In this document: positions 1-46,424 of the stretch, in pieces
How the letters are laid out: every line of letters starts with the position of its first letter
Numbering within the stretch: the stretch's first letter is position 1
Source: Gemmatimonadota bacterium
GTDB lineage: Bacteria > Gemmatimonadota > Gemmatimonadetes > JACCXV01 > JAHWKZ01
Direction: 5' to 3'
Assembly: GCA_046261835.1 (NCBI GenBank)
Contig: JBHEOA010000098.1
Location: 1 to 46,424, forward strand
Length of the DNA stretch: 46,424 bases
Position numbers and translations under genes: made by a program
Notes under the pieces: generated by a model
What the model was told of the DNA's origin: nothing
Databases searched by the model: none
What the model saw: only the letters and a program-made list of their open reading frames with translations

Positions 1-346
1 GCTCGCCCTCGGCCAGTAGCCACTTGGCTCCCAGCGAGGGGTCTTCGAGCCCTTCGACATCGCTGTCCGGGCCATCGACCCGGGTGTAAGAGTTGGGCGC
101 GACCCGGAACTCGAGCCGGTCGTGCAGGCCGATTCGCACGAGGATCTCGCCCAGAGCGAGTTCGTCGCTGTCCCCAAGGTCGGTCCAAGTCGCACCCCCC
201 TCGAGCTGGACACGACCCGTGCCTACGACAGCGGCGCTCTCGGTGAAATCGGGGCGATCGGTGACGAGCGGACCCTGGGCATTCATCGACGAAACGGAGA
301 AAAGGGAGAAAACGACGAACGAAAGCGCCAGCGAAGCGATCCTCAA
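1..346 (-). CDS. Outer-membrane beta-barrel transporter (Phenol_MetA_deg-like), N-terminal part; runs off the window
   Basis: Manual translation from TTG 346: MRIASLALSFVVFSLFSVSSMNAQGPLVTDRPDFTESAAVVGTGRVQLEGG...; signal peptide plus the TDRPDFTES motif typical of this family. Not in the ORF track. Confidence 0.7.
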   Translation of the reverse strand, partial: MRIASLALSFVVFSLFSVSSMNAQGPLVTDRPDFTESAAVVGTGRVQLEGGATWTDLGDSDELALGEILVRIGLHDRLEFRVAPNSYTRVDGPDSDVEGLEDPSLGAKWLLAEGE

Positions 347-425
347 GATGCCCCCGGGTTGGAGTCAGGATTTAGGTAAGGCTAAATTCTGACCGGGATG
401 GGAGTCGCCGTCAAGACCCCGTCCC

Positions 426-887
426 TCAATCAACGAGCTCGGGGGTCAGGATCCAGGCGATGCGCCACCCCGCTCCGTCACGCCCGAGGGCAACCAGCCC
501 AGCGTTTCGGAACGCGACCACCTCGAGGCCCGGATCGCCCGTGACGAGGAGCGAGGTGAGGCGGCTCAAGTGGGGCATATGGCCGGCGACCGCCAGCTGC
601 GCTCTGGTCGCGCCCAGCGCTTCCGCGGCGATCCGCGGGTCGTCGCCCGGTGCGAGACCTGCCATCTCCCGAGGTTCGATACCGGGGGAGAGGTGCGCGG
701 CCAGGAGGCCCGCCGTCTCTGCCGCGCGGAGTTTGCCCGAATGCCACACGCCGTCTACCGAGACGCCGCGTTGGGCTGCGGCGCGGGCAATCCGTTCGAC
801 CTCCTCTCGCCCACGGGCGGTCAGGGGCCGCTGGGAGTCGATCTCCTCGGGGACCGCCTCGCCATGTTGGACGAGGATCAGATCCAT
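426..887 (-). CDS. sixA: Phosphohistidine phosphatase SixA
   Basis: LVQHGEA...RPLT..G, HSGKLRAAETA and VAGHMPHLSRL histidine-phosphatase motifs; 153 aa. Confidence 0.9.
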   Translation of the reverse strand: MDLILVQHGEAVPEEIDSQRPLTARGREEVERIARAAAQRGVSVDGVWHSGKLRAAETAGLLAAHLSPGIEPREMAGLAPGDDPRIAAEALGATRAQLAVAGHMPHLSRLTSLLVTGDPGLEVVAFRNAGLVALGRDGAGWRIAWILTPELVD

Positions 888-892
888 TGGTG

Positions 893-1153
893 CTACTTGA
901 TCCGCTTGCCCGCCTTCTCGAGAGACTTACCGCCCTTCTCCATCCGCTTGGCGGTCTCCTCCATGCGCTTGGCAGCCACCTCCATGCGCCTGGCCGCCTC
1001 CTCGAGCTTCTTGCCCAGATCGACGAGTTTCTCTCCCGTCTTGCGGCGCGTTTTGCCGTAGGTCTTCTGAGCCTTCCCGCTGACCTTCTGGGCCTTGCTA
1101 CGAACGGCCCTGGCGACTCCTTTGACCTCTTTCTTGCTCGGAACTTTGGCCAC
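893..1153 (-). CDS. Small Lys/Arg/Ala-rich coiled-coil protein (86 aa)
   Basis: GTG 1153 preceded by GAAAGGAG; heptad repeats ARRMEVA/AKRMEET/AKRMEKG; stop lies 5 bp before the sixA start. Confidence 0.7.
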   Translation of the reverse strand: MAKVPSKKEVKGVARAVRSKAQKVSGKAQKTYGKTRRKTGEKLVDLGKKLEEAARRMEVAAKRMEETAKRMEKGGKSLEKAGKRIK

Positions 1154-1473
1154 GCTAGCTCCTTTCACGCGCCGAGAGGCGCCGTCTATTCGAGTTTCCT
1201 CCATTTGGCGGTTCGGATGATGCACAACGGTGAACCGCCACGCTGATACATGGGCTCCTGATCCCTTTCGGGACGTTCTCAATATCGTACTCATTGCTCG
1301 GATCGAGTGGTTGTGTTTCCTGGCGATCCTCCGCGACGGTGACGTAGTCGAACGTCTCGGGAGCGATCACACGGGGTTCTCGTCCGTAGAGCCAGATGTC
1401 GTCGCTGCATCGCTGGGCCGCATCGTCCGGGACGAGTAGCCAGGACGATCCACAAAGCTAGGGAGAGACGGAG

Positions 1474-3630
1474 CTACAGTAGGGCCTCAGGCTCCACCCG
1501 AATATCATCGAACCAGGCTGTTCCGGTCCCATCGACTTCGGGTTTGAGAGTCAGAACAACCTGCGCCTTGGCTGCATTGGTCGGTGAGAGAAGTATGCTG
1601 GTAAGCTCAGTCCAGTCGAGGGTTCCTCTGTGCGTACCCACGATCTTGGCGTTGATACGTTGGTTGGCGCTGTCGATCCAGCTCACTTTGAGTACAGCGC
1701 TGCCAGCGATATCCTGAACCTTTGCCCAGCCGGAGACGCTATAGGCGGTGTTCGGGGCGACGATGAAAGTCTGTGACACCGATGAAGATCGAGTGCTAGC
1801 TGCGATCATCTGAAGCGCTTTCGCTCCCATATGGGTAGGGCTCGTCACGATCGTCCGATTCGCGTTACCCACATTTAGCCATCCCGTTGCGCCCTCTTCA
1901 AAACCAGGATTCGTGAGCAGATTGACCGATGCGCCTTGCAGCTCGTGTGCGCCAATATCGAACGCGGACCCTAGCGGAACGGCGCTCCCAAAGAAATCCT
2001 GACTGCCTGGGTTCATACCGAACACTGAAGCGAGATCAAGACCGGTATCAATGAGCGGAGAGTCCGTACGGAGCTGGTAGGCCGTAAGTGTGGGAAGTAA
2101 TGCGGTGTCGTTGAGGGTTCCTCCACCGCCTGGACTGGTAAGACGCGGATCAACGGTAATGCCCACGTCCGTGTCATTTACCCTCTCCTGACCCGTCGCC
2201 GCTCGCCACGCATCCACGCTTGAGTATGTGTTGCTTCTCCACCTGATGGCGAAAGTGCCGCCACTTGGCCAGTAGCTGTTGTTCTGGAAGAGCATTCCGG
2301 ATTGGCTCGAGGAAATGTCGAGCAGGAGAACGTTTCCAGCCGTGATAAAGACATTGTTCCGAAAGTGAACGTTGAGTGTCGGATCGATAACCCTCACCGC
2401 CCGTGGAGCTCCGGACGAGGAAGGTGCGACATAGATCACATTATTATGTATCTCAGCGCCGTTGAATTCAGTGCCATCTGCTCTGAAGAGCATGATGCCC
2501 GCATAATTGTTCCTTCGCCCATCATTTTGACTAATGTTGTAGCGCACCACGTTGTTTGAAAACGGCCGGGCCCCATCGAACTGTCCGAGCAAGAACCCCG
2601 CTCCATCGTTATCATGAGAGTAGTTATACTGCGCAACCGAGTTTGTCGTGCCGCCGTCAAGATCAAAACCTCCTCCGTCTTCACCAGACCCTGAGTGGTT
2701 TCCATATGATTCATTGTGCTGAATTACGATATCATTTGAATCCCACGCCCAAATTCCGTACGGACCTCCCTCCCCATGGTTCTGGCCTCCGTTGTTATAC
2801 GTAATCGAATGTTCAATAATTCCTCCGTCAACGTCGGAGATGACGATGCCGCTTCCGGAATTAGTTGAAAGCATCGGGTCTCCTGAATTGTTATATGCTC
2901 TCGAGTAGCCGATGTAGACGTCTTCATGCGCATAGCTGGTTGAGGTGGAAGAGAATTTTCCGGAAATGTGCATGCCGTTCTTAAGGTTGTCATGTGATAC
3001 GGTGCGAATGATTCGTATATCGCGGTACCCCGTTTTTCCGTTCCATGCGCCAATCCCAATCCCGTTCTTTCCGAATCCACTCGCCTCCACGTCGGTGATG
3101 TATACATGCCCGAGCTTCACGTCTCCCGGAAGATCCGTAAAAAAGAGGAGCCCGTTGCCTGTATTGCTGAGAGCCCCATCGCCTACGATCCTGAGATTGC
3201 TGACAGAGACTCCTCCGAGATTGTAGACGAAGAGCCCGTCTCCTGTTCCGGCTCGAAACGTGGCTCTTCCAGACCCGTACGAAGAGATGGTCAGAGGTCC
3301 TGTATCCTGAGAATCGAGATAGAGACGCCCAAAAAACTCTGCGCCTCCCTTGAAACGAATGATATCTCCTGAAGAAAAGTCGACGCTATTTACCTTGGCA
3401 ATCGTCCGCCATGGTGTGCCAGTGGATTTGCCATCGTTGGCATCGTTGCCGGAGGGGCTTATGTAATAAGTTGTTCCGGTGGTCGCCGATGAGAGAGTCG
3501 TAGTCTCAGCGGTGTCGAGCTGGGGTGCGGTGACGTCATTATTGAATGAACATGCCATCACCGCGAGCGCGAACACCATGCTCCGGGAACACACGATCCA
3601 TACTCCCATTAACCTGTCCCATGTTTTCAA
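1474..3630 (-). CDS. Lipoprotein with right-handed parallel beta-helix domain and C-terminal CBM_4_9-like domain
   Basis: YYISPSGNDANDG...PWRTI start of beta-helix, DGGGFDLDGG and YNYSHDNDGAG repeats, DIGAHE, then NLLTNPGFEEG...AWFDDIRV; lipobox VMAC; TTG 3630 after AAGGA (ATG 3609 alternative). Confidence 0.8.
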   Translation of the reverse strand: MKTWDRLMGVWIVCSRSMVFALAVMACSFNNDVTAPQLDTAETTTLSSATTGTTYYISPSGNDANDGKSTGTPWRTIAKVNSVDFSSGDIIRFKGGAEFFGRLYLDSQDTGPLTISSYGSGRATFRAGTGDGLFVYNLGGVSVSNLRIVGDGALSNTGNGLLFFTDLPGDVKLGHVYITDVEASGFGKNGIGIGAWNGKTGYRDIRIIRTVSHDNLKNGMHISGKFSSTSTSYAHEDVYIGYSRAYNNSGDPMLSTNSGSGIVISDVDGGIIEHSITYNNGGQNHGEGGPYGIWAWDSNDIVIQHNESYGNHSGSGEDGGGFDLDGGTTNSVAQYNYSHDNDGAGFLLGQFDGARPFSNNVVRYNISQNDGRRNNYAGIMLFRADGTEFNGAEIHNNVIYVAPSSSGAPRAVRVIDPTLNVHFRNNVFITAGNVLLLDISSSQSGMLFQNNSYWPSGGTFAIRWRSNTYSSVDAWRAATGQERVNDTDVGITVDPRLTSPGGGGTLNDTALLPTLTAYQLRTDSPLIDTGLDLASVFGMNPGSQDFFGSAVPLGSAFDIGAHELQGASVNLLTNPGFEEGATGWLNVGNANRTIVTSPTHMGAKALQMIAASTRSSSVSQTFIVAPNTAYSVSGWAKVQDIAGSAVLKVSWIDSANQRINAKIVGTHRGTLDWTELTSILLSPTNAAKAQVVLTLKPEVDGTGTAWFDDIRVEPEALL

Positions 3631-3742
3631 TGTTCCTTCTCCCTGACATGCTTCACCGCCCGCTTGGGAAAGAGGGAAAAGGCGGGAGGATCCCACCCCT
3701 TCGCGAATACATCGTGCGCTACTGCTGGAGAACCGCTCGGTC

Positions 3743-4006
3743 TTACCGGGCGCGCCAATGCCCGTGGCATACTCCAGCAGATGGTGCCTGAGTTGATTCA
3801 ACAGCCAGCGTGCCCCGCGTGGAGGGGACGCTTTCAGTGCTCTTGAAAACGATGACGGTGTTGGTAGGTAGTGCCGACGACGTTGCGGCTGTCGTCAGCG
3901 CGGTGGGCTGATTCGCGAGCTCGGGGGCGGTTACCTGTTCATCCGATGAACCCGCCGCGACCCCGAGCACCATCGGCGTAAGGATCCAAGCGACCTGTGC
4001 TTCCAT
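3743..4006 (-). pseudogene. Possible truncated remnant of a paralogous secreted/lipoprotein gene
   Basis: Hydrophobic leader then SSDEQVTAPELANQPTALTTAATSS resembles FNNDVTAPQLDTAETTTLSSATT of the downstream gene; C-terminus looks degenerate. Confidence 0.35.
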
Positions 4007-4125
4007 TTGCCACTTCCCACTCTCGAGTCAAGGGAGTCCGATGACGGGTTCCCCTTCTCGGTGCGTACTCGACATCTATGATCAGGATCCCTTCTGGAAT
4101 CATGTGTTAGTCCGCGAACAATCTG

Positions 4126-5229
4126 TCACGATTCGTTCCACTCGGCAACAAAAATGTTGGTCTCCCCCGGTTTCGCGGCATTTCGGTTGGAGGCCCAGAG
4201 CAGCTTCCGACCATCGGAGCTGAACATCGGAAAGGCGTCGAAGTCTGGATGAAACGTGATACGGGTGAGATCGCTTCCGTCGACGTCGATCAAATAGAGG
4301 TCGAAGTTGCGACCGCGAGGGTCGTGCATGTTGCTCGCGAAGATGATGCGCTCGCCGTCGGGGAGGAAGTACGGGGCAAAGTTGGCCGCCCCGTTACGCG
4401 TGACCTGTCGCTTGTCGGAGCCGTCCACATTCATGATCCAGATCTCCATGTGCGAGGGTCTGACAAGTCCTTCGGCCAGGAGCGAACGGTATTCCGCCAG
4501 CTCCTCTTCGGTCTCGGGATGACGCGCGCGGTAGACGATCCTCGTCCCGTCGTAGGAGAAGAAAGCGCCTCCGTCATAGCCGGGCTCGTGGGTCACCCGG
4601 CGGGGGTTCGAGCCGTCGGGATCCATGACGTAGAGGTCGAGGTCGCCGTCCCGGACCGAGGTGAAGACCATCATGGAGCCGTCGCGCGACATCGTCGCTT
4701 CCGCGTCATAGCCGGGGGAGGACGTGATGCGTGTGACGTCGCTCCCATCGAGGCGGGCGGTGAAGACGTCGTAGCCCGGTTGGACCCGCCACACGTAGCC
4801 CCGGCTGAAATCCGGGGGAGGCGGACAGCGGGAACTCGCGAGGTGAGTCGAAGAGTAAAGGATCCGATCATTCGATGGATAGAGGAAATAGGAGCACGTC
4901 GTGATGCCCGCGCCGGTCGACACCATGCGCGGGTCACCCCCGTCCGGCCGCATCACGAAGATCTGATCGCATTCGAGCGAGTCGGGCGTCGCCTGAAAGA
5001 CGATCCAGCGGTCGTCGGGACTCCAGTACGCCTCGGCGTTCTGACCCCCGAAGGTGAGCTGGCGGATGTTCGCGAGGAACCGCTCCTCGCCGGAATCGGC
5101 GGGGACTGCGATCGAGGCTGGTGGGCTCTGAGCGGTCTCGTGGACTCCGCATGCCAGCGCCAAAGCGGCGAGCGGGACGGCAGCAGTCGCTAGAACGATA
5201 TTGGCGCCGAGGCCCAAGGCGTTCTTCAT
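4126..5229 (-). CDS. TolB-like PD40 beta-propeller lipoprotein
   Basis: LTFGGQNAEAYWSPD, GYDAEAT, GYDGGAFFS, ANFAPYF, FDAFPMFS repeats; lipobox ALAC; RBS AAGGGAG. Confidence 0.88.
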   Translation of the reverse strand: MKNALGLGANIVLATAAVPLAALALACGVHETAQSPPASIAVPADSGEERFLANIRQLTFGGQNAEAYWSPDDRWIVFQATPDSLECDQIFVMRPDGGDPRMVSTGAGITTCSYFLYPSNDRILYSSTHLASSRCPPPPDFSRGYVWRVQPGYDVFTARLDGSDVTRITSSPGYDAEATMSRDGSMMVFTSVRDGDLDLYVMDPDGSNPRRVTHEPGYDGGAFFSYDGTRIVYRARHPETEEELAEYRSLLAEGLVRPSHMEIWIMNVDGSDKRQVTRNGAANFAPYFLPDGERIIFASNMHDPRGRNFDLYLIDVDGSDLTRITFHPDFDAFPMFSSDGRKLLWASNRNAAKPGETNIFVAEWNES

Positions 5230-5250
5230 ATGACTCCCTTGAAGTTGCGG

Positions 5251-6585
5251 ATGAATACGGCGAACCGATCTGGCCGCGGGGCCCTGACGGCGCTTCTCGT
5301 CGTCGCGTCACTCGCCGCGGCGACTCCGGCGCGCGGGCAGACCGACGCACGCGAGCCGTCAATGTGCGGTCCCTCGCCCCCTGCTGTCGAGCCGACGCCG
5401 GCGTTCACGCCGGCCGAGATCTGCGCCACGATCGCCGTTCTGGCTGCTGACTCGATGGAGGGGCGCGAGGCGGGGACGCAGGGCGCCTCCCGCGCAGCGG
5501 AGTACATCGCGGCGCGCTTCCGAATGATCGGACTCGAAACCCGCAACCAGGGCTTCCCGTTCTCTCGCTCGCAACCGCATCCACCCCACCTCCATCCCCA
5601 TCACAACGCGCTCGCCGATACGCTGCCGCTACCCGCTACCAACATCGTCGCGATCCTCCCGGGCGCTGATCCCCAGCTGCGCGACGAGGCGGTCGTCGTG
5701 GGCGCTCACTACGACCACCTGGGTTGGGGCGGCGTCGGATCGCTGACCCCCGATGAGCACGCGATCCACAACGGCGCCGACGACAACGCTTCCGGCGTCG
5801 CCGGGTTGCTCGAGCTCGCCCACCACTTCTCGATGCGCCCACCGCGTCGCACGCTCGTCTTCCTCGCGTTCGGCGCCGAGGAGCTGGGCGCGCTCGGCTC
5901 CCAGCACTACGTCCGCAAGCCTGTGTGGCCGATCGCGCAGACGGTCGCCATGGTCAATCTCGACATGATCGGTCGCCTGCGTGATCGCCTTACGGTGCAG
6001 GGGGTGGGCTCCTCGCCCGCCTGGCCCGCGATCCTCGATTCGCTGGCGAAGCGCCCCGGCGCGCCGGAGCTCGCCCGCGTTCCGGACGGTCTGGGCCCCA
6101 GCGACCACTCCTCGTTCTACATCGTGAAAGTGCCGGTCCTCTTCTTCTTCACCGGCGCTCACGACGACTACCATCGGCCAGGCGACGACGTCGAGCGGAT
6201 CGACGGGGCGGGGGAAGCGCGGGTGCTCGAGCTAATCGCCGAGGCGATCGCCAGTACGGCGGACGCCGACGAGCAGGTCGCTTTCAGCGAGGCGCCGGTC
6301 ACCGAGCGGCGCGCGGCGGCCTTCAAGGTCGGGCTCGGGGTCGTTCCCGACTACGGTTTCGCGGGTCCCGGTCTTCGGCTCTCGGGCGTACGCGCCGGCG
6401 GCCCTGGCGACCGCGCGGGACTTCGCGCCGACGACGTTTTGCTCGAGCTCGCCGGCCGCTCGATCGATGACGTTTATGGATACACTGCCATCCTCGCCGA
6501 GCTCGAGGCGGACGAGCCGGTCGAAGCGGTCGTGACACGCGGCGGGGAGACGGTGCGTCTGACCGTGACCCCCGAGTCCCGCTGA
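5251..6585 (+). CDS. M28 family peptidase with C-terminal PDZ domain
   Basis: GAHYDHLG, GADDNASG, AEELG, NLDMIG, SDHSSF, YHRPGD motifs; GLGVVPD...GLRADDV PDZ; signal peptide (ATG 5230 alternative). Confidence 0.9.
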   Translation: MNTANRSGRGALTALLVVASLAAATPARGQTDAREPSMCGPSPPAVEPTPAFTPAEICATIAVLAADSMEGREAGTQGASRAAEYIAARFRMIGLETRNQGFPFSRSQPHPPHLHPHHNALADTLPLPATNIVAILPGADPQLRDEAVVVGAHYDHLGWGGVGSLTPDEHAIHNGADDNASGVAGLLELAHHFSMRPPRRTLVFLAFGAEELGALGSQHYVRKPVWPIAQTVAMVNLDMIGRLRDRLTVQGVGSSPAWPAILDSLAKRPGAPELARVPDGLGPSDHSSFYIVKVPVLFFFTGAHDDYHRPGDDVERIDGAGEARVLELIAEAIASTADADEQVAFSEAPVTERRAAAFKVGLGVVPDYGFAGPGLRLSGVRAGGPGDRAGLRADDVLLELAGRSIDDVYGYTAILAELEADEPVEAVVTRGGETVRLTVTPESR

Positions 6586-6597
6586 GGTAGGGGCACG

Positions 6598-7164
6598 ATG
6601 CCGCACCGGGCCCTGCTTCTCGCCTTGGTCCTGGCCTGTGCGCCCGGCGGCGATCAGACCGCGGACGACCAGCCCGCAACCACCCAGGAGACCACCATGA
6701 CCTTCACGCTGACGAGCCCCGCCTTCGAGGCGGGGTCTACGGTTCCGACCGAGCACACCTGCGATGGAAAGGACGTTTCGCCGGCGCTACGATGGGAGGG
6801 CGTTCGCGAGGATGTCGTTTCTTACGCCCTGATCGTCGACGACCCCGACGCGCCGCGCGGCACGTTCGTGCACTGGGTTCTCTACGACGTGCCGGGCCAT
6901 GCCCGCGAGCTGCCGGAGAACGTCGGGCCAGCCCAGCGGCTGGAGAACCTCGGCGAGGCGGCGCAGGGAGAGAACGACTTCGGGGAAATCGGCTGGAAGG
7001 GCCCGTGCCCGCCGCGTGGCCGGCCCCATCACTATGTCTTCCACCTCTACGCTCTCGACGCGCGACTCGGTCTCGATCCTGGCGTGAAGCGCGAGGAAGT
7101 CAACCGTGCCATGGAAGGGCACGTGTTGGGGACGGCCGAGCTCACCGGACTGTACGGACGCTGA
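6598..7164 (+). CDS. YbhB/YbcL family (PEBP, Raf kinase inhibitor-like) lipoprotein
   Basis: LTSPAF, SPALRW, DDPDAP, HWVLYD, GPCPP, HHYVFHLYALD; lipobox VLAC. Confidence 0.92.
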   Translation: MPHRALLLALVLACAPGGDQTADDQPATTQETTMTFTLTSPAFEAGSTVPTEHTCDGKDVSPALRWEGVREDVVSYALIVDDPDAPRGTFVHWVLYDVPGHARELPENVGPAQRLENLGEAAQGENDFGEIGWKGPCPPRGRPHHYVFHLYALDARLGLDPGVKREEVNRAMEGHVLGTAELTGLYGR

Positions 7165-7195
7165 GCGCCGCGCGTAGCACCGAGCCGATTGCTAG

Positions 7196-7990
7196 CTAGC
7201 TCCGCTGCAGGCGGATCGATCCATTCACCGTCTGGAGATCGATCGTTCCGCCGCCACCACCGCCGAGGATCGCCTCGAAATGTTGTGGTCCCCACCGGCG
7301 GTTCGATTCCAGCGTGAGCGGGAAGTCCGATTCGATGCCGCCGTTGACCGTCTTGCCGCTCACTTCCGCTCGAGTCTGGTCCGGCAACCGGAGCGTGATC
7401 GAGCCGTTGACCGTCTCGAACTGAAGCTCGCCCGTCCAGGATGGCCGACCCGTGGTCGCCTCGATGGATCCGTTGACCGTCCGTGCCGTGACGATGCCAG
7501 CGGTCACTACCGCGACCTCACCGTTCACCGTGCTGGCCTCGACGTCTCCCGAGAGACCCGAAGCGCGGACCCCGCCGTTCACCGTGCCGACAACCAGACG
7601 CGCCCCGGAAGGCACACTCACCTCGAAGTCGACCGTGACGTCGTTGTCGCGCGTCTGCGAGCCTTCACCGTCGCGCCGGCAACGATTGGGCTCGTCGCGA
7701 TCCCGGCTCGGGTAGATCGCGCACACGAGCACCCCTTCGGTATCCTCGACGACCTCGATCGTGACCTCGCGGGGATCGCTCTTCTCTCCCCGCTTCGTCG
7801 CCCGGACCTCGACCGTCGAGCCGGTGCCCGGTGACGCCTCGATGTCGCCGTTGATACCGCGAATCTCGATCGTGCTACCGGTGGCCAGCGTACCGCTCCA
7901 GCGGAACGCGTCCTCGACCTGACCTCTGGCCGTGGTGGACGGAGCGAGTATTGCCAGTACGAAAGCCGCCGCGAACCAACGCCTCTTCAT
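7196..7990 (-). CDS. DUF4097 beta-strand-repeat exported protein
   Basis: Repeated TVNGxI/V motifs, signal peptide, RBS AGGAGG. Confidence 0.85.
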   Translation of the reverse strand: MKRRWFAAAFVLAILAPSTTARGQVEDAFRWSGTLATGSTIEIRGINGDIEASPGTGSTVEVRATKRGEKSDPREVTIEVVEDTEGVLVCAIYPSRDRDEPNRCRRDGEGSQTRDNDVTVDFEVSVPSGARLVVGTVNGGVRASGLSGDVEASTVNGEVAVVTAGIVTARTVNGSIEATTGRPSWTGELQFETVNGSITLRLPDQTRAEVSGKTVNGGIESDFPLTLESNRRWGPQHFEAILGGGGGGTIDLQTVNGSIRLQRS

Positions 7991-8010
7991 TGCAACCTCC
8001 TGGAATCGTC

Positions 8011-8889
8011 TTATTGCTGGCCGGGCCGCCTGAGGCGGATCGGCCCATTGAAGGACTGGAGCTCGATCTGAGCGCCACCCGAGCCCAGCACGAAACCGAA
8101 CGTCTTGCCCTGATGGGCCTCTCGAAACGTGACGGGGAAGCTGGCTGTGAACGATCCGTTGAACGTCGATACGGTCACATCGGCCCCGACGCCTTCGGGA
8201 ACCGTGACCGTTACGCTGCCGTTGTGAGATTTGAAGCGGTATACGCCGTCCCGGTATATCGAGCCGTCGTAGTCGATCCCGCCGTTGACGCTGGTCGCCT
8301 CGACGCTGCGGGAGTCGATGCGCGCGAGGCGTAGCCCGCCATTGACCGCTCCCACCTCGATCGTACCCGAGCAGTCGGCGACCACGACACCGGCGTTGAC
8401 GGAATGCGCCGAGATCCGCCCCCGAGCCCCCTGCACGCTCACCCCGCCTTCGACCGAGTTCGCCTCGACCAGGCCGTTCCCGCCGCGCACCTGGATCGCT
8501 CCCTTGACGTTGTGGATCGCCACGCGGCCGCTTGCGCCCTCGACCGAGATCGGCGCGTGAACGGCGTGAAGATCGAGGTCCATCGCGCGCGGGACGGACA
8601 CGGTGTAGACGACCTCCTGCTTCTTTCCGCCGGGATGCGTGCTGACGCGGAGCGTCGTTCCCTCTTCATCGATTTCGACCCGAGCCTGCGGATCGTGCCG
8701 CGCGACGAGATGAACCGTGTTGCGGTCCCAGGCGCGCACCCGAATCGAGCCATTGACGGTGTGCAGAGCGAGTCGCGTGCCCTGGCGTACGGAAATTGTC
8801 CGCTCTGTGGTAGTCTGGGATAGCGCCGCCCCGGGCAACCCCAGAAAAGCGACCAGGAGAAGAAGGGCGGAGGATCGTGTCATCATCAC
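8011..8889 (-). CDS. DUF4097 beta-strand-repeat exported protein
   Basis: Repeated SVNG/TVNG/SFNG motifs; signal peptide; start overlaps the anti-sigma stop. Confidence 0.85.
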   Translation of the reverse strand: MMMTRSSALLLLVAFLGLPGAALSQTTTERTISVRQGTRLALHTVNGSIRVRAWDRNTVHLVARHDPQARVEIDEEGTTLRVSTHPGGKKQEVVYTVSVPRAMDLDLHAVHAPISVEGASGRVAIHNVKGAIQVRGGNGLVEANSVEGGVSVQGARGRISAHSVNAGVVVADCSGTIEVGAVNGGLRLARIDSRSVEATSVNGGIDYDGSIYRDGVYRFKSHNGSVTVTVPEGVGADVTVSTFNGSFTASFPVTFREAHQGKTFGFVLGSGGAQIELQSFNGPIRLRRPGQQ

Positions 8890-9581
8890 AGTGACGCGTT
8901 TCCGACCGTCGTGGTCGCGACGCGAAGGATGTCGAGCTTGCGGCGCATCTGCTCCGCGAGATGGGCGCTGAGATAGACGCTGTTCGGATCGGCCGCGAGC
9001 GCTGTGCGGGTCTCGGCGATCGCTGCGTCGATGATCGCGAGGTTGCGCTCGATCGTAGCCACCGTTCCCGGGTCGAGCTGGTCCCGCGACGCATCCAGCG
9101 CTTCCTCGAGATCGGCGACCGCCGCGTCGTACGACTCGGTGGCAAAGTCAGCGGCCAGCACGGCGTCCGCGGAGCCGGAACCGGCGGTCCCGCGATCAGC
9201 GACCGACGAGGGGCCCGTCCCCGGCATTATCTCGCGGCCCGACAGCGCGAGCCACACGCTGCCCCCGGCGATGACGATCAGGGTGATCGCCGCGGCCGCG
9301 AGCTGGGTCCAGCTCAAAGAGATGCGGCGCGCAGCATCGAGAGGCACGACCCGTGCGCGAGGGCTGGCCGCCAGACGCTCCCGGATCCCTGGCCACAGGT
9401 CGTGAGCCGGCGGACGGTCCTCCAGCGACGCGGCTCGCGTCGTGAGAGCGCGCAGGTCGGCCGCCAGCGCCGCGCACTCCGCGCACCTTCTGAGATGCGA
9501 TTCGACCTCGTCCCGCTCCGCGGCGTAGAGCTCGCCGTCGACCCAGGCCGAGAGCACAGCGGTCGGGTGTCTGGGGTTCAT
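8886..9581 (-). CDS. Zinc-binding (zf-HC2/ZAS) transmembrane anti-sigma factor
   Basis: LSAWVDGEL...HLRRCAEC (HxxxCxxC), one TM helix, helical C-terminal domain; follows an ECF sigma. Confidence 0.88.
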   Translation of the reverse strand: MNPRHPTAVLSAWVDGELYAAERDEVESHLRRCAECAALAADLRALTTRAASLEDRPPAHDLWPGIRERLAASPRARVVPLDAARRISLSWTQLAAAAITLIVIAGGSVWLALSGREIMPGTGPSSVADRGTAGSGSADAVLAADFATESYDAAVADLEEALDASRDQLDPGTVATIERNLAIIDAAIAETRTALAADPNSVYLSAHLAEQMRRKLDILRVATTTVGNASL

Positions 9582-9631
9582 TCGGTCGGGTTCATTCGGT
9601 CGGGGTTCATTCCGTCGGGGTTCATTCGGTC
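9573..9631 (-). repeat. Tandem repeat, 4 copies of GACCGAATGAACCCC (15,15,14,15 bp in transcription order)
   Basis: Plus-strand units GGGGTTCATTCGGTC at 9573, 9588 (14 bp), 9602 (one substitution) and 9617. Confidence 0.95.
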
Positions 9632-9632
9632 C

Positions 9633-10178
9633 TCATCGGCTCAACTGCGCGCGCAGGAGCATGCGCGCGCGGTGGAGCTGGGACTTCGAGGTGCCCGGCT
9701 GGATCCCCAGCATCTCCGCGATCTCCTCGTGACGATACCCCTCCACATCGTGAAGGACGAACACCTTCCGGGCGCCGTCGGGCAAAGCGGCCATGGCCGC
9801 GTCGATATCGATCGAGCTCCAGTCGACTTCCCCGATCCGGGAAGCGACCGGGATCTCTTCCGTCTCGTCGGCGATCCAGGTCGGCCGGCGACTGCGCGCC
9901 TGGCGATACGTCGACATGAGGTTGATTCCCAGGCGGTAGAGCCACGTTCCGAAGGCGGAGTCACCACGAAAGGTGTCGAGCTTGTCCCACGCCTTCACGA
10001 AAACCTCCTGGGTCAGATCGTCCGCGTCGTCCTGCCCCACCATTCGGCGGGCAAGGCTGTGGATCCGGGGGACGTGGGCGTGATAGAGGCGCTCGAACGC
10101 CCGCACATCACCACCCGCGGCGAGACGAACATCGGCGTCGGAGGATTCGATCGCTGGCGGCGTGCGATCGCTATCCAG
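9633..10178 (-). CDS. ECF sigma-70 family RNA polymerase sigma factor (ECF-1)
   Basis: GDVRAFERLY, ADDLTQEVFVKAW, FGTWLYR, GYRHEEIAEMLG, GTSKSQLHRAR; frame open upstream of GTG 10106; CTG 10178 follows GGAGGA at 7 nt. Confidence 0.92.
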   Translation of the reverse strand: MDSDRTPPAIESSDADVRLAAGGDVRAFERLYHAHVPRIHSLARRMVGQDDADDLTQEVFVKAWDKLDTFRGDSAFGTWLYRLGINLMSTYRQARSRRPTWIADETEEIPVASRIGEVDWSSIDIDAAMAALPDGARKVFVLHDVEGYRHEEIAEMLGIQPGTSKSQLHRARMLLRAQLSR

Positions 10179-10217
10179 TGCTCGTTCCTCCGCGCCGTCG
10201 GTCCGTGCTCTCGATGG

Positions 10218-10245
10218 TTGGACGGCTTGGGTGAGGAGAGGGTTG
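10218..10245 (-). promoter_or_regulatory. ECF-type promoter CAACC-N16-CGTCCAA (putative autoregulatory promoter of ECF-1)
   Basis: Minus strand CAACCctctcctcacccaagcCGTCCAA directly upstream of the sigma gene; fits the AAC(-35)/CGT(-10) ECF consensus; second copy at 11282-11309. Confidence 0.7.
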
Positions 10246-10253
10246 GAACGGCG

Positions 10254-10805
10254 TCAGCGCCCGCCGGCCAGGTCCTCCGGCAGCGGATTGCCTTCACGGT
10301 CGACGTCCCAGGCGATCGACAGGACGTACCAGCGGCTGCCATCGGTCAGGAGCGTGATCGCATTGACCCCCCGGCTGAAGGGTTCCTCGTCGGGAGCTCT
10401 TCGTGAGGCGTAACCGCTCATGGCGCTGGCGACGTTGCCGAACTGCTCGAGATGCCGGCCGGTCTCGACCTCGTAGAAGGGTTCGCGGCTGAAGAACTCG
10501 CCGGCAACGCCGATGAAGTCCTCGACCGACATGATCCGGAGCGCAATGGTGCCGTCCGCCCGGGGAGCCGCGGGGGCGAGCGTCGCGCCGGTTGCGAAGA
10601 GCGAGCGGAAACGATCCCAGTCGCGCTCGCCGGCGGGACCGGAGATGACGTCATAGAGTGCGACCAGGATCGCGTCGATCGACTCCACGTCGGCCGGATC
10701 CGCGGGCACGGCCGCCGGCGCCCCCGGCTCTTGAGCGAGCGCGGGCAGGGCGGTGGTCGCAGCCACCGTCATGGCCAGAATGCACGCGCAGAGAAATCGA
10801 TGCAT
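10254..10805 (-). CDS. Exported SnoaL/NTF2-like conserved protein
   Basis: Signal peptide; DVESIDAILVALYDVISGPAG-RDWDRFRSLF and RGVNAITL...RWYVLSIAWD motifs; ATG 10805 after GAGGTG. Confidence 0.75.
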   Translation of the reverse strand: MHRFLCACILAMTVAATTALPALAQEPGAPAAVPADPADVESIDAILVALYDVISGPAGERDWDRFRSLFATGATLAPAAPRADGTIALRIMSVEDFIGVAGEFFSREPFYEVETGRHLEQFGNVASAMSGYASRRAPDEEPFSRGVNAITLLTDGSRWYVLSIAWDVDREGNPLPEDLAGGR

Positions 10806-10910
10806 GGGGATCACCTCGTGGGACGGGACTCATGAGAGGACGTGCGGGCAGGCCCGCAGGGGCATCCAGACGACGACGATCCCCCGCGGAACGTTCAAGG
10901 CGACGCGGGT

Positions 10911-10936
10911 CGGGGCTCCGCAAAAGCGGAGCCCCG
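10911..10936. other. Perfect 11-bp hairpin
   Basis: CGGGGCTCCGC-AAAA-GCGGAGCCCCG; no flanking U-tract. Confidence 0.6.
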
Positions 10937-11011
10937 CCGCACCTCGAGGCCCGGACGGGTCACCGCGGAGGGTTGGCGAATCTCCGCGGACCGAACCCCA
11001 GAGGCAATCGA

Positions 11012-11254
11012 TCAGACCATGTGCACGGGCACACGGGGCGAGGCCGGCGCCCGACCGCCCCGACGCAAAACGGGGCGAGCAGGCTTCGGCCGGGCCGGAC
11101 GCGGGGTCGTCGGTGCGATGACACCCGCGTTGGCGCCGGGGGAAGGCACGGGCAGCCCCCCGGCGGCCGGGCCCGAATCGGCGTGCGCCGCCGAGGCCGT
11201 CGCTCCCGCCACCGAGAAGATCAGAATCATGAGGATCCGTCCTGGTTTTATCAA
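11012..11254 (-). CDS. Small secreted Pro/Arg-rich protein (80 aa)
   Basis: MIKPGRILMILIFSVAGATASAAHA/DSGP...PRPARPKPARP; signal peptide with AHA site; directly downstream of an ECF promoter copy (ATG 11230 alternative). Confidence 0.5.
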   Translation of the reverse strand: MIKPGRILMILIFSVAGATASAAHADSGPAAGGLPVPSPGANAGVIAPTTPRPARPKPARPVLRRGGRAPASPRVPVHMV

Positions 11255-11281
11255 CCGTCGCGTCGTCGACCCGTCGGGAGA

Positions 11282-11309
11282 TTGGACGATGAAACCAGCC
11301 GCAGGGTTG
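11282..11309 (-). promoter_or_regulatory. ECF-type promoter CAACC-N16-CGTCCAA (second copy)
   Basis: Minus strand CAACCctgcggctggtttcatCGTCCAA; same boxes and spacing as 10218-10245. Confidence 0.65.
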
Positions 11310-11421
11310 TCTCGCCCTACCCGTGCATACGAAATCGTTCCCTCTCGGGTGTCACGGGTTCCCCCGGGGCCGTAAAGGGCCGACCGGCGCACCCCCCTGG
11401 GGGCGGGCTATCTTTTGAGCC

Positions 11422-12168
11422 ATGGTGTACTTCCTGATTCCGGCCTACAACGAGGAAGCGACGGTGGGTTTGCTCCTCTACAAGATCCGGCAGGTCATGC
11501 GGAACGTCCGGCGAGATTACCTGGCGATCGTGCTGGACGACGGCTCGACGGATGCCACGTCCGATGTGGCGGAGCAGTACCGCCGTTTCCTACCGGTCAA
11601 GGTTCTGCGCCACGCCGAGAACCGCGGCCTCGCCCCATCCCTGGACCGGCTGGTGCGCGAGGCTGTACGCCTCTCCCAGTATCCCGAGCGCGACGTCGCG
11701 ATCGTTCTCGAAGCGGATTTCACGTGGTCCCCGGCAGCGGTTCCCGACATGGTGCACCAGGTTGAGGCGGGGAGCGACATCGTCATCGGGGCGCGTACAC
11801 ACCCCGACAGCAAGGTCCACGGGGTATCGCGAGCCAAGCGCTTGACCACCCGTGTGGTAGAGGGGGTGCTTCGCGCCGTCATGCCGCTCCGCAACGTGAC
11901 CGACTACGGTTCCACCTACCGCGCGTATCGCATCGGGATGCTGAAACGCGCGGTGTCCGCCTATCAAGAGAACCTCATCACGACCCGGGACGCCGCCGCC
12001 AACGTAGAGCTGCTCCTCAGGCTAGGGCGCTTCCACCCCGCAATCGTTGAAGTCCCCGTCGACTATCGCGAGGACACGCGCTCACGGCCTTCGCGCCACC
12101 GCTGGACGATGGCGATCCGCAGTCAGCTCGCGCTGACCGGTCGAGTCGAGCGCGTCGCGGCGCCGTGA
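11422..12168 (+). CDS. Glycosyltransferase family 2 (DPM1-like)
   Basis: IPAYNEE, LDDGSTDAT, NRGL, EAD in the DxD position, DIVIGAR. Confidence 0.88.
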   Translation: MVYFLIPAYNEEATVGLLLYKIRQVMRNVRRDYLAIVLDDGSTDATSDVAEQYRRFLPVKVLRHAENRGLAPSLDRLVREAVRLSQYPERDVAIVLEADFTWSPAAVPDMVHQVEAGSDIVIGARTHPDSKVHGVSRAKRLTTRVVEGVLRAVMPLRNVTDYGSTYRAYRIGMLKRAVSAYQENLITTRDAAANVELLLRLGRFHPAIVEVPVDYREDTRSRPSRHRWTMAIRSQLALTGRVERVAAP

Positions 12169-12977
12169 CCGGGGAGATGCGGAACATGAGTAATCGCAGC
12201 GCAGTATATAGAGCCTGTATGCCGCGTCTCGGTGCATTTCTCGCTTTCTTCGCCGCCTCCGCGACCGCCGTGGGTCAGACGAGCCACGCCCCGGCGCCGT
12301 TTCTGCCCGGCGAGTCGATGGAGTACGCCGTGAGCTATGGGGTCATCCCGGCCGGCCAGCTGACGATCCGTGTCGCCGGCCTCGAGACATACCAGGGACG
12401 TTCCGCCTACCACCTGGTGTCCGAAGCCAAGAGCAACCGCGCCGTGTCGGTCCTCTACGAGCTGGCCTCGAGCGAGGAATCGTGGCTCGACGCCGAGGGG
12501 CTCTATTCGCTCCGCTATCGTCGAGTGTCCACGGAGAACGACAAGACTCGCGAGAGGGACGTCCGCTTCGACCAGCAGCGCCATCTGCGTATCTATTCCG
12601 ACGGTGCCACCAGTCCCACCAGCCCCCGCGCCGTCGACCAGCTGGCCATGATCTACTACATGCGGACCCTGCCGGTCGGGCCGGGCAAGACGTTCCTGCT
12701 GCAGAACCAGGCCGATCCCGAGGACAACCCCGTGACCATTCGCGTCCTCAAGCGTGAGCGGATCAGGGTGCCGGCGGGGTCGTTCGACACGTGGGTCGTC
12801 GACATCGAGGTCAAGACCGATCGCGGCATCTTCAAGAAGGGCGGCGAGAACCGCGTATGGGTGACGGCCGACGCCCGGCGCGTCCCGGTCAAGATCTCGA
12901 GCAAGATCGGCATCGGATCGTTCGCCGCTGAGCTCGTTGACTACTCTCGAGGTCAGCCGGTAGACTCCGCTCGCTGA
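12165..12977 (+). CDS. DUF3108 domain-containing exported protein
   Basis: PFLPGESMEYAVSYG, ERIRVPAGSFDT, WVTADARRVPVKI motifs; start uncertain (12165/12187/12219). Confidence 0.8.
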   Translation: MTGEMRNMSNRSAVYRACMPRLGAFLAFFAASATAVGQTSHAPAPFLPGESMEYAVSYGVIPAGQLTIRVAGLETYQGRSAYHLVSEAKSNRAVSVLYELASSEESWLDAEGLYSLRYRRVSTENDKTRERDVRFDQQRHLRIYSDGATSPTSPRAVDQLAMIYYMRTLPVGPGKTFLLQNQADPEDNPVTIRVLKRERIRVPAGSFDTWVVDIEVKTDRGIFKKGGENRVWVTADARRVPVKISSKIGIGSFAAELVDYSRGQPVDSAR

Positions 12978-13014
12978 ATCACTCGCTCATCAACGACGCC
13001 CAACTGATTTCGCC

Positions 13015-13971
13015 TTGACGTCACGCTACCGCGCGGCGGACCTCTCCGCGGTGCGCCCGATCCCTTTCGCTGCCCGCCGGAACAAGGTCTCCGTCGCTCA
13101 ATTCGGCGAGGTCCTCGACCCGCCGCCTCCGGTTGAAGCATTGATCGCGGCCCTCCCGGACGTGCTCGCGGCCGCATCGTTTCGCTCGGTGATCGATCGC
13201 TGGGTCGAGGCGGCGCGAAAGGAACGCGCCATCGTGGTCATGTGCGGCGGGCACGTCGTCAAGACCGGCTGCTCCCCCTTCTTGATCGATGCCTGCGACC
13301 GCGGGTGGATCACCCATCTGGCCTTCAACGGGGCGACCGCCATCCACGACTTCGAGATCGCATGTTTCGGTGAGACGTCGGAGGACGTGGCGGAGAGCCT
13401 GGCCGACGGATCCTTTGGCCTGGCCGATGAGACCGGCCGGTGGATGGCCGAAGCCGTGGCGCGCGGCGATGCGGAGGAGCTGGGTCTCGGCGAGGCACTC
13501 GGCCGTTGGCTCCTCGAGCGTGATCCCCCCGCGCCCCACGCGGATGCGAGCCTCCTCGCTCGCGCGCATGCCTGCGACGTTCCGGTCTCGGTTCACGTCG
13601 CGATCGGCGCCGAGATCACGCATCAGCATCCCGCGTTCGATGGGGCGGCGGCCGGCGCTTCCTCCCATCGTGATTTTCGCATCCTGGCGGCGTCGCTCGT
13701 CCGACTCCACGAGGGTGGGATCGTCCTCAACCTGGGCTCGGCGGTCGTTCTGCCCGAGGTGTTCGTCAAGGCACTCAACGTGGCGCGCCACCTCGACCCG
13801 CCGCTCAAGGACTTCACCGCCGTCAACGTCGACATGCTGCGCCACTACCGCCCCGAGATGAACGTGATCGGCCGGCCAGTGCTCGAAGGCGGCGAGGGGT
13901 TCCACCTGACCGGGCACCACGAGCTCGTCGTCCCCTTCCTCTACTATGCGCTGAGGGCCCGGCTGGGCTAA
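13015..13971 (+). CDS. Deoxyhypusine-synthase-like conserved protein
   Basis: GGHVVKTG, NGATAIHDFEIA, SVHVAIGAEITHQHP, LGSAVVLPEVFVKA, HYRP, GHHE motifs. Confidence 0.7.
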   Translation: MTSRYRAADLSAVRPIPFAARRNKVSVAQFGEVLDPPPPVEALIAALPDVLAAASFRSVIDRWVEAARKERAIVVMCGGHVVKTGCSPFLIDACDRGWITHLAFNGATAIHDFEIACFGETSEDVAESLADGSFGLADETGRWMAEAVARGDAEELGLGEALGRWLLERDPPAPHADASLLARAHACDVPVSVHVAIGAEITHQHPAFDGAAAGASSHRDFRILAASLVRLHEGGIVLNLGSAVVLPEVFVKALNVARHLDPPLKDFTAVNVDMLRHYRPEMNVIGRPVLEGGEGFHLTGHHELVVPFLYYALRARLG

Positions 13972-13987
13972 GCTATCTTTGCGCGCC

Positions 13988-15505
13988 GTGCGCTTCGGTA
14001 CCCGTGACGCTTCCCTGCGATGGGGGCTCCTGCCGCCGCTCGCGATCGCCGCCGTGATCCTCGTGGGCGATGGGCCGCTCCGCGCCCAATCGGTCCCCCT
14101 TCACGAGGGGCCGCCGGTCTGGCTGGCGCGGGTCGCGGAAGGTCCGCTCGCGCGTGCCCACTGGGGCGTGGCCGTCTACGACCTGGCCGACCGGCGCTGG
14201 GTCGCGCTCTATGACGCCGACCGGTACTTCGTCCCGGCCTCGAACCTCAAGCTCGTCGTCACGGCTGTGGCTCTCGAGCGGCTCGGTCCCGCCTACACCT
14301 GGCGCACGAGCATCTACGGTAGCGCTCCCGTCGGGCGCGACGGGACGCTGCGTGGCGACCTCGTTCTCTACGGCCGGGGCGACCCCAACCTCTCGGGCCG
14401 CTTCGCCGGGACGATCACCGCCGTGTTCGAAGCGCTCGCTGATTCGCTGGCTGCGCGCGGCTTGCGTCGCGTGAGCGGTGCCCTCCTGGCCGACGAGAGC
14501 CATTGGGACACCGACTATCTGCGCGGCGAATGGGAATCGTACGACACTCTTTGGTGGTATGCGGCGCCGGTCGGAGCGCTCGGCTTCAATGACAACGCCG
14601 TCGATTTCGCGGTGCGGCCCGGATCGCGCGTCGGCGAGCGACCGGTCGTCGAAGGTCAGCCAGAAAGCGAGTTCTGGACCCTCGAGAACCGCGCGGAGAC
14701 CGGCCCTCCGGGCGCCGCGCGAACGTTCGACCTCCGCCGCGTGCCGGGGACGAACCGGATCGAGGCCTACGGCGTCCTTCCGCTCGACGCCGATCCACGC
14801 ACCGAGTACTTCGCTGTGATCGACCCGGCCGGATGGGCAGGGACGGTGTTCCGCGAGGTTCTCGCCCAGCGCGGGATCACGATCGAGGGCCCCGTCCGGG
14901 TCGTCTCCGAGGCCGAGCGCTCGCCGGTCGCCGCAGGCGACACGATCGCACTCGCGGCGTGGATCTCCCCGCCGCTCGAACGCGTGGTCGAGACGGTGAA
15001 TCAGCGGAGCCAGAACTGGCATGCCGAGATGGTCCTCAAAACGCTCGGTCGCGAGATCGCTGGCGAAGGCTCGTGGCCGGCTGGTTTCCGCGCGGAGCGC
15101 TCGGCGCTGGCCGCGCTCGGGGTCGACACGACCGCGTTCCTGCTGCGCGACGCCTCGGGCCTGGCCGCCGAGAACCTCGTGACGCCGCGCGCCCTGGTGG
15201 AGCTCCTCGCCGCGGCCCGCAGGCGCCCGTGGGGCACGACGTTCCTCGCCTCTCTGCCCGTGGCCGCCGGTTCGACCGGCTCACTCCGCAGTCGCTTCGC
15301 CAACACCGTCGGCGCCGGGCGCGTGCGGGCCAAGACGGGGTTCATCGAGAACGTTTACGCGCTCGCGGGCTACCTGACGACGCTCGCGGGTCGGGAGATC
15401 GCCTTCAGCGTGATCGTCAACCAGACCGGGACAGCGGGCGGAGCTGCCGCCACGGCGGCGATCGACAGGCTGGTCAACGACTTCGTCTCGGGCGCGGCCC
15501 CGTGA
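13988..15505 (+). CDS. dacB: D-alanyl-D-alanine carboxypeptidase/endopeptidase (PBP4, peptidase S13)
   Basis: PASNLK (SxxK), GRGDP, SQN (SxN), DASGL, AKTG; start GTG 13988 or TTG 13979. Confidence 0.92.
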   Translation: MRFGTRDASLRWGLLPPLAIAAVILVGDGPLRAQSVPLHEGPPVWLARVAEGPLARAHWGVAVYDLADRRWVALYDADRYFVPASNLKLVVTAVALERLGPAYTWRTSIYGSAPVGRDGTLRGDLVLYGRGDPNLSGRFAGTITAVFEALADSLAARGLRRVSGALLADESHWDTDYLRGEWESYDTLWWYAAPVGALGFNDNAVDFAVRPGSRVGERPVVEGQPESEFWTLENRAETGPPGAARTFDLRRVPGTNRIEAYGVLPLDADPRTEYFAVIDPAGWAGTVFREVLAQRGITIEGPVRVVSEAERSPVAAGDTIALAAWISPPLERVVETVNQRSQNWHAEMVLKTLGREIAGEGSWPAGFRAERSALAALGVDTTAFLLRDASGLAAENLVTPRALVELLAAARRRPWGTTFLASLPVAAGSTGSLRSRFANTVGAGRVRAKTGFIENVYALAGYLTTLAGREIAFSVIVNQTGTAGGAAATAAIDRLVNDFVSGAAP

Positions 15506-15553
15506 GGATCGCGGCTCCGTGAGGCTGGCGACCCCGTGAGGCTGGCAGGCCCG
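15500..15553 (+). repeat. Tandem repeat, 3 x 17 bp (CCGTGAGG-N9)
   Basis: CCGTGAGGATCGCGGCT / CCGTGAGGCTGGCGACC / CCGTGAGGCTGGCAGGC. Confidence 0.85.
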
Positions 15554-15561
15554 CAACTTCG

Positions 15562-16358
15562 GTGACCCGCCCTGGCTCCGTCCCCCCCGGCTATCGCCGG
15601 ATACGGATCGGCGACCGCGACGTCGTCGCCTGGGAGCCCGTGATCGAATCCGTCGAGAATGCGCTCGCCTCGGCGGACTCGCTCTACGACTGGGCCGCGA
15701 GCCACGGTCGCCCAGCCGCCCGAGGGCGCGGCGCGGTCTACGAGGCGCGGCTCGGGCCCGCGCGCGCGGCGGTACGACGCTATCGTCGCGGCGGCTGGCT
15801 GCGCCCGCTTGGCGACCGCTACCTCGACCGCGGGACGCGCCCCTTTCGCGAGCTGGTGGCGAGCGAGGCGCTCCGCGCCGCGGGGGTTCCGACCCCCCGC
15901 GTCCTGGCCGCGGTTGCCGCACCCGCGCGGATCGGGTATCGCGCCGAGATCGCGGTCGAGTGGCTCGAGCCGGGCCACGACCTCGAGCCCCTGCTCCGTC
16001 CCGGCGCCTACCCGGCGCCGATCCGGACCGCCGCCCTGCGCGCCGCCGGCCGGGCCATGGGTCTCGCCCACCGGGCCGGCCTCGACCACCCCGATCTCCA
16101 GTATCGGAACCTCTTCGTCCGACCGCTCCCCGACAGCGGCTGGGAGGGCTTCCTGCTCGACCTCGACCGCGCCAGCGTCCGTCCCGGTGGCGCAGCCAGC
16201 TCGAAAAAAAAAACGTCGCGCGGCTCGAGCGGTCCCTGACCAAAGCCCGGGCGGCGGGTCGGATCGGCTGGACCGACGCCGACCGCGCGGCGCTTCTCGC
16301 CGGGTGGGACGAGGGGCTACGCGGCCTCACTGCCGTCGTCGGCCCCGACGCGGGATGA
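15562..16358 (+). CDS. Kdo/lipopolysaccharide kinase (KdkA/InaA family), frameshifted at the A10 tract 16204-16213
   Basis: RGRG, VRRYRRGG, RPFREL, HRAGLDHPDLQYRNL, LLDLD in the first frame; family C-terminus NVARLERSL...ALLAGW in the -1 frame. Confidence 0.85.
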
Positions 16359-16362
16359 CCTG

Positions 16363-17424
16363 ATGCTCGACGGCCAACGGGTCGCCATCGTGCTGCTGTC
16401 GGCGATCGGCGACATCGTCCACGCCTTCCCTCTCGTCGCCTCTCTCAAGGCCGCCGCGCCGCACGCCCGCTTCGAGTGGGTGGCTCAGCCCGTCCCCGCG
16501 GCGATCGCTGGGCGACATCCGGCGGTCGACCGCGTTTGGCTCCTCGAGCGGGGCGAGGGTTGGCGAGCGTTCCGCGCCCTCCGCCACGCGTTGAGGGGCG
16601 AGCGCTTCGATCTCGTGATAGACCTTCAGGTCTACGCCAAGGCGAGCCTGATCACCATGTTCCTCGATGCACCGCGCAAGGTTGGCTTCGATCGCCGTCG
16701 GGCGCGCGAGCTCAACTGGCTGGCGACAGGCGAGCGGATCCCGCCGCGACCCTTCGCCCACGTCGTCGACCAGTACCTGGAGTTCGCCGACTATCTCGGC
16801 GTGCCGCGACGCTATGACTGCAGCCTTCCGTTGACCGATGAGGAGCGTGCCGCGCAGGCGGCGTTCTATGAGCGTCGCGAGGCGCCGGTGGCCGTCCTGG
16901 TCGTAGGGACGTCGAAGCGAAAAAAGGAATGGCCGGCCGACCGTTGGGCCGGCCTCGCGGAGGCTCTCCACGCCGATTTCGGCTACGAAGTCGTGATCGC
17001 GGGCAGCGACGCCCCCGCCGAGCGCGAGCGCGCCCACGAGGTCGTCCGCCTGGCCCGTTGTCCCGTCCTCGACGCGCGCGGTGACGACCTCCCGCGCCTC
17101 CTGTGGATTCTCGACGGAGCCGCGCTCGTCGTGAGCCCCGACACGGGTCCCTACCATGTCGCGGTCGCGCTGGGCGCCCCCGCGATCGGCCTCTATGGCT
17201 ATACCGACCCAGCGCGTGTCGGGCCTGGCCACCGGTTCCTCGATCTCGTAGCCGATGCCTGGCACGACCCCGGCGAGGGATGGCACCCCGCCAGGCTGGG
17301 TTACCGTGACGAGAGGCTGTCCCGGATCACGGTGGGGGACGTCGTCGAGGTGGTCGAGCTGGCGCGGGCGCGCTATCCGCGCGCGCGAAACGGTCCGGCG
17401 GGGGGTGCTTCCTCGTCCGTATAG
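16363..17424 (+). CDS. Glycosyltransferase family 9 (LPS heptosyltransferase-like)
   Basis: LSAIGDIVH, FDLVIDLQ, KEWP, DTGPYHVAVALG. Confidence 0.9.
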   Translation: MLDGQRVAIVLLSAIGDIVHAFPLVASLKAAAPHARFEWVAQPVPAAIAGRHPAVDRVWLLERGEGWRAFRALRHALRGERFDLVIDLQVYAKASLITMFLDAPRKVGFDRRRARELNWLATGERIPPRPFAHVVDQYLEFADYLGVPRRYDCSLPLTDEERAAQAAFYERREAPVAVLVVGTSKRKKEWPADRWAGLAEALHADFGYEVVIAGSDAPAERERAHEVVRLARCPVLDARGDDLPRLLWILDGAALVVSPDTGPYHVAVALGAPAIGLYGYTDPARVGPGHRFLDLVADAWHDPGEGWHPARLGYRDERLSRITVGDVVEVVELARARYPRARNGPAGGASSSV

Positions 17425-18317
17425 CGCGGAGCCGAATCGGCTCTTTCCGACTCGGGCGGGTCGCCCGAATCAGACCGATCGCCGCTCTCGGCGAACCGAC
17501 CCCCGCCCGTCACACTCTCGATCCACGCCATGCCGATCAGGAACGCCACGCTCCCCACGAGGAGGATCCCAAAGATCGCCGCTACCACCCAGGGCACCGC
17601 CTCGGCGGACGGCTCGCGCTCTGTCACGGGAGCGGCGAACAGCGCTAGCGACAGCGCGTTGAACGCCCCGTGGACGAGGATGCCGGAAAGCAGCGTGCGG
17701 GTGGTCAGGACGACCCAGGCCAGGACCAATCCCAGGAAGAACGTCGGCACGATCTGCCATGGATTGTAGACGTGGTAGAGCGCGAAGAAAATCGCGGTCC
17801 AGACCGCAGCCGCTCCTGGCCCGCGCCGGCGCGTGAGGCCCTGGAGCAACACCCCGCGGAAGAGCGCCTCTTCGAGCGTCGGCGCGAGGATGACCGCGAT
17901 CGTGATCGTCGCCACGAGGTCGACGGTCCCGGAGATTTGCATGAGATCGCGCAGCATCTCCTCGAACTCCGCCGGCACCGGGATGATCCGCTGGATGATC
18001 AGGTAGAGCTCGCTGAACACGGTGACGGCGCCGATGATGATGAGAAGGAGCGGGGCCAGCGTGACGCGCTCGATCGGACGCAAGCCCAGCGCCTGTCTCC
18101 AGGGAAGCCGCGTGCGCGAGACCGAGTAGGCTACCGCCCCGAAGAGCGCGATCTCGGTCGGGAGGGCCATCTGGACGATCGACGGCCACGCGGGAAACAG
18201 GGCGATCGTGGCGAACGCGAGAATTCCCGCCACGATTAGAGTCGCCAGGAGCAACCCGATCGTGCCGGGCAGACTGGGGGACCTCTCGCGCGCCAGGGAC
18301 CCGGAAGCGGGGTGCAA
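17373..18317 (-). CDS. CPBP (CAAX/Abi) intramembrane metalloprotease
   Basis: LEEALFRG, FFALYH, HGAFN motifs; multiple TM helices. Confidence 0.9.
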   Translation of the reverse strand: MHPASGSLARERSPSLPGTIGLLLATLIVAGILAFATIALFPAWPSIVQMALPTEIALFGAVAYSVSRTRLPWRQALGLRPIERVTLAPLLLIIIGAVTVFSELYLIIQRIIPVPAEFEEMLRDLMQISGTVDLVATITIAVILAPTLEEALFRGVLLQGLTRRRGPGAAAVWTAIFFALYHVYNPWQIVPTFFLGLVLAWVVLTTRTLLSGILVHGAFNALSLALFAAPVTEREPSAEAVPWVVAAIFGILLVGSVAFLIGMAWIESVTGGGRFAESGDRSDSGDPPESERADSAPRYTDEEAPPAGPFRARG

Positions 18318-18325
18318 GGGACGGC

Positions 18326-19420
18326 CTAGCGCCGACCGACGGTGAGGAACACTTCGCGCCCCCCTCTATCGACGCTCAGGTTGATCTCACCGTCGTCCTG
18401 CCAGGTGGCATCAAGCTGGCGTTGGGCTTCGACCACGTCGCGCCCCACGGGGCGTCCCTCGATCGTGACGAGGACATCGCCCTGTCGGACCCCCGCCCGG
18501 TCCGCGGGCGAGGCGCGATCCACGAAGGCGACGAACAACTCGCCGTCGAAGGTCGATCCGAGGTCGATGCCGTACGGCGTTCCGGAGAGGTTCTGTCCCG
18601 TCTCGGGCGTCGGCTCGGGTTCGACCCGCTCGATCGCGTAGGTGTCGTGAATGCGGAAGATCTCGCTGCCGGGCGGATTGGTCCTGAGCCACTCTTCGAG
18701 CGTGCGGTTGGGTCCGAGCCGCCAGCGCGGCATGAGTTCGTCGGTCACGTACGCGTGATTGGGGTTGTAGGCGCGCCACAGCTCGTGTTCCGTCGCCTGC
18801 TCGAGCCGACGTTTGCCCCACAGCTCCTCGAGCACGGCATAGGTCACCCAGTTCACCATCGCCTCGATCTCGAGATTTCCTTCCGACATGAACGGATGCT
18901 CGTACGCGGGTGAGCGCTGCCGCTCGGGCAGAAAGGTCGGGTCGTCGAGCAGGTAGTGGGTCAGCTGGTGGGCGAGGAGGAGGATATGGAGATCCTCCTC
19001 GTCGGGAACCTCCATCTCCACCCCGCCTTCCGACTCCACCCCTCCCAGGGCCAACACCAGGGGGTACTCGATCGAGATCACCGGCCAGGCGCGGACCAGA
19101 TAGACCTCGATGTCGGCATAAGGCCAGCGGAGCCCGGCGTACGTCGCGGCGCGAGCGAGGTAGACCGGTCCCTGGCGCTCCCACCAGTCCAGGAGGTCGT
19201 CGGCTCGCCGCTGGACCCACCGAACGTCCTCGGCGAGCTGGATCGGATCCGAAGAACGCAATGGGTACGCAGATCCGACGAGCTCCTCGGCACCGACGTG
19301 GAAGTGGATCACCGGAGCTGTGCCCCGAGACGTAGTCTGAGCCGGGACTTGCGCCGCCGCCGGTGTCGCGCACAGTGCGAGGGCGCAAGCGAGGACCGCC
19401 GCTATATTCACCTCATCCAC
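18326..19420 (-). CDS. Exported protein with HQxxH zincin-like domain and C-terminal PDZ domain
   Basis: Signal peptide; LAHQLTHYL; YGIDLG...SPADRAGVRQGDVLVTIEG PDZ; start uncertain. Confidence 0.7.
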   Translation of the reverse strand: MDEVNIAAVLACALALCATPAAAQVPAQTTSRGTAPVIHFHVGAEELVGSAYPLRSSDPIQLAEDVRWVQRRADDLLDWWERQGPVYLARAATYAGLRWPYADIEVYLVRAWPVISIEYPLVLALGGVESEGGVEMEVPDEEDLHILLLAHQLTHYLLDDPTFLPERQRSPAYEHPFMSEGNLEIEAMVNWVTYAVLEELWGKRRLEQATEHELWRAYNPNHAYVTDELMPRWRLGPNRTLEEWLRTNPPGSEIFRIHDTYAIERVEPEPTPETGQNLSGTPYGIDLGSTFDGELFVAFVDRASPADRAGVRQGDVLVTIEGRPVGRDVVEAQRQLDATWQDDGEINLSVDRGGREVFLTVGRR

Positions 19421-19447
19421 CCCACAAAACCCTTCTCGAGAGGTCCG

Positions 19448-20494
19448 TTGTCTCCCGTCCAGGAACGCGACGTCATTCGCGCCATCCGCCAGGTTCGAGA
19501 TCCCGAGAGCAACAAGGACCTGATCTCCCTCGGGCGCATCAAGGAGCTCAAGATCCTCGACGGGGAGGTCGCTTTCAAGGTACTCGTCGACCCCCAGCGG
19601 CCGCTGTCCGAAAAGGTAATCAAGGAGATTCGGCAGAATCTCGAGGCCCTCGACGGCGTCGATCGCGTTTCAATCGGCCTCCAGGAGCAGTCCGGCGCGG
19701 CGGGAGGCCCGCTCAAACGGCCTGCGCCGCAGCAGCCGATCCCCGGCGTGCGCCACGTTGTGGCGGTCGCGAGCGGCAAGGGTGGCGTCGGCAAGTCCAC
19801 GGTAGCGGTCAATCTCGCGCTGGCGATCGCGGACGAAGGATACACGGTGGGCCTGCTCGACGCCGACATCTACGGCCCTTCGATCCCCACCATGCTGGGC
19901 CTCAAAGGGGCTCAGCCCAAGGCGATCGAAAAGCGCATCCAGCCACTCGAGAGCGAGGGTCTTCGTCTCATGTCGCTCGGCTTCATGGTCGAGGAGGACA
20001 CTCCGTTGGTCTGGCGCGGGCCCATGGTCCACTCGGCGGTGACGCAATTCCTGCGCGAGGTGGACTGGGGCGAGCTCGACGTTCTGGTGGTCGACATGCC
20101 ACCCGGAACCGGCGATGCGCATCTGACCCTGACCCAGTCGGTCCCCATCGACGGAGCGGTCATTGTGACGACACCCCAGGAGATCGCGCTGATCGACGCA
20201 AAGAAAGGACTCCGCATGTTCGACAAGGTGGGGGCGCGCATCCTTGGAATTGTCGAGAACATGGGTACGTTCGTGTGCCCCGATTGCGGCGCCGAGCACG
20301 CGATCTTCTCACAGGGCGGCGGCCGCGCGACCGCGGAGCGATTCCAGGTTCCCTTCCTCGGCACGATCCCGCTCGACTCCGAGATCACGCCGAGCGGTGA
20401 CCTCGGCGTGCCGATCGTCCGCTCCCTGCCCGACTCGCCGATCGCCCAGCGCTTCCGCGAGATCGCGCGGCAGGTCATCGCTGCGATCGGCTGA
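19448..20494 (+). CDS. mrp: Mrp/NBP35 (ApbC) Fe-S cluster carrier ATPase
   Basis: VRDPE N-domain, ASGKGGVGKST, DADIYGPS, WRGPM, DMPPGTGD, ENM...CPDC; TTG 19448 after GAGAGG. Confidence 0.93.
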   Translation: MSPVQERDVIRAIRQVRDPESNKDLISLGRIKELKILDGEVAFKVLVDPQRPLSEKVIKEIRQNLEALDGVDRVSIGLQEQSGAAGGPLKRPAPQQPIPGVRHVVAVASGKGGVGKSTVAVNLALAIADEGYTVGLLDADIYGPSIPTMLGLKGAQPKAIEKRIQPLESEGLRLMSLGFMVEEDTPLVWRGPMVHSAVTQFLREVDWGELDVLVVDMPPGTGDAHLTLTQSVPIDGAVIVTTPQEIALIDAKKGLRMFDKVGARILGIVENMGTFVCPDCGAEHAIFSQGGGRATAERFQVPFLGTIPLDSEITPSGDLGVPIVRSLPDSPIAQRFREIARQVIAAIG

Positions 20495-20503
20495 TCGGCG
20501 ATC

Positions 20504-21613
20504 ATGGTGAAGCGCGATACCGCCGCCGTCCGCCGGGCGACTCCCGCCGAGGCCGCCAGCGAGGCGCAGAAGCTTCTGCCCAAGCTCCTCGCCACGGTCG
20601 ATTCCTCCAGGCCGATCGCGATCTACACCCACGACCAGCCCGACCCTGACTCGATCGCGAGCGCCTACGCGCTCCAGGTCCTCCTCGCGAAACGGCTGGA
20701 CACCGAGCCGATCATCGCCTACGGCGGGACGATCGGCCGCTCGATGAATCGAGCGATGGTAAACCTGTTGGGCGTTCGGCTCTATCCGCTGTCGCGGGTC
20801 CGGTTCGAGGAGTACGGAACCCACTGTCTGATCGACGCCCAGCCGCAAACCGGCAACCACTCGCTGCCGGACGACCTTCCGGTCGCGATCGCGATCGATC
20901 ACCATCCGCTCAATCCAGCAACCACAAAGCTCGCCTTCGCGGACGTGCGAACCGAATACGGTGCGACCTCGACCTTGATGTACTATTACCTGCGCGCCGC
21001 GGGCCTCGATCTCTCGACGAAGCTCGCCACAGCGCTTCTCATCGGGATCAAGTCCGACACTCGTGAGCTCGAGCGTGAAGCGAGTGAGGCCGACCTCTCG
21101 GCCTACCTCGAGATCTTCCCGCGCGCCGACCTCATGTTGCTGGCGCGAATCGAGAACCCGCGTATCCCGCAGCCTTACTTCGAGGCTTTCCACACGGCGC
21201 TCGAGCGCGTGCGGCTCTACGATGGTGTCCTGATCTCCGATCTCGGCGAAGTCGCGGACCCCGATCTCGTGGCCGAGCTCGCGGACTTCTTCAGCCCGCT
21301 GGAGCGAGCCGATTGCGCGCTCGTCATGGGTCGCCACAAAGGACGACTCTACGTGAGCCTGAGGACCCGCAGCGACCAACAGGACGCCGGTCAGCTGATC
21401 GCGCGCGTGGTGGGCGATCTGGGGAACGCGGGTGGCCACGGCAAGATGGCGGGCGGACAGGTGCCGCTCGGAGACGACGATCCGGAATCCACGACACGCG
21501 AGGTCCAGCGGCGTCTTCTGCGCGCGCTCGATCTCAATCCAGGCCTGCCAGGGGAAGCTTTGATTCGGGCGGCAACTCCCGGGCGGCGCAAGGCGCGCCG
21601 TGGGACCACCTAA
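20504..21613 (+). CDS. DHH family phosphoesterase
   Basis: HDQPDPDS, IDHH, GIKSDT, GGHGKMAG motifs. Confidence 0.9.
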   Translation: MVKRDTAAVRRATPAEAASEAQKLLPKLLATVDSSRPIAIYTHDQPDPDSIASAYALQVLLAKRLDTEPIIAYGGTIGRSMNRAMVNLLGVRLYPLSRVRFEEYGTHCLIDAQPQTGNHSLPDDLPVAIAIDHHPLNPATTKLAFADVRTEYGATSTLMYYYLRAAGLDLSTKLATALLIGIKSDTRELEREASEADLSAYLEIFPRADLMLLARIENPRIPQPYFEAFHTALERVRLYDGVLISDLGEVADPDLVAELADFFSPLERADCALVMGRHKGRLYVSLRTRSDQQDAGQLIARVVGDLGNAGGHGKMAGGQVPLGDDDPESTTREVQRRLLRALDLNPGLPGEALIRAATPGRRKARRGTT

Positions 21614-22095
21614 CGCCGCTCGAGCTCGAAGACGCGGAAGCGCCCGTCGCGCCAGACGTAGAGCGCACTCGAGCGACCGGGGAATACGAGCTCGATAGCG
21701 GGGTTCTCGTGCTCGATCATGCCTTGAGGATCGAGCACCCGGTGACGGCCGGCCGGCACGAGGCGCAGTGCGAGATCACCGGCGGGCAGAGACGCGTAGA
21801 GCGGATGCGCCTCGTACCCCTCTCGAGTCGCGCGGAAGACGACGAGGGCGCGACGGTTGCGGGCCGTGAGCACCGCCGCCACGTCCTCGCGTTCGTCGCC
21901 ATCGAAGTCGGCGATGTGGGCGATTCCTCCCTCGCTCGGGAACATCAGCTCCGGATCGAACTCCCGCACCGCGTCGGCGGCCTTCGGCGGAAACGCCTGC
22001 GCCCAGGTCGGGCCTGCGGCCAGAGCGGTGAGGAGCGAAGCGATCCCGATCGTACGGAAGCGCGCGACGGCGCAGCGGTGAGGAGTCCGGTCCAT
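21610..22095 (-). CDS. Exported hypothetical protein with FG-GAP-like Ca-binding motif
   Basis: Signal peptide ending TWA; ADFDGDEREDVA motif; GTG 22146 alternative start. Confidence 0.6.
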   Translation of the reverse strand: MDRTPHRCAVARFRTIGIASLLTALAAGPTWAQAFPPKAADAVREFDPELMFPSEGGIAHIADFDGDEREDVAAVLTARNRRALVVFRATREGYEAHPLYASLPAGDLALRLVPAGRHRVLDPQGMIEHENPAIELVFPGRSSALYVWRDGRFRVFELERR

Positions 22096-22185
22096 GGGTA
22101 CAATCTGGGGGCCGGCCGTGGATTCTGCCAAGGCCCTACTCTCCACATGTTACCCCAAGCCTGATATGAGGTTTCCCTTGGCCCG

Positions 22186-22575
22186 ATGAGATCGCGAGAG
22201 TATTTTTTCGAGGTGTTCGATTTTCTTAAATCGCGCCCCGAACTCGACGATCCCGAGTACCAGATGGTGCTCGAGCGCGAGGAGGATGGCACCTTCGTGG
22301 CGACGTCGCCGGCCTTGCCCGGCTACGTGGCGTATGGCCCCTCCGAGGCGGCTGCCGCGCGTAAGCTCCGCCGCGCGATTCGCCGCAACCTCGAGGGCTT
22401 CGCCGCCGACCACGTGGATGCCTCGCGCGAGCCTTCGCAGCGGACCAGCCGCCACCGGTCGAGCCTCCATTTCCAGCTTCCGCTCACCACCCCCGCCAAG
22501 ATCGTGCTCGGATCGATCGTCATCGCCGCCGCCCTGGCGGTCGTCGCCTACCAGGCCCGCCACCGGAGCGACTAG
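22186..22575 (+). CDS. HicB-like antitoxin domain protein with C-terminal TM helix
   Basis: YQMVLEREEDGTFVATSPALPGYVAYGPSEAAA...LRRAI fits the HicB N-terminal fold; C-terminal IVLGSIVIAAALAVVAY. Confidence 0.7.
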   Translation: MRSREYFFEVFDFLKSRPELDDPEYQMVLEREEDGTFVATSPALPGYVAYGPSEAAAARKLRRAIRRNLEGFAADHVDASREPSQRTSRHRSSLHFQLPLTTPAKIVLGSIVIAAALAVVAYQARHRSD

Positions 22576-22603
22576 ACCGCGCGCCTGGCACTCCTCGGCG
22601 CAC

Positions 22604-23653
22604 TCAGCGTCGGATCGTCACGTAAGGGGGCCGCATGAAGCGAATCTCTCGCGCCATCTCCGGAGGATACAGGTAGGTCTCACGGATGACCCGCTCATAG
22701 AGGGCGAGATAGTGGGTGGTCGTATCTTCGATCGATAAAGCCGTGGCATGGCAATATTCGGCCATCCGAGACATCTCGCCGATGTCCATTTCCATCACGT
22801 TCCGCAGCGTCTCGAGGGCACTCGCGTAATCCCAGACGATGAAGCCGTTCCTGCCTTGCTCGATGTATTCCGGAAACACGCCATTCGGCGATGCGAGAAT
22901 GGGCGTCCCGGACGATAAGGTCTCGAGAACGGCCAAGGCGCCTGGCTCCTGCCAGTTGGCCAGATAGAAGAGCAATCGTGCTTCCTGCATGTACTTGAGT
23001 TTGGTGGCTCCCGCGACGATGCCCACGTCGGTCAAGAGGCCGCGCTTGAAGGGGGCTCGCAGGATCCACATTCCGCCGATCCGCCGGAACTGACGGAACT
23101 TCCACGGCTCGAGCTTGCCCCCCGCCAGAATCAGCGGGCAGTCGGCGTCGAAGCTCAGATCGATGGCTGTCTTGGCATTCTTTTTCTTCCAATCCAGCTT
23201 CGCCATGAAGAGCATGTAGGGCCGCTTTGCCGCCGGGCGAGGGCGATATTCGTTCTTGGGAACCCCGAGGTAGACATACAGGGGTGCGTTGTGATTTCTT
23301 GCATGGCTCTTGCTGACAAATACGGTGTTCGGCGGATATCGACGAAAGCGCCGGCGATTGCCGTGTTCCGTCACCATGTACGGGAGATCGGGCGTGCCCA
23401 TGCGGGGAATGTGGTGAAGGTGAACGACGTCGGCGTCTCGGGGCAGGAGCAGACGATAATCCACGTCGCTCGAAGCGACGGGCACGAGGCTCACCCCGGG
23501 AATCCGCGCGGCGATCGTGCTCCGGCCATCCGCGAGAACCGTGACCCGGTGACCCCTGCGCAAGAGCTCGCGTGCCAGCCAGTAGACGTCGCGCTCGGTG
23601 CCACCGTAGCCGACCGGGGGCACGACCGCGGGCATGTATTGAACGACGTGCAC
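22604..23653 (-). CDS. Glycosyltransferase family 4
   Basis: VPPVGYGGTER, GHRVTV, TEHGN, WQEPGALAVLETLSSGTP. Confidence 0.88.
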   Translation of the reverse strand: MHVVQYMPAVVPPVGYGGTERDVYWLARELLRRGHRVTVLADGRSTIAARIPGVSLVPVASSDVDYRLLLPRDADVVHLHHIPRMGTPDLPYMVTEHGNRRRFRRYPPNTVFVSKSHARNHNAPLYVYLGVPKNEYRPRPAAKRPYMLFMAKLDWKKKNAKTAIDLSFDADCPLILAGGKLEPWKFRQFRRIGGMWILRAPFKRGLLTDVGIVAGATKLKYMQEARLLFYLANWQEPGALAVLETLSSGTPILASPNGVFPEYIEQGRNGFIVWDYASALETLRNVMEMDIGEMSRMAEYCHATALSIEDTTTHYLALYERVIRETYLYPPEMAREIRFMRPPYVTIRR

Positions 23654-23659
23654 CGCCAG

Positions 23660-24482
23660 TCAGGGTGCTTCCACCTGATGGTGGGAGATGCCCAGGCGTG
23701 CCCTGACCGCGCCGCTTTCCAAGACGTTCTCTAGACGTCGTACGTTCTCTTCCAAGCCCGCTCGATCCACCTGCGGATGCCACAGGTGAAGGACCGGAAT
23801 CGCGAACCGCGCGTCCTTACGATGGATGCCGGCGTGGATCAGTCGGGCGACCAGATCCGCGTCCTCGTGCCCCCAGCCCTTGTAGGACTCATCGAATCCG
23901 TCCACTTCGAAGAAATCGCTCCGCCACATGCCCAGGTTACAGGTCTTCGCCCCCCGCCAACGGCGCCGTCTCACGAAACGAAGCGGTCCGAGCCGGAGTC
24001 GGAGCAAGGGGGAAATGCGGTTGACGTCGCCCCGCAGGCGTGCCGCCACCCATGCGCGTTTGGACCATCGGGTCACCGCGAGGCCTTCCCGCAAGACGCG
24101 TTCGGTGAAGCCCTGGCTCAGGAAGATCCGGTTCCCGGAAAGGAACGTCGCGGGTTCCCGCCAGTCGCGCGTGGGCCTCGATGAAATCCGGAAAGGGGAG
24201 GCAGTCGCCGTCGAGGAAGATCAGATAATCGCCCGCCGCTTGAAGAGCGGCCAGATTGCGGGCGCGCGCAGCGCGAAATCCCCGATGCTCCTGCCGGACG
24301 AGCTTGAAGGGATAATCCAGCCGGCTCCGGAGGCACTCCGCCATCGTCGCGGTATCGCCCGTCGATCCGTCATCGGCGACGATGACCTCGAAGTCGGACC
24401 GGCCCTGCTCGGTGAGGGCGAGCAGAACGGCCTCCAGGGCGTCGGGGCTGTTGTAGGTGGAGACGATGACCGAGGAGACCAT
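23660..24482 (-). CDS. Glycosyltransferase family 2 with Glyco_transf_7C C-terminus; apparent +1 frameshift near 24158
   Basis: SVIVSTYN, ADDGS, ARARN, FLDGDC in one frame; FLSGNRIFL...CNLGMWR, GFDESYKGWGHEDADL, HLWH in another; removing one G restores HARLAEPATFLSG. Confidence 0.8.
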
Positions 24483-24537
24483 GCCCCGAGTTTCGCCGGC
24501 TCGCACGAAAGCTGCAAAGTCGGAGCTGGCCGGACCG

Positions 24538-26076
24538 TTACCTTCCCGTAACCGAGCTCTCGAGCAGCGGCACCGACCACGACGAGAAGCGCGCGAGCCG
24601 CTCCGCCACCGCATCCTCGACGGCGATCGCCGAGCCCTTCCCCAACCCGTTGGAGATTACGCTGAACGCGACCAGCTCACCGTCGCTCGTCGTGACGTAT
24701 CCGGAGAGCGCCGAGACCCCGCGCAGCGTGCCGGTCTTGCTGTGTACGTTCCCCAACGCCTCTGGAGCATCGAGCCGGCGCGGGTCCCCGTCGTAACCGG
24801 CGATCAGGAGTGAGGCGTAGTACTCGCCGAAATAGGGATGGTAGCGCATCGCGACCAGAAGCTCGGCGGTCGTACGCGCCGTCACGAGGTTCCAGCGACT
24901 GAGGCCCGAGCCGTCCGTGACGACGAGGCTCCGCGACGACACGCCCAATCCCTGCAGCGTCGCATGCACCACTTTCGCCCCGCCCTGGAACGATCCTTCG
25001 CTGTGGAACACGGCGCCCAGCGTCTTCAGGATCTGCTCGGCGAAGAAGTTTTGGCTGCTCTTGTTCACCACCCGAACCAGATCGATCATGCGGGGGCTCG
25101 TGTGGCTCACGAGCAAGGTCCATCGGCGGCGCGTGAGCTGGCCGCGCTGCCACACCACCTGGTCTTCGCCCGCCACCTGGATCCCCGCGCGTTCGAGCCG
25201 GTCGCGCAAAACGGAGAGGACGAACGCCGGCGGATTGTCGACCGCCACCACGTGACGCACCGGTGGCCCGCCGAGCGCCACCCGTCCCCAGATCTCGTAA
25301 CCACCGATCTCGGGCCGGCGCCGAATCCCGACCGAGCGTCCGCCCCGCCGTCCCGCCGTCACTACTCGGTTGTCTACGACCAGATCGTCGGTGTGGGGAT
25401 GGAACAGGACCTCGGCAGGCGCTCCGGCGTACGACCCGGGTCGGACCTCGACCGTCACTACGTTGTCGTTGAACGCCAGCGCGCTGGCCCTCGCGCCGTA
25501 CCACCACAGGAGGTTTCCACTCTCCCAGCCCGGTCCCACAAGCCGGTCGTCGAAGTACGACGTGTCGCCGATCAAACGGCCCGTTACGCGGCGGATCCCC
25601 TTTTCGCGCAGACCCTGCGCCATGCGATCGAAAACGTAGGTGGTGCTGTCCCCGTAGAAGCGGCCCGAGATCGCGGGGTCGCCGCGCCCGACGAGGATCA
25701 AGTCCCCAGTGAGCGTGCCGTTGGGAAGAACGGTCCCGTCGGCGTAGAGCGAGGTGGTGTACTGGAAGTCCGGTCCCAGCCGGTCGAGCGCTGAGGCGGT
25801 CGTGTAGAGCTTCATGTTCGACGCCGGCAGCAGCGGATCGTCGGCATCGTTGAGGTAGAGCGGGATCTGACGGTCGACCGAGAAGACGGCGACGCCCACT
25901 TCGCCCCCACGCGCACGTCCCACGATCGGGTCGATGAGTCGGCCGATCGCTTCGGGCGACGCGAGTGCTCGTCCCCTGGCGGGTTCGACCGCTTCCGTCT
26001 GCGCGGCGAGCGAGCCGGTCCATGCGGCACTGACTGCCAGCGCCGCAATCGAGAGTGTCGAGAATCGGTTCCGCAC
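24538..26076 (-). CDS. dacB: D-alanyl-D-alanine carboxypeptidase/endopeptidase (PBP4, peptidase S13), second paralog
   Basis: PASNMK, GRGDP, SQN, DGSGLS, SKTG. Confidence 0.92.
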   Translation of the reverse strand: MRNRFSTLSIAALAVSAAWTGSLAAQTEAVEPARGRALASPEAIGRLIDPIVGRARGGEVGVAVFSVDRQIPLYLNDADDPLLPASNMKLYTTASALDRLGPDFQYTTSLYADGTVLPNGTLTGDLILVGRGDPAISGRFYGDSTTYVFDRMAQGLREKGIRRVTGRLIGDTSYFDDRLVGPGWESGNLLWWYGARASALAFNDNVVTVEVRPGSYAGAPAEVLFHPHTDDLVVDNRVVTAGRRGGRSVGIRRRPEIGGYEIWGRVALGGPPVRHVVAVDNPPAFVLSVLRDRLERAGIQVAGEDQVVWQRGQLTRRRWTLLVSHTSPRMIDLVRVVNKSSQNFFAEQILKTLGAVFHSEGSFQGGAKVVHATLQGLGVSSRSLVVTDGSGLSRWNLVTARTTAELLVAMRYHPYFGEYYASLLIAGYDGDPRRLDAPEALGNVHSKTGTLRGVSALSGYVTTSDGELVAFSVISNGLGKGSAIAVEDAVAERLARFSSWSVPLLESSVTGR

Positions 26077-26083
26077 GGGGCCC

Positions 26084-27775
26084 CTAGTCTTCGCTTAGCT
26101 CCATCCTTTCGCAACCCGTTCGCATCGAGCCGAAGAGCGCGATCGTCGAAATTCCCGCAACCGCCAGAAGCCCTCCCGCCATGCCGCCCCATTCCCGCGC
26201 GCCCATGCCCCAGCCGAGCCAGGCGGCCCTGAAGGAGTGGTACACCGGCCAGGCCAGCACGGTCACCGAGAACAGGACCAACAGCGCGCTCAGCACCATA
26301 AACAAGAATCCGGCGTATCCCGCTGCAATCTGAGTCCCGTCCGCAGCATCGAAGCGCGGGTGCGCTGCCCCCAGGCCGACCGCCAATCCGGCGATCGCCC
26401 CGCTCAGGCAGAACACCGCTGCCACCGAAAGGACTCCGAGCAGGGGCGTCGTATGTAATAGAGTATTCGAAACGACCACCAATAGTTCCGCAACCGCCAC
26501 CAACGGCAGAAATCCCCCCCAGAACTTCGCCCAGAGGAGCTCCCGGACCGTCATCGGACTGGTCCTGAGAAGCCACATCGTCCCGCCCTCGAGGCTCACC
26601 CCCGGCAGGACGAATCGCGCGGCCAGGGCCGTCACCACCAGGCCCACCAGTCCCACGTTCAGGAAGGCCAGCAGATTCCGCAGGAAGTAGCTCGTCCCCC
26701 TTGCGGGATCGAGCGGCAGGACGTGAAAGTTGTAGAGGTAGACCGTGATCACGGCGAGCAGCAACACCAGCTGCGACCACTGGCTGGGATCACGGAAGAA
26801 TGTGGCCGCGTCCTTGATCATGATCGCCCGGACGCGTCGCGGGAACGGTCGTCCGATGTAGCCGACGATCCCCTTCCACCATCGGTTGCGCGTCAGGCGG
26901 ACCTGGCGCGCCTCCTGCGCGCGCGACCAGCCGCTTTCGAACCCCTGCCGGAACACCAGCGCCGCGATGACCATCGTCAACAGCGACACGAAGGCCAGCA
27001 GCCCACCGTAGTACCAGACCGCCGACCACTGAGTCACCTGATAGATCCCGAGCACCTCGCCCAGTACGCGTGCGCCCCAGTACGACGGCAGCCACGGCAG
27101 CGTCGGGTTGGACAGTGAGACCAGGTATTCGGCCCACGTACCGAAGTCCTCGGGTCGAACGAACCGCTCCGGTCGCATCACCCTGAGCAGCATCACGACG
27201 CCCACCATGAACACGATCGCAATGAGTGAGAGGAGGTCGCGCGCCTTGCGTGCCGGGAACAGGTTGACGAGCGCGATCGCGAAGAGGATCCCCAGGGAAG
27301 CGGCGATCGCCACGCACGGCCCCAGTACCAGGGCCAGCGCCGCGTAGTATTCGATTCCCGCGTCGAACACCGTCCCGTAGGCGACGAAGACCGGCAGCGC
27401 GAGGAAGATCGCGGTCCACGAGGCGAACACCGAGATTTCGACGAGCTTGAACTTGAAGAGCCGTCGTAGCGGAACGGGCGCCGCTACCCAAAGCGGCAGG
27501 TCGCGCGCGAGGAAGCACTGAGAGATCGCCGAGATCAGAGCGGAGAATGCGAGGAATGTGAGAAGGAGCAGGAACAGAAGAGCCAGCAGCTTGGCGGCGA
27601 GGATCCTACCCAGATCGGGATCGACGGTGGCGAAGTGCGCTAGGACCCGGACCGTCACGAAGTAGGCGCTTACCCAGAACAGCGTCCCGAGCGCCGCAAG
27701 TACCGCCATGCGTCGCCAACCCGCTTCCCGCCGATCGCGCCGCAGCGCAGCTATCCGCGGAAAGAAGAGCGTCAC
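26084..27775 (-). CDS. Putative ABC exporter permease
   Basis: About 12 TM helices, KDAATFFRD and SLEGGTMWLLRTSP motifs; GTGA overlap with the ABC ATPase. Confidence 0.85.
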   Translation of the reverse strand: MTLFFPRIAALRRDRREAGWRRMAVLAALGTLFWVSAYFVTVRVLAHFATVDPDLGRILAAKLLALLFLLLLTFLAFSALISAISQCFLARDLPLWVAAPVPLRRLFKFKLVEISVFASWTAIFLALPVFVAYGTVFDAGIEYYAALALVLGPCVAIAASLGILFAIALVNLFPARKARDLLSLIAIVFMVGVVMLLRVMRPERFVRPEDFGTWAEYLVSLSNPTLPWLPSYWGARVLGEVLGIYQVTQWSAVWYYGGLLAFVSLLTMVIAALVFRQGFESGWSRAQEARQVRLTRNRWWKGIVGYIGRPFPRRVRAIMIKDAATFFRDPSQWSQLVLLLAVITVYLYNFHVLPLDPARGTSYFLRNLLAFLNVGLVGLVVTALAARFVLPGVSLEGGTMWLLRTSPMTVRELLWAKFWGGFLPLVAVAELLVVVSNTLLHTTPLLGVLSVAAVFCLSGAIAGLAVGLGAAHPRFDAADGTQIAAGYAGFLFMVLSALLVLFSVTVLAWPVYHSFRAAWLGWGMGAREWGGMAGGLLAVAGISTIALFGSMRTGCERMELSED

Positions 27776-28512
27776 GCCACCGGCTCTTCTTCAGTGAGCC
27801 GGAGGAAGATCGATTCCAGCGAGCCGTCGTCGTGCATCGCCTGGCGCCGCAGCTCGTCGATCGTACCGAGTGCGAGGATCCTCCCCTGCTGAAGGATCGC
27901 CACGCGCGTGCACAGGGCCTCGGCCACCTCGAGTGTGTGCGTGGAAAGGAACACGGTGGTGCCGTTATCGACCAGCCTCTTGAGCAGCGTTTTCACGCGC
28001 CGCGCGCTACGCGGATCGAGCCCCACCATGGGCTCGTCGATGACCAGTACCTCGGGGCGATGAAGCAGCGCGGCGGTCACGGCGAGCTTCTGTCGCATGC
28101 CATGGCTGTACGCCTCGATCAGCTCGTCGGCCCAACCGCTGAGATCGAACATCTCGAGGTAGGGACCGGCTTCGCGAGTCGCATGGCCGGGGGCGAGGCC
28201 ATAGAGGTGGCCGACGAACTCGAGAAACTCGCCTCCGGTCAGCTTGTCATAGAGATAGGCGCGGTCGGGCACGTAGCCGACCCGCCGTTTGACCTCAAAG
28301 GGATCTTCGACGACGTCCCATCCCGCAACCTCGACCTGGCCACCCGAAGGAAGAAGAAGTCCGGTGAGGATCTTGATGGTCGTCGTCTTGCCGGCGCCGT
28401 TGGGCCCCAGGAAGCCGAACATCTCGCCTCGTTCGACCTCGAGGTCGATCCCCTTCAACACCGGGAAGGCGCCATACGATTTGGTGAGTTGACGACAGAC
28501 GATCGCGCTCAA
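27772..28512 (-). CDS. ABC transporter ATP-binding protein
   Basis: GPNGAGKTT, YSHGMRQ, VIDEP, STH; TTG 28512 overlaps the upstream stop. Confidence 0.93.
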   Translation of the reverse strand: MSAIVCRQLTKSYGAFPVLKGIDLEVERGEMFGFLGPNGAGKTTTIKILTGLLLPSGGQVEVAGWDVVEDPFEVKRRVGYVPDRAYLYDKLTGGEFLEFVGHLYGLAPGHATREAGPYLEMFDLSGWADELIEAYSHGMRQKLAVTAALLHRPEVLVIDEPMVGLDPRSARRVKTLLKRLVDNGTTVFLSTHTLEVAEALCTRVAILQQGRILALGTIDELRRQAMHDDGSLESIFLRLTEEEPVA

Positions 28513-29864
28513 CGCCGGGCCTCCGATGCTTCGGCCTCTCCATCGGCACCCTCGCGGTTCGCCCGGCAAGGGATCGTCTCCGCTTCGGTCACGATCCAGT
28601 CTACAGGCACGTCTCGGGGAGAGTGCGGTACCCCCTCCACGATCTGCAAGGAGTAGGCCAGCCCGACCTTGGGTGCCGCGACGGCAGCAAGGAAGCGGTC
28701 GTAATAGCCGGCGCCGAAACCGATGCGATGGCCCTGCCGGTCGAACGCGATTCCGGGGACCAGGACCACGTCGATCGCCGAGGGCGCGATCGGGCGCGCG
28801 CGCGCCGGATCAGGCTCCCAGAGGCCGCGCGGGCTCTCGACGAGCTCCGCCAGCGACCGGATCTCGTAGTGTTCGAGCCGCGCCGGCGACCTCACGACGC
28901 GCGGGCAGGCTATGCGCTTCCCCTGCTGGAGGGCGTCGAGCGCGATCGCGCGCGTCTCGACCTCGCCGTCGACGGCGCCGACGTAGAGGTGGACGACGCG
29001 CGCCTCGCGGTATGGCTCGAGCTCGAAGAGCCGCGCGGCTATCCTTTCACTGAGCGCCGTCCGGGCGGCAGCGTCCATCGCGCGTCGACGCGCGAGATAA
29101 TCCCGTCGCAACCCGGACTTGACCGAGGGTGTGGCGTCGTCCTCATCGAGGAGCCGCCGGGCCAGCAGGATCAGATCCGCGTTGCCTTGCGCCGAGGACC
29201 CGTCCGGCAACGTCAGCGTGTCTTCGAGCCCGATCCGCGTCGGATAGCCACGACGCGAGGCTTCACGCAGGAGCGGCCACGCCGTCGCGTCGACGCCGTG
29301 GAGGATCCGGGGGCACGTCACTCCCCTCCGGTCGAGGGCGGCTTCGATCTCGGAGACGTGACTCAGTGCATCGGAAAGATCCTGCTCCTGGGGCTCGAGG
29401 AGGACGCGAAGGCACTTGGGCGCGAGCCGGCTTCGCGAAAACTCGAGCGCCGCCTCCCGACTCGCGATCCCGGCCTCGACCCCGATCCCGCGGGAGAGGA
29501 GAAGCCGCGCCAGATCCGCGGCGCCCGGCTCGTCGAAGTTCACCGACGCGAAATCGGGCAGGCTCTCCCATGCCGCCGCGAGCTCGGCGCGCCGGGCTGG
29601 AGAGTCGACGATCCAGAGACCCGAGCTGATTCCGAGAGGCGCTCCAGGGCATGCGGCGCGCACCGCGAGGAGGACTCGGGCCACGTCGCCGGGCGAGAGG
29701 CTCTCCCGGCCCTGCGCGTCGCGCACGTGCACGTGGATGGCATCCGCGCCCGCGTCCACCGACGCGCGTGCCTCGGCCGCGATGTGGTCCGGGGTGACGG
29801 GAATGGACGGGTGCTCGCCCGGGTCGCGCGCGCCATTGATCGCGGCCTCGAGGAGCGTTCTCAG
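28509..29864 (-). CDS. Fusion: beta-keto acid cleavage enzyme (DUF849/BKACE) + 5-formyltetrahydrofolate cyclo-ligase
   Basis: AINGAR...PVTP, GADAIHVHVRD, RIGLED, then in frame KSGLRR, GEVET, LVPGIAFDRQGHRIGFGAGYYDRFL, DVPVDWIVTE; CTG 29864 overlaps the nfeD stop. Confidence 0.82.
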   Translation of the reverse strand: MRTLLEAAINGARDPGEHPSIPVTPDHIAAEARASVDAGADAIHVHVRDAQGRESLSPGDVARVLLAVRAACPGAPLGISSGLWIVDSPARRAELAAAWESLPDFASVNFDEPGAADLARLLLSRGIGVEAGIASREAALEFSRSRLAPKCLRVLLEPQEQDLSDALSHVSEIEAALDRRGVTCPRILHGVDATAWPLLREASRRGYPTRIGLEDTLTLPDGSSAQGNADLILLARRLLDEDDATPSVKSGLRRDYLARRRAMDAAARTALSERIAARLFELEPYREARVVHLYVGAVDGEVETRAIALDALQQGKRIACPRVVRSPARLEHYEIRSLAELVESPRGLWEPDPARARPIAPSAIDVVLVPGIAFDRQGHRIGFGAGYYDRFLAAVAAPKVGLAYSLQIVEGVPHSPRDVPVDWIVTEAETIPCRANREGADGEAEASEARR

Positions 29865-31219
29865 CTCCGGCGCACCCGCAACACGAGGCCCTGGGCCTCT
29901 ACCACCTCGACCGTCTCCCCCGGCTCGATCGTCTCGTCGGCGCGGGCCGCCCAGATCTCGCCGCGCACCGCGACCTGGCCTTGCGGATCGATACGGCGTC
30001 GCACTACCCCGCGCTCGCCCACCAGGCCTTCGCGACCGGTCGTCGGTCTGGATCGCCACGTGCGGTACGCCTTGCCGAGCGCGAAGACGAAGAACCCGGC
30101 GGTCAGGACCGCGGCGGGGATGATGACGCTCCAGCTCACGCGGAAGAATGGCTCCGGGCTGTCGAATAGCATCGTGGCGCCCAGGACGAAGGCGATAACC
30201 CCGCCCACGGTCAGGAGGCCGTGCGAGATGACCTTGATCTCGGCGATGAACAAGATGAGCGAGAGCAGGATCAGCAGCACCCCCGCGTAGTTGACCGGCA
30301 AGGCCTGGAGCGCGAAGAATGCGAGGATCAGCGAGATCCCTCCCACCACGCCGGGCAGGATCGCGCCGGGATTCATCAGCTCGAAGAAGATCCCATAGAT
30401 GCCGATCAGCATGAGCACGAATGCGATGTTCGGATTGGCGATCGCCGCGAGGATCTTGAAGCGCAGGCCGGGGTCGATCGTGCGAACCTCGGCCTCGGCG
30501 GTGGCGAGCGTCACGGTGCGGTCGATGACCTCGACCTCCATTCCGTCGATCCGATCGAGCAGGACTTCGATCGTCGGCGCGATTAGATCGATCACGTCGA
30601 GCTCGAGCGCCTGGTTCTCGGTGATCGAGGCCGCTTCGGTGACCGCTCGGACCGCCCAGTCGGCGTTGCGCCCGCGCTTTTCGGCGATGGTGCGGATGAA
30701 GGCGACCGTGTCGTTGAGGATCTTCTGGTCGAGCGCGTTGTCTCCTTTGGCCTCCTGGGCGGCGGAATCGGCGGGAGCGGGTCCGCCCGGCATCGGAGTA
30801 TCGCCCCCGAGCTGAATCGGGGTCGCTGCTCCGATGTTGGTGCCCGGCGCCATGGCGGCCACGTGGGCCGCGAGTGTGACGAAGACCCCCGCCGATCCGG
30901 CGCGCGCGCCGCCCGGCGCCACCCATACGACGATCGGGACGGGGCTCGCCAGGATCTCCTGGATGATGTCGCGGGTCGATTCGACGAGACCGCCTGGCGT
31001 ATCGAGCTCGATTACGAGCGCCTGGGCGCGCGCTTCGGCGGCGTCGTCGATCGCGTCGCCGATGAGCTCCGAGGAAGCGGGGGAGATCGCCCCGTCGAGG
31101 ACCAGCCGGTGGACGACGGCCCCCCCGGCGCGCGTGTCGGTCTGCGCCGGCGCCGAACCGAGAGCGGCTAGAAGGGCGGAGGCCAGGAGGAAGCGGGGAA
31201 GACCGCGCGCGAGAAGCAC
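29861..31219 (-). CDS. nfeD: NfeD family membrane-bound serine protease
   Basis: LDTPGG, ARAGSAG, AAMAPGTNIGAATP, C-terminal OB fold GEIWAA; GTG 31219. Confidence 0.92.
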   Translation of the reverse strand: MLLARGLPRFLLASALLAALGSAPAQTDTRAGGAVVHRLVLDGAISPASSELIGDAIDDAAEARAQALVIELDTPGGLVESTRDIIQEILASPVPIVVWVAPGGARAGSAGVFVTLAAHVAAMAPGTNIGAATPIQLGGDTPMPGGPAPADSAAQEAKGDNALDQKILNDTVAFIRTIAEKRGRNADWAVRAVTEAASITENQALELDVIDLIAPTIEVLLDRIDGMEVEVIDRTVTLATAEAEVRTIDPGLRFKILAAIANPNIAFVLMLIGIYGIFFELMNPGAILPGVVGGISLILAFFALQALPVNYAGVLLILLSLILFIAEIKVISHGLLTVGGVIAFVLGATMLFDSPEPFFRVSWSVIIPAAVLTAGFFVFALGKAYRTWRSRPTTGREGLVGERGVVRRRIDPQGQVAVRGEIWAARADETIEPGETVEVVEAQGLVLRVRRS

Positions 31220-31327
31220 CGGACAAATATACCACCCGCGTCGCGAGCCCGGCGTCGCATCCACCATCTGGAGTCGCAACGAGCGTTCGTTTGCCCGCCG
31301 CCCGTGGCGTCTCGATATTGACCTCGC

Positions 31328-33016
31328 ATGATCCGCTACCGCCTCGCGCTCCTCCTCCTCGCGACGGCCGCGCCCGCAGCGGCGCAGCAGCCTCGCTGGT
31401 GGTCGCCGGCGTACGCGGGGCACGCCATGGTCGTCTCCGCGGAGCGCAACGCCTCCGAGGCGGGTCTCGAGGTGATCCGACGCGGCGGCAGCGCCGTCGA
31501 TGCAGCGATCGCCACCCACTTCGCGCTCGCCGTCACGCACCCCTCCGCCGGGAATCTCGGTGGCGGCGGCTTCCTCGTCTTCCGCGACGCTCAGGGCCGC
31601 GTCTTCTCCTACGACTACCGCGAGAAGGCGCCCCTCGGCGCGACGCGCGACATGTACGTCCGGAATGGCGAGGTCGTCGACTCCCTTTCGGTCGTGGGGG
31701 GCCTGGCGGCCGGGGTGCCCGGATCGGTCGCCGGGATGTGGCTTGTCCACCGGAAGCATGGGACGCTGCCGTGGAAGGACCTGATCCAGCCGGCGGTCGA
31801 GCTCGCCGAGCGCGGCTTCGCCATCGACCCGACGCTGGCGGGGGCAATCCGGGGGGACCGGGAGCGGCTCGCGCGCGATCCCGCCGCGCGCGAGGTCTTC
31901 TTCCCCGGTGGCCGGACCCTCGAGACCGGCGACACCCTGCGCCAGACCCAGCTCGCGCGCACGCTTCGGCTCGTCGCCGAGGGCGGACCCGACGTTTTCT
32001 ACCGGGGCGAGATCGCCGATTCGATCGTGCGCGCCACCCGCGTCGCGGGCGGCATCATCACCCGCGAAGACCTGGCGAGCTACGAGGCGGTGGAGCGCGC
32101 GCCCGTCACCTTCGAGTACCGCGGTCACACGATCCACGCGATGGCTCCCCCCTCCTCGGGGGGCCTCACGATGAAGCTTATTCTCGACCAGATCGAGACG
32201 TTCGACATGAAGGCCTATCCGTTCCACTCGGCGGCCAGCGTACACCGGATCGTGGAGTCGATGCGGCGGGCGTTCGCGGTCCGGAACGCGCTCATGGGAG
32301 ATCCCGATTTCGCAACGATTCCCGACTCGATCCGGACCGACCTCTTCGCGGAACGGCTAGCCGCCACGATCGACACCCTGCGCGCGACGCCTTCGGCCGA
32401 GGTCGCTTTTGGAGCTGCGCCGGCGCCGGGGGGTGGTGATCAGACTACCCACTTCTCGATCGTCGACGACCAAGGCAACGCCGTCGCCTCGACCACGACG
32501 CTCAACGACGGGTTCGGAAATCGCGTGATGGCCGCCGGCTTCCTCCTCAACGACGAGATGGACGACTTCACGATCGCCCCGGGCGTTCCCAACCAGTACG
32601 GCCTGGTTCAGGGAGAGGCGAACGCGATTGAGCCGGGCAAGCGGATGCTCTCGGCGATGACGCCGACGATCGTCGAGGTGGACGGAGAGCTCCGGTATGT
32701 GGTCGGTACGCCCGGTGGCCCCACCATCATCACGACCGTGGCGCAGGTCCTCATCCACCTGCTCGATTACGGGATGACGATGGCCGAGGCGGTCGATGCC
32801 AAGCGACTTCACCACCAGCACCTGCCCGACGTCGTGCGGGTAGAGCCGTTCGGGTTCTCTCAGGACACCGTGGATCGGCTGACCGCGATGGGTCACGAGG
32901 TTGGGATCCGCGGCGGTTACTCGGGAAGGGTCGAGGGGATCGAGGTGGATCGCGCTTCGGGGTTCCTGTTCGCGCGGAGTGACCTGCGGGGCGGAGGCTA
33001 CGCGGCGGGGTACTAG
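31328..33016 (+). CDS. ggt: Gamma-glutamyltransferase
   Basis: GGSAVDAA, GNLGGGGF, DYREKAP, TTHFSIVD, LNDEMDDF, PGKRMLSAMTP, GTPGG. Confidence 0.95.
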   Translation: MIRYRLALLLLATAAPAAAQQPRWWSPAYAGHAMVVSAERNASEAGLEVIRRGGSAVDAAIATHFALAVTHPSAGNLGGGGFLVFRDAQGRVFSYDYREKAPLGATRDMYVRNGEVVDSLSVVGGLAAGVPGSVAGMWLVHRKHGTLPWKDLIQPAVELAERGFAIDPTLAGAIRGDRERLARDPAAREVFFPGGRTLETGDTLRQTQLARTLRLVAEGGPDVFYRGEIADSIVRATRVAGGIITREDLASYEAVERAPVTFEYRGHTIHAMAPPSSGGLTMKLILDQIETFDMKAYPFHSAASVHRIVESMRRAFAVRNALMGDPDFATIPDSIRTDLFAERLAATIDTLRATPSAEVAFGAAPAPGGGDQTTHFSIVDDQGNAVASTTTLNDGFGNRVMAAGFLLNDEMDDFTIAPGVPNQYGLVQGEANAIEPGKRMLSAMTPTIVEVDGELRYVVGTPGGPTIITTVAQVLIHLLDYGMTMAEAVDAKRLHHQHLPDVVRVEPFGFSQDTVDRLTAMGHEVGIRGGYSGRVEGIEVDRASGFLFARSDLRGGGYAAGY

Positions 33017-33023
33017 CAGGTCT

Positions 33024-33157
33024 CGGCGCTCGGGAGGATGGATCTCGGCGACGCCACCTTTGAAGACGGCCCGCGCAGCAGTCCGTTCTACCGAGCGCTC
33101 CGATTCTGCGACCATATCCGGTTTTAACGTCGCCGGGATCCATCCTCCCGAGCGCCG
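33024..33157 (-). ncRNA. Candidate structured element, copy A (134 nt; strand inferred from homology to copy B)
   Basis: 30-bp inverted repeat 33024-33053/33128-33157 with one mismatch; minus-strand interior TTAAAAC...AAGGTGG and an apical stem. Confidence 0.5.
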
Positions 33158-33277
33158 CGGCTCACAAGCGCCCCGCGATCCACTGCCTGCGCCTCGCCCA
33201 CGCCCGTCCCAAGCCCCGCTCATCCCCGTGCCAGCGCCCTTTCCCGTGCTCCCGCGACTCCGCGGATCTGGTGTGCG

Positions 33278-33409
33278 ATGGGCGTGGGGAGAATGCTCCT
33301 CGGAGGCGTTAAAACGGGGTGCGAGTCAAGATGGAAGGTTCGGCCACCTGAGAGGCGAACTTCCGATCGGGAAGGTGGCGCCTCCGAGGGGCGTTCTCCG
33401 CACGCCCAT
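33278..33409 (+). ncRNA. Candidate structured element, copy B (132 nt)
   Basis: 31-bp inverted repeat 33278-33308/33379-33409 (2 G-U, 1 mismatch); interior TTAAAAC...AAGGTGG; apical stem GGAAG(G)TTCG/CGAACTTCC. Confidence 0.5.
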
Positions 33410-33444
33410 AACCTCCTGACCCCCAGAGCCGGACGGGACGCGGA

Positions 33445-34290
33445 CTAGGGCGCGGGAACCTCGATGGACTCGCGCAGGGTGATGTCGATAGGCGTGCCGG
33501 AGGGAACCACAACCTCGTGGTCGCTCGCGCCGGCCATCAGTACGCCGCCGAGGGCGCCAACGACCGCCCCGATCACTGCTCCCTTCCTGCCTCCCAAGAC
33601 CCCGCCGACACCCGCCCCGCCGGCGGCGCCGCCGATTACCTGCCCAGGCTGGGGCCCGCCGCTGGTGTCGGCGGGTCGGCCCGCGATCGAGGCGATCTCG
33701 GCGTCGAGCGGAAGCCGCGCACCACTCGGGAGAACCAGCGCTCGGAAGTCGAGCTCGATCCGACCGGCCTGGTCATCGTCGGCTCGAGTCACACCGGCGA
33801 CGCGACCCTCGACGAGAGCGCCGGGCTCGAGGGCCGTGTGCCCCTCGATCGTAACGGAGCGCATCGTCCGGGCAGCGAATCGGTCGCCAACCCGAATCGT
33901 CGCCGAATGAAGGGGGGTCCTGAGCTCGAGGGCCAGGCGAGTTCCCGCTTCGAGCACGAAGCGGTCCGGCGCCTCATCCGTCTCGGCATCGGGCTCCTCG
34001 AGTTCAGGAGGCGGTGAGATCCCGACGCGCTCTTGAAGGCCCCCCGTTTCCGAAGGTGACCCCAAGGGGTCCGGCTGCGCCTCGGGGGGCGCGACTTCGC
34101 GCTCCTCGATCACGATCACCTCGGGTTCGGCAACCGGCGGCAAAGAATCGGAGAGAGCCGCGTCATCGGCGCCGGCTGGACGCGTCGTGTCGGCTTCGAC
34201 CACGATCGGGGGCTCCTCACCACCGCGACGACAGCCCGCAGCCACGACGAGCAGTCCGGTGCCGATGATCGCGGCGATGCTTCGGATCAT
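33445..34290 (-). CDS. Lipoprotein with VirB10/TrbI-like beta domain and glycine zipper
   Basis: Lipobox AAGC; LEAGTRLALELRTPLHS...GDRF, GALVEGRV; GGAAGGAGVGGVLGG zipper; VVPSGTPI. Confidence 0.7.
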   Translation of the reverse strand: MIRSIAAIIGTGLLVVAAGCRRGGEEPPIVVEADTTRPAGADDAALSDSLPPVAEPEVIVIEEREVAPPEAQPDPLGSPSETGGLQERVGISPPPELEEPDAETDEAPDRFVLEAGTRLALELRTPLHSATIRVGDRFAARTMRSVTIEGHTALEPGALVEGRVAGVTRADDDQAGRIELDFRALVLPSGARLPLDAEIASIAGRPADTSGGPQPGQVIGGAAGGAGVGGVLGGRKGAVIGAVVGALGGVLMAGASDHEVVVPSGTPIDITLRESIEVPAP

Positions 34291-34330
34291 TCTTGGCGTT
34301 CCTGTCCGTTGCACGAAATGAGCGTCAGCC

Positions 34331-35218
34331 TCATGGCCCGGAGAGGATCGAGTCGATGACAGTTGCGAATGCCTCGGGCGGTTGAGCGCCCTCGAGGCGC
34401 TGGCCATTGATGAAGAAGGTCGGTGTGCCGAAGATGTAGAACTTCTCGGCTTCACGCAGGTCGGCTGCCACCTCCGACGCGTAGTCGGCCCTCTCGAGGC
34501 ACTGCTCGAACCGATCGGCATCGAGCCCGATCGACCGCGCCGCGGCCGTGAGACCCCGCTCCGAGCTGTCGAACTGGCCGCTGAACATCGCGTCGTACCA
34601 GGCCCAGAACCCCTCTTGAGCGTGAGCGCACTCGCCGGCCAGCGCAGCGTCATAGGCGCGCGGGTGAAGCGATCGGAGAGGGAGGTTGACGAAGACCCAT
34701 CGCACCCGATCACCGTAGTGACGTCGCAATAGCGGCGCGGTCTGCGTCGCGAAACGTGTGCAGAACGGGCAGTCGAAGTCGCTGAACTCGACGATCGTGA
34801 CCGGTGCGCCCTCGCTGCCGAGGACGGGATCGTTGGTCACGTCGACGCCGTGCGACTCGGCCGCCGACCCGTCACCGAGCGGCTCGGCTTGAGCGGCCGC
34901 GCCCGCGCCAGCCTCTTCATGGAAGAGGATCCACCCGGCGCCGAGACCGACCAGGACACCGATCACCAAGAGTGAAGCCGCGCGGGCAACCCCGCCTCCA
35001 GCCGCCGCAGGGGGTTCCACCTCGTAGCGGACAGGTCCCGCCCCGGGTGTCGGATGCGTTTCATGCTCGGAGCGGGCAGCCTCTGCTCCAGCGGTCGGAT
35101 GCGTCTCCGCCTCGGAATCACGCTCCGCCTCCATGGCCTGGTCGTGATTCGTCGTATCATCGGAATTCGATGTCTGGTCGGAGTTCGTCCCGTCAGGGTT
35201 CAGGGATGGATCGTCCAT
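34331..35218 (-). CDS. DsbA family thioredoxin-fold oxidoreductase
   Basis: APVTIVEFSDFDCPFC, GTPTFFING; TM anchor; duplicated ETHPT segment in an acidic N-terminus. Confidence 0.9.
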   Translation of the reverse strand: MDDPSLNPDGTNSDQTSNSDDTTNHDQAMEAERDSEAETHPTAGAEAARSEHETHPTPGAGPVRYEVEPPAAAGGGVARAASLLVIGVLVGLGAGWILFHEEAGAGAAAQAEPLGDGSAAESHGVDVTNDPVLGSEGAPVTIVEFSDFDCPFCTRFATQTAPLLRRHYGDRVRWVFVNLPLRSLHPRAYDAALAGECAHAQEGFWAWYDAMFSGQFDSSERGLTAAARSIGLDADRFEQCLERADYASEVAADLREAEKFYIFGTPTFFINGQRLEGAQPPEAFATVIDSILSGP

Positions 35219-35547
35219 TCGTAGTCGCCGCCCTCCTCGATTTCGACGTCCGGCAGAGGATAGTGCTTCTGAGAGACGCGTCCTACGCCATAGATCGTCG
35301 CCTTTCCGGTCGGGAGGTTCCGGAAGGTATACGCCTGCCCTGGCGGCACGGCGTAGATCTCCTGGCCGTTGACGTAGACCGTGACCGGTTCGTCCACGTT
35401 GTTCATCACCTTGAGGGTGCCGAGATCCTCATCGATCTCGACTTCCTCTTCGCTCGACGGATTGCGCTCGGCGCCACCCCGCTCACAGGCCGTCAGGACG
35501 CCCAGGACAGCCAACCCTGCAAACACGATGGGGATCGTCCGCTTCAT
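35200..35547 (-). CDS. Small lipoprotein (PEGA/Ig-like)
   Basis: RBS AAGGAGGAG; MKRTIP...VLTAC lipobox; GTLKVMNN...VTVYVNG. Confidence 0.75.
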   Translation of the reverse strand: MKRTIPIVFAGLAVLGVLTACERGGAERNPSSEEEVEIDEDLGTLKVMNNVDEPVTVYVNGQEIYAVPPGQAYTFRNLPTGKATIYGVGRVSQKHYPLPDVEIEEGGDYEWTIHP

Positions 35548-35676
35548 CGCTCCTCCTTCTGAGCGGCCCTCGCCCCTCCCGTATACACCCCATTCAGGAT
35601 TCTGATCTTTCAATCTCCCACCCCGGTCGGGGCGATGTAAAGCCCGAGGATCGGCCGGGGAAGTAGATTCCCGCCG

Positions 35677-36783
35677 ATGAGGACCCTCGACCGCGACGCT
35701 TTGACCCCCCGGATCGACGCTCTTCGCGTGGAGGTGATGCCCGACCCGCGACTGGCGGTTTGGGACGTGACGATCGTGGACGAAGAAACAGCGCCGCGCG
35801 TCCTGGGCTGGACCACGAGCGACTCGGCGCTGGGCCGGATCCGGGATCTGGCGCATGAGGCCGGGATCGCGACCGAGGTCCGCCTCCTTCCCGACCCCAC
35901 ACTCGGGACCGCGGTCGCGGGGGTCGCCCATCGTTCGCTCGCTCATCTCCGACGCGAACCCCGTCATGCGGCCGAGCTCGTCACGCAGATGGTGCTCGGG
36001 GAGGAGGCGCTCGTCTTGCGCGAGCGGGGCGAGTGGCTCCAGGTCCAGACGGTCGGCGGCTATGTGGGATGGACGCATCGGGCTTCACTCGTTCGCAGAG
36101 CTCCCGTCGAGGGCCTCGCGTCGTTTCGCGAACGCCTCACGGCTCACGGCGCGGCACCGGGGACGTGGGTCGTTACCGCCCGGACCCCGGCCGCCCGGCA
36201 ACGTCCCGCGCCAGACGCCCCTGTAGCCTGCGACCTCGTCCGCGGGGCGCGGGTCATTCTCGCCGGAGAGGATGGCGGGTGGCTCCGGATCGAGCTGCCC
36301 GACGGCCTCGACGGTTGGATCCCGCGTGCCGATGCCCTGCCCCAAGAACGGCTGGCGGAGCGATTTCCGCACGAGGGCGCGGCGATCGTCGAGCACGCCG
36401 CCGAGTACTTGGGGCTGCCCTACCTCTGGGGCGGGACTTCGGAGAAGGGGTTCGACTGCTCGGGGCTGGTTCAGCGAATCTACGGGCTACACGGGGTGGC
36501 TCTTCCGCGAGACTCCGACCAGCAGTCGTTCATGGGAGATCCGGTCGAGCCAGGAGGCGACTGGAGCGCGGTTCGCGACGGGGATCTCGCTTTCTTCGCC
36601 GAGACGCCCGGTGGACGCGCGACCCACGTGGGGATCCTGTCCAGGGGGGCCCGGTTGATTCACGCTTCGACCAGCCGAAACGGGGTAGCCTGGGACGCCC
36701 TCCGCGCCAACGCCCCCGAGTGGTCCGATTTCGGCGCGCGCCTGGCCGCGAGGCTCACAGCGATTCGGCGGGTGCTCCGATAG
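35677..36783 (+). CDS. NlpC/P60 (C40) peptidase with SH3-like domains (YkfC-like)
   Basis: LVTQMVLGE, WLQV, GYVGW; LGLPYLWGG, GFDCSGLV, LPRDSDQQ, THVGI, IHA. Confidence 0.9.
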   Translation: MRTLDRDALTPRIDALRVEVMPDPRLAVWDVTIVDEETAPRVLGWTTSDSALGRIRDLAHEAGIATEVRLLPDPTLGTAVAGVAHRSLAHLRREPRHAAELVTQMVLGEEALVLRERGEWLQVQTVGGYVGWTHRASLVRRAPVEGLASFRERLTAHGAAPGTWVVTARTPAARQRPAPDAPVACDLVRGARVILAGEDGGWLRIELPDGLDGWIPRADALPQERLAERFPHEGAAIVEHAAEYLGLPYLWGGTSEKGFDCSGLVQRIYGLHGVALPRDSDQQSFMGDPVEPGGDWSAVRDGDLAFFAETPGGRATHVGILSRGARLIHASTSRNGVAWDALRANAPEWSDFGARLAARLTAIRRVLR

Positions 36784-37405
36784 CGTCCGCCGCGGCCGGG
36801 GAGTCGGGCGGCGCAGTCAGAGGCTCGGCCGGCCCGACCGGGGCCAGGTCCCGGATCCACGGCTGCTCGCCCAGCGATTGCGGCTCGAAACGCGTTCCCG
36901 TCAGCTCGTACCGGTACGAGCACCGGAGATCATCGTCTCCGTGCACGAGCGCGCGTATGTCCGGAGTGCGAATCTCATAGTTCCCGCCGAATCCCAGATC
37001 TTCGAATCTCGCCTCCAGGCGGTACGCGACCGCGTCGAATGAGTCGGCCGGTGTGATCCGCGCGCGAAGGGTATCGGGCAAACTGAGCTCTTCGCGCAAC
37101 ATCCCGTCGACCTCGAGGCGATCTCCGTCGAACTTTCCGGTCAAGGTGATGATTGGATTCATCCACACGGTAACGGTATTGTCGGGGGATTGCGTCACTT
37201 GAAGCTGAAACGACGTCAAAGGCGGCGGCAGCGGCGATGCGACGCAATCGCTCGACGAGGCGATCATTCGAGCGATGTAATTACCGCTCCAGTCGCGCGA
37301 TGGATACTCGGAGTCGCACCCTGCGAGGAATACCGCGAACGCGGCCCACGTAGACCGGCGAACCGATTTGGAAACGGCGTACCGGCCGTGTACGACCCCT
37401 GGCAT
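36755..37405 (-). CDS. Hypothetical lipoprotein
   Basis: Lipobox LAGC; ATG 37405 one base after the aldehyde dehydrogenase stop; start uncertain. Confidence 0.65.
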   Translation of the reverse strand: MPGVVHGRYAVSKSVRRSTWAAFAVFLAGCDSEYPSRDWSGNYIARMIASSSDCVASPLPPPLTSFQLQVTQSPDNTVTVWMNPIITLTGKFDGDRLEVDGMLREELSLPDTLRARITPADSFDAVAYRLEARFEDLGFGGNYEIRTPDIRALVHGDDDLRCSYRYELTGTRFEPQSLGEQPWIRDLAPVGPAEPLTAPPDSPAAADAIGAPAESL

Positions 37406-37406
37406 G

Positions 37407-38873
37407 TCAGTGGCTCGCATCGAGGATGAGGATCCTGGGCTCGGTCATCGCCTCCATCGCGTATCGCACACCCTCGCGGCCCAGCCCGGAATCCTTGACC
37501 CCACCGTAGGGGAAGTTGTCGACGCGGAACATCGGGGAGTCGTTGACGATGACACCCCCCACCTTGATGTGCTCGAATGCGTACAGAATTCGCCGAACGT
37601 CATGCGTAAAGATCCCGGCGTGGATCCCGTAACGCGAGTCGTCGACCCGGGCCACGGCGTCCTCGAACCGATCGTACGTCTCGATCACCACGACCGGACC
37701 GAAGATCTCCTCACGGAAGAGCTTCTCGTTGCGTCCGACGCGGGTAACGACGGCGGGTCGGATGAACCGCCCTTCGCGTTGACCGCCGGTCAACACCTCG
37801 GCGCCGTGGGCGACCGCTTCGGCCAGCCAAGACTCGATGCGCTCGGCCGCGGCGTCGTCGATCAAGGGTCCCACGACCGTCTCGGGGTCGCGCGGATCAC
37901 CCATGCGCAGATTATCGACTCGATCGACGAAAGCCGGGATCCACTCGTCGGCGATCCCCCGGTCGACGAAGAGTCGCTGCACCTTTATGCACACCTGCCC
38001 GGCGTGAGCGAAGCCGCCGATCGCCGCACGATCGAGCGCCCATGCGAGGTTGGCGTCACGGTGGACGATCATGCCCGAATTGCTGCCCAGTTCGAGCAGC
38101 ACCGGTTTCTTGCCCGCTCTCTGCTTGAGCATCCATCCCACACGTGCGCTGCCGGTGAACGACACCAGCGTGAGCCGCTCGTCGGTGGCCAGCGTCTCCG
38201 CTACCTCTGGCTCCATGTGGACGATGTTCAGCGCGCCGTGCGGCACCCCCGCCTTGGCGGCGATCTCGGCGAGGAGCAGGCTCGTGAGCGGCGCCTGCAT
38301 CGGCGGCTTGACGACGATCGTGCTGCCCGTAGCCAGAGCCGGGGCGATCTTGTGGGCGAGCAGGTTGAGCGGGAAGTTGAAGGGCGAGATACCAGCCACC
38401 GGGCCGCGTGGGAAGCGACGCGTGAACGCGAAGTAGCCCTTCGATCTTTCCTCGATGTCGACCGGAATGACTTCACCGCCGAAGCGCTTCGCTTCCTCGG
38501 CGGCGAGCGTGAACGTCGACACGGCGCGGGTGACTTCCGCTGCGGAAAACTGACGCGGCTTCCCGCTTTCGGCGATCATCCGCTCGACGATCTCGTCGCG
38601 CCGGGCGGCGATCCCGTCGGCGATCCCCTTGAGCATCCGCTCTCGCTCCCACGACGAGAGCTCGCGCGTTATTTCGAAGGCCTCGCGAGCGGCCTCGATG
38701 GCGTGGTCGAGGTCCTCGGCTGCGCCGAGGGGTACGGTACCGACGACCTGGCCCGTGAAAGGATCGACGATCTCGTCGACTTGATCGCCGCCTACCCATT
38801 CCCCGCCGATCCAGTTGGCGAATTCACGTACCGCCGTCGGGGACGGGCGTGCCATACCGGTGGCTCTTTTCAC
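37407..38873 (-). CDS. Aldehyde dehydrogenase family protein
   Basis: SPFNFP, FTGS, LELG, GQVC, EEIFGP, PYGGVKDSGLGREG. Confidence 0.95.
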   Translation of the reverse strand: MKRATGMARPSPTAVREFANWIGGEWVGGDQVDEIVDPFTGQVVGTVPLGAAEDLDHAIEAAREAFEITRELSSWERERMLKGIADGIAARRDEIVERMIAESGKPRQFSAAEVTRAVSTFTLAAEEAKRFGGEVIPVDIEERSKGYFAFTRRFPRGPVAGISPFNFPLNLLAHKIAPALATGSTIVVKPPMQAPLTSLLLAEIAAKAGVPHGALNIVHMEPEVAETLATDERLTLVSFTGSARVGWMLKQRAGKKPVLLELGSNSGMIVHRDANLAWALDRAAIGGFAHAGQVCIKVQRLFVDRGIADEWIPAFVDRVDNLRMGDPRDPETVVGPLIDDAAAERIESWLAEAVAHGAEVLTGGQREGRFIRPAVVTRVGRNEKLFREEIFGPVVVIETYDRFEDAVARVDDSRYGIHAGIFTHDVRRILYAFEHIKVGGVIVNDSPMFRVDNFPYGGVKDSGLGREGVRYAMEAMTEPRILILDASH

Positions 38874-38898
38874 GCGAAAGGAAGCTAGCGCGGTACGA

Positions 38899-38926
38899 CT
38901 TGGGGCGCCGTTGCCAGCGCCCCAAG
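38899..38926. terminator. 10-bp hairpin, possible terminator or processing stem
   Basis: CTTGGGGCGC-N8-GCGCCCCAAG downstream of the ECF-2 operon; no U-tract. Confidence 0.35.
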
Positions 38927-38976
38927 GATCACGCGCCGGCGGAAGAGGGACGCCGACACGTGCGGAGAAGTGAGGT

Positions 38977-39513
38977 CTAGCTCCCGGCCGTCGGCGCCGG
39001 CACGAGGAGCGCCACCACCGTGCGGTTGCCTTCCGCGAGAGGGTAGGCGAGGATGATCGTCTCGTCGAAGCGCGAGATCAATTCCTTGACCAGCGCTTCG
39101 GGTCCGCCGTCGACCTCGACTCGCAAGAACATCGCGTCGCGACGCGGCTCCTTGTAGGCGCCGGTGACGCGGACCGTCACCCCACCGATCTGAAGGGCGG
39201 GCGTTTCGCGTCCCGGCAGAATCGTCACGTCCTCGAGCTGCTGGACCTGGCCCGACCGAAGTAGATCCTGGATCCGCGTCACGCTCTCCCCCTCGGCCCA
39301 GACTTCCTGGAGCCGGGTCAGGGTGACATCGGTCGGGGCGCCGCCCTCCGCGAGATAGAGGATAACCCGGTAGGTGGAATCCCCCGTAACGGGGTCCTCT
39401 TGAGCGAAGACGTCCCGACCTGCGCCGGAGAGCGCGCCGAGCAGAAGTGCGATGAATCCCGCCCTACCGACGAATCCTGACGTAGCGATGAATCCGAACC
39501 GAATAGACCGCAT
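38977..39513 (-). CDS. Hypothetical exported protein
   Basis: RBS GAGGAGG before ATG 39513; signal peptide ending VFA/QED. Confidence 0.7.
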   Translation of the reverse strand: MRSIRFGFIATSGFVGRAGFIALLLGALSGAGRDVFAQEDPVTGDSTYRVILYLAEGGAPTDVTLTRLQEVWAEGESVTRIQDLLRSGQVQQLEDVTILPGRETPALQIGGVTVRVTGAYKEPRRDAMFLRVEVDGGPEALVKELISRFDETIILAYPLAEGNRTVVALLVPAPTAGS

Positions 39514-39587
39514 AGGGGTCCTCCTCGCGTACTCGTACCCACGGTAGAGGAGCGAGTTCCGGATGCCGGGAGGGCCCGGCGGGGGAT

Positions 39588-41015
39588 TTAATCCCCCGCC
39601 GGCGGCGCCGGGATCCCACCGGCGCCAACGGGTTCCGGCTCGTACGGCGCGGGCGGAGCGGGTCGCTCGACCTCGCCCCAATGGTAGCGTGTCCCGAAGC
39701 GGGTGAGAAGGAGGACGCCGAAGCCGACCGTCCAGGCGATCCATTGAATCACGAAGCCGATGATCCCCAGGATGATCGAGAAGACTTTGAGCGGCCCGCC
39801 CGCCATGCCGAGGACGGAGGCGAAGAACGAAACCGCCATGACGAGGCCCACCCCGACGAGAAGCGTCACGTACGTATTGGCGTGGCTCCACCCGAAGCGG
39901 CCCTCGGCGCTGTGCCCCACCGCCTTGGCAACCGCGGTGAAACCGAGGAGGATGCCGATCGCGAGAGCGAGGATCGCGAAGGGGATGACGAGAAGGAGCG
40001 GAATGCCCACGATCGAGATCGCGAGCACGACCACGACCAGGACGAGCGCTGGGAAGAACAGGAGCTCGGCGGCCAGACCCACTGCCGCCGCTTTCCACGG
40101 CGAGGTCCGCACGCGGTACTCCATCCGCTCGATGGGCCGTCGGGCGAGAAGAAGCGCCAGGCACGTCAGCAGGCCCAGCACCACGATCCACATGACCGTC
40201 CCGATCACGCCGCCGATCCCTCCCCATGGAGCGGGCGCATCGAAATCTCCGTGGCGGAAGCGGACCGGCGACGGGCCAGTCACCTCCTCGATCCCGCCGT
40301 GAATCTCAGCGCCGGAGGCGCGGTTCAGTCGTCCCCCCACCACGACCACCTCGCCCTCCACGACCGCCGCTGGGCCGAGGTCGAGTGAGCCGAGCACCGC
40401 GACCACGTCACCCGTGACCCTGCCATCGACGCGCACCGAGCCGAACACTGCAACGACGTCGCCGTCGACAGTCTCGTCCGCTTCTACGTGAATGCTGCCT
40501 CCGACCCGCACGCGATCCTCGCCGGCGTCGATGTCGACCTCGATATCGTCGTCTTCTTCGGAGGCGGCTGCTCCTTCGGGAAGCGGGGTGCCAGCGGCCA
40601 CCGTAGTCGTGTCGCTGACGGACGGCCCTGCCGGGGGCGTGCCGAGGCCAAAGAGCACCTGACGCGTCTGGGCGTCAAGGAACGAGAGGCGGATGACCAG
40701 GTCCGCGTCGGCCGGGATCCGCTGGCGCAGCTCTGCGCCGGTGACCGGCTGGCCGTTGATGGCAATGGTCTCGGCCGCCAGCTCGATCGACTGGATGTCT
40801 GTCGTTCCGTACTTGGGGATCAGGACGACCCCGTTCTGGAGCGGCAGCACCTGATAGCGCTCCTGGACCCCGTCGCGCAAAGCGGCCAGGGTCGCAGCTT
40901 GCGTCGTATCCGCCGGCTGGGCCGCCGGCTGGGCCAGTGCGGGACCCGGCAGCAGTGGAAGTACGAGCGCGCTCAATAGAACCGCGCGCCAAAGCATTGG
41001 TTTCGATCGGCTCAT
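39588..41015 (-). CDS. Membrane protein with bactofilin-like (polymer-forming cytoskeletal) beta-helix repeats
   Basis: GDVVAVFGSVRVDGRVTGDVVAVLG repeats then about 5 TM helices; ATGA overlap with the upstream gene. Confidence 0.78.
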   Translation of the reverse strand: MSRSKPMLWRAVLLSALVLPLLPGPALAQPAAQPADTTQAATLAALRDGVQERYQVLPLQNGVVLIPKYGTTDIQSIELAAETIAINGQPVTGAELRQRIPADADLVIRLSFLDAQTRQVLFGLGTPPAGPSVSDTTTVAAGTPLPEGAAASEEDDDIEVDIDAGEDRVRVGGSIHVEADETVDGDVVAVFGSVRVDGRVTGDVVAVLGSLDLGPAAVVEGEVVVVGGRLNRASGAEIHGGIEEVTGPSPVRFRHGDFDAPAPWGGIGGVIGTVMWIVVLGLLTCLALLLARRPIERMEYRVRTSPWKAAAVGLAAELLFFPALVLVVVVLAISIVGIPLLLVIPFAILALAIGILLGFTAVAKAVGHSAEGRFGWSHANTYVTLLVGVGLVMAVSFFASVLGMAGGPLKVFSIILGIIGFVIQWIAWTVGFGVLLLTRFGTRYHWGEVERPAPPAPYEPEPVGAGGIPAPPAGD

Positions 41016-41524
41016 CGCCACGATCTCCTCTCGAGGGCAAGCAGATGGTTTAGCGTATAGAGGGCGACGGCGCCGATCACGGCGCTGCCGGCGAGGCCAG
41101 CGGCGATCTCGGGCGCCTGGATGGCGACCGTGACCCAGCGGCCCAATCGGAGCAGGAATCCCCACACCGCGACGCCGACCTCGAACCATTCCACCAACGC
41201 GCCGGTCACCATGGCCGCCGTCTTGACGATCTCGCTCAGCCTGGGGATCTCGAGCGGAAGCCAGCGCAGGGCGGGAAGCAACCAGGCGGCGACACCCGTC
41301 ATGGCGAGCGCCGAGGCGATCGCCCAGCGCCAGCCCCACAGCGCGGGGGCGGTACGCCGGACGGCGACGGGGGCCGCCGCGAGCACTCGCTCGGCGAAAT
41401 CGGCTGCCGGCGCGAGCCGCGGAAAGCGCGCAAAAAATTCTACGAACGCGGCCTCGGCGCGCATCTCGTCACCCGCCGCCTCAGCGGTGAGCCAACGATC
41501 GAATTCTGGGGTGCGTCGCTTCAT
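41012..41524 (-). CDS. Putative membrane anti-sigma factor
   Basis: Follows an ECF sigma; APAADFAERVLA motif; 2-3 TM helices; RBS GAGAGGA. Confidence 0.65.
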   Translation of the reverse strand: MKRRTPEFDRWLTAEAAGDEMRAEAAFVEFFARFPRLAPAADFAERVLAAAPVAVRRTAPALWGWRWAIASALAMTGVAAWLLPALRWLPLEIPRLSEIVKTAAMVTGALVEWFEVGVAVWGFLLRLGRWVTVAIQAPEIAAGLAGSAVIGAVALYTLNHLLALERRSWR

Positions 41525-41543
41525 CGTTCCTCTCGGGCCACCC

Positions 41544-41568
41544 TACGGCGTCGTCGGGTGAAGGTTTC
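41544..41568 (-). promoter_or_regulatory. SigW-like ECF promoter GAAAC-N16-CGTA, internal to the operon
   Basis: Minus strand GAAACcttcacccgacgacgcCGTA between the sigma stop and anti-sigma start. Confidence 0.55.
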
Positions 41569-41571
41569 GGC

Positions 41572-42174
41572 TCAACCACTTAACGCGTGGCCGTCGGGAT
41601 TCCAACCCGCCGCGATGAGGAAGCCTGCCAATTCCTTGCGACCACGATGGATATAGGTCTTCACGGTTCCCAGCGGAAGCCCGGTGATGTCGGCGATCTC
41701 TTCGTAGGCGAGACCTTCCTGACCACGGAGGACGAGCACCTCGCGGTACTCGGGCCTGAGTCCCGAGAGTCCCGCCGCTAGCGCGTCGGCCAAGCTTCCC
41801 GCCACCGCCGCGTCGAGCGGAGAGGGCTGATCGGGATCGGCCACCGCTGCCGGGATCCCGCCTCCCTCAGATGGGTCGCGCGGTTCCAGCGAGACCGTCG
41901 GTACGGCCCCACGCCGCAAGTGGTCGAGGCATGTATTGTGGGCGATCTTGAAAAGCCAGTTGGAGAACTTGCCCTGTTCGGATCGGTAGGTCGCGAGCCG
42001 GGTAAACGCTTTGACGAAGGCGTCTTGCGACAGGTCTTCCGCGAGCTCCCGGTCGTGGACGATCCGTACGACGAGGTTGAAGACCGGGCGCTCGTAGCGG
42101 TGAACGAGCTCTCGATAGGCGGGCTGCGAGCCACCGAGCGCCTCCGTCACGAGCTGCTCGTCGGCTAGAGCCAC
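41572..42174 (-). CDS. ECF sigma-70 family sigma factor, SigW/RpoE-like (ECF-2)
   Basis: AYRELVHRY, AEDLSQDAFVKA, FSNWLFKIAHN, LAYEEIA, GTVKTYIHRGR; GTG 42174 after GGGGAG. Confidence 0.93.
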   Translation of the reverse strand: MALADEQLVTEALGGSQPAYRELVHRYERPVFNLVVRIVHDRELAEDLSQDAFVKAFTRLATYRSEQGKFSNWLFKIAHNTCLDHLRRGAVPTVSLEPRDPSEGGGIPAAVADPDQPSPLDAAVAGSLADALAAGLSGLRPEYREVLVLRGQEGLAYEEIADITGLPLGTVKTYIHRGRKELAGFLIAAGWNPDGHALSG

Positions 42175-42184
42175 ACGCTCCCCC

Positions 42185-42211
42185 AACGAGGTCGGTTTGA
42201 CGCGGGTTTCA
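42185..42211 (-). promoter_or_regulatory. SigW-like ECF promoter TGAAAC-N17-CGTT upstream of ECF-2
   Basis: Minus strand TGAAACccgcgtcaaaccgacctCGTT. Confidence 0.55.
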
Positions 42212-42925
42212 TCCGACTCGCATGTCCTCCCGCCGGAGGCAGAGAAGGCGGCATGGGTACGGGCGATGTTCGATCGCCTGGCGCCACGCTACGATCTGTT
42301 CAACGACCTCCTGTCGGCGGGCGTGCACCGGCGCTGGCGAAGGTCGGCCATTGTCGCGCTCGCGCCCGATCCGGGCAGACGTTACCTCGACCTGTGTGCC
42401 GGCACGCTCGATCTTGGGCTCGCGATCGCTGCGGAGGCGCCCGGCGCGGCGGTCGTGGCGGCCGACTTCGCGCTCGCAATGCTCCAGCGAGGCCGCGAGA
42501 AACAGATCACTCCGGGCGTGTGGCCGGTCGCAGCTGACGCCCTCGAGCTGCCTTTCCCGGACGCGACGTTCGGAGGTTGCATCGTCGGCTTCGGGCTGCG
42601 CAACCTGGCCGATCCCGTCGCCGGTCTGATGGAGATGCGCCGCGTCCTGTCCGCCGACGCGCGGCTGGTCGTCCTCGAATTCGCGACGCCGCCGAGCCCG
42701 TGGTTCCGGTCCGCTTACCATGCGTACTTCCACCACGTCCTGCCACGGATTGGTGCGCTGGTCGTCGGTGAGCGCGAGGGGCCGAGTTACCTCCCCGCCT
42801 CGGTGTCGCGCTTCCCCGACGCCCCTTCGCTTGCCGCCCTCTTTTCCGAGGCAGGCTTCAGCCGAGTCCGGTGGAAGCTTCTCACCGGCGGCATCGCCGC
42901 TCTGCATGTAGGGGTGGCGGCGTGA
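42197..42925 (+). CDS. menG: Demethylmenaquinone/ubiquinone methyltransferase (UbiE/MenG)
   Basis: VRAMFDRLAPRYDLFNDLLS, LDLCAGTLD, FGLRN, LEF, YLPASV. Confidence 0.9.
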   Translation: MTRVSSDSHVLPPEAEKAAWVRAMFDRLAPRYDLFNDLLSAGVHRRWRRSAIVALAPDPGRRYLDLCAGTLDLGLAIAAEAPGAAVVAADFALAMLQRGREKQITPGVWPVAADALELPFPDATFGGCIVGFGLRNLADPVAGLMEMRRVLSADARLVVLEFATPPSPWFRSAYHAYFHHVLPRIGALVVGEREGPSYLPASVSRFPDAPSLAALFSEAGFSRVRWKLLTGGIAALHVGVAA

Positions 42926-42944
42926 ACGCCGCACACGATTAGCG

Positions 42945-43865
42945 ATGCGCCCCTACCCGGAGATCGTTCACATGATCGGCGTCCCCATCGATCTCGGGGC
43001 GGGTCGCCGCGGAGTCGACATGGGTCCTTCGGCGCTCAGAATCGCCGGCGTCTATGAGCGGCTCTCGCGGCTCGGCTACGAAGTCCTGGATGCCGGTGAC
43101 GTGGCCACGACGATACCGGAGTCGGCCGACCCGGGAAATCCCAAGGCGCACTTCCTCGACGAGATCGCCCGCGTCTGCGGCGAGGTGTCCGGTCGGGTGC
43201 GGGCCGCGCTCGATGCGGGGGCAGTGCCACTCGTTCTCGGCGGCGATCACTCGATCTCGATCGGCTCGATCGCCGGCTCAGCCGCCTGGGCACGCGCGCA
43301 GGAGGACGAAATCGGGCTCTTGTGGTTCGATGCCCACGCCGACATGAACACGCCCGCGACGACGCCGAGCGGAAACATCCATGGCATGCCGCTGGCCGTC
43401 GCTCTGGGATACGGCGACCCCGCCCTTGTCGAGCTGGGAGGATGGTCGCCCAAGGTCACACCCGAGAAGACGGTGCTGATCGGCGCGCGCGACGTCGACC
43501 GGACGGAGCGCCCGCTGGTCCTCGATTCGGGGATCCGCGTCTTCACCATGCGCGCAATCGACGAGATGGGGATGGTCGCCGTGCTGGAAGAGGCGCTGGC
43601 GATCGTTTCCGAGGGAACGATCGGTTTTCACCTGTCGTGGGACATGGACTTCGTCGATCCGAGCTTCGCCCCCGGCGTGGGGACGGCGGTCAAGGGCGGC
43701 GTGGACTACCGGGAAGGACATCTTGCGCTCGAGATCGTGAGCGACACCGACGGCATGGTCGCGATGGACCTCGTCGAGGCCAACCCGATCCTGGACGACA
43801 GGAACCGAACGGGTGTGCTCGGGGTGGAACTGATCCTCTCGGCGTTCGGGAAGACGATCCTCTGA
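42945..43865 (+). CDS. rocF: Arginase
   Basis: GVDMGP, LGGDHS, DAHADMNTP, SGNIHGMP, DMDFVDP, APGVGT, EANP. Confidence 0.95.
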   Translation: MRPYPEIVHMIGVPIDLGAGRRGVDMGPSALRIAGVYERLSRLGYEVLDAGDVATTIPESADPGNPKAHFLDEIARVCGEVSGRVRAALDAGAVPLVLGGDHSISIGSIAGSAAWARAQEDEIGLLWFDAHADMNTPATTPSGNIHGMPLAVALGYGDPALVELGGWSPKVTPEKTVLIGARDVDRTERPLVLDSGIRVFTMRAIDEMGMVAVLEEALAIVSEGTIGFHLSWDMDFVDPSFAPGVGTAVKGGVDYREGHLALEIVSDTDGMVAMDLVEANPILDDRNRTGVLGVELILSAFGKTIL

Positions 43866-43898
43866 GGCGCGCCGCGTGACACCCTTCATGGACCTCGC

Positions 43899-44348
43899 TT
43901 GAAGTACGGGATCATCGCCGACACGCACAATCGTCTGCTGAAGTCGCTGTTCCGGGCGCTGGATGGAGTCGCGGAAGTGTGGCACGCGGGCGACTTCTGC
44001 CGAGCCCCGGTCCTGGATAAGATCGAGCTGATCGCGCCGGTCGTGGGGGTGCACGGAAACTGCGACGAGAAAACACTTATGCAGCAGCTTCCCGCCGAGC
44101 TCTGGATCGAGCGCGAAGGGATCTCGGTGCTGATCGTGCACGGCCACACGGTGAGCCCGATGGAGGCAGCGAAGCAGCGGCCGGTGGACCTTGTCGTCTT
44201 CGGCCACATCCACGCGCCGTACGACGTGACACGCGACGGCGTCCGCTACTTCAATCCTGGCACGGCCGGAGGCCTCCGACATACGCCGAGCGCGGGAATC
44301 CTGACGATCGAAGACGGCCACTTCCAGCTCGAGCACGTCGAGCTATGA
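43899..44348 (+). CDS. Metallophosphoesterase (YfcE/MJ0936 family)
   Basis: ADTH, HAGD, GNCD, VHGH, FGHIH, NPG. Confidence 0.92.
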   Translation: MKYGIIADTHNRLLKSLFRALDGVAEVWHAGDFCRAPVLDKIELIAPVVGVHGNCDEKTLMQQLPAELWIEREGISVLIVHGHTVSPMEAAKQRPVDLVVFGHIHAPYDVTRDGVRYFNPGTAGGLRHTPSAGILTIEDGHFQLEHVEL

Positions 44349-44438
44349 GCGGACGATCATGATGTTGGCTCTCTGACGGTTTTCCCCGGAAGCAATACCT
44401 ACAATCAGGTGAGGAAGCGTTTCCCACAAGGAGGGGAC

Positions 44439-45038
44439 ATGAACGAGATCATCCTCATTATTCTCGTCGTCGCCATCTCCGTTGTGCTCGCGGCTCTGGG
44501 CTGGTGGGCTTGGCGTCGACAGAGGAGCAAGAAGCTCAAGCAGCGGTTCGGCCCCGAGTACGAGCACGTCGTAGCCGAAAAGGGGGATCGACGAGCTGCC
44601 GAAAGCGAGCTCGCCGCGCGCCGCAAGCGATTCGAAAAGCTCGACATTCGGCCCCTGACCCCTGAAGAGAGGGGTAGGTTCGCTCAGCGCTGGCAGCAGA
44701 CCCAAGCGCGATTCGTGGACTCGCCCACGCAGGCGACCGTCGAGGCCGATATGCTGGTCGAGGAAGTCATGCGCGCCCGCGGCTACCCGGTCGAGGAAAT
44801 CCAGCAACGCGAGGCCGACATCTCGAACGAGAGTCCGGTCGCCGTTCAGCATTACCGCGCCGCGTGGGAGATCGCTCAGCTCAACGCTCGCGGGGAAGCC
44901 GGCACCGAGGATCTGCGTCAGGCAATGGTCCACTATCGGGCTCTGTTCGAGGATCTGCTCGCCCAGGGCGCGACCGGCGATCGCACTCCAGCGGCGGGAG
45001 AGCGGCCGCCAAGAGTGCATCACGAGGAGGTAGCATGA
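44439..45038 (+). CDS. Membrane-anchored conserved hypothetical protein
   Basis: RBS GGAGGGG; N-terminal TM; RFGPEY, QARFVDSP, TEDLRQAMVHYRALFEDL. Confidence 0.8.
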   Translation: MNEIILIILVVAISVVLAALGWWAWRRQRSKKLKQRFGPEYEHVVAEKGDRRAAESELAARRKRFEKLDIRPLTPEERGRFAQRWQQTQARFVDSPTQATVEADMLVEEVMRARGYPVEEIQQREADISNESPVAVQHYRAAWEIAQLNARGEAGTEDLRQAMVHYRALFEDLLAQGATGDRTPAAGERPPRVHHEEVA

Positions 45039-45361
45039 TGGACTCCCCGGTAGAGAATCGCACTGTTGCCGAGGCCCAACCGCAAACGTCCGACGGGGCG
45101 CTGATCACCGAAGAGGAGCGCCGTCAGCTCCACGAGAAGTGGCAGGCGATCCAGACCTCGTTCATCGACGAGCCGCGGCGGTCCGTCGAGGAGGCTGACC
45201 ACCTCGTCGAGGAGCAGATCGAGCGATTGGGCGAGCTGTTCCGACAGGCGCGCGACGATCTTGAGTCGACCTGGTCCCGTGGGGAGGATGTTTCCACCGA
45301 GGCACTCCGGCTCACGCTCCAGCGCTACCGCGCCTTCTTCGAGCGGCTCCTCTCCGTTTAG
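45035..45361 (+). CDS. Conserved hypothetical protein, paralog of the upstream gene's C-terminal domain
   Basis: ATGA overlap; WQAIQTSFIDEPR, TEALRLTLQRYRAFFERLL. Confidence 0.8.
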   Translation: MMDSPVENRTVAEAQPQTSDGALITEEERRQLHEKWQAIQTSFIDEPRRSVEEADHLVEEQIERLGELFRQARDDLESTWSRGEDVSTEALRLTLQRYRAFFERLLSV

Positions 45362-45374
45362 GCGGCCGGCAACC

Positions 45375-46274
45375 TCACCGCTGGCAGCGGGGGCAATAGT
45401 AGGTCGAGCGCTGCCCCTGGACGATGCGCGCGATCGGCGTGCCGCATCGATGACATGGTTCGCCCTCGCGGTCGTACACCGCGAGGAAGTCGTAGAACTC
45501 GCCGGCCTCTCCGTTCGCGTCGACGAAGTCGAGGTAGGTGGAGCCGAACGACGTGCCGGAGCGACCGATCGCGTCAGAGAGGACCGCTACGATGGCGGTG
45601 TGTAGGCGTCGCGCCCGCACCGGTCCCACGTGGTGCGCCCGACGGCGAGGGCTGATCCCGGCGCGCCACAACGCTTCCGATACGTAGATATTCCCGAGCC
45701 CGGCGACCTTCGTCTGATCGAGCAGCGCCTCCTTGACGGGGCGGCGGCTCGTCGCCAGACGCGCAGTCAGGAGTTCGGGCGTGAAGCCGGGCTCCAGCGG
45801 CTCGGGCCCGAGGCGCGCCTCGCGCGCCTGCCACTCGATCCCGCGCATGACCTCCATCTCCCCCAGCGTGCGCGGGTCCACGTACAGGAGGCGCGCGCCA
45901 TCGTCGAGCTCGAACGCCGCACGGGTGTAGGCGGGCAACTCGGCCCGCAACGGATCGCGCTTCTTGCGGGGTGCGGCTCCGCGCGACGCTTCGTCCCGGA
46001 CGACCCGAGCCTCCGCGGGCGGCGTTTCGATCAACCACTTGCCGCTCATCCTCAGATGGCTCAACCACACGCGCCCGTCGTCCAGGCCGAGGACGATGAA
46101 CTTGGCGCGCCGGTCCACCGAGACGATCCGCGCTCCTTCTACTGCATGCCTGAAACGGCGCTTCGATCCCCTCACGACGTTGTCACGGAGAACTCGCGCG
46201 CGAACGACCGTGCGACCGGGGAGCGCTTTTCTCAGGCGCCGAACGATCGTCTCGACTTCAGGAAGCTCGGGCAC
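45375..46274 (-). CDS. mutM: Formamidopyrimidine-DNA glycosylase
   Basis: MPELPEVET, RRAK, HLRMSG, LGPEPL, GLGNIY, C4 zinc finger. Confidence 0.97.
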   Translation of the reverse strand: MPELPEVETIVRRLRKALPGRTVVRARVLRDNVVRGSKRRFRHAVEGARIVSVDRRAKFIVLGLDDGRVWLSHLRMSGKWLIETPPAEARVVRDEASRGAAPRKKRDPLRAELPAYTRAAFELDDGARLLYVDPRTLGEMEVMRGIEWQAREARLGPEPLEPGFTPELLTARLATSRRPVKEALLDQTKVAGLGNIYVSEALWRAGISPRRRAHHVGPVRARRLHTAIVAVLSDAIGRSGTSFGSTYLDFVDANGEAGEFYDFLAVYDREGEPCHRCGTPIARIVQGQRSTYYCPRCQR

Positions 46275-46307
46275 GGCCGCAACGATACACGGAGCCCGGC
46301 GGGCGTC

Positions 46308-46424
46308 CTAATCGGTGCCGGCCTCCCAGATCACTCTGCCGCCGCGGATCGCGGTGTGAACCCGTGCGAACGCGGCGATATCGCGGGCAGGATCGCCCTC
46401 CAGGAGCACGAGATCGGCGTCCAT
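46308..46424 (-). CDS. Amidohydrolase family protein, C-terminal end (partial)
   Basis: Manual translation ...DADLVLLEGDPARDIAAFARVHTAIRGGRVIW...; typical ADLVLL-x-GDP tail. Confidence 0.75.
   Translation of the reverse strand: MDADLVLLEGDPARDIAAFARVHTAIRGGRVIWEAGTD

What the first reader, a model, noticed from the sequence alone, without database searches (positions are those of the whole stretch)
33024..33409. Divergent pair of homologous ~133-nt rod-shaped elements with covarying stems and an invariant TTAAAAC/AAGGTGG loop: candidate new ncRNA or ssDNA element family
Seen: between convergent ggt and lipoprotein genes lie two self-complementary units, A (33024-33157) and B (33278-33409), in opposite orientation. 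A(-) reads CGGCGCTCGGGAGGATGGATCCCGGCGACG-TTAAAACCGG...AAGGTGG-CGTCGCCG.... B(+) reads ATGGGCGTGGGGAGAATGCTCCTCGGAGGCG-TTAAAACGGG...AAGGTGG-CGCCTCCG.... The 30-31-bp arms differ at many positions between copies yet each stays almost perfectly paired (e.g. GACG/CGTC versus GGCG/CGCC). The unpaired motifs bordering the stem are identical, and each copy has an apical stem of different sequence. Conserved loops with covarying stems imply selection on structure, unlike MITE ends or terminators. The stem-bubble-stem shape recalls 6S RNA (a promoter mimic; the usual 6S neighbour ygfA is about 4 kb away) but is shorter. Alternatives are a protein-binding RNA or a REP/HUH-nuclease-type ssDNA substrate mobilised in trans. 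The strand is uncertain: G-U pairs in A's outer stem favour plus, those in its apical stem favour minus.
Basis: partly seen in the sequence, partly recalled or inferred. Interest (0 to 1): 0.85.

Follow-up and report, generated by a model that had tools for sequence, protein, structure and literature searches.

The report
Dispersed twin-hairpin intergenic repeat element
The two hairpins are the two halves of one roughly 430-base non-coding repeat that has been inserted between genes at several places in this genome, a new variant of the palindromic intergenic repeats known from other bacteria and not a pair of small-RNA genes.

Summary
A (33022-33160, minus) and B (33276-33411, plus) are ~135-nt hairpins with 30-31-bp stems (z about -8.7). 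They share GTTAAAAC/AAGGTGG junction motifs (0.00 expected by chance).

They are not separate genes. Together with a spacer and a ~30-nt tail they form one composite repeat. This MAG holds the composite at three unrelated loci (ggt/lipoprotein, aroE/aroC, two cytochrome c genes), plus two solo hairpins.

Same-family relatives have these gene pairs abutting: 21 of 21, 25 of 25 and 14 of 14 loci have short gaps. The composites are therefore insertions.

Stem covariation is strong: 14 of 31 pairs change on both sides, and 0 of 500 shuffles reach that. One metagenome contig carries a B-type hairpin before the orthologous cytochrome gene, with quite different but still paired arms.

There is no Rfam match, no 6S, no promoter-like site, and no Y1 transposase in 31 family genomes. 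The genome holds at least two further long-hairpin repeat families.

Verdict: a MITE/REPIN-like structured repeat without a RAYT, a new variant of a known kind, of moderate interest.

The parts
33022..33160 (-). Hairpin module A (A-type). Arms 33024-33053 and 33128-33157. On the minus strand GTTAAAAC lies at 33128-33121 and AAGGTGG at 33060-33054.
   Evidence: covariance model R1 scores 121.7 bits on the minus strand against 55 on the plus strand
33161..33275 (.). Spacer between the two modules. It is C-rich on the plus strand, is the least conserved part, and varies in length.
   Evidence: Against the C69 copy, 64 of 88 aligned positions are identical, with 33 gap letters. A contig of run X1 has an 18-nt insertion behind 33224. 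No promoter-like site was found.
33276..33411 (+). Hairpin module B (B-type). Arms 33278-33308 and 33379-33409, GTTAAAAC at 33308-33315, AAGGTGG at 33372-33378.
   Evidence: R1 scores 119.8 bits on the plus strand against 46.7 on the minus strand; MFE -85.4 sense against -69.4 antisense
33410..33442 (+). Tail of the B module (AACCTCCTGACCCCCAGAGCC...). It is alignable with the sequence behind the B-type hairpins of C69, C82, C112 and L133. At C69, C82 and L133 it runs up to the start codon of the next gene.
   Evidence: alignment A4
33017..33444 (.). The whole intergenic insertion between the ggt stop (33014-33016) and the stop of the convergent gene (33445-33447).
   Evidence: 428 nt here against 0-232 nt at 14 syntenic loci of same-family genomes
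31328..33016 (+). Left flanking gene, gamma-glutamyltranspeptidase. Not part of the element.
   Evidence: PF01019, E 1.1e-163
33445..34329 (-). Right flanking gene, a putative secreted or lipoprotein-like protein without a Pfam match. Not part of the element.

Best explanation
A and B are the two inverted hairpin modules of one non-coding composite repeat of about 430 nt. Its order is antisense A, spacer, sense B, then a short tail. The composite has been copied into intergenic spacers of this lineage. It behaves like a MITE or a REP-doublet (REPIN/BIME), but no cognate transposase is recognisable.

Shown: the element is dispersed, with three composites and two solo hairpins at five unrelated loci. 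It is an insertion relative to same-family genomes. It has no coding potential shared between copies and no Rfam match. Pairing of its 30-bp arms is actively maintained while the arm sequence drifts.

Inferred: the element is carried passively in the transcripts of its neighbours. At aroE-aroC and at the cytochrome c pair it lies inside an operon, with B in sense directly before the downstream start codon. The constraint on the hairpin most likely acts on that single strand, the TTMAAAC-to-GGTGG strand. An invariant junction sits on top of the long stem: two U-G pairs, a three-base bulge (AAA or CAA), then ACC/GGU.

The most likely effect is that of other intergenic stem-loop repeats: a very stable intercistronic or 3'-end RNA hairpin that blocks exonucleases or is cut by a double-strand-specific RNase. 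This would uncouple or stabilise the neighbouring cistrons. How new copies are made is unknown.
For: Copies and composite:
- blastn and model R1 find 7 hairpins in the 2.38-Mb MAG. An eighth, diverged solo copy lies at C112.
- The C98 and C69 composites align over 409 nt at 74.6%, and their flanks are unrelated (alignment A4).
- The neighbours are ggt/unknown, aroE/aroC, cytochrome c/cytochrome c-EB_dh, and PD40/CarD.

Insertions relative to same-family genomes:
- aroE-aroC: HSP gaps of 0-93 nt at 21 of 21 loci, against 412 nt here.
- Cytochrome c pair: adjacent at 25 of 25 loci, with overlapping stop/start such as ATGA in the 19 junctions printed, against 404 nt here.
- ggt/convergent gene: 0-232 nt at 14 of 14 syntenic loci, against 428 nt here.

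Structure:
- 14 of 31 pairs change on both sides; 95.3% of cells are paired against 79.6% shuffled (0 of 500 reach this) and 40-55% slid.
- In C98 versus C69, arms are 115 of 122 identical, loops 109 of 143 and the spacer 64 of 88.
- Of 69 metagenome pattern hits, 1 (L133) has hairpin flanks. It sits before the ortholog of the C82 cytochrome gene (85.7% amino-acid identity over 91 aa, 79% nucleotide identity). Its arms are only roughly 60-66% like C82_B (counted by eye from the alignment), yet they are fully paired.

Strand:
- The sense strand folds better in 8 of 8 copies here and in L133. The difference is 16-24 kcal/mol for B-types.
- The U-G/U-G junction pairs are kept in 7 of 7 and 6 of 7 sequences.

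Not a stand-alone gene: 0 promoter-like sites, and no Rfam hit beyond sub-threshold plant miRNA hairpins.

Real DNA, not an assembly artefact: contigs of runs X1, X5 and X7 bridge ggt into A and B into the right-hand gene.

Precedent: long stem-loops and compensatory changes are reported in MITE-like bcr1 and in REPINs (passages read).
Against: - No consistent target-site duplication. Flank-to-flank alignment scores are ordinary at C98 (p 0.63) and C69 (p 0.50). Only C82 has a 10-nt direct repeat (p 0.04).
- No autonomous copy and no transposase of five families was found in the MAG: PF01797, PF01609, PF00665 and PF01548 give nothing, and PF07282 gives only a sub-threshold hit. The MAG is 90% complete and fragmented, so this is weak evidence.
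- Copy number is low (8).
- The family was not found outside this genome in 30 family genomes or in 150 genomes of the class, apart from weak long-hairpin hits that lack the motif. It was also not found in 185,579 species genomes by exact pattern; the 18 hits there all lack hairpin flanks.
- There is no transcription evidence of any kind.
- A B-type hairpin before the same gene in L133, with arms that drifted while staying paired, fits a retained functional element at least as well as selfish DNA.
- Perfect arms could also be kept by arm-to-arm template switching, without any selection.
Confidence: 0.6

Rival explanations
1. The B module plus its tail is a cis-acting leader or intercistronic RNA that controls translation or processing of the gene behind it. 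The long hairpin and the tail, a CCUCC-like stretch followed by GGAG a few bases before the start codon, would gate ribosome access. The copies at other loci would be by-products of its spread.
For: B is in sense and its tail runs to within about 8-10 nt of the start codon of aroC, of the cytochrome c/EB_dh gene, and of that gene's ortholog in L133. In L133 a mirrored tail also precedes the divergent gene on the other side. B-types have the largest sense/antisense energy difference, 16-24 kcal/mol.
Against: The downstream genes are unrelated. At C98, C112 and C176 no gene follows in that orientation. The same genes in 21 and 25 relatives do without the element and are translationally coupled instead. 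The CCUCC/GGAG reading is by eye, in 67% GC DNA, and was not tested statistically.
Confidence: 0.15
2. A classical MITE: a deletion derivative of a DDE-type insertion sequence, whose 30-bp arms (or the A and B modules as a pair) are the terminal inverted repeats bound by a transposase supplied in trans.
For: It is small, non-coding and dispersed, has inverted arms, and is an insertion relative to relatives. A 10-nt direct repeat flanks the C82 copy, and ACTAG lies on both sides of the C98 copy. Arms are better conserved than loops between the two most similar copies.
Against: The distances from candidate duplications to the hairpins differ between loci, and two of three flank comparisons are at chance level. 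Arm sequences differ by a third between A and B and by more in C82, C176, C112 and L133, so one protein would have to accept very different ends. The invariant motifs lie at the inner end of the arms, not at the termini. No PF01609, PF00665 or PF01548 match in the MAG.
Confidence: 0.12
3. A single-stranded-DNA hairpin substrate moved by an HUH/Y1 enzyme, that is, a REP/REPIN-RAYT or IS200/IS605-type system.
For: Two related palindromic units lie in inverted orientation with a spacer, as in REPINs and BIMEs. Compensatory changes preserve the hairpin, as reported for REPINs (passages of PMC3116915; abstract of PMC3337134 in the listing). One strand folds better than the other.
Against: PF01797 matches 0 of 31 genomes of the taxonomic family, while the same search rings in 6 of 14 control genomes. 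Units are about 135 nt, not 20-40 nt. There are 8 copies, not tens to hundreds. The conserved sequence is at the top of the stem, not at its foot.
Confidence: 0.07
4. Stand-alone trans-acting small RNAs, either a 6S-like promoter mimic or a protein-binding RNA, transcribed divergently from the spacer.
For: Rod shape with an internal junction, covarying stem, invariant junction bases including tandem U-G pairs. ygfA lies about 4 kb away.
Against: No promoter-like site in or around the spacer, and no terminator-like site after either unit. RF00013 matches nothing in the genome and nothing lies next to ygfA. Two composites lie inside operons. The loci are not conserved in 30 family genomes. The spacer is the least conserved part.
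Confidence: 0.05

Closest known systems
REPIN / BIME (REP doublets of Pseudomonas and enterobacteria)
   Same: Two related palindromic units in inverted orientation, separated by a less conserved spacer. They are dispersed in intergenic DNA, and hairpin pairing is kept by compensatory changes (passages of PMC3116915 read; abstract of PMC3337134 seen in the listing). The two-type unit arrangement of BIMEs (Y and Z units) is recalled, not checked here.
   Different: Units here are about 135 nt, each with its own 30-bp stem and a 65-75-nt structured loop. There are only 8 units. The invariant motif sits at the stem/loop junction instead of the foot of the stem. No RAYT in 31 family genomes.
MITE-type structured repeats (bcr1 of the Bacillus cereus group, ERIC, Correia/nemis)
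   Same: Non-coding repeats of 100-160 bp that fold into long stem-loops and lie beside or between genes. For bcr1, transcription and compensatory base changes are reported (passages of the review PMC3184786).
   Different: Those have defined terminal repeats and short fixed duplications (TA, or 5 bp). Here the duplication is inconsistent. The element is a two-module composite, and copies within one genome are as little as 60-75% alike yet almost perfectly paired.
6S RNA (Rfam RF00013)
   Same: Rod-like fold with an internal unpaired region.
   Different: No model match here or anywhere in the genome. The element is multi-copy, about 135 nt instead of about 185 nt, inside operons, and not next to ygfA.
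Two further long-hairpin repeat families of the same genome (here called family 2 and family 3)
   Same: Same geometry: about 125-160 nt, 25-35-bp arms whose outer parts differ between copies but stay complementary, and a 65-110-nt loop with a conserved core. Neither has an Rfam match.
   Different: The sequences are unrelated. Family 2 is more numerous (22 hits of its 20-nt 3' motif here) and is found in 15 of 30 family genomes. The family of this finding was found only in this genome and in one metagenome contig.

Membership tests
MITE (non-autonomous DNA transposon) | Small, non-coding, several dispersed copies | tested here: met
   8 hairpins at 5 loci with unrelated flanks. The only ORF starting in B (33278-33448) has no counterpart start in the C69 and C82 copies.
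MITE (non-autonomous DNA transposon) | Terminal inverted repeats | tested here: met
   30-31-nt complementary arms in each module, and modules A and B inverted relative to each other.
MITE (non-autonomous DNA transposon) | Target-site duplication of fixed length at every copy | tested here: not met
   Flank alignments against 3000 random genome pairs give p 0.63 (C98), 0.50 (C69) and 0.04 (C82, a 10-nt repeat). The candidate repeats lie at different distances from the hairpins.
MITE (non-autonomous DNA transposon) | Filled versus empty orthologous sites | tested here: met
   Tight junctions at 21 of 21, 25 of 25 and 14 of 14 same-family loci, against 404-428 nt here. The relatives belong to other genera, so these are not strain-level empty sites.
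MITE (non-autonomous DNA transposon) | Autonomous relative with the same ends and a transposase | tested here: inconclusive
   No further R1 hits in the genome. PF01797, PF01609, PF00665 and PF01548 are absent and PF07282 is sub-threshold. The MAG is 90% complete in 184 contigs.
REP / REPIN-RAYT | Inverted doublet of palindromic units forming hairpins, with compensatory changes | tested here: met
   compared with passages of PMC3116915
REP / REPIN-RAYT | RAYT (Y1 transposase, PF01797) gene in the genome | tested here: not met
   0 of 31 family genomes, 18 of them at least 90% complete. The control search rings in 6 of 14 known genomes.
REP / REPIN-RAYT | Short units (about 20-40 nt) with invariant terminal sequence, in tens to hundreds of copies | tested here: not met
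   Units are about 135 nt, there are 8 copies, and the invariant bases lie at the inner junction. The unit size of REPs is recalled.
6S RNA | Match to the 6S covariance model | tested here: not met
   No RF00013 hit at E up to 10 in 32500-34000, and none in the whole genome at E up to 0.01.
6S RNA | Single conserved gene with its own promoter, commonly just upstream of ygfA | tested here: not met
   Five loci. ygfA lies at 28584-29120, about 4 kb away with other genes between. 0 promoter-like sites were found, though the scan is a crude sigma-70 scan.
bcr1-like transcribed structured repeat | Transcribed as RNA | not testable with these tools
   No RNA holder of this stretch is listed. The one run guessed to be RNA gave only depth-2 contigs.

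The most novel reading that the evidence does not exclude
These hairpins, and perhaps the two other long-hairpin families of the lineage, may be a class of RAYT-independent mobile structured modules whose pairing is selected on the transcribed strand. In this reading, a B-type module with its invariant U-G/U-G plus three-base-bulge junction and its SD-carrying tail acts as a portable intercistronic unit. It would replace translational coupling between neighbouring genes with hairpin-dependent processing or translation control. It would be spread by a mechanism not yet described, with no transposase of five common families recognisable.
Probability: 0.2. Interest if true: 0.6.

Novelty: new variant of a known kind. 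Interest (0 to 1): 0.4.

Why it matters
Intergenic palindromic repeats are usually described in well-studied proteobacteria and firmicutes, and are explained by a RAYT or a parent IS. Here an uncultured, small-genome, 67% GC lineage carries at least three families of unusually long (30-bp-stem) hairpin repeats, with no Y1 transposase in any of 31 family genomes.

The family studied here shows compensated stem evolution between paralogous copies. It shows the same between copies placed before orthologous genes in two organisms. It has also split two translationally coupled gene pairs.

That makes it a compact case for two open questions. What keeps such hairpins paired: RNA function, an ssDNA intermediate, or arm-to-arm correction? 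And what does their insertion do to operon expression?

It is not a new class of regulatory RNA on present evidence.

Tried and rejected
- **Rfam.** An E-value-mode search over 32500-34000 gave only plant miRNA-precursor models far below their gathering scores (44 versus 168 bits, and so on). These are generic long GC hairpins and were rejected. Nine loci of the other hairpin families gave 0 hits at E up to 0.1.
- **6S next to ygfA.** No Rfam hit in 29000-30000, and that stretch does not fold better than shuffles (z +2.72).
- **Exact-pattern scan of genome contigs.** 18 hits, about the number expected by chance. None has complementary flanks, with or without gaps allowed.
- **First metagenome scan, with a strict pattern.** 0 hits.
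- **Second, looser metagenome scan.** 69 hits, of which 68 lack hairpin flanks.
- **Plasmid and phage collections** (blastn, distant mode): no match.
- **Model R1 in 30 family genomes.** Two weak hits (G001:C65 at 47.6 bits, G012:C270 at 36.5 bits). Both are long hairpins without the TTMAAAC motif and are not counted as members. The class-level search (150 genomes) re-found only the G001 hit. In these searches only 22-107 of several hundred to about 1300 first-look candidates per genome were scored, so weak members can be missed. R1 itself missed the C112 copy.
- **Target-site duplications.** See; rejected as a general feature.
- **Expression.** No RNA holder is listed. Run X18 is only guessed to be RNA and gave depth-2 contigs, so no conclusion was drawn.
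- **Deletion alleles.** No contig joint that skips the element was reported in the 4 runs laid; the only joints were 22-24-nt skips inside the spacer. This says nothing about whether empty sites exist.
- **Taxonomy.** The Atlas look-up of aroC gave only generic chorismate synthase clusters.
- **Supplements** of the two papers read were not opened.

Full report
**1. The observation.** The intergenic stretch 33017-33444 lies between the stop of ggt (PF01019, E 1e-163) and the stop of a convergent gene without a Pfam match. It holds two self-complementary units.
- The repeat finder gives B arms 33278-33308/33379-33409 (31 nt, 90% complementary). It gives an A repeat whose 30-nt core 33024-33053/33128-33157 is 96.7% complementary.
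- All four strands fold far better than shuffles (z -7.95 to -8.79, 0 of 200 shuffles).
- A on the minus strand aligns with B on the plus strand at 75% column identity, with invariant CGTTAAAAC and AAGGTGGCG blocks. The motif pair is not expected by chance in the window (0.00 expected).

**2. Not two genes but one composite repeat.** blastn of the units against the laid genome found a second pair on contig C69 and a third on C82. The genome is a MAG of 2.38 Mb in 184 contigs, 67% GC and 90% complete. A solo copy lies on C176.
- A covariance model built from these seven (R1) finds exactly these seven in the genome. Each scores 100-130 bits on one strand and 36-60 bits on the other.
- At all three paired loci the order is the same: antisense A-type, a spacer of about 70-120 nt, sense B-type, then a tail of about 30 nt.
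- C98 and C69 align over 409 nt at 74.6%, and nothing outside that aligns (alignment A4).
- A genome-wide scan for long inverted repeats added an eighth, diverged solo member on C112. It has TTCAAAAT and GGGTGG at the junction and the same TGACCCCAGA tail as B.
- The neighbours are unrelated housekeeping genes: ggt, aroE/aroC, two cytochrome c genes, and a PD40-repeat protein/CarD.

**3. The composites are insertions.** In genomes of the same taxonomic family (other genera, about 60-73% protein identity) the same gene pairs are adjacent.
- aroE and aroC lie 0-93 nt apart by HSP ends at 21 of 21 loci, often with overlapping stop and start. Here they are 412 nt apart.
- The two cytochrome c genes are adjacent at 25 of 25 loci. 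The 19 junctions I printed show stop/start overlaps of the ATGA or GTGA kind. Here the gap is 404 nt.
- ggt and the convergent gene keep their synteny at 14 loci with gaps of 0-232 nt (five of them 0-2 nt), against 428 nt here.
- Two of these genomes, G009 and G013, are marked unpublished. Without them the counts are 19 of 19, 23 of 23 and 12 of 12.
- Contigs of three DNA runs laid on the region bridge ggt into A and B into the right-hand gene at about 90-99% likeness. One carries an 18-nt insertion in the spacer, so the structure is not an artefact of this assembly. One of these runs may be the source sample.

**4. The hairpin is under constraint.**
- On the seven-sequence alignment, 14 of 31 consensus pairs have changes on both sides.
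- 95.3% of cells are paired, against 79.6% after shuffling the 3' partners (0 of 500 shuffles reach this) and 40-55% when partners are slid.
- Between the two most similar composites the arms are 115 of 122 identical, the loops 109 of 143 and the spacer 64 of 88, with 33 gap letters in the spacer.

The most telling case came from the second metagenome scan. Of 69 pattern hits, one (L133, a 1343-nt contig) has complementary flanks. Its hairpin stands directly before the ortholog of the C82 downstream cytochrome gene (85.7% amino-acid identity over 91 aa; 259 of 328 coding nucleotides identical). The junction motifs, blocks of the loop and the tail are kept. The arms are only about 60-66% like those of C82_B (counted by eye from the alignment), yet they pair almost perfectly (-73.7 kcal/mol).

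Either pairing is selected or the two arms correct each other. Sequence alone does not decide between these.

**5. Which strand, and is it RNA?**
- The strand that reads TTMAAAC before GGTGG folds better in 8 of 8 copies and in L133. The difference is 2-5 kcal/mol for A-types and 16-24 for B-types.
- On that strand the stem is continued by two U-G pairs (7 of 7 and 6 of 7 sequences), a three-base bulge and ACC/GGU. On the other strand these would be C-A mismatches.
- In both operon copies and in L133, B is in sense with the downstream gene and its tail ends 8-10 nt before the start codon.
- This fits a constraint acting on the mRNA strand. Copies are few and related, and no expression data could be had.
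- No sigma-70-like promoter lies in 32800-33700. The one terminator-like site found there lies inside ggt, not next to either unit.

**6. What it is not.**
- Rfam gives only sub-threshold plant miRNA hairpin models.
- 6S (RF00013) matches nothing in the genome. ygfA is indeed at 28584-29120, but nothing 6S-like lies beside it.
- Y1 transposases (RAYT or IS200 type) are absent from all 31 family genomes, while the same search rings in 6 of 14 control genomes.
- DDE_Tnp_1, rve and IS110-type transposases are not found in the MAG either.
- Target-site duplications are not consistent.
- There is no similarity to plasmids or phages.

**7. Context.** The same genome has at least two other families of long-hairpin repeats with the same geometry and likewise complementary but variable outer arms.
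- Family 2 gives 16-33 motif hits here, and 22 with a 20-nt motif at up to 2 mismatches. That motif occurs in 15 of 30 family genomes but in only 8 of 170 other genomes of the class.
- Family 3 has about 9-10 copies.
- Neither matches Rfam.

Long-stem intergenic repeats are therefore a trait of this lineage. The finding is its rarest and most restricted family.

**8. Comparison and verdict.** In behaviour the element is closest to REP doublets (REPIN/BIME) and to structured MITE-like repeats such as bcr1. For both, hairpin-preserving compensatory changes are in print (passages read; abstracts listed). It fails the defining tests of both: no RAYT and no short REP unit, and no fixed duplication or parent IS.

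I file it as a new variant of a known kind: a composite, RAYT-less, twin-hairpin intergenic repeat.
- That it is an inserted dispersed repeat, not a pair of sRNA genes, I hold at about 0.8.
- The full best explanation, including co-transcription and a constraint on the transcribed strand, I hold at 0.6.
- Its mode of spread is unknown.

Interest is moderate (0.4). The covariation is striking and the lack of any recognisable mobilising enzyme is an open point, but the category is familiar.

Noticed in passing
G000 contigs, e.g. C115:2040-2163, C16:10008-10134, C80:10872-10999, C120:23411-23538 (loci L097-L100): A second family of hairpin repeats of about 125-160 nt. It has a conserved small central hairpin (GAGGCGTAG..CTACGCC) and outer arms that differ between copies but stay complementary. 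Its 20-nt 3' motif gives 22 hits at up to 2 mismatches in this genome, and it occurs in 15 of 30 family genomes. No Rfam match.
   Followed up: partly
G000 C24:44875-45010, C123:3907-4032, C120:10423-10554, C31:11599-11746, C177:9762-9909, C86:220-349: A third hairpin-repeat family with a conserved core (GGGGAGACCCCGCAGGC ... CCGAGGAGGCTCCCCGAC) and variable complementary arms. About 9-10 copies, no Rfam match.
   Followed up: partly
G000 C13:29771, C31:11692, C92:658, C30:20104 and others: A 22-nt mini-hairpin module (GACCCGCTTCGCGGGTGCCCCG, 10 hits at up to 3 mismatches) occurs nested inside some family 2 and family 3 copies. The repeats therefore appear modular.
   Followed up: no
L133 (metagenome contig), reverse strand about 815-1010: The B-type hairpin fills nearly the whole spacer between two divergent genes that both begin with signal-peptide-like sequences. 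The tail is present on both sides as a mirror image, each ending at a start codon. The left neighbour differs from that in G000, so a rearrangement breakpoint coincides with the hairpin.
   Followed up: partly
window 33410-33442 and the homologous tails on C69, C82 and L133: The tail contains a CCTCC-like stretch followed some 8-12 nt later by GGAG (AGAG in the window copy). This could form a small helix that covers the Shine-Dalgarno sequence of the next gene. Seen by eye only.
   Followed up: no
window 28584-29120 (-): 5-formyltetrahydrofolate cyclo-ligase (ygfA, PF01812, E 3e-44). No 6S RNA model match beside it or anywhere in this 90%-complete MAG.
   Followed up: yes
window 33217-33250: The C-rich spacer varies in length between related strains. 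Run X1 has an 18-nt insertion behind 33224, and contigs of X7 and X18 skip 22-24 nt.
   Followed up: no
L021 (G001:C65:53741-53849) and L022 (G012:C270:906-1046): Long hairpins (arms of about 30-40 nt) in two same-family genomes that score weakly with model R1 but lack the TTMAAAC motif. They may be further, unrelated hairpin repeats of the lineage.
   Followed up: partly
G000 C102:45087-45238 and C60:5778-5898: Further single long hairpins (arms of 41 and 28 nt) that belong to none of the three families.
   Followed up: no
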